Source: Bacteroidales bacterium
GTDB lineage: Bacteria; Bacteroidota; Bacteroidia; Bacteroidales; UBA932
NCBI GenBank assembly: GCA_030695305.1
Contig: JAUYTB010000119.1
Coordinates: 1-44,798, forward strand
Length of the DNA: 44,798 bases
Direction: 5' to 3'
The notes beneath the pieces were generated by a model. The model worked only from the letters and a program-made list of their open reading frames with translations. It searched no databases and was not told the DNA's origin. The translations under genes and the position numbers were made by a program. Below, one piece after another: positions 1 to 44,798 of the stretch; the first letter of the stretch is position 1, and each line of letters begins with the position of its first letter.

Positions 1-1639
1 GGGCGCCACTTTTCTCTATGATCCGGATATATTCTTGGTGCTGTTCACCATCAAGCCCGGGCTCTTTCAGTCATTCGGAACAACCTAAAATTCCGTTCAA
101 TGGCGTGCGGATTTCGTGGCTCATATTGGCTAGGAATGCCGATTTAAGGCGGTCGCTCTCTTCGGCATGTTCTTTGGCATCAACAAGTTCTTCCAGTATT
201 TTTTTCCTTTCGGTGACATCTTCTTTGATAGCTACAAAATTAGTAATCTTGCCTTGGCTGTTTAGGATAGGTGCTATAATTGCATTTTCCCAATAGAGCT
301 CGCCGTTTTTCTTTTTGTTTCTGAATTCACCGGTCCACTCTTTACCTGATAGTATTGTGTTCCAGAGCTCTACATAAAAAGATTTGGGCTGATTTCCGGA
401 TTTAAGGAGCCGTGGGTTTTTACCCAGCAGTTCTTCGTTAGAATAGCCGGTAAGTTCGGTAAAATAAGGATTAACGTAATTAATATTTCCCTCTGCATCG
501 GTAATAACCACCGATATAGAACTGGCTTCAACCGCACGATTAAGAAGTTTCAGCTTTTCTTCCGATTTCTGTTTTTTGATAAAATTTGTTACCTGTAGGA
601 TAAATGCTTCGATGATTTCAATATTTAGAGGTTTGGCACTCTTTTTTGTTACCAAAGTGATGTTGCCAAAAATCTGCTCACTCTCGTGAATGGCGGTACA
701 GTACATTTTATCTATTGACAACAATTTTTTTACAGCTTTACCAATGATGTCGGAAATTTTATTATTAAAGAGTCCCGGAAGATCAATCTCAATTTCCTCA
801 AGTTTTCCGCTGGTAATTTTCTCATAATATTTGGTACTTATCTCCCCTTCCAGTTTCCTGATATCAAATCCGAAAATTTTAATCAGATCTCTATATTTGT
901 CATCGAGGCCTTTTATATGCTGCATTTTCCAGATGTTGGAATTGATGTCATAATCAACGATGGCAACGATACCCTTATCATCCATCAGCTCATAAAGTTT
1001 ACGAGCGGTATATTCATAGATATTTTGAATCGAAGTAAATTTCACGAGATCGAAAGCAGTTCCCGCAAGGAAGGCATATTGTCTTTCGCTTTCTTTCAGT
1101 GCTTCCTCACGTTGCTTTCTGATTTCGATTTCTGCATTCAGGTCTTCGAGCAAATTGAGCGCAGCGATGTTAGCGCCCTTTAGTTCTTCCGTCCGTTTTT
1201 GCACCAGCTCTTCGAGTTGTAATCTTTGATCTCTCTTATATGTAGCTGCTTCTTTGATTTTGAGCATGGCAAGGATCTGCGCTTTAAGTTCGGTTGGGTC
1301 GATGGGTTTAGCTAAAAAGGCTTCACCTCCGGATTCAAGCGCCAAAATGCGGCTTTGTTTATCTCCCTTTAATGCTGTAATGAATATGATGGGCGTTTCC
1401 GACATTTGCTCATCTGCCTTGAGTATTTTGCATACTTCGTAACCATCCATACCGGGCATTACTATGTCGAGCAATATTACATCGGGGTCGTCTCTCCTTG
1501 CTGACTCGATGCCACCTTGACCGGTCAATTCCATGTAAACGACAGATTGTGGAAGCGCTTCGGATAGTAATGCTTTAAGAGAAATAAGATTATCTCTGTT
1601 GTCGTCGATGGCAAGAATTTTTATTTTTTTATTTTCCAT
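1..1639 (-). pseudogene. REC-PAS-histidine kinase interrupted by in-frame TGA at 71-73 (true pseudogene or sequence error); runs off the window edge
   Basis: REC (ILAIDD...LLDIVMP...AKP), PAS ([13 protein letters not shown]...LGKNPRLL), H-box [15 protein letters not shown]. After the TGA the same frame continues LKEPGLDGEQHQEYIRIIEKSGA, typical HisKA sequence. Likely start is ATG at 1639 (MENKKIKIL), not 1711. Confidence 0.75.
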
Positions 1640-4601
1640 AAAGCGTCGCGTTAATGGTGTCGAAGAAGAGGCTATCGTCAATTGGTTTTGCAATAAATGC
1701 GTTAAACCCATGCGCCAAAACCAGTTCGCGGTCTTCTTTAAGTGCGCTTGCTGTTAATGCTATAACCGGAATATGCTGCAACCGACCATCGCTTCTGATG
1801 GCCCTAAACGCCTGAATTCCGTCCATCTCGGGCAATGCTATATCCATTAGTATCAAATCGGGCAGGTGCTCTTTAGCCTTTTCAACACCTTCTCTTCCGT
1901 TTACAGCTTCAATCACTGTGTATCTATCTGCCAGAATTGCTTTTACTGTAATCATATTGTCCGGATTGTCTTCTACAACCAGCACGGTTGGCTTTCCTGT
2001 TAAGGGTAACCTCCCCTTAACCGGCTTTTTAGTCTCTACCGTTTTGCCAACTATCATTTCGCCTACCACTTTAATCAGTTCATGTCGCTTTATATCTCCC
2101 TTTTGGATAAGCTGATGAACATTATTACGCTTCAAAAACTGAAGGTCATCCTTAGTTATGTATTTGGCAGTGAGTATTAATACGGGTATCTGAGCAGTGA
2201 TGTCTGCATTGCGAATAGCCTCAAGTACCTGGAATCCATCAATTCCTGGCATCATCAAATCCAGTATAATTGCATCGGGAATTACTGTGTTGAATAGTTC
2301 CAACGCTTCACCCCCGTCTTTTCCAACCACTACTTTGTATCCGTTCTCTTCTAAAAAGTCTGTTATTTGAATCACTGCGGGCTCACTGTCTTCTACAAGC
2401 ATGACTGTTTTAGTACCAACGGGCGCGGTGCGTATCTCCGGTTTACTGATGATTTCAGCAATACTCTCAAAATCCGTACTTTTTTCGGTTATCTGGCAAT
2501 GCTCGTTGTAAACAATTGGAAGGGTAAGTGTAAATTCAGAACCTTCGTCCTGTACACTCTTAACCATAACAGTACCGCCTAGCAGATTGGCATATTTTTT
2601 TGCTATTGCCAAACCGAGACCCGTACCACCAAACCGGCGCGACACCCCGGAATCAGCTTGTCTGAACTCATCAAAAATATGGGGAAGATGCTCTGCTCTG
2701 ATACCGATTCCGGTATCGGAGACTATTACGGCGACTTTATCGTCGAGTTTTTTAACCGAAATACTCACTCCTCCATTTTCAGTAAACTTAACCGCATTGC
2801 CAATGAGATTTTGCAGTATATGCCTCAACTTGCTGGCATCGGTGATGATTTGAGTTTTACAGTCGCCTACAGCATTATTTAGATAAAGATTTTTTTCGGC
2901 GGCCTGTGGCTGTATCATGCTTGCCACATCGTTGATAACAGCACAAAGATCAAACTGCGTGGGGTCAACTTCCTCCATCCCCGATTCAATTCTTGAAATA
3001 TCCAATACATCATTTATCAGCGACAGCAGATTTTTACCATTTCGTTCAATCACTTCCAGGTAGCTGTGTTCTTCGTCGGCTATTTTGTTTGTGAGCCTGC
3101 GACTGAGCACTCCCGAAAGGGCTATAACTGAATTTAGCGGTGTGCGCAGCTCGTGGCTCATATTTGAAAGAAAACTTGTTTTAAGTTTGTTTGCTTCGCT
3201 TAACTGATTTTTCTGAACTTCGAGCTCTCTGTTTTGTTCGGTCAATTCTGATGATTGAGCTGTTAATTCTCTTTGCTGTATTTCCAGCTCGCGGTTTTGC
3301 TCTTCCAGTTTTGATGAGATTTCATTAATCCGGCGGTATGCCAGAATCCCTTCAATGCGGGCGGAATAGGTAGAGTGAATTGCTTCGATTAATTGAATAG
3401 ATTGTTGGTTGTAGACCCCAATGCTTGCCAATGAAATGATTGCAATAACTTCGCTACTTGAAACGATGGGAATGGTTATTATTTCGTTTGGAATAAATTT
3501 GCCTTTTACAGTATTATACAAAAAGCGGGTTGTCTCGGGAATATTCTTAAGATGCTGAATATTATGTGTAGTAACTGCAGCGCCAAATTCCCCTTCGTTC
3601 CCCGAAGCCGAAAATGATTTTTTGGCATCATCGTCAATGCCAACAGACTCAAAATGTTCGTAACGTCTCTTATCATCGCTAAGCAGATAGGCCGCAGCCA
3701 TTTGTGAACCTGTTTGGTCCATCATTATTTGGAGAGTACTTCCAAAGAATTTTTTCGCATCATCTTCACTAAGCATTTTACCGGTGAGCACAACTACCTT
3801 GTCACTGATTTCGACTTTTGCCTGGATCGTATCAACCAAAGAATTAAAGGAAGCGGCAAGGCCACCGAATTCATTTCTTGAAGTATTAGCGCTTCGGGCA
3901 TTTAAATCACCCTCCCTAAAGCGCGTGGCTGCGCCGGAAAGTTCATCAATAGGAAGTCGGACTGCACGCAGTAAAAAATTACTTACCAACAACATAAGCA
4001 TCAGGAATGCGGTAATAAGTATGAATAATTGCTTGTTTAACGACCTGTTTAATTCCTGAGATGTGCTATGTAATGAATCGCCTTTGTTACGGGCAAAAGT
4101 ATCGATTTTCTCCAACGACCTGTAAAGAGCTTCAACCTGACTGCCTGCAATCCCGCTCGAAAGAGTTCTTAATGCAGCCTCTGTTGTTTTACCTTCCCTA
4201 TGCAATAGGATGGTCTCTTCGCGCAATGAATTCCATGTAATGAAGTTTTGTTTCAGGGTGTCGATATCGGAGCGGGGACCCAAATACCACTTATAAACGA
4301 TATTCAATTGATCGAATGCGGAAGATTTATGCAGTTCAATATTGTTGATTATCATTGGCATTCTCGCTTCACCTTCGGGTAAAAACAAATCTTTCATTTC
4401 GCGGTGAATGGCAGTGATGTCGAATTTAAATGTCCCTAAAGCCCTGCGTACCTGCAGCGGATGGTTATACATTGTTTCTGTTTGTAGGGCGATTTTGTAG
4501 GTCTGTTCATAGGAGATAAAGCCCAGAACAGCAACTAGCAGCATCATTGTCACAAAGCCGATTATTAGCTGCGTTGCAATTTTTAAGTCTTTTAGCTTCA
4601 T
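1629..4601 (-). CDS. Membrane hybrid sensor histidine kinase (MCP-like four-helix-bundle sensor, HAMP, GAF, coiled coil, HisKA, HATPase, two REC domains)
   Basis: MCP-like N-terminus [16 protein letters not shown] with two TM segments, HAMP (GDLNARS...[12 protein letters not shown]), [32 protein letters not shown], two receiver domains. Confidence 0.9.
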
Positions 4602-4604
4602 ATA

Positions 4605-5432
4605 TTATTCTTTTATTTTTTTTCTGAATATTGCAGATTGGGGATAAACCTCTTTAAATTTGCCGGCTTTTAGTATCTCCCTCTCGGTTTCACCTGTAAT
4701 AAGTAATCCGCCTTCAGCAAGAGAATCACTTACTTTTTCCAAAATCACCTTTTGAACCCCCGGCTTGTAATAGAATAAAATATTTGCGCACAATACCAGG
4801 TCAAAATCGCCGTAAATACTCTCCGGCGGAGTGCTGTGTTTGCTTAAAAGGTCAAAGACGGAAAATTTAATATGTTTCTTCAGCTCGGGAATTACAGCAC
4901 ACAAATTACCTGAACGAACAAACCACTTTTTAAATTGTTTTTGGGTTACATTACCGACAGATTCTTGAGTATAAACACCTGAAAGCGCTATGTTTACCTG
5001 CTTTTCGTCCCGGTCTGTTCCAAATACACGGTATCTCATTTTTTCATTATCCCCAATGAGGTTTTCCAATATCATGGCCAGGCTATACGATTCGTGACCA
5101 CCGGCACATGCCGCCGACCAAATCCGTATTTCTTTGCTGTTGTTATTTTTTTTGAGAAAGACCATCTCCGGCAATACAATGCTTTCCAAAACTGAAAAAG
5201 TAAGTTGGTTTCGGAAAAACTCACTATGGCTTACCTGAAACAATCCGGTAAAAAGCGTTGCTTCCTTTTCGTTCTCAGCCACGAAACGGCTATAATCTGA
5301 TAAATCAGAGCATCCCGTAAATTCAATCCGCTGCAAAATTGTCTTATTTACAAACGATTCATCAAACATCGAAATATCCATTCCATGCTTATTCATAAAC
5401 AGTTCTACAATATTTCGATTTATTTCGCTCAT
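4605..5432 (-). CDS. cheR: Protein-glutamate O-methyltransferase CheR
   Basis: SEFFRN, IRIWSAACAGGHESYSLAM, FDLVLCANILFYY motifs. Confidence 0.9.
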   Translation of the reverse strand: MSEINRNIVELFMNKHGMDISMFDESFVNKTILQRIEFTGCSDLSDYSRFVAENEKEATLFTGLFQVSHSEFFRNQLTFSVLESIVLPEMVFLKKNNNSKEIRIWSAACAGGHESYSLAMILENLIGDNEKMRYRVFGTDRDEKQVNIALSGVYTQESVGNVTQKQFKKWFVRSGNLCAVIPELKKHIKFSVFDLLSKHSTPPESIYGDFDLVLCANILFYYKPGVQKVILEKVSDSLAEGGLLITGETEREILKAGKFKEVYPQSAIFRKKIKE

Positions 5433-5454
5433 GGGTTATAATTATTTGACTTTT

Positions 5455-5645
5455 CTACTCAACTATCTTATATTTTGGGTCTTCACCAAGTTTTTTCAGC
5501 AGATCATTTACCTCCACCCAGATTTGGATAATATATTGCCATTAAGGTCAAGAATTGCTACGACGAATCCTGTTGATTTGTTGAATCCTTCAAGCAGAGT
5601 GTCCACTTTTGCGAAATCGATTAAATCTAAAATATTAATTTTCAT
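5455..5645 (-). pseudogene. Internally deleted PocR-domain sensor gene (N-terminal 45 aa joined out of frame to C-terminal 19 aa)
   Basis: Manual translation: 5645-5508 MKINILDLIDFAKVDTLLEGFNKSTGFVVAILDLNGNILSKSGWR* resembles a PocR domain start; another frame 5514-5455 gives EVNDLLKKLGEDPKYKIVE*, resembling the C-terminal tail of Bacteroidales PocR/PAS sensors. Confidence 0.7.
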
Positions 5646-5688
5646 AATTCAACGATTGAAAGATCGTATCAAAGTTAATAAATTTATC

Positions 5689-5749
5689 ATTGACTACCGG
5701 GTCTGACCCCAATTGTCCAAGACAATTGGGGTCAGACCCGGTAGTCAAT
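5689..5749. repeat. Perfect 29-bp inverted repeat with 3-nt spacer, REP-doublet-like
   Basis: ATTGACTACCGGGTCTGACCCCAATTGTC-caa-GACAATTGGGGTCAGACCCGGTAGTCAAT; each arm contains the internal palindrome GGGTCWGACCC. Confidence 0.9.
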
Positions 5750-5870
5750 AAGATCTCGGTTGTCTAATCTAATAATTATATCACTTATTTCTGTAATTAT
5801 ATAACACTATCTATCCTTTCTCTCCTGATATTTAAACAATAAATATTCACTGTTCTAAAAATTAATTATT

Positions 5871-6473
5871 ATGGCAGAAATTAAGATTGAAAAGAGAAAA
5901 ACAATTTGGCCGTGGCTATTGGCAGGCCTTTTTGTAGTTGCATTACTTATATATTTCCTGGTATTGCGTAATAACGGAAATATTACAGAATCTGTAAATG
6001 AAGTAGAAAATTTCACCTATACAGAGCACCCGGACCTCATAGGGGTAATAGAAAATAACAGCACTGTTGCAGCTTATATCGATTTTGTGGAAAATACTAA
6101 TAAAGAGATGAGTCTGGATCATGCATATACAAACGAAGCTCTAATAAAACTAATTGAGGCTACAAATGCTATGGCCGATGAGGTGGGTTATGAAGTTAGA
6201 GCAGATATAGAGAAGGTAAGAGAATATGCACAACATATTACAATTGATCCCTTTGAAACTACACATGCGGATGCCATAAGAAAGGGGAGTGATATTTTAA
6301 CCAACGTATTGCAAAACATCCAAAAGGCAAAATACCCGGGCTTGAGCGATGAAGTTGAAGAGTTAAAAAGTGCATCTAAATCAATCAACCCAATTGTTCT
6401 TACACTTGAACAACAAGATGCAGTTAAGAATTACTTTGCAAAGGCATCTGACCTTCTAAAAAAAATGAATTAA
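5871..6473 (+). CDS. Hypothetical membrane-anchored protein (Bacteroidetes conserved type)
   Basis: 200-aa ORF, N-terminus MAEIKIEKRKTIWPWLL followed by a TM helix; AT-rich initiation region. Confidence 0.8.
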   Translation: MAEIKIEKRKTIWPWLLAGLFVVALLIYFLVLRNNGNITESVNEVENFTYTEHPDLIGVIENNSTVAAYIDFVENTNKEMSLDHAYTNEALIKLIEATNAMADEVGYEVRADIEKVREYAQHITIDPFETTHADAIRKGSDILTNVLQNIQKAKYPGLSDEVEELKSASKSINPIVLTLEQQDAVKNYFAKASDLLKKMN

Positions 6474-6497
6474 TCAAACTTTAAAATAATTAGAATA

Positions 6498-7016
6498 ATG
6501 ACAGATACAAATAGAAATCTTTTTAACCTGGACGAATTGTCCGATTATAAAGTGGCCGATAATTATAGTGATGTAAGAGGGTGGGATGTTAAAGATGCAA
6601 ATAACCGCACCATTGGAAAAGTAGATCATTTGTTGGTTAATAAATTTGCCGAACGTGTGGTTTACCTTGATGTTGAAGTGGATGAAACTCTGATTGAAGA
6701 GGGGCATAACACTTATCAAGATAGGGTAAGTGCCGGTGTTCATGAGTTCTTAAACAAGGAGGGGGAGAATCATCTGATTATTCCTATTGGGATGGCATTT
6801 TTTGATGAGAAGAACAAACTAGTAAATACAAATCAGATTGATAGCTCAACTTTTGCTAAAGCAAAACGGTTCAAAAATGGAGATGTTATCGATTTTGGGT
6901 ACGAATTGAATTTGATTCGTCATTACAGAGGAGATAATACAATTCACAGCTCTAATGCAGCTGATGGATTTTATGACCGCGAAGAGTTCAACAATTCACT
7001 GTTGAGTCACAAATGA
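6498..7016 (+). CDS. PRC-barrel domain protein (photosynthetic reaction centre subunit H-like)
   Basis: DYKVADNYSDVRGWDVKDANNRTIGKVDHLLV...VVYLDV PRC-barrel pattern. Confidence 0.8.
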   Translation: MTDTNRNLFNLDELSDYKVADNYSDVRGWDVKDANNRTIGKVDHLLVNKFAERVVYLDVEVDETLIEEGHNTYQDRVSAGVHEFLNKEGENHLIIPIGMAFFDEKNKLVNTNQIDSSTFAKAKRFKNGDVIDFGYELNLIRHYRGDNTIHSSNAADGFYDREEFNNSLLSHK

Positions 7017-7036
7017 ACGGGGAGGTTATAAAAATA

Positions 7037-8872
7037 TTAAACAGCATCCTCCATCACCACCTCCGGCCTTAGGTTGGCGCGAATGAAGTTTTGTCTGTCC
7101 AGCGTGTTTTTTCCCATATAGAACTCCAGTAGTTCCGGGATATTGTCGTCGTTGCCTAAGCGTACCTTCTCCAAACGGATGTTCTCTCCAATAAAGTGTC
7201 TGAATTCATCAGGAGATATCTCTCCAAGACCTTTAAAACGAGTGATCTCCGGATTGGCTCCAAGTTTCCTTATGGCTTTGTCTCTCTCCTCTGCACTGTA
7301 GCAGTAGATGGTCTCCTTCTTGGTTCTTACCCTAAATAGCGGTGTCTGGAGGATATGCAAATGCCCCTGGCGGATAAGGTCGGGGAAATATTGCAGAAAG
7401 AAGGTTAACAGGAGAAGTCGTATATGCATACCATCCACATCGGCGTCGGTTGCCACCACAATCTGGTTGTAGCGGAGATTTTCAAGATCTTCCTCTATAT
7501 TGAGTGCGGCCTGAAGTAGGTTAAACTCCTCATTTTCATATATAATCTTCTTGGTGAGGCCATAGGTATTAAGAGGTTTACCCTTGAGCGAGAATACCGC
7601 CTGTGTTGCCACGTCACGGCTCTTGGTTATTGACCCGCTGGCAGAGTCACCTTCGGTTATAAAGAGAGTGCTCTCAATTGCCCTCTCGTTTTTGTCGCTA
7701 TAGTGGATACGGCAGTCACGCAGCTTCTTGTTATGAAGACTGGCCTTTTTTGCCCTCTCCCTTGCAAGCTTCTGGATCCCCGAAATGGCTTTACGCTCCT
7801 TCTCTGAGTCGAGAATCTTTCTAAGCATGGAGTCGGCAGCATCGGGGTGCCTGTGCAGATAGTTGTTAAGGTGCTCTTTAATAAAATCGCCGATAAAGTT
7901 TCTAATACTAACTCCACCCGGTGCAACCTCTTTAGAGCCAAGTTTTGTCTTTGTCTGAGATTCAAATATCGGCTCCTGAACCTTTATACTCACAGCAGCA
8001 ATCATACTCTGGCGTACATCGCTGGGGTCAAAATCGCGTTTGTAAAAATCCTTTATAGTTTTGGCAATTGCCTCACGGAATGCGGCAAGGTGCGTCCCCC
8101 CCTGTGTTGTAAACTGTCCGTTAACAAATGATGAGATTCCCTCTCCGTAGTCGTTTCCATGAGAGAGAGCTATCTCGATATCGTCCCCTCTAAGGTGAAT
8201 GGGAGGGTAGAGCGGCTCCTTAACGAGTGACTCATTAAGCAGGTCCAGTAAACCATTCTTTGAGACAAACTCTTTGCCATTTAGTTTTATAAGTAATCCG
8301 GTATTGAGGTAAGAGTAGTTACGCAACATTGTCTCTATAAACTCCATATTAAAGCTATAGTCACCAAACAGTTCGTCGTCTGCAGTAAAAGAGACAAGAG
8401 TGCCGTTTTTCTCTGAGGAAATTGTGCGTTGCTCCTCTATCAGCTCTCCTCTGCTGAATCTTGCATACTGACTCTCTCCATCTCTAAAAGATTGGATATA
8501 GAAAGATACAGAGAGAGCATTCACAGCTTTTATACCAACTCCGTTAAGACCTACCGATTTCTTAAATGCCTTGCTGTCGTATTTGGCCCCCGTGTTCATC
8601 CTGCTTGCAACATCTACAAGAGAGCCGAGAGGAATCCCTCTTCCAAAATCTCTGATAGTTACAACTCTGTTCTCTATCCCTATTACAATACTCTTTCCGT
8701 TGCCCATGGCATACTCATCCACAGAGTTATCCATAACCTCTTTTAGGAGAACGTATATACCGTCATCCGGAGAGGCGCCGTCTCCAAGCTTACCGATATA
8801 CATACCCGGTCTTTTACGGATATGTTCATTCCACTCCAGGGTTCTGATCTCTTTCTCTGTGTACTGATTCAT
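7037..8872 (-). CDS. parE: DNA topoisomerase IV subunit B
   Basis: [53 protein letters not shown]; Bacteroidetes ParE length and type. Confidence 0.88.
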
Positions 8873-8888
8873 TTTACGGATTTTGCTG

Positions 8889-8896
8889 CAAAGGTA
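8889..8896 (-). promoter_or_regulatory. Bacteroidetes housekeeping -7 box for parE
   Basis: TACCTTTG matches TAnnTTTG, 16 nt upstream of the ATG. Confidence 0.6.
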
Positions 8897-8902
8897 AAAA
8901 AT

Positions 8903-9946
8903 TTAATTCATCCTCAGTAGCAGTTGTGCAATCTGAACAGCATTTGAAGCTGCCCCTTTTCTTAGATTATCTGCTACTATCCACATATTTACCGCCTTTT
9001 TGCAAGAGAGATCCTCTCTCACACGTCCCACAAAAACCTCATCTTTACCGTATGCATAAAGAGGCATAGGGTAGGGTGGATTATCGGAGTTGTCAATAAA
9101 TATTGTGCCGGGAGTTTTGCGCAATATAGCAAAAATATCCTCCATTGTAAACTCCCTTTCAAACTCTGCATTCACAGACTCCGAGTGTCCTCCCTCTACC
9201 GGAACCCTCACTGTGGTGGCACTTACTGCAATATTATCATCTCCAAATATTTTTCTTGTCTCATTAACCATCTTCATCTCCTCTTTGGTATATCCGTTTT
9301 GGGTAAAGAGATCTATCTGGGGAATAAGATTCATATCTATAGGGTAGGCATACGCCTTATCTCTGCCCCCTGAAACCCTGTTCCCGGGAGCTGCAGCTTC
9401 AAATTCACTTGAAAGGTTCATCGCCGCCCACTCTCGCCTCTCATCTTGCAGCTGATTAATACCTTTAACTCCGCTGCCGGTTACCGATTGGTAGGTAGAT
9501 ACAACTATACGCTTAATCCTGAGCTCTTTGTGCAGTAGATTAAGTGCTACAACCATCTGAATTGTGGAGCAATTGGGATTTGCAATAATCATATCCATCT
9601 TTGTGAGCGTATCTCCGTTAACCTCAGGTACAATAAGTTTAACATTAGGATCCATTCTCCATCGGGATGAGTTGTCGACAACCCTGCATCCCGCAGCTGC
9701 AAATATGGGTGCCCACTCTCCTGAGGCATCAGATCCGGCAGAGAAGAGAGCAATGTCCGGCTTCATTGCAACTGCCTCTTCCGGGGTTTTTATTATCCAC
9801 TCCTTACCGCCAAAGAGGATTGTTTTTCCGGCAGATTTAGCCGAAGCCACAGGAATAAACTCTGTTACGGGAAAGTTCCTCTCCCTCAATACCTCTGTCA
9901 TTTTGGTGCCAACCAAACCTGTGGCCCCTACTACTGCAATTTTCAT
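8903..9946 (-). CDS. asd: Aspartate-semialdehyde dehydrogenase
   Basis: GATGLVG, ANPNCSTIQM, STYQSVTGSG, DNLRKGAA. Confidence 0.95.
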   Translation of the reverse strand: MKIAVVGATGLVGTKMTEVLRERNFPVTEFIPVASAKSAGKTILFGGKEWIIKTPEEAVAMKPDIALFSAGSDASGEWAPIFAAAGCRVVDNSSRWRMDPNVKLIVPEVNGDTLTKMDMIIANPNCSTIQMVVALNLLHKELRIKRIVVSTYQSVTGSGVKGINQLQDERREWAAMNLSSEFEAAAPGNRVSGGRDKAYAYPIDMNLIPQIDLFTQNGYTKEEMKMVNETRKIFGDDNIAVSATTVRVPVEGGHSESVNAEFEREFTMEDIFAILRKTPGTIFIDNSDNPPYPMPLYAYGKDEVFVGRVREDLSCKKAVNMWIVADNLRKGAASNAVQIAQLLLRMN

Positions 9947-9960
9947 AACACTCTCTTTAT

Positions 9961-12399
9961 TTAAATACCAACTTTAAGTATATCATTAAGCACTCCTCCA
10001 GCTGTTACCCTCGCCCCTGCCCCTGCGCCCGATATCACAACTCCGGCAGGATAGTTAGAGGTGGTTATCATCACCGAGTTGTTGGTCCCGGAGATGTTGT
10101 ACAGAGGGTGGTTAAGCGGAAGCGACCTTAGCCCCACTTTGTAGCACCCCTCCTCTATGGTTGCAACGTATCTGAGTCTCTCCCCCCTATCTGCAGCACT
10201 CTTATATCTCTCAAAAAAAAGTGGTTCGGCCTCTTCAATTTTTGCATAGAATTCCGGTAGGCTTCCATTAAAGAGAGATTTGTCTGCCAGTGGTTCCAGC
10301 AGCACATCCCTCTGTTCGACTCTAAATCCACACTCTCTGGCAATAATAGTACATTTTCTTAAAACATCGGTACCGGATAGATCAACTCTTGGGTCCGGTT
10401 CGGTATATCCGGCATCTTTGGCCTCCTTTACAAGTGAAGCGAAGCTTTTAGTCCCGTCATAATTGCTGTAAAGATAGTTGAGAGTCCCGGATAGAATTGC
10501 CTCAACCGAAATAATCTTCTCTCCACTCACCTTTAACCTTGATAGCGTTTCTATTACAGGAAGCGCTGCCCCTGCAGAGGTCTCATAAAGAAGCGAAACT
10601 CGTCGGTCAAGAGCTGTTCTCTTTAGCTTGTCCCAATATTCAATAGATGACGACAGGGCAATTTTATTGCAAGTAACTACAGATACTCCCTCATCAAGTA
10701 TGTCTGCATATTGCACAGCTACAGAACTTTGAGCGGTACAGTCTGCAAATATGGAGTTTCCGAGAGAGAGAGCAGAGATCTCTTTTATAAATCCGGTTAT
10801 ATCTGTACGCTCTCCTGATGCCAACAGATCTCCGGCAAGGGAGGGGTCTATACCCTCTCTATCTGTAACAGACCGGGTACTGTTGCATATCCCGGCTATA
10901 ACTATATCCTTACCCCACTCCATGGCAATATTTTCTCTGGTCTCATTTATCAGATTTACAAGAGATTTACCAACATTACCAAACCCTGCAATAAACAGAT
11001 TCACCCTCTCTCTCTTGAATCCGAAGAACTCCTCATGTACTACTCTCACTGCATTGTCCGAATCCTTTGCATCTACTATTGCAGATATATTCTTCTCGGA
11101 TGAACCCTGAGCAATAGCGCGTATATTAATGCCGGCCCTTCCGAGTGCATCAAACATCTTTCCACTTGTCCCTGACTGATTCTTCATATCATCACCGACA
11201 AGTGAAATAATTGAGTACCCTCTCTCTACCTTTACCGACTCTACCTTCCCAAGAGACCTTTCATATGCAAATGTCTCGTCTACGGCGTTCCCGGCAATAT
11301 TTGCCACAGACTCTTCAATTGCAACACACATAGTATGAAGCGATGAGGCTTGTGTAATGAGGACAATATTCACCTTTGCGTTTGCAAGTGCGGTGAATAA
11401 CCGGGCAGAGTAGCCCGGAATACCTACCATCCCGCTCCCCTCTAGCGAAAGCAGGGCTATTTTACCGCTGCCCGATATGCCTCGTATTTTACCTCTGCTG
11501 TCCGGAGGGCGATTTTCTATTATTGTAGATGCTCCATGAGGGTCAAATGTGTTTTTGACAATAATGGGAATACCTCCTGCCACAGCCGGTTGGATTGTAG
11601 GCGGATATACAACTTTTGCCCCAAAGTGGGAGAGCTCCAGAGCCTCTTTATAGGAGATATTCTCTATAGTCTTAGCATCCGGTACTACTCTTGGGTCTGC
11701 AGTCATCATCCCGTTTACATCTGTCCATATCTCCAGAACTCTGGCACCGGAAGCAGCCGAAAAAAGTGATGCGGTAAAGTCCGAACCTCCTCTTCCTAAG
11801 GTTGTGGTGCGTCCTTTATGATCGCTGGCAATGTATCCGGGTACTACCCATAATTTTGTTCCGTTGGCATTGAGAAAATTTGTTATATTTCTATCGGTAG
11901 CTTCTATATCTACAATATTCTGATAGTTGTGCGATATTGTCTTTACCAGCTCTCTTGAGTCTGTCCAGATATTATTAATTCCCAATGAACTTAGTTTTGC
12001 CGATATTATAGTGGTTGACAACAGCTCTCCATAACTCACAGCCAGGTCGCATGATCCCTGTGTTAACTCTCCGGTTAGAGAGATTCCCTCAAGTAAACCA
12101 TTAAGAGATTTAAACATATCGCCGCATTTTGCTCTGGTCTGCTCTCTGTAATCTTCCGGGATCAATCCGAGAATAATGGTGTTATGGATATCTTCAAGCG
12201 AAGAGATAATCTCCTTGTAATCCAAATCTCTATCTGATGCCAGAGATGCTGCCTTAATGAGTTTATCTGTACAGCCTCCGATTGCCGATGCCACCAGAAT
12301 TGTCCTGTCTTTTTTTACAGCATCGGCTACTATTGAGACCACCTTTAATATATTTACGACGTTAGCAACCGAGCTTCCGCCAAATTTAAGAACTTGCAT
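9961..12399 (-). CDS. thrA: Bifunctional aspartate kinase/homoserine dehydrogenase (ThrA/MetL type)
   Basis: KFGGSS, LGRGGSD, WTDVNG, two ACT domains, GFGNVG, GYTEPDPRVDLSG, GAGAGA. Confidence 0.92.
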   Translation of the reverse strand: MQVLKFGGSSVANVVNILKVVSIVADAVKKDRTILVASAIGGCTDKLIKAASLASDRDLDYKEIISSLEDIHNTIILGLIPEDYREQTRAKCGDMFKSLNGLLEGISLTGELTQGSCDLAVSYGELLSTTIISAKLSSLGINNIWTDSRELVKTISHNYQNIVDIEATDRNITNFLNANGTKLWVVPGYIASDHKGRTTTLGRGGSDFTASLFSAASGARVLEIWTDVNGMMTADPRVVPDAKTIENISYKEALELSHFGAKVVYPPTIQPAVAGGIPIIVKNTFDPHGASTIIENRPPDSRGKIRGISGSGKIALLSLEGSGMVGIPGYSARLFTALANAKVNIVLITQASSLHTMCVAIEESVANIAGNAVDETFAYERSLGKVESVKVERGYSIISLVGDDMKNQSGTSGKMFDALGRAGINIRAIAQGSSEKNISAIVDAKDSDNAVRVVHEEFFGFKRERVNLFIAGFGNVGKSLVNLINETRENIAMEWGKDIVIAGICNSTRSVTDREGIDPSLAGDLLASGERTDITGFIKEISALSLGNSIFADCTAQSSVAVQYADILDEGVSVVTCNKIALSSSIEYWDKLKRTALDRRVSLLYETSAGAALPVIETLSRLKVSGEKIISVEAILSGTLNYLYSNYDGTKSFASLVKEAKDAGYTEPDPRVDLSGTDVLRKCTIIARECGFRVEQRDVLLEPLADKSLFNGSLPEFYAKIEEAEPLFFERYKSAADRGERLRYVATIEEGCYKVGLRSLPLNHPLYNISGTNNSVMITTSNYPAGVVISGAGAGARVTAGGVLNDILKVGI

Positions 12400-13447
12400 A
12401 TAATTTTTTATTAGCTTTTGATTTTGAATTGAATATCTCCGGAAAAGAGTTTATAACAGCATCTGCTGTCTGGTTATACTCCAAAAGAAACCCATCGTGC
12501 CCAAAGAGTGATTTTATCTCTGCGAATGATGCATTTGGAATATTCTCTGCCAAAAAACGCTGCTCTTCTATAGGGAAGAGAAGATCACTGTCAATTCCTA
12601 TTACCAGTGTATTGGCCTCTATTTTGGAAAGTGCATTTATTACGCCACCCCGATATCTCCCAACATTATGGCTATCAATAGATTTAGTCAATGTAAAATA
12701 GGAGTAGGCATCAAAACGGGCCGAAAGCTTTTCTCCCTGATACTGTTGGTAACTGCCAGCTCTTTTCGCAAAGAGAGAGTCCTGGTCAGGCTCTTTTTGG
12801 GATACTCCGTATCCTTCGTATGAGCGGTAGGAGAGTAGTGCTATTGAGCGAGCTGTCTCAAGCCCTTTTTTGCCCCCATTGCTATCTCTCTGCTCTGTAA
12901 ATGTTGGATCGGAGAGTATTGCAAGTCTTTGAGATTCATTGAATGCCGTACCCCATGGAGAGACGCGGGCATTACAAGCTATAAGAGCCAATCTCTCTAC
13001 TACTTGCGGATAGGATGCTGCCCACTCAAGAGCCTGGAATCCGCCAATTGAACCCCCTGTAATAAGATCTATCTGCTCAATTCCTATTGCCTTCCTTAAA
13101 ATATTATGGGCTTTAACGGTGTCTCTTACAGTTACTTGAGGAAATCGTAGCAGATACTGCCTCCCCTCTTTATCAAGGGAAGCGGGGCCTGTTGTGCCGT
13201 AGCAAGATCCAAGTACATTTGCGCAGATTATATAGAACCTATCTGTGTCAAACAGTTTACCAGGACCTGTGAGTCCATCCCACCACTCAATAGGGTTGGA
13301 GTTGGCGGTGAGTGCATGGCAGATCCAGATAACTCTTTTATCCGGAGAGTAGTTTGCCGTATGGTGATAGCAAATCTCGAGGGATTCGATAACCTCTCCG
13401 CTCTCTGTCTCAAATTTTCCGGAATATCTAAAAACCTCTCTCTTCAT
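12386..13447 (-). CDS. metX: Homoserine O-acetyltransferase (MetX family)
   Basis: CHALT, GGSIGG nucleophile elbow, SDLLFP, GHDGFL. Confidence 0.92.
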   Translation of the reverse strand: MKREVFRYSGKFETESGEVIESLEICYHHTANYSPDKRVIWICHALTANSNPIEWWDGLTGPGKLFDTDRFYIICANVLGSCYGTTGPASLDKEGRQYLLRFPQVTVRDTVKAHNILRKAIGIEQIDLITGGSIGGFQALEWAASYPQVVERLALIACNARVSPWGTAFNESQRLAILSDPTFTEQRDSNGGKKGLETARSIALLSYRSYEGYGVSQKEPDQDSLFAKRAGSYQQYQGEKLSARFDAYSYFTLTKSIDSHNVGRYRGGVINALSKIEANTLVIGIDSDLLFPIEEQRFLAENIPNASFAEIKSLFGHDGFLLEYNQTADAVINSFPEIFNSKSKANKKLYASS

Positions 13448-13459
13448 AATCTCTCCTCC

Positions 13460-14752
13460 CTAAATAGCTGTAAATGCGCTCTCCAGATCTCTCTTGATAT
13501 CTTCTATATGCTCTATTCCAAGGGATACTCTTAGAGAACTCTCCCCGATACCGGCAACTTGAAGCTCCCGGGGTGTCATCTGTGAGTGGGTAGTGGATGC
13601 AGAATGGCTTATAAGGGTTTTGTTGTCTCCAACATTTGTGAGATGACTTATTAGAGTCAGCCGGGTTACTACCTGAGAGGCCTGCTCTTTGCTCCCCTTT
13701 ATTGCAAAGGATAGGACGCCTCCGAATCCATTGGTGAGGTATCTTTTAGCTCTCTCGTGATTAGGATTATCTATCAGCCCCGGGTAGTTAACCGACTCAA
13801 CCTTAGGGTGGGCCCGGAGCCACTTTGCCAACTCAAGGGCATTATTTACAACTCTTTCAACTCTAAGTGATAGGGTCTCTACCCCTGTGAGGATAAGGAA
13901 TGCATTGAATGGACTCAGACAACATCCCCAGTCGCGAAGACCCTCTGTTCTTGCTTTAACTGCAAAGGCGATATTTCCTGTAGCCGACCCCTCTCCAAAA
14001 CTCTCCCAGAAGCTTACTCCGTGATAGGACTCAGATGGGTTTGTAAAGTATGGAAATCTGCCGTTGTCCCACCGGAATTTTCCGCTATCCACTACAATAC
14101 CTGCCAGTGAGTTGCCGTGCCCGCCTATCCACTTTGTTGCAGAGTGGGTTACAATAGCTGCCCCCAACTCAATAGGGCGACAGAGATATCCCCCTGCTCC
14201 AAATGTGTTATCAACAATAATGGGAACACCGTATTTTTTGCTGATTTTTTCAAACTCTTCAAAATCTGGGATATAAAAGTTTGAATTACTAATAGACTCT
14301 ATATAAATAGCTTTGGTTCTGTTGTCAATTCGGGCCTCAAATGCAGATGAGTCGTTAACCGGAGCAAATCGACTCTCTATTCCCAACCGGGTAAAACTTA
14401 TCTTAAATTGGTTATATGTGCCGCCGTAGAGCGAAGAGGAGCTTATAATGTTGTCTCCCTCTCCTGCAATATTTTGAATAGCAAGAAACTGTGCTGCCTG
14501 TCCCGAAGATGTTGCCACAGCTGCGGCACCACCCTCCAATGCGGCAACTCTCTGCTCTAATACATCTGTGGTAGGGTTTGAAAGTCTTGTGTATATATTA
14601 CCGAACTCTTTAAGTGAGAATAGGTTGGCTGCCTGAGCTGCACTGTCGAAATGAAATGCAGATGTCTGTACGATTGGAGTTGTGCATGGTCCGTTTGGGG
14701 AGATAACTCTACCCGCATGCACCTGTAAGGTATCAAAATGGTTATTCGTCAT
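13460..14752 (-). CDS. metY: O-acetylhomoserine aminocarboxypropyltransferase (sulfhydrylase)
   Basis: YTRLSNPT, SSGQAAQ, HSATKWIGGHG (PLP lysine), NVGDNKTL; probable start ATG 14752 (MTNNHFDTLQVHAG). Confidence 0.92.
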   Translation of the reverse strand: MTNNHFDTLQVHAGRVISPNGPCTTPIVQTSAFHFDSAAQAANLFSLKEFGNIYTRLSNPTTDVLEQRVAALEGGAAAVATSSGQAAQFLAIQNIAGEGDNIISSSSLYGGTYNQFKISFTRLGIESRFAPVNDSSAFEARIDNRTKAIYIESISNSNFYIPDFEEFEKISKKYGVPIIVDNTFGAGGYLCRPIELGAAIVTHSATKWIGGHGNSLAGIVVDSGKFRWDNGRFPYFTNPSESYHGVSFWESFGEGSATGNIAFAVKARTEGLRDWGCCLSPFNAFLILTGVETLSLRVERVVNNALELAKWLRAHPKVESVNYPGLIDNPNHERAKRYLTNGFGGVLSFAIKGSKEQASQVVTRLTLISHLTNVGDNKTLISHSASTTHSQMTPRELQVAGIGESSLRVSLGIEHIEDIKRDLESAFTAI

Positions 14753-14860
14753 TTTTTGATGATGATAATGGAGTTGATAATTTTTTGATCTTTTTTTGGG
14801 CGAATGCCCTGAGCTGATTTTTGGGCTTACACCCAATGGACCTTCGCAGGGCCCGGAAAA

Positions 14861-14974
14861 CTATCTATGCATCTGGCGATGCATTCGCATCATCATCGTC
14901 ATTTGAAACATAACAGAGATTGAAGCAGAAGATCTTCTGCCTGCAGATGTTTGTATAAGGTTCTCTCTGTTCAT
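14861..14974 (-). CDS. Putative Met-rich leader (attenuator) peptide, 37 aa
   Basis: ATG at 14974, TAG at 14861: MNRENLIQTSAGRRSSASISVMFQMTMMMRMHRQMHR*; 7 Met in residues 22-35; lies between the promoter and metY. Confidence 0.8.
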   Translation of the reverse strand: MNRENLIQTSAGRRSSASISVMFQMTMMMRMHRQMHR

Positions 14975-14991
14975 TCGAAATATTGCAACTG

Positions 14992-15022
14992 CAAATATAT
15001 CTATTCTTTTTTTTCTGCCAAA
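14992..15022 (-). promoter_or_regulatory. Bacteroidetes housekeeping promoter for the met leader/operon
   Basis: TTTG (15022-15019), 19-nt spacer, TATATTTG (14999-14992): canonical -33/-7 arrangement. Confidence 0.8.
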
Positions 15023-15071
15023 TTTTAATTTTTAAATTTGACAACAGCACAAAATATGCCCAGCAAAGAAG

Positions 15072-15494
15072 CTATTTACAATCCTCAGAGGGGTTACTGC
15101 AGCCGCAATTGCACCCTGCACACCCCAGTGAAGCTACATTTATAGGGTAACCCTTTATCTTCCAGAGATTCAATCCTCCATCCAAATTAGCAGCAGAAGT
15201 ATATCCCTGAATATTAAGAAGATTAACAATTTTTGTGCTTCTTACCCCTCCGGGACACATTACAATCAGGTTCTTCTCTTTTGGAATCATACCAAGACGT
15301 TCCATAATTTGAGACATTGGATGGTTGACAACATTTTCCAAAGGGATACTCTCCCTCTCTGTCTCATCCTCCTCTCTCACATCAATCATTATTGCCCTAT
15401 TGTTAATAATCTCTTCATAAGCATCATCTGCACTAATGTTTTTTACCCCTGTTAGATGGAACTCCTGGTACAATGGTTTGTCTGTAGTTTTCAT
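15072..15494 (-). CDS. Rhodanese-like domain protein with Cys-rich tail
   Basis: IDVRE, active-site loop CPGGVRS, NLDGGLNLW; C-terminal CAGCNCGC. Confidence 0.85.
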   Translation of the reverse strand: MKTTDKPLYQEFHLTGVKNISADDAYEEIINNRAIMIDVREEDETERESIPLENVVNHPMSQIMERLGMIPKEKNLIVMCPGGVRSTKIVNLLNIQGYTSAANLDGGLNLWKIKGYPINVASLGCAGCNCGCSNPSEDCK

Positions 15495-15512
15495 ATTTTC
15501 TACTGAGTTTTC

Positions 15513-16553
15513 TTAAGATGGGAATTGGTTCTTTGTTTTGTTTGCATATTTAACAAGTGTGAGCATAACCGGGACCTCCGTAAGAACTCCCACCACTGTT
15601 ACAAGCGTAGCGCCCGAGTTGAGACCAAACAGGACAATTGCAACTGCAACAGATAGTTCAAAGAAGTTGCTTGCCCCAATCATAGATGCAGGAGCTGCAA
15701 TATTGTGAGGAAGCTTCCATCTCTTAGCCCATTTATACGCTATAAAGAAGATAAAGAATGTTTGTAAAACTAGCGGAACAGCTATTAGTAATATATTTAG
15801 AGGGCTCTTTAGAATCTTATCTCCCTGAAAAGAGAAAATAATAATAAGAGTTAAAAGAAGTCCGGTTATAGTTGTCCCGGTGAACTTTTTGAGAAAAATG
15901 TTTTCGAAGAACTCTAATCCTCTTCTCTTGATAACAGCTCTTCTGGTAACTACAGCCAAAAGTAGAGGGATAACAACAAAGAGTACTACAGAGAGAATAA
16001 GGGTATTCCAGGGAATTGATATTCCACTAACCCCTAGTAGAAATGTGACAATAGGAATAAATGCCACAAGAATAATGAGATCATTAACTGCAACCTGAAT
16101 TAGTGTGTATGCAGGATTACCTTTTGTAAGGTGACTCCAGACAAAAACCATAGCAGTACATGGAGCTGCCCCAAGAAGAACTGCTCCGGCAAGGTACTCT
16201 TTTGCAAGCTCTGCCGGGATAAAGATCTTAAATACAACATAGAAAAAAAACCAAGATATTGCGAACATTGTAAATGGCTTAATAAGCCAGTTAACAGTCA
16301 GAGTTATAGCCAGCCCTTTAGGCATTTTAACTGCATTTACAATGCTGGAGAAGTCAATTTTTAGCATCATGGGAAAAATCATGATCCATATTAAGATTGC
16401 AATTGGGATAGAGACATTTGCATACTCAAGTTTTCCCAATGCGTCAGGAACAACAGGCAACAACTTACCTATGGCAATTCCTGCCACGATACAAAGAGCA
16501 ACCCATACAGAGAGGTATCTGTCAAAGAATGAAATTCCTTCTATTTTCTTCAT
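15513..16553 (-). CDS. acr3: ACR3 family arsenite efflux transporter
   Basis: FFDRYLSVWV, NWLIKPF, APCTAMVFVW, GASNFFEL, EVPVML. Confidence 0.93.
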   Translation of the reverse strand: MKKIEGISFFDRYLSVWVALCIVAGIAIGKLLPVVPDALGKLEYANVSIPIAILIWIMIFPMMLKIDFSSIVNAVKMPKGLAITLTVNWLIKPFTMFAISWFFFYVVFKIFIPAELAKEYLAGAVLLGAAPCTAMVFVWSHLTKGNPAYTLIQVAVNDLIILVAFIPIVTFLLGVSGISIPWNTLILSVVLFVVIPLLLAVVTRRAVIKRRGLEFFENIFLKKFTGTTITGLLLTLIIIFSFQGDKILKSPLNILLIAVPLVLQTFFIFFIAYKWAKRWKLPHNIAAPASMIGASNFFELSVAVAIVLFGLNSGATLVTVVGVLTEVPVMLTLVKYANKTKNQFPS

Positions 16554-16591
16554 TTTAATAGTTATCTGATTATTTATTAATCTCGAGGTAT

Positions 16592-17017
16592 TTAAAGCTT
16601 TGGAGCGATCTCTTTGGTGTAGAATTCAAAGAAACGATCTTTTATCATATCCCTTATACGGTAGTATTCGCCCATAATATACTCAGGTGTTCCTGTTTTG
16701 TGTGACGGGTCCTCAAAACCAATATGAAGTCTGCTCTTAACCTTGCCAAAGAAGGCAGGGCAGGTTTCATTTGCATCATCGCAAACGGTTATTACATAAT
16801 CCCACTCCTCATTCAGGTATTTGTCAACAATATCGGGTGTGTGCATACTTATATCCACACCCGCTTCGCTCATCACCTTAACAGCAGTCGGATTCACTTG
16901 TTGTGCAGGTTGAGTCCCTGCCGAACATACGGTTATATTATTGTTAAATGATTGAAGGAAACCATGAGCCATCTGGCTTCTGCAGCTGTTTCCTGTACAC
17001 AATATCAATATTTTCAT
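16592..17017 (-). CDS. arsC: Thioredoxin-coupled arsenate reductase (LMW-PTP fold)
   Basis: CTGNSCRSQMA, TVCDDANETCP, FEDP. Confidence 0.92.
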   Translation of the reverse strand: MKILILCTGNSCRSQMAHGFLQSFNNNITVCSAGTQPAQQVNPTAVKVMSEAGVDISMHTPDIVDKYLNEEWDYVITVCDDANETCPAFFGKVKSRLHIGFEDPSHKTGTPEYIMGEYYRIRDMIKDRFFEFYTKEIAPKL

Positions 17018-17067
17018 GTTCTTAAATTATTATTTGTCAATATTATATTTTGGTAGTATTAAAATGT

Positions 17068-17397
17068 TTAGCATTTACATGATAAATCAGGGGTCTCAAT
17101 ATCATCAAAAAAGGAGTTAAATTTACTCTTAAATTCGATAATTTTTGCACTGTTTATACAATAATTGGTCTTAAGTCCCTCTATCTCTCCTACAATAAAT
17201 CCCATCTGCTTAAGTTCGTTAAGATGCTGATATACAGTGCTTCTGCTTAGGGGGATAAAATCAGAGATATCCCCGGATATACATGTGCCACACTTTGCAA
17301 GATATTGAAGAATAGCGAGCCGGGCAGGATGTGATACTGCTTTTGCAAAGAGCGACAACTCTTGCAGATCTTTGTCGAATTTCTCTCTTTTTATCAT
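17068..17397 (-). CDS. arsR: ArsR/SmtB family transcriptional repressor
   Basis: KAVSHPARLAIL, CGTCISGD, LSRSTVYQHLNELK, C-terminal CKC. Confidence 0.9.
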   Translation of the reverse strand: MIKREKFDKDLQELSLFAKAVSHPARLAILQYLAKCGTCISGDISDFIPLSRSTVYQHLNELKQMGFIVGEIEGLKTNYCINSAKIIEFKSKFNSFFDDIETPDLSCKC

Positions 17398-17427
17398 TCT
17401 ATCTAAGGTGATTATAGTTCATGTTTA

Positions 17428-17465
17428 ATGACGCAAACATACGACATAGGTCTGATATTTTCAAA
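17428..17465 (-). promoter_or_regulatory. ars promoter with overlapping imperfect palindrome (candidate ArsR operator)
   Basis: TTTG (17465-17462), 20-nt spacer, TATGTTTG (17441-17434); palindrome ATGTCGTA-tgtt-TGCGTCAT (17447-17428) covers the -7 box. Confidence 0.6.
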
Positions 17466-17473
17466 TTTAATTA

Positions 17474-17481
17474 TACATTTG
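17474..17481 (+). promoter_or_regulatory. -7 box for the gluconolactonase gene
   Basis: TACATTTG 18 nt before the ATG at 17500. Confidence 0.55.
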
Positions 17482-17499
17482 TAACAGATACTTAATAAT

Positions 17500-18393
17500 A
17501 TGAAACACTTATTTGGTCTATTCCTTATAATACTCATCAATACAGTTGGTGAGGAGGCATCATCTATGGATAGAGGATATAAAGTTTATGATCTGCTTCC
17601 GGAGTGGAGCTTTACAAAGGGTATTGAGGGTCCTGCTATAGATGCTGCGGGGAATCTCTACGCTGTAAATTTTGCCAAACAGGGTACTGTCGGAGTTGTT
17701 AATCTGCAAGATGGGGCAGGGGTATTAGGTGCGTCAGCTGTGGCGTCTCACTATATAACTCTTCCCGAAGGATCTGTAGGAAACGGCATTCGCTTCGATA
17801 AAAAGGGGGTTATGTATATTGCAGATTATACCGGGCATAATATTTTAAAGGTAGACCCTTTAGATAGATCAATCAAGGTTTTTGCCCATAATCCGGCCAT
17901 GAATCAACCTAATGATATTGCCATCTGCCCAAAAACCGAAAATCTCTATGCCAGTGATCCAAACTGGAAAGAGTCAACCGGTAAGCTCTGGCTAATTAAC
18001 CGCAAAGGTGAGGTTATTTTACTAGAAGAGAGTATGGGAACAACAAATGGGATAGAGGTCAGTCCGGATGGCAAACGCCTATATGTCAATGAATCAGTAC
18101 AGAGAAAGATTTGGGTTTACGATATTAAACAAGATGGAACGCTGGAGAATAAGAGACTCTTTACATCTTTTGAAGATTTTGGTCTTGATGGAATGCGTTG
18201 CGACTCCAAAGGGAATCTATATGTGACACGTCATGGTAAAGGTACTCTTTTAATAATCTCTCCACGTGCCGTGACTTTAAGGGAGATAGCCCTAAAGGGA
18301 AAACTCTGCTCCAATGTAGTTCTCTCTCCCGATGAAAAGCGTGCCTATATCACTATGGCAGATAGGGGATGTTTTGAGGTTGTAGAATTTTAA
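17500..18393 (+). CDS. SMP-30/gluconolactonase/LRE family protein, secreted
   Basis: EGP, NQPND, NGIEVSPDG, DGMRCDSKGNLYV; signal peptide. Confidence 0.88.
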   Translation: MKHLFGLFLIILINTVGEEASSMDRGYKVYDLLPEWSFTKGIEGPAIDAAGNLYAVNFAKQGTVGVVNLQDGAGVLGASAVASHYITLPEGSVGNGIRFDKKGVMYIADYTGHNILKVDPLDRSIKVFAHNPAMNQPNDIAICPKTENLYASDPNWKESTGKLWLINRKGEVILLEESMGTTNGIEVSPDGKRLYVNESVQRKIWVYDIKQDGTLENKRLFTSFEDFGLDGMRCDSKGNLYVTRHGKGTLLIISPRAVTLREIALKGKLCSNVVLSPDEKRAYITMADRGCFEVVEF

Positions 18394-18405
18394 ATTATTA
18401 TCTAT

Positions 18406-19302
18406 ATGAGTAAAATAGAGTTAGAGGAGGTAGAGAGTGTTGATGACTCTACTTCTGTAATAGTTGTTTGTAAAAATTGTGAAACTCAATTTGAAGGAAA
18501 TTATTGTCCCAATTGTGGCCAGTCGGTAAAGGATTTAGATATACCATTCAAGATTCTGATCTTTGATATTATGGCAAATATGTGGGCTTTTGACACACGT
18601 GTTCTCAAGACACTCAAATCGGTGCTTTTTAAGCCGGGAGAGATGGCATTGGACTATGTTGCGGGCAAAAGAGCACGTTATATGCCACCTTTTAGATTCT
18701 ATGTATTTATAAGTTTTATCTTTTTCCTTCTCCTTAATCTCACTACGACCAGACAGTTTAACGAAAAATGGAGTTTTCAAACAGGTTCAGATACTGTTAC
18801 TATTTCAAAAGGAGATTCAGATAATAATCTTATATCAATCACTGACAGTAATTCAAATAATAGTACCTTCAAGGGTTTTACTAAAGATATAAATCAAAAT
18901 AAGGAGTACTATATCTCCAGGTTTTTCTCTATACTCTCCTGGAGTCTCTTTATACTGATGCCGCTTTATGCAGCTCTTTTTTGGGTTCTATTCAAAAAGA
19001 GTCAAAAACATTTTCTCGGTCACTTTATCTTTGCAATAAACCAGCATGCTTTTCTATTTACAATATTTATCCTCCTTTTAATAATTAACTCTATTTTTCC
19101 AGAGAAGAGTACAAATTACGAAAGCTGGCTATTACTCCTATTTCCCATCTATATTGTTGTCGGTAGCCGTAAGCTCTACAGAAGAGAGTGGCTATCCATA
19201 ATTATGAGAATAACAGCTGCGCAGTTTATCTATATGTTTATTTTAGGAGTTGCAATTATTGCTGTGGCATATATTACCTTCGCCAGAGTTTTAACAAATT
19301 AA
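18406..19302 (+). CDS. DUF3667 domain membrane protein
   Basis: CKNC...YCPNCGQ zinc ribbon, KPG...YVAGKRARYMPPFR, several TM helices. Confidence 0.82.
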   Translation: MSKIELEEVESVDDSTSVIVVCKNCETQFEGNYCPNCGQSVKDLDIPFKILIFDIMANMWAFDTRVLKTLKSVLFKPGEMALDYVAGKRARYMPPFRFYVFISFIFFLLLNLTTTRQFNEKWSFQTGSDTVTISKGDSDNNLISITDSNSNNSTFKGFTKDINQNKEYYISRFFSILSWSLFILMPLYAALFWVLFKKSQKHFLGHFIFAINQHAFLFTIFILLLIINSIFPEKSTNYESWLLLLFPIYIVVGSRKLYRREWLSIIMRITAAQFIYMFILGVAIIAVAYITFARVLTN

Positions 19303-19328
19303 TTTGTAAATAGAGACCTTCTGATATT

Positions 19329-19372
19329 TGCTCATAAAATGCTCACAGAATACTCACAGATTGCTCACAAAA
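19329..19372. repeat. Four imperfect tandem 11-bp repeats
   Basis: tgctcataaaa tgctcacagaa tactcacagat tgctcacaaaa. Confidence 0.8.
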
Positions 19373-19392
19373 TTTAGCACTGGTATACATAA

Positions 19393-19421
19393 CAAAGAGG
19401 CCGCTTTGGGCGGCCTCTTTG
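19393..19421. terminator. Intrinsic terminator between convergent genes (probably bidirectional)
   Basis: CAAAGAGGCCGC-tttgg-GCGGCCTCTTTG, 12-bp stem. Confidence 0.8.
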
Positions 19422-19457
19422 ACATTATGAACATAACAGTGAACTGTTAATTTACAA

Positions 19458-21584
19458 TCAGTTAAATTTTTGCAACAGCAACTCCATCAGCTTGATGGCA
19501 GCCGATGATATCGATGTTCCGGGGCCAAAGATTGCAACTGCTCCAGCTTTGTAGAGCGCATCGTAGTCTTGAGCGGGAATAACGCCTCCAACAATTACCA
19601 TGATATCTTCGCGGCCGTGCTTTTTGAGCTCGTTAACAATTTGCGGTACAAGGGTTTTGTGGCCGGCGGCGAGAGATGATACTCCCACAATGTGAACGTC
19701 ATTCTCTACTGCCTGTTTGGCTGCCTCTTCCGGAGTTTGGAACAGAGGTCCCATATCAACGTCAAACCCGCAGTCAGCGTAGCCGGTAGCAACAACCTTT
19801 GCTCCACGGTCGTGACCATCCTGTCCCAGTTTAGCGATCATTACACGAGGCTGACGCCCCTCTTTGACTGCAAACTCTGCAACCAGTCTCTTAGCTTTTT
19901 CAAATTCGGCATCATCCTTTACCTCACTTGAGTAAACACCTGTATTCATGCGAATTATTGCTTTATATCTCCCGGCTACGGCCTCACAAGCATCCGATAT
20001 CTCTCCAAGTGTTGCCCTTACTTTTGCAGCTTCAACGGCTAGCTCAAGTAAGTTTCCGCTCTTTTCGTCGGCAGCTTTTGTAATAGCAGCCAGAGCGGCT
20101 TTAACTTTGGCCTCATCACGGTTTGCACGAAGCTCTTTTAGTCGTTCGATTTGTGATTCACGAACTTTTGAATTATCTACATCAAGAATCTCCAAAGGAT
20201 CCTCTTTCTCCAGACGGTGCTTATTAAGACCGACTATGGTATCCAGACGCGAGTCAATTCTTGCCTGTTTGCGGGCAGCGGCCTCCTCAATACGAAGTTT
20301 TGGAATACCTGTCTCTATGGCTTTTGCCATACCTCCCAGTTTCTCTACCTCCTCAATGTGGCTCCATGCTCTCTCCGCTATCTCTGCTGTGAGCTTCTCT
20401 ACAAAGTATGAGCCGGCCCAAGGGTCAAGCGATTTTGTGATTTGGGTCTCCTCCTGGATATATATCTGTGTATTTCTGGCGATACGTGCAGAAAAATCTG
20501 TTGGTAGTGCAATTGCCTCGTCAAGTGCATTTGTATGAAGTGACTGAGTGTGGCCTAGTGTTGCAGCCATTGCCTCAACACATGTTCTTGCCACATTGTT
20601 GTAAGGATCCTGCTCTGTAAGTGACCATCCCGATGTTTGAGAGTGAGTTCTCAGAGACATAGATTTAGGATTCTTAGGGTTGAACTGTTTAACAAGTTTA
20701 GCCCATATCATCCTGGCTGCACGCATTTTAGCAATCTCCATAAAGTGGTTCATCCCTATTGCCCAAAAGAATGAGAGACGCGGGGCAAACTGATCTACAT
20801 CCATTCCTGCTGCGATACCGGTACGCAGATACTCAAGACCATCTGCAAGCGTATAGGCCATCTCAATGTCACAGGTGGCACCTGCCTCCTGCATATGATA
20901 TCCGGAAATTGAGATAGAGTTGAATTTAGGCATGTGGCCCGATGTAAATGAGAAGATATCTCCAATGATTCTCATTGAGAAATCGGGAGGATAGATATAG
21001 GTATTTCTTACCATGAACTCCTTTAGAATATCATTCTGTATAGTGCCGGAGAGTTCGTCCAGTTTTGCTCCCTGTTCAAGACCTGCAACAATATAGAAAG
21101 CGAGTATTGGAAGAACAGCGCCATTCATAGTCATCGAGACAGACATCTTGTTAAGAGGTATCTGATCGAAGAGAACTTTCATGTCCTCAACACTACAGAT
21201 ACTCACCCCAGCTTTTCCTACATCGCCTACAACACGTGGGTGATCTGCATCATATCCGCGGTGAGTTGCAAGGTCAAAGGCAACAGAAAGACCCTTTTGC
21301 CCTGCAGCAAGGTTACGGCGATAGAAGGCGTTTGACTCCTCTGCTGTGGAAAAACCTGCATATTGTCTCACTGTCCAAGGGTTCATAACATACATTGTAC
21401 TGTATGGCCCGCGGAGAAAAGGGGGTATACCGGCAGCATAGTTGAGATGCTCAAGACCCTCCAGGTCGGAGGCACTATATGTCCCTTTAATGCCAATTAA
21501 CTCCGGAGTCATAAAGGTAGATTGTGCTGCTTTAGATGCAGCTGAACCTCCGCTATATTTTATATCTGAAAATTTTGGTCGCAT
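19458..21584 (-). CDS. mutB: Methylmalonyl-CoA mutase large (B12-binding, catalytic) subunit
   Basis: [31 protein letters not shown]12 motif, SSLAAGH. Confidence 0.95.
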
Positions 21585-21600
21585 ATATCGTTGTTTTTAT

Positions 21601-23463
21601 CTATTTAATTCCCAATAGAGTCTGATAATTATTTAGAGTCTCAAGCACATTGCTTTTAACACTTATAAAGTTTGTTATGCCTGCAGAGATTAGCTCCTCT
21701 TTACAGGCCGGTTCACCGGCAACAACTATAATCGCCTTGTCTGCACTAAGCTTTTTGATCTCAGGTACAGATAGAGCATACTCTTCGTCAGAAGAGCAGG
21801 CAACGATAATATCTGCTTTAGCATCAAGTGCTGCTTTAACACCATCCTCTACTGTATTAAAACGTGTATTGTCAACTACTTCAAATCCTGCAACGGCAAA
21901 GAAATTTGATGCAAATTGTGCTCTGGCGCGGCAAAATGCGAGATTGCCAAAAGTGAGCATAAATACTTTAGGTCGCTTTCCGCTAGTCTCTGTTGTAAAC
22001 CTAAGATGTTCAAACGCCTGAGCCCCGCGATATTTTTCAATAGGATCAATTACCGGAGTATTGCTTTTCTCCCAATTTGCTCCTCTGGTTACAACATCAA
22101 GGGTTACATCCTTATCGGCAACTTCGTTAAAATTAGGATATTGATTAGTTCCAAGTAGTATCTCCCTTCTTGTTGCTATACTGAGATCCCTTTTGGTTGA
22201 TGTTGCCTTAATCTCTCCCTGAACAAAACCCTCTTTTAGGGAGTTAATATAACCGCCTTTATCCTCTGTTTTCATGAACAGCTTCCAGGCATGTTCGGCT
22301 ACAGATGCAGTGAGTGTCTCAATATAGTATGAGCCTGCTCCGGCATCGGTTATCTTATCAAAATATGACTCCTCTTTAAGTATTATCTGAGTGTTCCTTG
22401 CAACTCGGTTGCTAAAGGTGTCAGGCTCACGGAATGTATAGTCAAATGGCAGAACTTCAAGGGAATCAACTCCTGCAAGTGCAGCACTCATGGCCTCGGT
22501 TGTGCCACGGAGAAGGTTTACATGGGCATCATACACAGTCATATTCCACTGACTTGTAACTGCATGGATATTAATTTTATGTGCAGTCTCACTTACTGCA
22601 CCATACTCTTTAGATATATTTGCCCATAACATCCTTGCTGCACGAAACTTAGCAATCTCAATGAAGTAGTTTGGGCCGATGGCAAATGTAAATTTGATGC
22701 GGGAGGCGGCCTCATCTGCGCTGAATCCCATATCTTTAAGAATATTCATATACTCACTACCCATAGAGAGAGCAAATCCCAGCTCTTGAACACTAGTTGA
22801 ACCTGCGTCATTAAAGGCATACCCCTCTACCCCTATTACCCGGATTCCGGAGTACTCTTTAACCAGCTCCATACAGCTCTTTATTGCAGATTTATAGTCA
22901 CTGCAGCAGAAATTTCCTGTTGTTGTCAGAATTCTAAGAGGATCAAAGTCAAAAGAGGCTTTGATATCAGCAGAGTTTACTCCGGAATCAGAAGCCACTC
23001 TAATAAATGATTCAATAATTTCCGGTGTGGCACAAGAGCACCCCTCAAAGTTAATCTCTGTCTTTGAAAGATCTATCCCCTTAAGAAGGATAGCCATTTT
23101 ATCCGGCCCGATACCTCTCTTCCCATCGATGCAAAATCCAACGGAGGTTACACCTTTTTTAAGTCCGTCGAGTGCTTGCTCGTTGGCCTTAACAAAGCTC
23201 TCCCATGCACAGTAACCCTGACGGACAAGCCAGTTATTTCCTGCTTCTGTCCCGCGAACATATGGGAACTCTGCAGGATTGCTCCCCAGATGGTTTAATT
23301 TGTCAAGATCTTCTGCGCGATAATAAGGGCGAACCGAAAAACCCTCAGTTGTTTTCCAAACGAGCCTTTTTTCGTAATCGGCTCCTTTCAGGTCCTTGTT
23401 AATAACCTCTTCCCACTGTGATGTAGAAACAGGTTGAAACTCAGAAAATAGTCTTTCTGCCAT
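21601..23463 (-). CDS. mutA: Methylmalonyl-CoA mutase small subunit
   Basis: EIAKFRAARMLW, ARNTQIILKEES, GTNQYPN, CSSDEEY; no DxHxxG motif. Confidence 0.92.
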   Translation of the reverse strand: MAERLFSEFQPVSTSQWEEVINKDLKGADYEKRLVWKTTEGFSVRPYYRAEDLDKLNHLGSNPAEFPYVRGTEAGNNWLVRQGYCAWESFVKANEQALDGLKKGVTSVGFCIDGKRGIGPDKMAILLKGIDLSKTEINFEGCSCATPEIIESFIRVASDSGVNSADIKASFDFDPLRILTTTGNFCCSDYKSAIKSCMELVKEYSGIRVIGVEGYAFNDAGSTSVQELGFALSMGSEYMNILKDMGFSADEAASRIKFTFAIGPNYFIEIAKFRAARMLWANISKEYGAVSETAHKINIHAVTSQWNMTVYDAHVNLLRGTTEAMSAALAGVDSLEVLPFDYTFREPDTFSNRVARNTQIILKEESYFDKITDAGAGSYYIETLTASVAEHAWKLFMKTEDKGGYINSLKEGFVQGEIKATSTKRDLSIATRREILLGTNQYPNFNEVADKDVTLDVVTRGANWEKSNTPVIDPIEKYRGAQAFEHLRFTTETSGKRPKVFMLTFGNLAFCRARAQFASNFFAVAGFEVVDNTRFNTVEDGVKAALDAKADIIVACSSDEEYALSVPEIKKLSADKAIIVVAGEPACKEELISAGITNFISVKSNVLETLNNYQTLLGIK

Positions 23464-23502
23464 ATCTGTTTTTATTTATTGAATGTTGTCAAAATAATTT
23501 CG

Positions 23503-23510
23503 CAAATCTA
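23503..23510 (-). promoter_or_regulatory. -7 box for mutAB
   Basis: TAGATTTG matches TAnnTTTG. Confidence 0.55.
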
Positions 23511-23590
23511 CAAATTCTTTACCGATATATTAAACCTTTTGTTATATTCTTAGTCATAAAGGCAGAATTAACAATTAAAAAAAGAAAAAG

Positions 23591-24127
23591 ATGAAAAAGG
23601 TTTACATTACACTAATTATTTCTTTAATAGCGTTTTCGCTGACTGCCCAGAATCGTCAGGTTCAGGAAAGGGGTTTCATGGGCGCAAACCCTGCAAAGCT
23701 TGGGCCAAACTTCACAACAGAGCAGGCAGAGGCAATTAAAGCCACCCGCTTTGAGTTTCAAAAAGAGATGGTTTTAGTTAACAATCAGATTGCAGAGAAG
23801 AGAGCTCAGCTCAAGACTCTACAGCAAGTTGACAAACCTGATATGAGATCAATAAACTCTAAGATTGATGAGATTACTACCCTACAGAATAAGAGAATGA
23901 AGGCAGCTGCTGCAAATCAGGCAAAGATTCGCTCACTTCTTACAGATGAGCAGAGAGTTATGTTCGATAAAAGGATGGGACAAAGAGGAGATGCAAAGCA
24001 AAAAGGGATGCGCTCGCAAAAGATGATGAACTCTCATAAAATGATGCAAATAAACAGAGGTGCTCAGCAACCAGGTGTTTATCAGAAAGAAATTATTAAA
24101 AGAGGTGCAAAACCTGTTAATGACTAA
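23591..24127 (+). CDS. Spy/CpxP-like periplasmic protein
   Basis: Signal peptide; FTTEQ and LLTDEQ (LTxxQ-like) motifs; helical, Met-rich tail. Confidence 0.75.
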
Positions 24128-24990
24128 GCACCTCTCTCAAGGTCTTTAGCTTTATCTCCATAGCTAATCATACCGGCATCGGAATCATCGCCATGAGAGT
24201 CTCCGGAAAAAGGGACTAAAGGCGAAATTCCTTTGCCGGTATTGGTTTTCTTTTCTTTTAGGACAGCTTTTCTAAGTTCAAAATTTTCGCCAAGATATTT
24301 TCTTCTTACCTCCGGATTATTTGCCAGAGTCTCTGCTGTTCCGCTCTCAAGAATACTCCCTTCATAAAGAAGATAAGCTCTGTCGGTTATTGCAAGAGTC
24401 TCATGAACATTGTGATCGGTAATAATAATTCCAATATTTTTTGTCTTTAGATTGGCAATAATATGCTGGATATCCTCAACTGCAATAGGGTCTACGCCGG
24501 CAAAAGGTTCATCCAGAAGAATGAATTTTGGGTCAATAGCGAGGGCCCTTGCAATTTCGCACCTTCTTCTCTCCCCTCCCGAGAGTTGTACGCCAAGATT
24601 CTTTCTCACTTTGTGAAGCCCAAATTCATCAAGAAGATTTTCCAGCCTCTCCGCCCTCTCGCTCTTTGTCAGGACAGAGAGCTCCATAACTGCCATAATG
24701 TTATCCTCTACACTAAGTTTTCTAAAGACAGATGCCTCTTGAGCAAGATAGCCAAGTCCTCTTTGTGCCCTTTTATACATTGGGAGTTTTGTAATCTCTT
24801 CATTGTCAAGAAATATTCTTCCAGCATTAGGCTTTATCAATCCTGTTATCATATAAAAGCTGGTAGTTTTTCCGGCACCGTTCGGCCCAAGCAGCCCCAC
24901 AATTTCCCCCTGTTCTACCTCAATAGAGACATTTTTAACGACTGTACGTGCTCCGTACTTCTTTACAAGATTACTGCAGTGTAAACGCAT
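24124..24990 (-). CDS. lptB: LPS export ABC transporter ATP-binding protein
   Basis: [50 protein letters not shown]. Confidence 0.93.
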
Positions 24991-25023
24991 TATATTAATT
25001 ATATCACCGTATATATCTATGAG

Positions 25024-26772
25024 TTACTTTAACTCAAGTTTGAGATCTTTTTGCATCTCTTTAACTTCCGGATAGTTCTCCATCAAAAACTTTGCCTTTT
25101 CCTGGGGCATATACATTTTATTATCCTTAGGGTCGTCATCCGGTGTTACCTCTATTTCTAGAGTAACATACTTGTTGTTAAGGTTAACTTTAAGGAATTC
25201 AATTAGTCTTGGTTTGCAATTCTGTTCAATCCAACTCTTTTGCAGCTCATTTTTTACAGGAAAAACTATTATTGTATTGTCCCTGACAGATGGCTCTGTC
25301 TGGGATATTGTTGTGGAGAGTCTTGGAAGCGAACTTTCGGCCTCTGCCATTCTCTTCCATATTTCGTTTAGTCTCTCCTGTTCTATGGTATCACTGCCTA
25401 TCTCCCTCTCTGTTGAGCTCGTTGCAGATCTTCCGTTCTTGCCGGCACTCTTTATAAGATTCTTGATTGAGATAGTTGTGGCACTTCCGGTATGACTCTC
25501 TGGTGTAGGGCTCTCTGTAACATCAGCAGCTTTTGCCTGTGGTGCAGGGCTCTCCGGGGCAGCAATTTTTGCCTGTGGTGCAGGGCTCTCTGTAACGTCA
25601 GCAGCTTTTGCCTGTGGTGCAGGGCTCTCCACCACAGCATCAGTTTTTGCCGGAGCGGCATTATCTCCAACCCATGCCGGTGAATTTATACGGCAAAGTC
25701 TTATAAGAGCAATCTCAATATGAAGTCTCTGATGTCCGCTGCTTTTATAGCCCGCTTCACAAGTCGTGGTTAATGTGAGAGCATCGTAAAGAAAATGGAG
25801 AGAGCATGACTCTGCCTGAGCAATATATTTGTCACGGAACGAAGGTGCAAGCTCTAAAAGTGATATCGTGCTCTTATCTTTACAAATGAGAAGATCTCTA
25901 AAATGTGAGCTCAACCCCCCGATAAAGTGGAGAGCACTGAACCCCTTTGAAAGAATCTCATCGAAGAGTAAAAGAGTGTCGCTGTGCCTGCCTTGAAGAA
26001 AAAGGTCGGTAAGTCTTATATAGTAATCGTAGTCAAGAACATTCAAAGAAGAAATAATGCTCTCGTATGATATACTCTTCCCGCAAAAAGCTACTGCCTG
26101 ATCAAAGATTGTCAAAGCATCCCGCATTGCTCCATCTGCCTTTTGGGCAATTATATGAAGTGCTTCCGGATGTGCTGAGACACCCTCTTTAACCGAGATA
26201 TCATTTAGGGTCTTTACAATATTTGCAACCGAAATCCGGTTAAAGTCATAAGTTTGACATCTGGATAGTATAGTAGGAAGAATCTTATGCTTTTCTGTTG
26301 TGGCTAAAATAAAAACAGCATGCGAAGGGGGCTCTTCCAGTGTTTTGAGGAAAGCGTTGAAGGCAGATGCCGAGAGCATATGCACCTCATCGATAATATA
26401 AACACTATATTTCCCAATCTGTGGTGCTATTCTTACAAGTTCGTTAAGCTGACGGATATCATCTACAGAGTTGTTGGATGCAGCATCAAGTTCATGAATT
26501 GAGTAGGAGCGACCCTCCGCAAAAGAGACGCAGGATTCACACTTTCCGCAAGGATCCATGGTCTCTCCCGGATCCAAACAGTTTATTGTTTTTGCAAAGA
26601 TTCTTGCAGTTGTCGTCTTACCAACACCTCTTGGCCCACAAAAAAGATAGGCGTGTGCAAGCTGATTCCGGAGAATCGAATTTTTAAGCGTTGTTGCAAT
26701 ATTCTCTTGTCCGATAAGACTTTCGAAGCTATCGGGACGGTATTTCCTGGCAGAAACAATAAATCTTTCCAT
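25024..26772 (-). CDS. dnaX: DNA polymerase III subunit gamma/tau
   Basis: ARKYRP, GPRGVGKTT, zinc Cys cluster, DAASN, IIDEVHML, SRCQ; likely start ATG 26772. Confidence 0.95.
   Translation of the reverse strand: MERFIVSARKYRPDSFESLIGQENIATTLKNSILRNQLAHAYLFCGPRGVGKTTTARIFAKTINCLDPGETMDPCGKCESCVSFAEGRSYSIHELDAASNNSVDDIRQLNELVRIAPQIGKYSVYIIDEVHMLSASAFNAFLKTLEEPPSHAVFILATTEKHKILPTILSRCQTYDFNRISVANIVKTLNDISVKEGVSAHPEALHIIAQKADGAMRDALTIFDQAVAFCGKSISYESIISSLNVLDYDYYIRLTDLFLQGRHSDTLLLFDEILSKGFSALHFIGGLSSHFRDLLICKDKSTISLLELAPSFRDKYIAQAESCSLHFLYDALTLTTTCEAGYKSSGHQRLHIEIALIRLCRINSPAWVGDNAAPAKTDAVVESPAPQAKAADVTESPAPQAKIAAPESPAPQAKAADVTESPTPESHTGSATTISIKNLIKSAGKNGRSATSSTEREIGSDTIEQERLNEIWKRMAEAESSLPRLSTTISQTEPSVRDNTIIVFPVKNELQKSWIEQNCKPRLIEFLKVNLNNKYVTLEIEVTPDDDPKDNKMYMPQEKAKFLMENYPEVKEMQKDLKLELK
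25501..25629 (-). repeat. Intragenic 36/39-bp tandem repeat in the dnaX linker
   Basis: 24-bp core TTTTGCCTGTGGTGCAGGGCTCTC (plus strand) at 25531, 25567 and 25606, plus a degenerate copy at 25501; encodes ESPAPQAK repeats. Confidence 0.9.
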
Positions 26773-26778
26773 ACCTGA

Positions 26779-26806
26779 CAAAAGTACAAATTTTTATCTA
26801 ATTTTG
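26779..26806. promoter_or_regulatory. Closely spaced divergent -7 boxes (dnaX and the 26830 operon)
   Basis: TACTTTTG on minus (26786-26779) and TAATTTTG on plus (26799-26806). Confidence 0.55.
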
Positions 26807-26829
26807 TATCTGCTAAAAAAACGTGAGCG

Positions 26830-27681
26830 ATGAGACATTTTTCAATAATTATTCTGTTTCTCCTGATTACTACCGGAGTGCAGGCTCAAAGGATTGTAAG
26901 AGAGACAAAACATACCTTTGAAACTTTCGGGGCTAAGATTACAAAAGTGGTAATCCCCTCTACATCACTTCCAGACCTTATGCTCAGAGATGCTGTAAAC
27001 AGAGGATGGAGAATATCTCCGTTTGAATTCTGCTCTTTTGAGGAGTATAACAGATTAAAATCTGATACAAACTTCTTCTTTCTTATGAGGGTAGATGGAA
27101 TGTATAAAAGAGAGCTCGAGCCAAAAATTGAGTATTTAACCCTTATAAAGGGGGGGCCGGAGGTTAAGAGAGGACTCTACAGTAGTCAAAATATTATTAC
27201 CCTGCCACTACAGGAGAGTGACGATAATAGCGGAAAGAGTCTTCATCTTTTACCTGTCTATATAGACATTATTCAAAATCACATATATAAAGTTCAACAA
27301 AATATTCTTCTTGCTTTTAAGGGAACTCTGAGTTATTCTGACAGAGTTAGCGAGATCAAGGGAAAGGAACTTCTCTTCTCAACAGATTTGTTAGGTTATG
27401 ATATAGATGAAGATGAGTTTACCAAGCTCTTTGGCGGCGCTGTCAAATTGGTATCTGCAGACGACCTGGAGGATGCAATTATTAACAATCATAAAAACAC
27501 GGTTGTTCCTGTAATCATTAATCCAAAAGGAGATTCGGAGGGCTCATTCTGCTATAAACTGATTATAGGCACAGATTCTCATGAACTTCTCTTTTTCCGA
27601 AGGCATAAGGTGAGCAGGAGACTTCCTGTCGGTTTTACAAAAGAGGATATCAGGAAAATTTCCGTACCTTTCCGGTTTTAG
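26830..27681 (+). CDS. Hypothetical secreted protein
   Basis: 283-aa ORF with signal peptide (VQA cleavage); 3 nt from the next gene. Confidence 0.75.
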   Translation: MRHFSIIILFLLITTGVQAQRIVRETKHTFETFGAKITKVVIPSTSLPDLMLRDAVNRGWRISPFEFCSFEEYNRLKSDTNFFFLMRVDGMYKRELEPKIEYLTLIKGGPEVKRGLYSSQNIITLPLQESDDNSGKSLHLLPVYIDIIQNHIYKVQQNILLAFKGTLSYSDRVSEIKGKELLFSTDLLGYDIDEDEFTKLFGGAVKLVSADDLEDAIINNHKNTVVPVIINPKGDSEGSFCYKLIIGTDSHELLFFRRHKVSRRLPVGFTKEDIRKISVPFRF

Positions 27682-27684
27682 CAA

Positions 27685-28926
27685 ATGGAGATTATAACAA
27701 CACAACTTGACTCGGGTATCGGATACGCTTTTCGCAGAATTTCCTCACCCGTTGCATATTGTGCTTTAAGCATAAAAGCGGGGACACGGGATGAGGAGCC
27801 TGTACTTAATGGGATTGCTCATCTTACAGAGCATATGCTATTTAAAGGTACAGCTACAAAGGGATCCAGAAGAATCAATAATTTTCTGGAGAGCTTAGGA
27901 GGAGAGCTTAATGCATATACTACAAAGGAGGAGACAGTTATCCATGCAACCGTTCTTAAGGAGGATATCTCAAAGGCAGTTGAACTTCTTAGCGATCTCG
28001 CCTTTAATTCGCTTTATCCGGAGAAAGAGCTTCTTAAGGAGAGGGATATAGTGCTTGATGAGATCTGTTCATATAAGGATTCTCCATCCGAGCAGATCTT
28101 TGACGATTTTGACGAATATCTATTTGGAAAACACCCTCTCTCAATGCCTATCTTAGGCAAACCAAAAAGTGTAAAGCAGATAGGTGTCGATAATATTAAG
28201 AGATTCACAGGTACATACTATCTCCCCTCTAATATGAGTTTTGCAATAGTTGCAGATATTACCCCGGAGAGGGGTGCACAGCTCGTTGAGAGATATTTCG
28301 GAAAAAAAGAGAACAACGGGAAGGCACCAAACGGTATTGAGAGATGTGTAGAGAGAGATATATCTGCACTTCCGGCCGAGAGGATAAAAAGGGTCTCAAG
28401 AAAGACCCATCAGGCACATTGTGTAATGGGAGTATCTGCATATTCACTCTATAATGAGAAGAGAATGGCACTAGCCCTTCTCTCCAATATTCTTGGAGGC
28501 CCTGCTCTTAACTCAAGGCTCAACCACTCATTGAGAGAGAAACACGCCCTCGCCTATACAGTTGACTCCTCTTTTACACCCTATACAGACACCGGTCTCT
28601 TTACAATATATTTCGGGACAGATAAAAACAGTATTGAACGATGCCTTGATATTGTTTATAAGGAGTTAGATGTATTGAAAAATAAAGAGTTATCTCCGGC
28701 ATCACTAAAAGCCGCCAAAAAACAGCTGCTGGGACAACTCGCCATCTCTACAGATAATGCCGAATCTCAGTGCCTCTCAATGGGGAAATCTCTGTTGTTT
28801 TATGGTAAGGTAGAACCAATTGAATCAATTATGGAGAGGATATCTGCAATCGACTCACAACGGCTTAATATGGTTGCAAAGGAGATCTTAGATCCGGAGA
28901 GGATGTTTACTCTCATTTACAGCTGA
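27685..28926 (+). CDS. M16 family (pitrilysin-like) zinc peptidase
   Basis: Inverted zinc motif HLTEH (HxxEH), NAYT, SRLNHSLREKHALAY. Confidence 0.92.
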   Translation: MEIITTQLDSGIGYAFRRISSPVAYCALSIKAGTRDEEPVLNGIAHLTEHMLFKGTATKGSRRINNFLESLGGELNAYTTKEETVIHATVLKEDISKAVELLSDLAFNSLYPEKELLKERDIVLDEICSYKDSPSEQIFDDFDEYLFGKHPLSMPILGKPKSVKQIGVDNIKRFTGTYYLPSNMSFAIVADITPERGAQLVERYFGKKENNGKAPNGIERCVERDISALPAERIKRVSRKTHQAHCVMGVSAYSLYNEKRMALALLSNILGGPALNSRLNHSLREKHALAYTVDSSFTPYTDTGLFTIYFGTDKNSIERCLDIVYKELDVLKNKELSPASLKAAKKQLLGQLAISTDNAESQCLSMGKSLLFYGKVEPIESIMERISAIDSQRLNMVAKEILDPERMFTLIYS

Positions 28927-28950
28927 TTATAATTCATAAAACAGACTGAT

Positions 28951-29592
28951 ATGGACTCCCTCACAGATGACTATCTTTTAAACAATATCTCTCCGGAAGA
29001 TCCTGTGCTGGAATGGCTGGAGAGGGAAACCAATATTCGGACTACACACGGCAGAATGCTCTCCGGCCCACTTTTGGGGAGATTGCTTACCACATTTTCA
29101 AGAATGGTTAAACCACAGAGAGTTCTGGAGATTGGTACATTTACCGGTTACTCTGCAATATCTCTTGCAAGAGGTTTAGAGGGGTGTGGCCATCTGGATG
29201 CTGTTGAGAAAAACAATTTGCATGAAGAGTTGATATATGAGGCGTTTGAGAGGGCAGGGGTAAGAGAGAGAATAACTCTACATCTGGGAGATGCGGCAGA
29301 TGTACTTAAAAACCTTGCCGGTAATATATATGATCTGGTCTATATAGACGGCAATAAGAGAGAGTATTGTAAATACTATGAGCTGGTATTCGATTTAGTA
29401 CGTGTTGGGGGATATATATTGGCAGACAACGTATTGTGGTATGGCAAGGTGATGAGAGACCCATTGCCATCAGATGCCCAGACAAAAGAGATCTTTCGCT
29501 TTAATAAAATGGTACACGAAGATTCCAGAACAGAGAGTTATATTCTGCCGGTACGTGACGGATTGACTATTATCAGAAAACTGTGTAAATAA
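28951..29592 (+). CDS. O-methyltransferase (caffeoyl-CoA/YrrM family)
   Basis: LEIGTFTGYS, YIDGNK, ADNVLWYG, PVRDG. Confidence 0.9.
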   Translation: MDSLTDDYLLNNISPEDPVLEWLERETNIRTTHGRMLSGPLLGRLLTTFSRMVKPQRVLEIGTFTGYSAISLARGLEGCGHLDAVEKNNLHEELIYEAFERAGVRERITLHLGDAADVLKNLAGNIYDLVYIDGNKREYCKYYELVFDLVRVGGYILADNVLWYGKVMRDPLPSDAQTKEIFRFNKMVHEDSRTESYILPVRDGLTIIRKLCK

Positions 29593-29606
29593 TAGAAATT
29601 GAATGC

Positions 29607-29614
29607 TATCTTTG
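29607..29614 (+). promoter_or_regulatory. -7 box for the ECF sigma gene
   Basis: TATCTTTG 16 nt before the ATG at 29631. Confidence 0.55.
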
Positions 29615-29630
29615 GATATACCATTTTTTC

Positions 29631-30236
29631 ATGTTGGACCAGAGTGCATATGATTTAAAAAATGGCTCGATGAGAGCTTTCGAAGAGGTTTACCTCAAAC
29701 TTCTAAATAAAGTTACATATTTTGCATATCAGTACCTTAATGATATCACCCGGTCCAAATGTGTAGCTCATGATGTCTTTTTAACTCTTTGGGAGAACAG
29801 AAGTGCCATTGATCCGCAAGGGAATTTGCAATCTTACATCCTGACTATAACAAGGAATAAGTGTATTAACATTTTACGACATAGTCAGGTAGAGTCAAGA
29901 CATCACTCCAATGAGTCGAGGGGGGTTCAGGTGTTTAATTTAGAGGCATTGAGTGATATCTCCTCCGAAGTACTTTTAAGGAACGAAGTCATATCTCAGC
30001 TTGGACGTGTTCTTAAGATGATGCCGGAGAAGACTAAAGAGGCATTTGTTATGAGCAGGTTCAATAGGAAAAGTTACGAAGAGATTGCAAAAATACACGG
30101 TGTGACCGTAAAAAATGTGGAGTATAGGATAATGCAGGCATTGAAAATTCTCAGGAGAGAGTTTGCAGATTATTTACCGGCTATCTTAGGGTTATTTGTC
30201 GCCAGCTTGTATAGTATTTGTAGGATTGTTTTATGA
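29631..30236 (+). CDS. ECF RNA polymerase sigma-70 factor (Bacteroides expansion type)
   Basis: HDVFLTLWENR, RNKCINILRH, SYEEIA...VKNVEYRI; precedes fecR/susC. Confidence 0.9.
   Translation: MLDQSAYDLKNGSMRAFEEVYLKLLNKVTYFAYQYLNDITRSKCVAHDVFLTLWENRSAIDPQGNLQSYILTITRNKCINILRHSQVESRHHSNESRGVQVFNLEALSDISSEVLLRNEVISQLGRVLKMMPEKTKEAFVMSRFNRKSYEEIAKIHGVTVKNVEYRIMQALKILRREFADYLPAILGLFVASLYSICRIVL
30186..30214 (+). promoter_or_regulatory. Candidate ECF promoter upstream of fecR
   Basis: TTAGGGTT-N14-TGTATAG, identical motif and spacing to 31277-31305. Confidence 0.65.
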
Positions 30237-31261
30237 AAAAGGAGCTGTTAATAAAATTTATTGAGGGGAAGGCCTCTCATCAGGAGCAGGAAGAGGTGCT
30301 GGAATGGGCAGAGAGAGACGCTGCCAATAAAAGGTATCTAATATTACTTAAAAACCTCTCTGTAATGACCTCTTTGCCAGAAGATGAGGCACATAAAGAG
30401 GAGTTTAACTCTTTTAAAGAGACTAGGTTAAACAGAAATAACAGAACTATTTTTAGATGGCGTCCTGTTTATGGCAGGGTATCGGCCGCCCTCTTTTTGC
30501 TGGCGTTGGTTCTCAACTTTTACCAGTTTTTCAACACCCCCTCCACACCACAAGATTCGTTTGTCCGGAGTGATTCTCTCCTGCAAAAAGCAAGAGTTAT
30601 CAATAAACTTAGCTTCTATACCAATAAAGGGGTCAAAGGTATTGTAACTCTCCCGGACAGCTCAGTTGTGTGGCTAAACTCAGATACCCGGATTACCTAT
30701 CCGGAGAGGTTCAACGGAGAGTTCCGCGAAGTGGAGATATCGGGAGAGGCCTATTTTGAGGTGAGGAGCAATCCGGATACTGCAATGATTGTAACAACAA
30801 ACAAAGGACTTAAAATTCAGGTTTTAGGGACCAAGTTTCTTATACGATCCTATGAAGATGACGACGAAGAGCAGGCAACCCTCTTTTCCGGATCTATTAA
30901 GCTGATCTCTTCAAACAAGAGAAGCAGAAGAGAGATTGTAAGAGAGCTTAAACCACTGGAGTCTGTTATTGTAGATAAGCAAAATAGCATGAGGCTTATA
31001 CGTAATGCCGATACTCTCAGGACGGCGGCATGGAGAAACGGTATGCTTATTTTTGAAGAGACCCCTATAAATGAGGTTCTTAAGATGCTTGAGAGGTGGC
31101 ATGGTACCGAGTTCATAATAACAGACAAATCCATACTCTCCTGCAAGATTACGGCTCAGTTTAAATCGGAGTCTATTGTACAGATTATGGAGATAATAAA
31201 ATTCTGTTCACCAATAGATTATAAAATTATTGAGCGTCAGATATTCTTATCTGGAAGATAA
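30233..31261 (+). CDS. FecR family anti-sigma factor
   Basis: TM helix, LPDSSVVWLNSDT, GEAYFEV, VLGTKF, LERWHG. Confidence 0.92.
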   Translation: MKKELLIKFIEGKASHQEQEEVLEWAERDAANKRYLILLKNLSVMTSLPEDEAHKEEFNSFKETRLNRNNRTIFRWRPVYGRVSAALFLLALVLNFYQFFNTPSTPQDSFVRSDSLLQKARVINKLSFYTNKGVKGIVTLPDSSVVWLNSDTRITYPERFNGEFREVEISGEAYFEVRSNPDTAMIVTTNKGLKIQVLGTKFLIRSYEDDDEEQATLFSGSIKLISSNKRSRREIVRELKPLESVIVDKQNSMRLIRNADTLRTAAWRNGMLIFEETPINEVLKMLERWHGTEFIITDKSILSCKITAQFKSESIVQIMEIIKFCSPIDYKIIERQIFLSGR

Positions 31262-31276
31262 ATAATTCCGGTCTGT

Positions 31277-31305
31277 TTAGGGTTTTATTTTTCTGAAATG
31301 TATAG
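31277..31305 (+). promoter_or_regulatory. Candidate ECF promoter upstream of susC
   Basis: TTAGGGTT-N14-TGTATAG, 36 nt before the ATG. Confidence 0.65.
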
Positions 31306-31341
31306 AATAGAGAAGCCATAAACTACCTAATCTTATTATTT

Positions 31342-34300
31342 ATGAAAGCATACTTCCGAGTACTGATAATCCTTTCGGGGTTATTATTATTGTGCAGTAC
31401 CAGCTCTTACGCACAAAAGATTACACTAAACTACAGCAGAACGCCTCTTAAAACAATTCTAAAAGGGATTGAAAAGCAGTGCGATTACACTTTCGTCTAC
31501 TCCAATGCACTTAACGGGATTGAGGAAAATGTTGATATTTCTGCTAAAGATGAACAACTTGAGTTAATTCTCAAGAGACTTCTGGAGCCAAAAAACATTG
31601 TCTATAAGATTACTGAGAAGCAGATAGTCTTAACTCCCAGAGGACTCGTCCCTCCGGAAAATATTCCCACTACTGCCGCTACAGAACCGGTAAACCAAGC
31701 CAAGTTATCTGTAAAGGGAGTTATAAAGGACAGAGAGAGCGGAGAGCCCATACCGTACGCAACAATAGTTGTTAAGGAGAACAGGACAATAGGGGCTATA
31801 ACTGACTTGAAAGGAGATTTTACAATAACTCCGGACAATGGCACACAGACTCTGGTAATTAGCTTTATTGGGTATAAAACCGAGGAGGTAAGGATCAACA
31901 ACAGAGCTGTGATTAATCTGGAGTTGGTTCCGGAGTTAACAAGCCTTGACGAGGTAATGGTTGTAGCATATGGTACAGCTACAAGAGGCTCTTTTACAGG
32001 CTCAGCAGGTAAAATGGATTCTAAGAAACTAGAATTAAGACCAGTTACAAATGTTACAAACGCTCTTTCCGGAATTACTCCCGGAGTGCAGCTTAACTCA
32101 GCCAACGGACACCCGGGGTCAAGTGCCAATATCCGTATTAGAGGTATAGGCTCTATCAATGCAAGCAATGATCCGCTGATAATTCTGGATGGTATGCCCT
32201 ATGCAGGGTTGATTTCAAACATAAATCCATCTGATATCGAGAGTCTTACCGTGCTTAAGGATGCTTCATCATCTGCTCTTTACGGAGCAAGAGCTGCCAA
32301 TGGTGTGGTTGTAATAACTACCAAAAAGGGTATTTCGGAGAAGACTCAAATCTCTGTAAAAATTGTAAATGGCTTTACATCCAGGCAGATGCATGAGTAC
32401 GACAGAGTAGGAATACCGGATTATATGGAGCTTTACTGGGAAAACCTAAAGAATAAGGCTGTTCGCGGAGGTATGAGTGACGATCAGGCCAGAATACAGG
32501 CCTCAAATAATCTTATCTCCCAGCTTGCATATAACCCATATAACCTTGCACCGGCACAGGTTGTAGGAACAGATGGTAAACTAAATTCTGCTGCAAAGTT
32601 TCTTTGGAGTGACGATGTGGATTGGGCCAGGGCAGTACAGCAGCGTGGACATACTCAGGATTACTCTCTCTCAATAAATGGGAGAAATGCCACAACAGAT
32701 TACTATGCTTCATTTGGTTATACAAATGAGAAAGGTTATATAATAGGATCAGATTTTCAAAGATACTCTGCCAGGACAAATATCAACTCTAAGTTGACAT
32801 CATGGTTCAAAGCAGGTATTAATCTTGGTGCAAATATCAGCACAAGCGGAGGACTGCAGGACGAAGGGATGGGTAATTTCTCCAACCCTTTTCTCTTTAC
32901 CAGATATATAGGCCCTATCTACCCTATTCATATTCATAATCCTAACGATGGCTCTTATGTGCTTGACGAGAACGGTGCAAAAAGGTACGATTTTGGAGTA
33001 GGATATATGCTCGACGGTGGTATCGCCTATCCAAAACGTGATTTTGCATCCGGCACAAATCCGGCAATTGAGCTTCAAAACAGAATAGACAATCTTAAGA
33101 GACAGATGATATCTGCAAAACCATATATTGAGATATCATTTCTAAAGAATTTCAAATTTACTGTTAATGCAGCTGTTACATCCAATGCCTACCTCTCCAC
33201 ATCTGCATCTATTGTCTATCCGGATAAAGGTAATACCAGTGTTGCAAGTAAGTCTAACAGCTTTACCACAACATGGACTGTAAATCAACTCTTAACATGG
33301 GATAGATCATTTGGAAAACACAAAGTTGATGCTCTTGCAGGTCATGAGAGCTATAGTTATGAGTATAATTATCTCTCAGCCTCACTTAGAGACCAGATAT
33401 TCTCCGGCAACTACGAACTAGCCAACTATGTAAATATCAATGTTCAGCCCAATTCATATACAAATACTTACAGAACAGAGGGGTATCTCTCTCGTCTCAA
33501 TTACAGTTTTGATGAGAAGTATGTGGTTTCTGTCTCATTTAGAAGAGATGGCACTTCCCGGTTTTATCAAGATTCAAGATGGGGAAATTTCTGGTCTGTG
33601 GGAGGTGCATGGAGATTAGAGAGGGAGGAGTTTATTAAAAAAATAAAATTTATAGATGCATTGAAAATCAGGGCATCATTCGGACAAGTAGGAAATGATG
33701 ATATTGGAAGTTACTACCCATGGCAGGCCCTGTATGGCAAATCTCAAAACGCAAATGAACCGGGTTATGTCCAGAGTACACTTGGCAATAAAAGTCTTAA
33801 GTGGGAGGTAAACAGTAGTTTTGATACAGCAATTGAGTTTGGACTCTTTGGCTTCTTAAGAGGATCCGCAGAGTACTTCCACCGGGAGTCGAGCAATCTG
33901 CTATTCTCTGTTCCCCTCTCTCCTGCCTCTGGAATCGCTTCACAAGATCTAAACTCCGGATCGATGTTCAACTCAGGATTGGAATTTGAGTTGGGAGTAG
34001 ATATTATTAAAAGAGACAATCTTAAGTGGAGTGCTGATATTAACGGTACTCTGCTTAAGAACAAAATAACAAAACTCCCGAGAGATCCTTACAATATCAA
34101 TAACGGTTTTCAAAGGGTAGAGGAGGGTCATTCAAGATATGAGTGGTGGTTGCTGCAGTGGGCCGGTGTAAACCCGGATAACGGAGATGCACTCTACAAG
34201 CCAAAGGAGGGGGCGACATCCCTTGTGACTGTTAATGGGAATAGCTTTACATCCGATATTAATCAGGCGGCCGAAGATTGGTCAGGGACATCTATACCAT

Positions 34301-34794
34301 CTATCTACGGAGGATTGCAGTCAAGCATTACCTACAGGAATTTCACCCTCTCTGCCCTTCTTTACTACCAGTTTGGAGGAAAAATGTATGACTTTACCTA
34401 CTCTAACCTAATGTCTCCGAATAATAGAGCCAATCAGTCTCTTCACACCGATATTCTATCAAGATGGAGTGCTCCCGGTCAGGTGACAGATGTGCCAAGA
34501 CTCGATGATGGAAATGCTGCGTTAAGCTTAAGGGCACAAAGGTCAACCAGATGGTTAATAAGCTCCGATATGGTTGAATTTAAGAATTTCAGTATCTCTT
34601 ATAATGTGCCAAGACGATTGATAGAGAAGGCGGGAATTACAAGTATGAGAATTTATGCCTCCGGAGATAATCTCTTTGTATTTAATAAGCGTAAAGGCAT
34701 GAATTCTAACTATAGTCTAAACGGTTATGACAATAACGGAGACAGATACTCTCCTTCCAGAACAATTGTAATAGGGGTTAACTTTAACTTATAA
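31342..34794 (+). CDS. susC: SusC/RagA TonB-dependent transporter with N-terminal STN signalling domain
   Basis: STN-like N-terminus, LDEVMVVAYG, IRIRG, NPSDIESLTVLKDASSSALYGARAANGVVVITTKKG, LKWE, C-terminal NFNL. Confidence 0.93.
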   Translation: MKAYFRVLIILSGLLLLCSTSSYAQKITLNYSRTPLKTILKGIEKQCDYTFVYSNALNGIEENVDISAKDEQLELILKRLLEPKNIVYKITEKQIVLTPRGLVPPENIPTTAATEPVNQAKLSVKGVIKDRESGEPIPYATIVVKENRTIGAITDLKGDFTITPDNGTQTLVISFIGYKTEEVRINNRAVINLELVPELTSLDEVMVVAYGTATRGSFTGSAGKMDSKKLELRPVTNVTNALSGITPGVQLNSANGHPGSSANIRIRGIGSINASNDPLIILDGMPYAGLISNINPSDIESLTVLKDASSSALYGARAANGVVVITTKKGISEKTQISVKIVNGFTSRQMHEYDRVGIPDYMELYWENLKNKAVRGGMSDDQARIQASNNLISQLAYNPYNLAPAQVVGTDGKLNSAAKFLWSDDVDWARAVQQRGHTQDYSLSINGRNATTDYYASFGYTNEKGYIIGSDFQRYSARTNINSKLTSWFKAGINLGANISTSGGLQDEGMGNFSNPFLFTRYIGPIYPIHIHNPNDGSYVLDENGAKRYDFGVGYMLDGGIAYPKRDFASGTNPAIELQNRIDNLKRQMISAKPYIEISFLKNFKFTVNAAVTSNAYLSTSASIVYPDKGNTSVASKSNSFTTTWTVNQLLTWDRSFGKHKVDALAGHESYSYEYNYLSASLRDQIFSGNYELANYVNINVQPNSYTNTYRTEGYLSRLNYSFDEKYVVSVSFRRDGTSRFYQDSRWGNFWSVGGAWRLEREEFIKKIKFIDALKIRASFGQVGNDDIGSYYPWQALYGKSQNANEPGYVQSTLGNKSLKWEVNSSFDTAIEFGLFGFLRGSAEYFHRESSNLLFSVPLSPASGIASQDLNSGSMFNSGLEFELGVDIIKRDNLKWSADINGTLLKNKITKLPRDPYNINNGFQRVEEGHSRYEWWLLQWAGVNPDNGDALYKPKEGATSLVTVNGNSFTSDINQAAEDWSGTSIPSIYGGLQSSITYRNFTLSALLYYQFGGKMYDFTYSNLMSPNNRANQSLHTDILSRWSAPGQVTDVPRLDDGNAALSLRAQRSTRWLISSDMVEFKNFSISYNVPRRLIEKAGITSMRIYASGDNLFVFNKRKGMNSNYSLNGYDNNGDRYSPSRTIVIGVNFNL

Positions 34795-34806
34795 AATCGG
34801 GAAAAG

Positions 34807-36405
34807 ATGAAAAAATTATATTTTTTAGTAAGCTTGTCGCTGATACTTGCCTCTTGCAGCAAGGATTTTCTTGAGACAAGATCTACACAAAGTACAGACG
34901 AAGCAACAATCTTCAACTCCACATCAGATGCTTTGATGGCAATAAATGGAATCCATAGATTGATGTATGAGGGGTCAGGAACTACCGGTACCTCTACAAG
35001 TTGGTTTGGACAAGGTGGTTATCAGACCTTTATCCTTAATTTAGCCATGATGAGCGATGATGTTGTATATACTCGAAACAACCCTGTCTTCCAGACAGCT
35101 GCAACATGGATAATGCATCGTAACCCATCAGATAAAGATCTTACCTACTACTATCGCTTCTTCTACAGAATAATTGGAAATACAAACAAAGTTCTTGGAA
35201 ACATAGACAATGTTACCGGCCCTTCTCAGGAGAGAGATAATATTAAGGGCCAGGCATTGGTCTACAGGGCTTTTGCTCATTTTAATCTTATCCAGTGTTT
35301 TGGAGAGAGATACAGACGTGGAGAGCAGAACACTCAACCGGGAGTTATTCTTAAAACCGATAATCTGCTTGAGCCCCTACCAAGATCTTCGGTAGAAGAT
35401 GTTTATAAACAGATAAATGAAGATCTGGATGAGGCAATTAACCTTATGAAGAGTCTTACTGTTAAAAAGGAGAATAGATCTCATATAGACGTCCATGTGG
35501 CCAGAACAATTAAGGCAAGAGTGCTGATGGTGCAGGGCAGATGGTCTGAGGCGGCAGCTGTAGCAAGAGAGGTGATTACTCTCTCAGGCAGATCGCTTCA
35601 GAGTAACACCTATGTAACCATCGACCAAAGGATGAGTGATATGAATAATACCGAGTGGATATGGGGAAAGTATGCGATTCAGGATCAGGCGGGTAGTCTT
35701 AGAGACTGGCACAGCTTTATATCAAATATGAATGTAAGTTACAATAGGAATACCCCAAGAGCAATTTATAATCTTCTGTATAACAAAATATCATCCACAG
35801 ATGTAAGAAAGAGCGTGTGGTTCCCAAGAGCACAGGATAGAAACTTTATTCCTCAGCCGATTATCCCGCCAAATGGGAATAAAAGAAACTTTATGTCCAA
35901 TAAATGGTTGCTCACAAACAATACCGACAAATGTGCCGATCTTGCTTATATAAGATTGCCGGAGCTAATGCTTATTGAGGCAGAGGCACTTGCCAGACAG
36001 TCTAAATGGGGTGATGCGGCTAATGCCCTTTTCCCACTGGCAAAGCACCGAGACCCTGCATATGTTTTGTCAACAAAAACAGGAGATGACCTTCTTGAGG
36101 AGATTATGACTCAACGCAGGATTGAACTTTGGGCAGAAGGATTCAGATGGTTCGATCTAAAGAGGTTAAATTTACCTCTTGACAGAGGTCCAAAGCCAAG
36201 GGATGGTTATAATCAAGGTGGATGGAACAGTAGCACTGTAATGCCAACTAATGTGGATCCTCTTGCATCTAACTATAATATGTATGACGAACAGGGTATG
36301 GGAGAGGCAAATAGATTCAGAGCAGCTGGACATAAAGAGTGGCAGTGGCTCTTCCCGGAGGCAGAGGTTAGTGCAAATAGCAAACTGCTTCAAAACCCTA
36401 TCTAA
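34807..36405 (+). CDS. susD: SusD/RagB substrate-binding lipoprotein
   Basis: Lipobox LASC, RAFAHFNL, RLPELMLIEAEA, RRIELWAEGFRWFDLKR, QNP. Confidence 0.92.
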   Translation: MKKLYFLVSLSLILASCSKDFLETRSTQSTDEATIFNSTSDALMAINGIHRLMYEGSGTTGTSTSWFGQGGYQTFILNLAMMSDDVVYTRNNPVFQTAATWIMHRNPSDKDLTYYYRFFYRIIGNTNKVLGNIDNVTGPSQERDNIKGQALVYRAFAHFNLIQCFGERYRRGEQNTQPGVILKTDNLLEPLPRSSVEDVYKQINEDLDEAINLMKSLTVKKENRSHIDVHVARTIKARVLMVQGRWSEAAAVAREVITLSGRSLQSNTYVTIDQRMSDMNNTEWIWGKYAIQDQAGSLRDWHSFISNMNVSYNRNTPRAIYNLLYNKISSTDVRKSVWFPRAQDRNFIPQPIIPPNGNKRNFMSNKWLLTNNTDKCADLAYIRLPELMLIEAEALARQSKWGDAANALFPLAKHRDPAYVLSTKTGDDLLEEIMTQRRIELWAEGFRWFDLKRLNLPLDRGPKPRDGYNQGGWNSSTVMPTNVDPLASNYNMYDEQGMGEANRFRAAGHKEWQWLFPEAEVSANSKLLQNPI

Positions 36406-36425
36406 AAATTGTTTAACCCAATATT

Positions 36426-37637
36426 ATGAAAAAGCTTAATCTTCTTTTAATATTAATTACAGTGTTGCTGACAGCTCCTTTTGAGGCAATATCCTGTACA
36501 TCCGTGATAATTACTGGAAAAGCGACTAAGGATGGCCGTCCGCTTATGTGGAAAAACACAGATACCCAAAACATGAATCATCGTCTTATCTACTCAGCTT
36601 TTAGAGGGTATCCGCTTATTGGCGTTGTCAGGAGTGATGCCATAGATGAGACAAAGGCTAGTATCTGGGTAGGGACAAACTCACACGGCTTCTCTATCAT
36701 GAACACAATGTCATACAATATTAGTGAGGAGATTAGCGGATCTAATAATGGTGCTCTTATGAGAAGAGCTCTTGAGGTTTGCAGGAGTGTAGAGGAGTTT
36801 CGCCACTTCCTTGACACTCTTGCGCGCCCTATGAAGGTCTCTGCAAATTATGGTGTTATTGATGCCACTGGTGGTGCTGCATTCTTTGAGACTCACTCAA
36901 ACGGGTACTATATGTTGGATGTGAACAACCCCTCTGTAGCCCCCAATGGTTATCTTGTTTACACAAACTTCTCATATAATGGAATATATGAAAAAGGGCA
37001 GGGATATATTAGATATCAGACAGCATCTGATATCTTTGCAAGGGGAGCTCCTGCAAAGGAGTTTTCGGTTCAATGGATACTAAATAACCTCTCCAGATCT
37101 TTCTACCATTCCCTTATGGGAGTTGATTTTAAAAACGCAGATGTTTTGAAACTCTTTACAACAGGGTATGTTCCTGATTCAGACTTTATCCCCAGAAAAA
37201 GCACAGCCAACACCTGTGTCATTCAAGGGGTAAAGCCAGGAGAGGACCCATCCCTAACAACCTTCTGGGCTGTTTTGGGATACCCTCCAACCTCCGTTGC
37301 AATTCCTGCATGGGTAAAGATGGGTGACGACATCCCTTATCTGTTAAGAAAACGGGATGGGTCATACAACTCAAGGATGTGTGATATGGCACTTGTACTC
37401 AAGGAGAGAGTCTTCTCTGTAGAGCGTGGAAACGGGGAAAAATATCTGAATATTAAAACTTTATATAATAGTAACGGGACAGGTTATATGCAGATTCTTG
37501 CTCCAATAGAGGAGAATATCTTTGAAAAGAGTGCCAAAGAGATGGAGATATGGAGAAGAGATGGTGTAGATGAAAAAAAGATGAGAACATTAGGAAAAGA
37601 TATTTGTGATTATATTGATAAAAATTTTATTAAATGA
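36426..37637 (+). CDS. Secreted Ntn-hydrolase (peptidase C45/C69, isopenicillin-N acyltransferase-like)
   Basis: Signal peptide followed by CTSVIITGKATKDGRPLMWKNTD (N-terminal nucleophile Cys), GTNSHG, NYGVIDA, TNFS. Confidence 0.78.
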   Translation: MKKLNLLLILITVLLTAPFEAISCTSVIITGKATKDGRPLMWKNTDTQNMNHRLIYSAFRGYPLIGVVRSDAIDETKASIWVGTNSHGFSIMNTMSYNISEEISGSNNGALMRRALEVCRSVEEFRHFLDTLARPMKVSANYGVIDATGGAAFFETHSNGYYMLDVNNPSVAPNGYLVYTNFSYNGIYEKGQGYIRYQTASDIFARGAPAKEFSVQWILNNLSRSFYHSLMGVDFKNADVLKLFTTGYVPDSDFIPRKSTANTCVIQGVKPGEDPSLTTFWAVLGYPPTSVAIPAWVKMGDDIPYLLRKRDGSYNSRMCDMALVLKERVFSVERGNGEKYLNIKTLYNSNGTGYMQILAPIEENIFEKSAKEMEIWRRDGVDEKKMRTLGKDICDYIDKNFIK

Positions 37638-38635
37638 ACATTATGTCAAGAGTGAGTCATTACAGATTAGTTATTAAGGGGGTAATCTATTCGGCGCTGT
37701 TATTAGCGGCACTTAATCTCACCGGTTGCGGAAAAACAATTCAGCCACCTGCTTCACAAGAGAAACCTGTAATCAAAGAAGAGCCACAGCAGGGCTTTAA
37801 GCGTGTCAAATACGATACCGGGTTTATCGAATACCGTACAGGTAATTATCCACTGATAATATCAATACCTCATGGCGGCTCTCTTGTAACAGATAATCTT
37901 CCGGTAAGAACCAAAGAAAATTGCCCTGACCCTTCATTCACAACTGTTTATGACACATATACACCCGAACTGGGAGAGCTGGTCGACTCTATTGTTTTTG
38001 CCAGAACAGGAAAATATGCTCATATAATATACTGCAAACTAAAAAGAACGTATGTAGATATGAATCGTCAGACTGAGTATGCAATTCCTCAGGGGAGCAC
38101 AGCTACAAAGAGTGTATATGATAAATATCACGACTTTATTATAGAGGCAAAATCAAGTGTAACAAAGAGTTTCGGAACGGGGTTGATCCTCGATTTTCAC
38201 TCACATGGTCATGCAAAGCAGGAGGTTGAGATTGGTTATCAACTAAGCTCTTCCGTTCTTAATTTGAATGATAACGAGTTAAATAAGGAGAGCGTTGCGG
38301 CCTCATCCGGGATATATAATCTCTACAAGAGTGTCAGTTCAAAAACCACCTTCTCACAACTTATCAGAGGAGATAACTCTTTTGGGACAATCTTTTACAA
38401 CAACGGAGTTGCATCTATTCCTTCTAAACAGAGCCCCTCCCCGGCAGAGACACCCTATTTTAGCGGGGGATACATAACAAAGATTCATGGCTCAGGTACA
38501 AGTGGAACTATAGATGCTATTCAGCTTGAGTTTCACTCAGATTGCAGACGTGAACCATCTGTAAGAAAAGTAACGGCAGAACAACTTGTAAAAACTGTAG
38601 ATGAATTCTTTAAAATCAACTATATTTTCAAATAG
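37634..38635 (+). CDS. N-formylglutamate amidohydrolase-family lipoprotein
   Basis: Lipobox LTGC; ISIPHGG, DTYT, VDMNR, YH, LDFHSH, AIQLE. Confidence 0.78.
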   Translation: MNIMSRVSHYRLVIKGVIYSALLLAALNLTGCGKTIQPPASQEKPVIKEEPQQGFKRVKYDTGFIEYRTGNYPLIISIPHGGSLVTDNLPVRTKENCPDPSFTTVYDTYTPELGELVDSIVFARTGKYAHIIYCKLKRTYVDMNRQTEYAIPQGSTATKSVYDKYHDFIIEAKSSVTKSFGTGLILDFHSHGHAKQEVEIGYQLSSSVLNLNDNELNKESVAASSGIYNLYKSVSSKTTFSQLIRGDNSFGTIFYNNGVASIPSKQSPSPAETPYFSGGYITKIHGSGTSGTIDAIQLEFHSDCRREPSVRKVTAEQLVKTVDEFFKINYIFK

Positions 38636-38647
38636 TAACCAGCAATT

Positions 38648-38686
38648 AAAAAAAGAGGCTGCCTAATTGTAGACAGCCTCTTTTTT
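38648..38686. terminator. Bidirectional intrinsic terminator
   Basis: A7-GAGGCTG...CAGCCTC-T6 between convergent genes. Confidence 0.85.
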
Positions 38687-38699
38687 GTTGAATTATTTG

Positions 38700-40145
38700 T
38701 TAATCAAGATATTCTATATCCATATTGTATCTCCATCTGCCAAAGTATAGATTCTCTCCTCTCCATTCAACCTCTCCTCTCTGAAAATCTACTGTCTCAC
38801 TCCTGTGATGTATTTTGGCAGGAAAGAACTCCTGCGAGATATCGTCATTCACTATCAATCTGTATGCATCCATCCCTTTTGTAAAGAAGAAGTATGAGTC
38901 ATCATCACCTTTGGAGCTCTTAACTCTGCCAAAAGATTGATCTACAGGTACCCATCCAATACCCTCAAAATATGCTTCGGCCCAGTCGTGCAGACTCTTA
39001 TTGCCGGGGTGCATCATCCATCCCGATTGCCATTTTGCAGGGATGCCTGCTGCTCTTGCCATTGTTATAAAAAGAAGAGCCACCTGACCACAATCACCGT
39101 GACGGTTTGCAAGTACATACTCGGGAATATTTGGGATAGTAGAGTACTCTCTTGCGCTTGCCCACGGGAATCGCATATCTATCCACTCATATATTTTTCT
39201 TGCCTTAAGATAGGGGTTAGTCTCATCTCCAACTGCATCAATTACAGCATCTTTGATGTTTTTGCTAAAAATGGTATGAGGCGCTCTCTCTTTTGTAAAC
39301 TCTTTATACAAGGCAGATGTTGTATCGTACTCTTTTACTTCGTTTGGTTTAAAAAGATGAAACTGTGCATATGATGTGTAGCTAAACTGGTAGCTAAAAG
39401 CTGTTGGCTCTCCTTTTGTCGCCTTGTCCTCCATATAGATACTTTTGTGTGCATATGTGTCAGGAGAGATAATGTAGTTAGGGTCAGATGTAGAGTGTAG
39501 CTGTATATCTTTGTGAGATTTAGCATCCCCTCTTGGAAAAGGCATCCAAACCCTGATAACTTCACCCTCAGGTACCTCATCTGCCTTTACTGTGAGAGTG
39601 TAGGTAATTCTCATCTTAATAGGGGAGAAGTAAACACTTTTATTGCTTTGGGCATCTCTTACCAGCATAGGAATATGCCACGATAAAAACCTTGTAAGAC
39701 TATCACTTTGCCCTCCATTAGGATATTTAAAATGTTTTGCGGCGGCAGTGTCGATACGAAACAGGTTTCTTCCTGCAGAGTTAAAGTAGAGCTTCTCTCC
39801 ATCTATAATCATGTTCTCTAATGCATTGCTCTTCTCCCATCTCTCTATCTCCTCCATTGTAACCCCGGGATAGTGCCTTTTGATATATGAGATAACAGAG
39901 GTGTCTTGTTGTGAGAAATCTTTTCGGATTCTCTTCATTAGGTCGATCATGAAATTAATCTCATACCTCTCAACAGGAGATAGTGTATCGTTAGCAAGAT
40001 AGAGGGCGGCCATCTTAGAGGCTTCGGTAAAGTCCCCTTTTTCGAATGCTCTCTCTATCAATGCTCTGTCCGGCATTTTGTAAGATAACGACTCTCCGCA
40101 TGCGGTAAGCAGAATGGAGAGTAGTATGAGTGTTATATATCTCAT
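38700..40145 (-). CDS. Transglutaminase-like domain lipoprotein
   Basis: Lipobox LTAC; GDCGQ...ARAAGIPA...HDWAEAYFEGIGWVPVD Cys-His-Asp triad. Confidence 0.88.
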   Translation of the reverse strand: MRYITLILLSILLTACGESLSYKMPDRALIERAFEKGDFTEASKMAALYLANDTLSPVERYEINFMIDLMKRIRKDFSQQDTSVISYIKRHYPGVTMEEIERWEKSNALENMIIDGEKLYFNSAGRNLFRIDTAAAKHFKYPNGGQSDSLTRFLSWHIPMLVRDAQSNKSVYFSPIKMRITYTLTVKADEVPEGEVIRVWMPFPRGDAKSHKDIQLHSTSDPNYIISPDTYAHKSIYMEDKATKGEPTAFSYQFSYTSYAQFHLFKPNEVKEYDTTSALYKEFTKERAPHTIFSKNIKDAVIDAVGDETNPYLKARKIYEWIDMRFPWASAREYSTIPNIPEYVLANRHGDCGQVALLFITMARAAGIPAKWQSGWMMHPGNKSLHDWAEAYFEGIGWVPVDQSFGRVKSSKGDDDSYFFFTKGMDAYRLIVNDDISQEFFPAKIHHRSETVDFQRGEVEWRGENLYFGRWRYNMDIEYLD

Positions 40146-40183
40146 AATTTTATGTATAGATGGTTAGGAAACTAGAGTTGTCG

Positions 40184-40753
40184 TTAAGATTTGCAACGCT
40201 CGGAGTAACTTCTGGTCCTGGTATCAACTTTGATCCTCTCTCCCTGATTAATAAAGAGTGGAACCATAACCTCTGCTCCTGTCTCCACCGTTGCTGCTTT
40301 CATTGCGTTGGTAGAGGCGGTATCTCCCTTTACAGCGGGCTCTGTGTAGGTGATCTCCATCTCAACAAAAGGAGGCAGTTCGCAAGTAAGGACTCTCTCC
40401 ACATCTGCCAGAAACATCATCTCCACATACTGGCCCTCTTTCATAAGATCTACATTGTCAATCATATCAGGGTTTATACTCACCTGCTCAAAGGTTTCGT
40501 TGTGCATAAAATTGCACCCCATATCATCTTTGTAAAGGAACTGGTATGGCCTTCTCTCCACATTAATAATCTCGATTTTTTCACCGGCGTTGTAGGTGTT
40601 TTCAAGAATCTTTCCATTCTCCAGATTTCTCATCTTTACCTTAACAAATGCGCCCCCTTTGCCTGGTTTAACGTGCTGAAACCAAATAATAGAACATGGT
40701 TTACCATTGAAGTCGATACAGAGTCCGTTTTTAAAATCAGATGTATTTGCCAT
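40184..40753 (-). CDS. efp: Elongation factor P
   Basis: HVKPGKGGAFV, KGDTA, VPLFINQGE; start ATG 40753 (MANTSDFKNG); -7 box TATCTTTG at 40782-40775. Confidence 0.96.
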   Translation of the reverse strand: MANTSDFKNGLCIDFNGKPCSIIWFQHVKPGKGGAFVKVKMRNLENGKILENTYNAGEKIEIINVERRPYQFLYKDDMGCNFMHNETFEQVSINPDMIDNVDLMKEGQYVEMMFLADVERVLTCELPPFVEMEITYTEPAVKGDTASTNAMKAATVETGAEVMVPLFINQGERIKVDTRTRSYSERCKS

Positions 40754-40802
40754 AGAATTTTTTTTAATTTGTTGCAAAGATAGAATAAATGGAGAATATT
40801 TT

Positions 40803-40833
40803 TTTGTAAAAATCAAAAATAGTGCTACTTTTG
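40803..40833 (+). promoter_or_regulatory. Housekeeping promoter for tRNA-Phe
   Basis: TTTG (40803-40806), 19-nt spacer, TACTTTTG (40826-40833). Confidence 0.75.
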
Positions 40834-40849
40834 CACTCCCAAACCAAAT

Positions 40850-40922
40850 GGTGCCATAGCTCAGTTGGTAGAGCAAAGGACTGAAAATCCTTGTGTCCCC
40901 GGTTCGATTCCTGGTGGCACCA
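40850..40922 (+). tRNA. tRNA-Phe (GAA), CCA not encoded
   Basis: GGTGCCA acceptor stem pairs with TGGCACC, D-arm GCTCAGTTGGTAGAGC, anticodon loop CTGAAAA, GGTTCGATTCC T-arm. Confidence 0.97.
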
Positions 40923-40945
40923 CTCCTAAAAGAGATGAATTTGGT

Positions 40946-40981
40946 AAAATCCCTGAAATAATATGTTTCAGGGATTTTTTT
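40946..40981 (+). terminator. Intrinsic terminator after tRNA-Phe
   Basis: AAAATCCCTGAAA...TTTCAGGGATTTT followed by a T-run. Confidence 0.8.
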
Positions 40982-41029
40982 ATGCAGCGAAAATATACCA
41001 AAATGCATCTTATAGTAAAGTTATAAATC

Positions 41030-41485
41030 ATGAAAATAAACTATTTAAAAGTTTCTGCCTGGATCATGAGTGGTCTATTGACTCTGATTGGCTTCTCATC
41101 TTGTGATAAAATTGAACCGAGATGTGAATATGGTACTCCTCATGCAAAATATACTGTAAAAGGGCGTGTTACAAATGAGCAGGGTGTTGCAATTCCCGGC
41201 ATTCAGATTGTAATTGAGAGAAGTGGAAATCATCTAAGCAGCAGGATTGACTTTGCAAATCAGATATCGGGAAGTAACGGAGAGTTTGCAAAGAGTTTTG
41301 AATTTGTTATGCCGGAAGATCAAAATTTTACTCTAAATTTCTCCGATATTGACGGCCCGGCAAACGGAGTGTATAAGGCAAAAACACAAAGCTTTAAAAT
41401 TCTGCAAAACGAGTTGAAGGGTGGAGACAAAAGGTGGTATTCCGGAGAGGCAGTTAAAGAGATTGTAGTTAAACTGGAAGAGTAG
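41030..41485 (+). CDS. Radical SAM-associated putative lipoprotein (TIGR04134-like)
   Basis: Lipobox FSSC followed by RCEYGTPHAKY; DIDGPANG; directly upstream of the rSAM gene. Confidence 0.8.
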   Translation: MKINYLKVSAWIMSGLLTLIGFSSCDKIEPRCEYGTPHAKYTVKGRVTNEQGVAIPGIQIVIERSGNHLSSRIDFANQISGSNGEFAKSFEFVMPEDQNFTLNFSDIDGPANGVYKAKTQSFKILQNELKGGDKRWYSGEAVKEIVVKLEE

Positions 41486-41487
41486 TG

Positions 41488-42579
41488 ATGTCTCATTTAA
41501 AGAGCGATCACATTGGCTGGAGAAAACGGGCAGCCCTGGAGATCTTTAGATTGCAGAGAGAAACTCTTGTGAAAAATCATCCGCTTAAGGCGCTTTTTTG
41601 GGAGTGCACCCTCAGGTGTAATCTTAATTGTATCCATTGCGGCAGTGACTGCAAAAAAGTGGCTGCAAAATCTGAGATGCCTGTTGCAGATTTTTTAAAG
41701 GTGGCACAAGAGATAAGAGAGTCTGTTAATCCAAACAATGTATTGATAATCTTTACCGGAGGCGAGGCGCTAATTAGAGAGGATATAGATAGCTGTGGAT
41801 TAGAGCTTTACAAGATGGGTTTCCCATGGGGAGTTGTTACAAATGGAATGTTGCTGGACCAAAAGAGGCTAAATTCGCTTATGGAGTCCGGGATACACAC
41901 TCTAACTGTCAGTCTTGATGGTTTTGAACCGGAACACAATAAAATGAGGGGAGATATCAGAAGCTTTGCAAATGCAGAGAGAGCAGTTAAACTCCTTTGC
42001 CATCCGGAAGTTTCAAGTGAGATTTTATGGGATGTGGTAACCTGCGTCACTCCAATGAATATTAATTACCTAGACAGTTTCAAAGAGTATCTTATCTCTA
42101 TGGGAGTCAAAAGATGGAGACTCTTTACCGTTTTTCCGGTAGGCAGGGCAGCAAACGATAAGAGAGTCAAGCTTGAGTCTGCAGATTTTAGAACCCTTAT
42201 GGACTTTATAGCTCAAACAAGAGTAGAGGGGAGGATAGAGTGCTCATATGGGTGTGAAGGTTTTCTGGGAGGATATGAGGCAGAGGTGAGGGATAACTTC
42301 TATATGTGCAACGCCGGTGTTACAGTCTCCGGAATACTCTCCGACGGCTCAATAGGGGCATGCCCAAGCATAAGAGCGGAGTTAAGCCAGGGAAACATCT
42401 ATAAAGACTCCTTTATGGATGTGTGGAATAACAGATATGAGAAATTCCGCAACAGAGAGTGGGCAAAAAAGGGAGTATGCGAAAAATGCGCTCATTTCAG
42501 ATATTGCCAGGGAAACGGGATGCACCTTAGAGATAATGACGACAATCTTCTCTTTTGTCACCTGCACAGACTCAGTTGA
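41488..42579 (+). CDS. Radical SAM/SPASM protein (TIGR04133-like, lipoprotein-associated)
   Basis: WECTLRCNLNCIHCGS (CxxxCxxC), TGGE, SPASM CNAG...GACP...CEKC...CQGNG...C; alternative GTG start at 41485. Confidence 0.88.
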   Translation: MSHLKSDHIGWRKRAALEIFRLQRETLVKNHPLKALFWECTLRCNLNCIHCGSDCKKVAAKSEMPVADFLKVAQEIRESVNPNNVLIIFTGGEALIREDIDSCGLELYKMGFPWGVVTNGMLLDQKRLNSLMESGIHTLTVSLDGFEPEHNKMRGDIRSFANAERAVKLLCHPEVSSEILWDVVTCVTPMNINYLDSFKEYLISMGVKRWRLFTVFPVGRAANDKRVKLESADFRTLMDFIAQTRVEGRIECSYGCEGFLGGYEAEVRDNFYMCNAGVTVSGILSDGSIGACPSIRAELSQGNIYKDSFMDVWNNRYEKFRNREWAKKGVCEKCAHFRYCQGNGMHLRDNDDNLLFCHLHRLS

Positions 42580-42636
42580 ATTTGGTAAATCCCTTAATTT
42601 GGGATATTAGGCGAATCATCTCATTTTAGTATAATT

Positions 42637-42665
42637 AAAAAAGGCCGGACACAACTCCGGCCTTT
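42637..42665 (-). terminator. Intrinsic terminator downstream of dsbD
   Basis: AAAGGCCGGA/TCCGGCCTTT stem, with a T6 run on the minus strand. Confidence 0.75.
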
Positions 42666-42768
42666 CCCACCTAACCATTAACCATTAACTTAACTCACAA
42701 ATCCATCGCCTCAAGAATCTCTCACCTCTGCCACTCAAAAAATTCGGTAACAATCACAAAACCAAATT

Positions 42769-44798
42769 TTATCTCTTATAATTTGCTGCCCCCTCCTCAA
42801 GAAATTTAATAAATAGATTAACATCAAGATTATAACCTCTTGGTTTAACCAGATGCTCCTCGGTTTCAGGGTCAATTATTGCATAGTACGGTTGAGCATT
42901 AACTCCATATTTAGTCATTGCAAGATGTGAATTAATCTTACCAATACTCTTTATTACTCTTCCACTCTCGGTAGTTATCCAATCCTCTTCATCTGCCTCC
43001 TTCTTATCATCTGCATACAGAGCCAGAATTACAAACTTTTCTCTTAAAAGCTTAAGTACTCTTGGATCTGACCACACTCTGGACTCCATTTCACGGCAAT
43101 TAACACATCCGTGCCCTGTAAAGTCAACGAAAACGGGTTTGCCTACCCTTTTTGCATACTCAATACCTTCTGAGTATTGATAGATTCCTGCAAGATTGTG
43201 AGGTAATTTGAGGAAGTCACTATATTTTGGCTTAAAATCCAATCCACCGGTAACTCCACCGGTACCAGACCCGGTATTGATACTGATTGTTTTAAGATCT
43301 TCAAATTGTGCTGTTTTAAAATCCTGAGTTGCAATAGGAGGCAGATATCCCGATAGTGCCTTTAGAGGTGCACCCCACATTCCGGGAATCATATATACCA
43401 CAAAAGTGAATGTTATAATTGAGAAAGTCAATCTTTTAACAGTTATATGCTGCTCCGGAGTATCATGAGCAAACCTTAACTTACCCAAAAGATAGAATCC
43501 CATCAGCGTAAAAGTTACAATCCATATAGCAAGATAAACCTCTCTGTCCAGAAGACCCCAGTGATAAGTCTGATCGGCAACACTAAGGAATTTGAATCCT
43601 AATGCCACCTCAATAAATCCAAGAACCACCTTAACAGAATTTAGCCAACCTCCCGATTTTGGAAGATCTTTTAGCAGAGATGGAGCAAATGCAAATATTG
43701 TAAAAGGTATTGCAAATGCTGCCGAGAATGCAAACATTGTGATTATAGGTTCCCAAATCTCACCCTGTGTAGATTTAATCAAGATTGTTCCAACGATAGG
43801 ACCTGTACAGGAGAATGATACCAAAACAAGAGTCAGAGCCATAAAGAAGACCCCTATATAGCCCCCCTTATCAGATTTTGAGTCGGTTTTGTTAACAAGC
43901 CAGCTTGGAAGAACTATCTCAAATGCACCAAAAAATGATGCGGCAAAAACCATAAAGATTAAGAAGAAGAGAACATTAGGAAACCAATGAGTTGCAAGCC
44001 AATTAAATATATCTGCAGTAACAGCTTCACCTCCGGCAAAATATGTTATCAATATTATAGCAGCAATAGGGAGAGTATATAGAAGAATTATTGAAGCTCC
44101 AAAAAAAGATGCCATAACCCTTCCGTTTGCAGATTTTCTCTTTGCTGCTTTAGGGTCGTTTGATTCACTGTTTGCATTTGAGTGGCTGTTCTTGAGAAAA
44201 AAGGAGACAGTCATTGGAACCATAGGAAAAACACACGGTGTAAGCAATGCAACAAAACCCCAGATTATTGCCTCAATTACTACCCCCCATATAGATTTGT
44301 GAGGTGGCTTCTCAGTCGGTTCGGAGATCAGTTCAACCGATGATGAGGCAGACTCTTCAACTGCTACCTCTATGTTATCTTGTTCAGTTGCTAGTGTGTC
44401 CGCAATTACCAGTTGCTCCTCTTTTATCTCCGTTGTGGCCTGTTTGCTCTCTGGTTTTGCAGATGCAGGAGTAGATGCAGATGTAACGGGAGCAGTTACT
44501 GCTTTTTTACCTATTCCGGGCAATTTGATTTTAAACTCTTTATCTGTTGGAGGTAGGCATGACTGGTTATCACACGCCTGCCACTCGATAATAGCAATTA
44601 TTGTTACCGAATCTGCAGATGTAACCCTTATTTTCTGCGCAACTATAACACTCTCTTCGCAAATACCAATCTCCATCCCAAACATTTCATCAAATTTCTT
44701 CTTTGACTTGGTTAGAAGATAAGGTTTGCCAATAAGCTCTGTCCCTTTAGTGTTCTCAAATACCAAAGATGTTGGAGTAGGGCCGTCTACATAAGGTC
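42769..44798 (-). CDS. dsbD: Thiol:disulfide interchange protein DsbD (5' end outside the window)
   Basis: QACDNQSCLPP, TPCVFPM, SCTGP, PKSGGWL, thioredoxin CVNC; frame open to the window edge. Confidence 0.9.
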   Translation of the reverse strand, partial: PYVDGPTPTSLVFENTKGTELIGKPYLLTKSKKKFDEMFGMEIGICEESVIVAQKIRVTSADSVTIIAIIEWQACDNQSCLPPTDKEFKIKLPGIGKKAVTAPVTSASTPASAKPESKQATTEIKEEQLVIADTLATEQDNIEVAVEESASSSVELISEPTEKPPHKSIWGVVIEAIIWGFVALLTPCVFPMVPMTVSFFLKNSHSNANSESNDPKAAKRKSANGRVMASFFGASIILLYTLPIAAIILITYFAGGEAVTADIFNWLATHWFPNVLFFLIFMVFAASFFGAFEIVLPSWLVNKTDSKSDKGGYIGVFFMALTLVLVSFSCTGPIVGTILIKSTQGEIWEPIITMFAFSAAFAIPFTIFAFAPSLLKDLPKSGGWLNSVKVVLGFIEVALGFKFLSVADQTYHWGLLDREVYLAIWIVTFTLMGFYLLGKLRFAHDTPEQHITVKRLTFSIITFTFVVYMIPGMWGAPLKALSGYLPPIATQDFKTAQFEDLKTISINTGSGTGGVTGGLDFKPKYSDFLKLPHNLAGIYQYSEGIEYAKRVGKPVFVDFTGHGCVNCREMESRVWSDPRVLKLLREKFVILALYADDKKEADEEDWITTESGRVIKSIGKINSHLAMTKYGVNAQPYYAIIDPETEEHLVKPRGYNLDVNLFIKFLEEGAANYKR

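Follow-up and report, generated by a model that had tools for sequence, protein, structure and literature searches.

We propose that the methionine biosynthesis operon metY-metX-thrA-asd of this bacterium is controlled by a short leader ORF that is rich in Met codons. (The window is the whole 44,798-nucleotide stretch of DNA that we analysed.) The leader is a real and conserved regulatory element, and comparisons with relatives strongly support a conserved, translated, Met-codon-rich leader that would control met genes. Judging from the sequences, we are quite confident that it senses methionine through ribosome stalling. Folding and pairing calculations suggest that its main output in this lineage is, with good probability, a helix between the Met codons and the start region of metY. 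The full proposal, a Met-sensing translational attenuator that would act via this start-region helix, combines these two parts and is on balance probable. The known regulators of met genes are MetJ/MetR, SAM riboswitches, and T-boxes, and control by a leader peptide is least expected for methionine, because methionine also starts every ORF.

A reading of the sequence alone had described the leader ORF as having 37 codons, with 7 ATG codons in 14 positions including a run of three, and all of this is in the sequence, with the peptide as that reading quoted it. The Met codons are at residues 22, 25, 27, 28, 29, 31, and 35, and 108 nt separate the stop codon from the metY ATG at 14752. Among the genome's 25,545 ATG-started ORFs of 10-60 amino acids, this ORF has the highest Met density and is the only one with 7 Met in 14 codons (the runner-up has 6), so it is not due to chance. 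Another small ORF with a Met run, on contig C331, was rejected as it lies inside a long gene in another frame. The leader peptide belongs to no NCBIfam family, and an exact look-up in the protein collection was negative; a match to Pfam DUF5407 was below threshold (18.1 bits versus a cut-off of 25.3) and was rejected.

The -7 box of the promoter (TAnnTTTG) is 17 nt upstream of the leader's ATG, and most loci from the same genus have a similar box 14-18 nt upstream. The sequence-only reading was right to place a promoter here, but rather than the "canonical" type that it named, we take this to be a Bacteroidota promoter instead of a sigma-70 one, going by the Bacteroidota consensus. Its naming of the operon holds: the best-matching models are MetY, MetX, aspartate kinase-homoserine dehydrogenase, and Asd (Table 1), with the curated cut-off passed in full by MetY and Asd only, while the bifunctional enzyme passes the thrA model. 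The genes are closely spaced (12 nt between metY and metX, a 14-nt overlap between metX and the kinase/dehydrogenase gene, and then 14 nt to asd). The bifunctional enzyme is probably the Met-pathway copy, as a second aspartate kinase, with a Thr leader, is on contig C146. One RNA run (share 0.09) yielded two short contigs in this region (12617-12857 and 14574-14830), which is too little to show transcription or its ends. We also note an arsenic-resistance cluster directly upstream of the met promoter (15072-17397, minus strand), with an ArsR-family regulator, an arsenate reductase-like gene, acr3, and a rhodanese-like protein with a Cys-rich tail.

Table 1. The leader, its promoter and predicted structures, and the operon, in window coordinates.
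Feature	Position	Strand	Basis
Presumed Bacteroidota-type promoter, -33 TTTG (15022-15019) and -7 TATATTTG (14999-14992)	14992..15022	minus	Sequence; consensus
Leader ORF, 37 codons, 7 Met within the final 16 residues	14861..14974	minus	
Met-codon run (M27-M29 and flank), 5' strand of the predicted long-range helix	14888..14901	minus	Minimum-energy fold; helix tests
Near-invariant core M-R-M-H-R, with rare Arg codon CGA at 14887-14885	14877..14890	minus	
Hairpin H1, 7 bp, 4-nt loop, 5' arm formed by the Met-His codons	14867..14884	minus	
Hairpin H2 of the conserved tandem pair, no U-tail	14838..14854	minus	
Hairpin H3 of the tandem pair, tail A-rich rather than U-rich	14821..14836	minus	
Small hairpin H4, closer relatives only	14798..14809	minus	
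CAU-repeat segment that would form the 3' strand of the helix, at about -18 to -3 of metY, with complementarity to the Met-codon run	14755..14770	minus	
metY (O-acetylhomoserine sulfhydrylase), first regulated gene	13460..14752	minus	TIGR01326, 592.9 bits, above cut-off
metX (homoserine O-acyltransferase family)	12386..13447	minus	TIGR01392, E 1.6e-95, under curated cut-off
Bifunctional aspartate kinase/homoserine dehydrogenase	9961..12399	minus	NF006959, above cut-off
asd (aspartate-semialdehyde dehydrogenase)	8903..9946	minus	NF011456 and TIGR01296, above cut-off

Near its end, the leader has a core (ATG CGA ATG CAT C) that overlaps a hairpin and whose invariance spans about 13 nt. To compare leaders, we reduced 112 loci with a mapped start codon to 74 at 90% identity, of which 72 have sufficient upstream DNA; most of these non-redundant loci were chosen by the core pattern, so the invariance of the core is partly built in. 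Within 45 nt upstream of the core, the 72 loci have 209 ATGs in frame versus 4 and 2 in the other two frames, so the leader ORF is very likely translated. In all 72, the 30 nt just before the core are free of in-frame stops. In the 11 codons that precede the core, Met is the commonest residue (192/792) and Cys is scarce (15/792), so the signal would be Met itself and not the sulfur amino acids as a class. Between 2 and 9 Met codons are found near the leader's end, depending on the locus, and the peptide upstream of the core is free to vary in length and sequence. The leader has two hallmarks of an attenuator: a short upstream ORF between a promoter and a biosynthetic operon, and a conserved in-frame enrichment of codons for the product of the pathway. 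We dropped two other candidate reading frames: a reinitiated mini-ORF from an AUG in the 3' arm of H1, whose conservation was not seen on inspection, and a Cys-containing +1 frame, which is preceded by stops in 61 of 72 loci. Also, the window (at 14930-14960) and many of its relatives share an Ile codon about 5-7 codons past the start, often following His or Phe; in some short leaders (L097, L105, and L170), the segment with this codon pairs with the downstream start codon.

The sequence-only reading had suggested looking for Met-rich ORFs upstream of metY and metX orthologues, and these are indeed there. A search for metY matched 42 of 61 genomes, from which we took 30 loci: 28 from the window's genus (including its own) and two from other families. 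A Met-rich leader that ends with R-M-H-R and a short tail was found in all 27 of the same-genus loci with upstream DNA (one further locus has none), and at neither of the two metY loci from other families. Scanning genomes with the core pattern gave at least 118 loci; among the matches listed, 66 are before metY, 15 are before metX (so 81 of 118 are upstream of one or the other), and 37 are before neither. Most of those 37 are from unrelated taxa, and four are leader-like, in loci that are too short to reach the gene. The same core found 96 loci in metagenomes: 57 before metY, 30 before metX (87 of 96 in all), four truncated leaders, and five that are unrelated. Matches to the core include Ca. 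Egerieisoma, Ca. Egerieousia, Ca. Cryptobacteroides, and many other Bacteroidales. In a set of metX loci that was collected without the pattern, 15 of 40 have a recognisable core. In the other 25, the upstream DNA is cut, metX is internal, or the leader is absent or decayed. (The decayed leaders, in L186, L187, L190, and L192, have a truncated ORF, a degenerate core, or a deletion that places the stop a few bases from the start.)

The leader is kept across MetY proteins that share only about 50-90% identity, and it seems to be mostly specific to one family: draws of family genomes around two core-bearing records returned one and the same list, including a leader identical to one from the window's genus. 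Among 401 genomes from across the order, 23 matched the core with up to 2 mismatches and 9 matched a second pattern, and on inspection, only the window's own match was a true leader; the others were discarded as unrelated coding or intergenic sequence. The exact core was not found outside the family in these 401 genomes, which included only four others from the family. We also note that a locus labelled as Eggerthellaceae (L101) has a Bacteroidales-type leader. Its MetY groups with those of Bacteroidales, on a long branch, and either mis-binning or transfer is possible.

In the minimum-energy fold of the window's leader (z -4.8), the Met codons pair with a CAU repeat just upstream of the metY ATG, and H1-H4 are enclosed within this helix. 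Of the 28 long-tailed leaders, 13 have the motif CATCAT within 30 nt of the start codon, as do 6 of the 46 short-tailed ones; among 1,293 start regions from the genome, the rate is 0.5%. For the tests of pairing, we split the loci into group A, which have the H2-H3 pair and are mostly from the window's genus, and group B, which are the rest, mostly from gut genera, with the stop codon inside the H1 loop. Our first duplex test was confined to the Met run and overlooked helices that use upstream leader codons, so a wider test was then used. In group A, leaders pair more strongly with their own start regions than with those permuted among loci (-13.7 versus -11.8 kcal/mol, n=27, p 0.0002), as they do in group B (-10.7 versus -9.7 kcal/mol, n=45, p 0.0004). 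(These energies are summed stacking terms and are for comparative use only, and the loci are kin, so the p values are overstated.) The result was replicated with 14 new metagenome loci (-11.5 versus -9.6, p 0.001), of which three were individually significant. Leader pairing peaks in windows that end at the start codon, and the first gene's start is preferred over the second gene's in 24 of 33 loci. Dinucleotide shuffles were beaten at p≤0.05 by 15 of 27 loci from group A and by 8 of 45 from group B. The other 12 in group A fail to do so, and L015, L026, L084, and L118 are among those without the helix. Pairing between the codon run and the initiation region is thus found in the window and in group A, and in only a minority (the 8 of 45) of group B.

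Several relatives have matched changes in both strands of the helix. These involve a Val codon in L027 and L028, Ile in L017, Gln in L006, Trp in L020, and Ser in L101 and L112, and unrelated helices of 9-12 bp are found in L097, L105, L114, and L199. The matched changes fall on separate branches of the MetY tree or before metX. (The tree has 51 proteins; loci that were shorter or were from metX were left out.)

To see what a ribosome on the leader would do, we used a crude model in which the RNA is folded at equilibrium and the ribosome covers a fixed stretch, from -17 to +12 relative to the A site. In the window, the free RNA has a predicted unpaired fraction of 0.12 at -20 to -5 of metY; the value is 0.56-0.61 when the ribosome is on the Met run, 0.45 when it is at the last Met, and 0.26 when it is at the stop. 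Averaged over group A (n=26), the fraction is 0.42 for free RNA, 0.59 for a ribosome on Met, and 0.44 both for one at the stop and for one on an upstream control codon. With the ribosome on the Met run, accessibility increases by more than 0.1 in 17-18 of these 26 loci and decreases in none of them; with the ribosome at the stop or 45 nt upstream, it increases in three. So, in the folding model for group A, a ribosome on the run opens the initiation region and one at the stop does not, and this is not seen in group B (n=41), where a Met-positioned ribosome leaves mean start accessibility unchanged (0.51 to 0.54, not significant). The outputs of group B look mixed, as some loci have a helix, some have a U-tailed hairpin, and many have only a pyrimidine tract, onto which Rho could load.

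In the mechanism that we propose, the leader ORF would be translated from its promoter-proximal ATG. With ample Met, ribosomes would clear the run and reach the stop, and the exposed run would re-pair with the metY start across the compact H1-H4 and block initiation. With low Met (and Met-tRNA in short supply), the ribosome would stall at the run, so that the metY start region would stay open and metY would be translated. The closely spaced metX-thrA-asd would follow by translational coupling and by polarity, as Rho is present. In the weakest step, the rare CGA codon and H1 would delay the ribosome at the run and determine the threshold. The biological context favours the model: Shine-Dalgarno motifs are missing in Bacteroidetes, where structure and adenines at -3, -6, -12, and -13 tune initiation (PMC6847099). 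A shortage of Met should also slow initiation on the leader itself, which counts against the model. On this point, Elf et al. are said to have found in 2003 that elongator tRNA-Met is discharged ahead of initiator tRNA.

H1 is maintained despite loop insertions that shift the frame (L015 and L026), a wobble change (L204), and extensions of the stem (L199 and L214), and its loops mostly open with G and close with A. In all 28 group A loci, H2 begins 34-38 nt from the core and its outer two pairs are G-C. The third pair is G-U in 24 of 28, and the fourth is C-G, U-A, U-G, or A-U. The stems of H3 differ among loci yet remain paired. With structure conserved as sequence changes, the H2-H3 pair may compact the spacer so that the long helix can close. 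Beyond H1, the structures of groups A and B are unlike. Neither the CGA-ATG-CAT core nor the 3' arm of H1 has a conserved partner downstream. (In the window, H4 contains a perfect 8-nt complement of the sequence that we tested for partners, core / H1 3' arm, and this is specific to the lineage.)

No U-tailed stem is found between H1 and metY in the window, and candidate terminators are absent from 23 of the 28 loci with long tails and from 31 of the 46 with short tails; the 20 of 74 that have one share no common position. A partner for a freed 3' arm of H1 was found in 0 of 72 loci at p≤0.1, and no consistent alternative fold was seen in the part of the fold comparison that was inspected. Intrinsic attenuators are recognisable in this organism, as shown by its Thr leader (contig C146), where a GC-rich stem followed by seven U precedes the second aspartate kinase. 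This Thr-rich leader ORF (28 codons, at 603-689 on the minus strand) with its strong U-tailed terminator is a classical thr attenuator. So, of the attenuation proposed in the sequence-only reading, a conserved and translated Met-codon leader stands, while an output of the Trp/His/Thr type does not, since the U-tailed terminator is missing and the evidence points to translation initiation.

That reading had also recognised no SAM riboswitch or T-box, and Rfam agrees. On the leader's coding strand there is no match at E≤5, so no Rfam family explains the region, and the lone match, to a snoRNA (E 2.8), is inside metY on the opposite strand and is not relevant. Covariance models for SAM riboswitches (I, II, III, IV, V, and SAM/SAH) and the T-box have no match in any of 18 leader loci. 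This negative result is informative because Rfam does detect a SAM-II long-loop riboswitch (RF01726, 62.7 bits) upstream of metK elsewhere in this genome (contig C313; L224 2790-2849, minus strand). Neither SAM-I nor MetJ (PF01340) was found in the genome, which is 88.6% complete. In other Bacteroidales families, SAM-I and a short ORF with a Met/Cys tail are found together before metY (L230, L232, L258, L261, L264, and L271). Elsewhere in these families, Met-rich leaders are followed by what appear, by eye, to be U-tailed terminators (L254, L260, and L289), and L289 has two Met-rich ORFs in tandem.

Other outputs of stalling have to be weighed against the start-region helix. Stalling could instead control Rho-dependent premature termination, with H1 as a pause hairpin for the polymerase and with Rho loaded onto the C/U-rich, G-poor leader after the ribosome leaves. 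A rho gene is found in the genome, G makes up only 1-6% of the 30 nt before the start in the long-tailed group, group B has a pyrimidine-rich tract right behind H1, and the fixed spacing of H2 from the core would fit, too; termination by Rho could also account for the loci in group B that lack a helix. However, a Met-stalled ribosome would, by geometry, leave the pyrimidine tract uncovered, the 3' arm of H1 has no conserved partner, and the matched start-region helices would be left unaccounted for. We consider this explanation unlikely, and any part played by Rho may be limited to secondary polarity. A classical transcription attenuator, with an antiterminator and a U-tailed intrinsic terminator as in trpL, hisL, or thrL, would share the layout in which regulatory codons overlap the first hairpin. 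A simple scan calls H1 terminator-like, and some relatives (such as L106) have a strong U-tailed hairpin. But H1 is directly followed by AGAUAG, there is no conserved 2:3 pairing, terminators downstream of H1 are missing from the window and most relatives, and the same genome's Thr leader shows what the true form looks like, so we think that this is very unlikely.

If R-M-H near the C terminus formed a nascent arrest peptide that sensed SAM, Met, or homocysteine, much as TnaC senses Trp, then R-M-H should be conserved as a peptide, and it is present in 74 of 74 loci, with one synonymous change of the Arg codon (L201); R-M also recurs in the tails of metY leaders from other families and in the printed part of the Streptomyces metL peptide. 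Yet conservation is at the level of codons, with no free synonymous change apart from L201. CGA is used in 27 of 27 same-genus loci that were found without the pattern, even though it is just 4.8% of the genome's Arg codons. The upstream residues that would line the tunnel vary freely, the tail changes frame, and the varying count of terminal Met codons resembles leaders that count codons, which makes an arrest peptide quite improbable. Invariance at the nucleotide level, the G...A tendency of the H1 loop, and the G-U third pair of H2 could also indicate that the core and hairpins are an undescribed RNA aptamer or a protein-binding site (for SAM, for example), with the reading frame incidental, and SAM-I riboswitches are found at 11 of 40 scanned metY loci from other families. 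We strongly doubt this, because an element that acts only as RNA would not be expected to have an open frame in 72 of 72 loci or an in-frame excess of isolated, non-tandem ATGs before the core (104 versus 4 and 2); also, the structures of groups A and B differ outside H1, and Rfam finds nothing in the 18 loci. The same isolated ATGs argue against the leader being a neutral by-product of an ATG trinucleotide repeat. Tandem repeats are mutually in frame by construction, and a few leaders before metX look decayed, but the isolated ATGs are likewise in frame, only metY or metX follow among the interpretable matches listed, and the leader is retained across quite divergent MetY proteins, so a leader with no regulatory role is hardly credible.

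The start-region helix leaves the fixed CGA-ATG-CAT core and the conserved H2-H3 pair unaccounted for. In the core, H1 accounts for the Met-His codons but not for CGA. Among the non-redundant loci, which were mostly chosen by the pattern, CGA is found in 73 of 74, ATG in 74 of 74, and CAT in 74 of 74; CGA is also in 14 of the 15 cores from the metX set. No tRNA with a UCG anticodon was found in this genome (88.6% complete). In an assay with the Salmonella his leader, CGA was slowly read (PMC4046918). We infer that CGA may be a built-in pause that tunes sensitivity.

A preference for CGA before Met is also seen in other families. We surveyed 70 of their metY loci (two of which repeat loci that were already covered) and found 19 short Met/Cys-rich ORFs before metY, versus 6 on the antisense strand (11 versus 2 with a stricter cut). 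In the short ORFs, Met follows CGA in 6 of 8 uses and follows the other Arg codons in 2 of 33 (Fisher p 0.00016). In their tails, CGA encodes the Arg in 8 of 12 Arg-Met pairs (from 7 loci); the corresponding figures are 0 of 3 for the antisense strand and 62 of 713 for this genome's long ORFs. An in-frame CGA-ATG near the end of such an ORF is found in L248, L249, L254, L257, L258, L261, and L271. Tentatively, and with more doubt than confidence, we suggest that the CGA-AUG pair, alone or with the ensuing hairpin, might be a dedicated Met-sensing ribosome brake in Met/Cys leaders across Bacteroidales, with differing outputs (a start-region helix, a terminator, or operation in tandem with SAM-I). 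If so, ribosomes could read the supply of Met even though the leader itself needs Met to start.

If the proposed attenuator is real, it shows how a phylum without Shine-Dalgarno pairing can switch translation on and off, and it adds a regulator for common Bacteroidales of the gut, the rumen, and anaerobic digesters. The mechanism is open to direct testing, because the family offers well over 70 natural variants in which changes in one strand of the proposed helix are matched in the other.

The sequence-only reading had called the system possibly undescribed. This holds in that the titles and abstracts that we searched report no tested Met-codon attenuator and nothing on this family of leaders, and searches by passage in PMC5314783, PMC2965389, PMC9723704, PMC7366714, PMC2864571, and PMC5041488 turned up no Met leader. 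It does not hold in that RNA-seq led to the annotation of a Met leader, metL, upstream of metNIQ in Streptomyces lividans, for which neither a mechanism nor a test was given (PMC8079986). In its features, metL resembles the present leader in being a short upstream ORF that is called methionine-dependent, with no typical intrinsic terminator and with Arg-Met in the printed tail of its peptide. For its part, metL precedes a transporter, is leaderless, and has two internal Met and three Cys (PMC8079986). Like the SAM-I (RF00162) and SAM-II long-loop (RF01726) riboswitches, our leader would control Met/SAM genes of Bacteroidales in cis; unlike them, it has no Rfam match, and its signal would be charged Met-tRNA and not SAM. 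With trpL, hisL, thrL, leuL, pheL, ilvL, the Thr leader of contig C146, and Bacteroid-trp (RF01692), it shares an ORF that is enriched in codons for the product and a first hairpin over the regulatory codons. Unlike these classical attenuators, it has no conserved antiterminator or U-tailed terminator, and its predicted output is translation initiation.

In its working, the leader is like two other systems, rather than the classical terminator type or the SAM and T-box families of Rfam. One is the LEU element before leuA in Actinobacteria, in which pairing is predicted between the Leu-codon run and the ribosome-binding region of the first gene (PMC1262725). The LEU element reads Leu, has a pseudoknot, pairs with a Shine-Dalgarno box, and is from a different phylum. 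The other is Ms5788A, a polycysteine short-ORF translational attenuator of Mycobacterium smegmatis, for which the same logic was shown with Cys (10.1101/834739). In both Ms5788A and the proposed mechanism, a short ORF has, close to its end, a series of codons for the end product that pairs just upstream of the next gene, and a stalled ribosome would free that region, without a terminator. Unlike Ms5788A, our leader reads Met, which is also the initiating amino acid; it is not leaderless, as its ATG is 17 nt from the promoter box; its target is an A-rich Bacteroidota start region without a Shine-Dalgarno motif; and it has the fixed CGA-ATG-CAT core and conserved hairpins. The mechanism is predicted here and was tested there.
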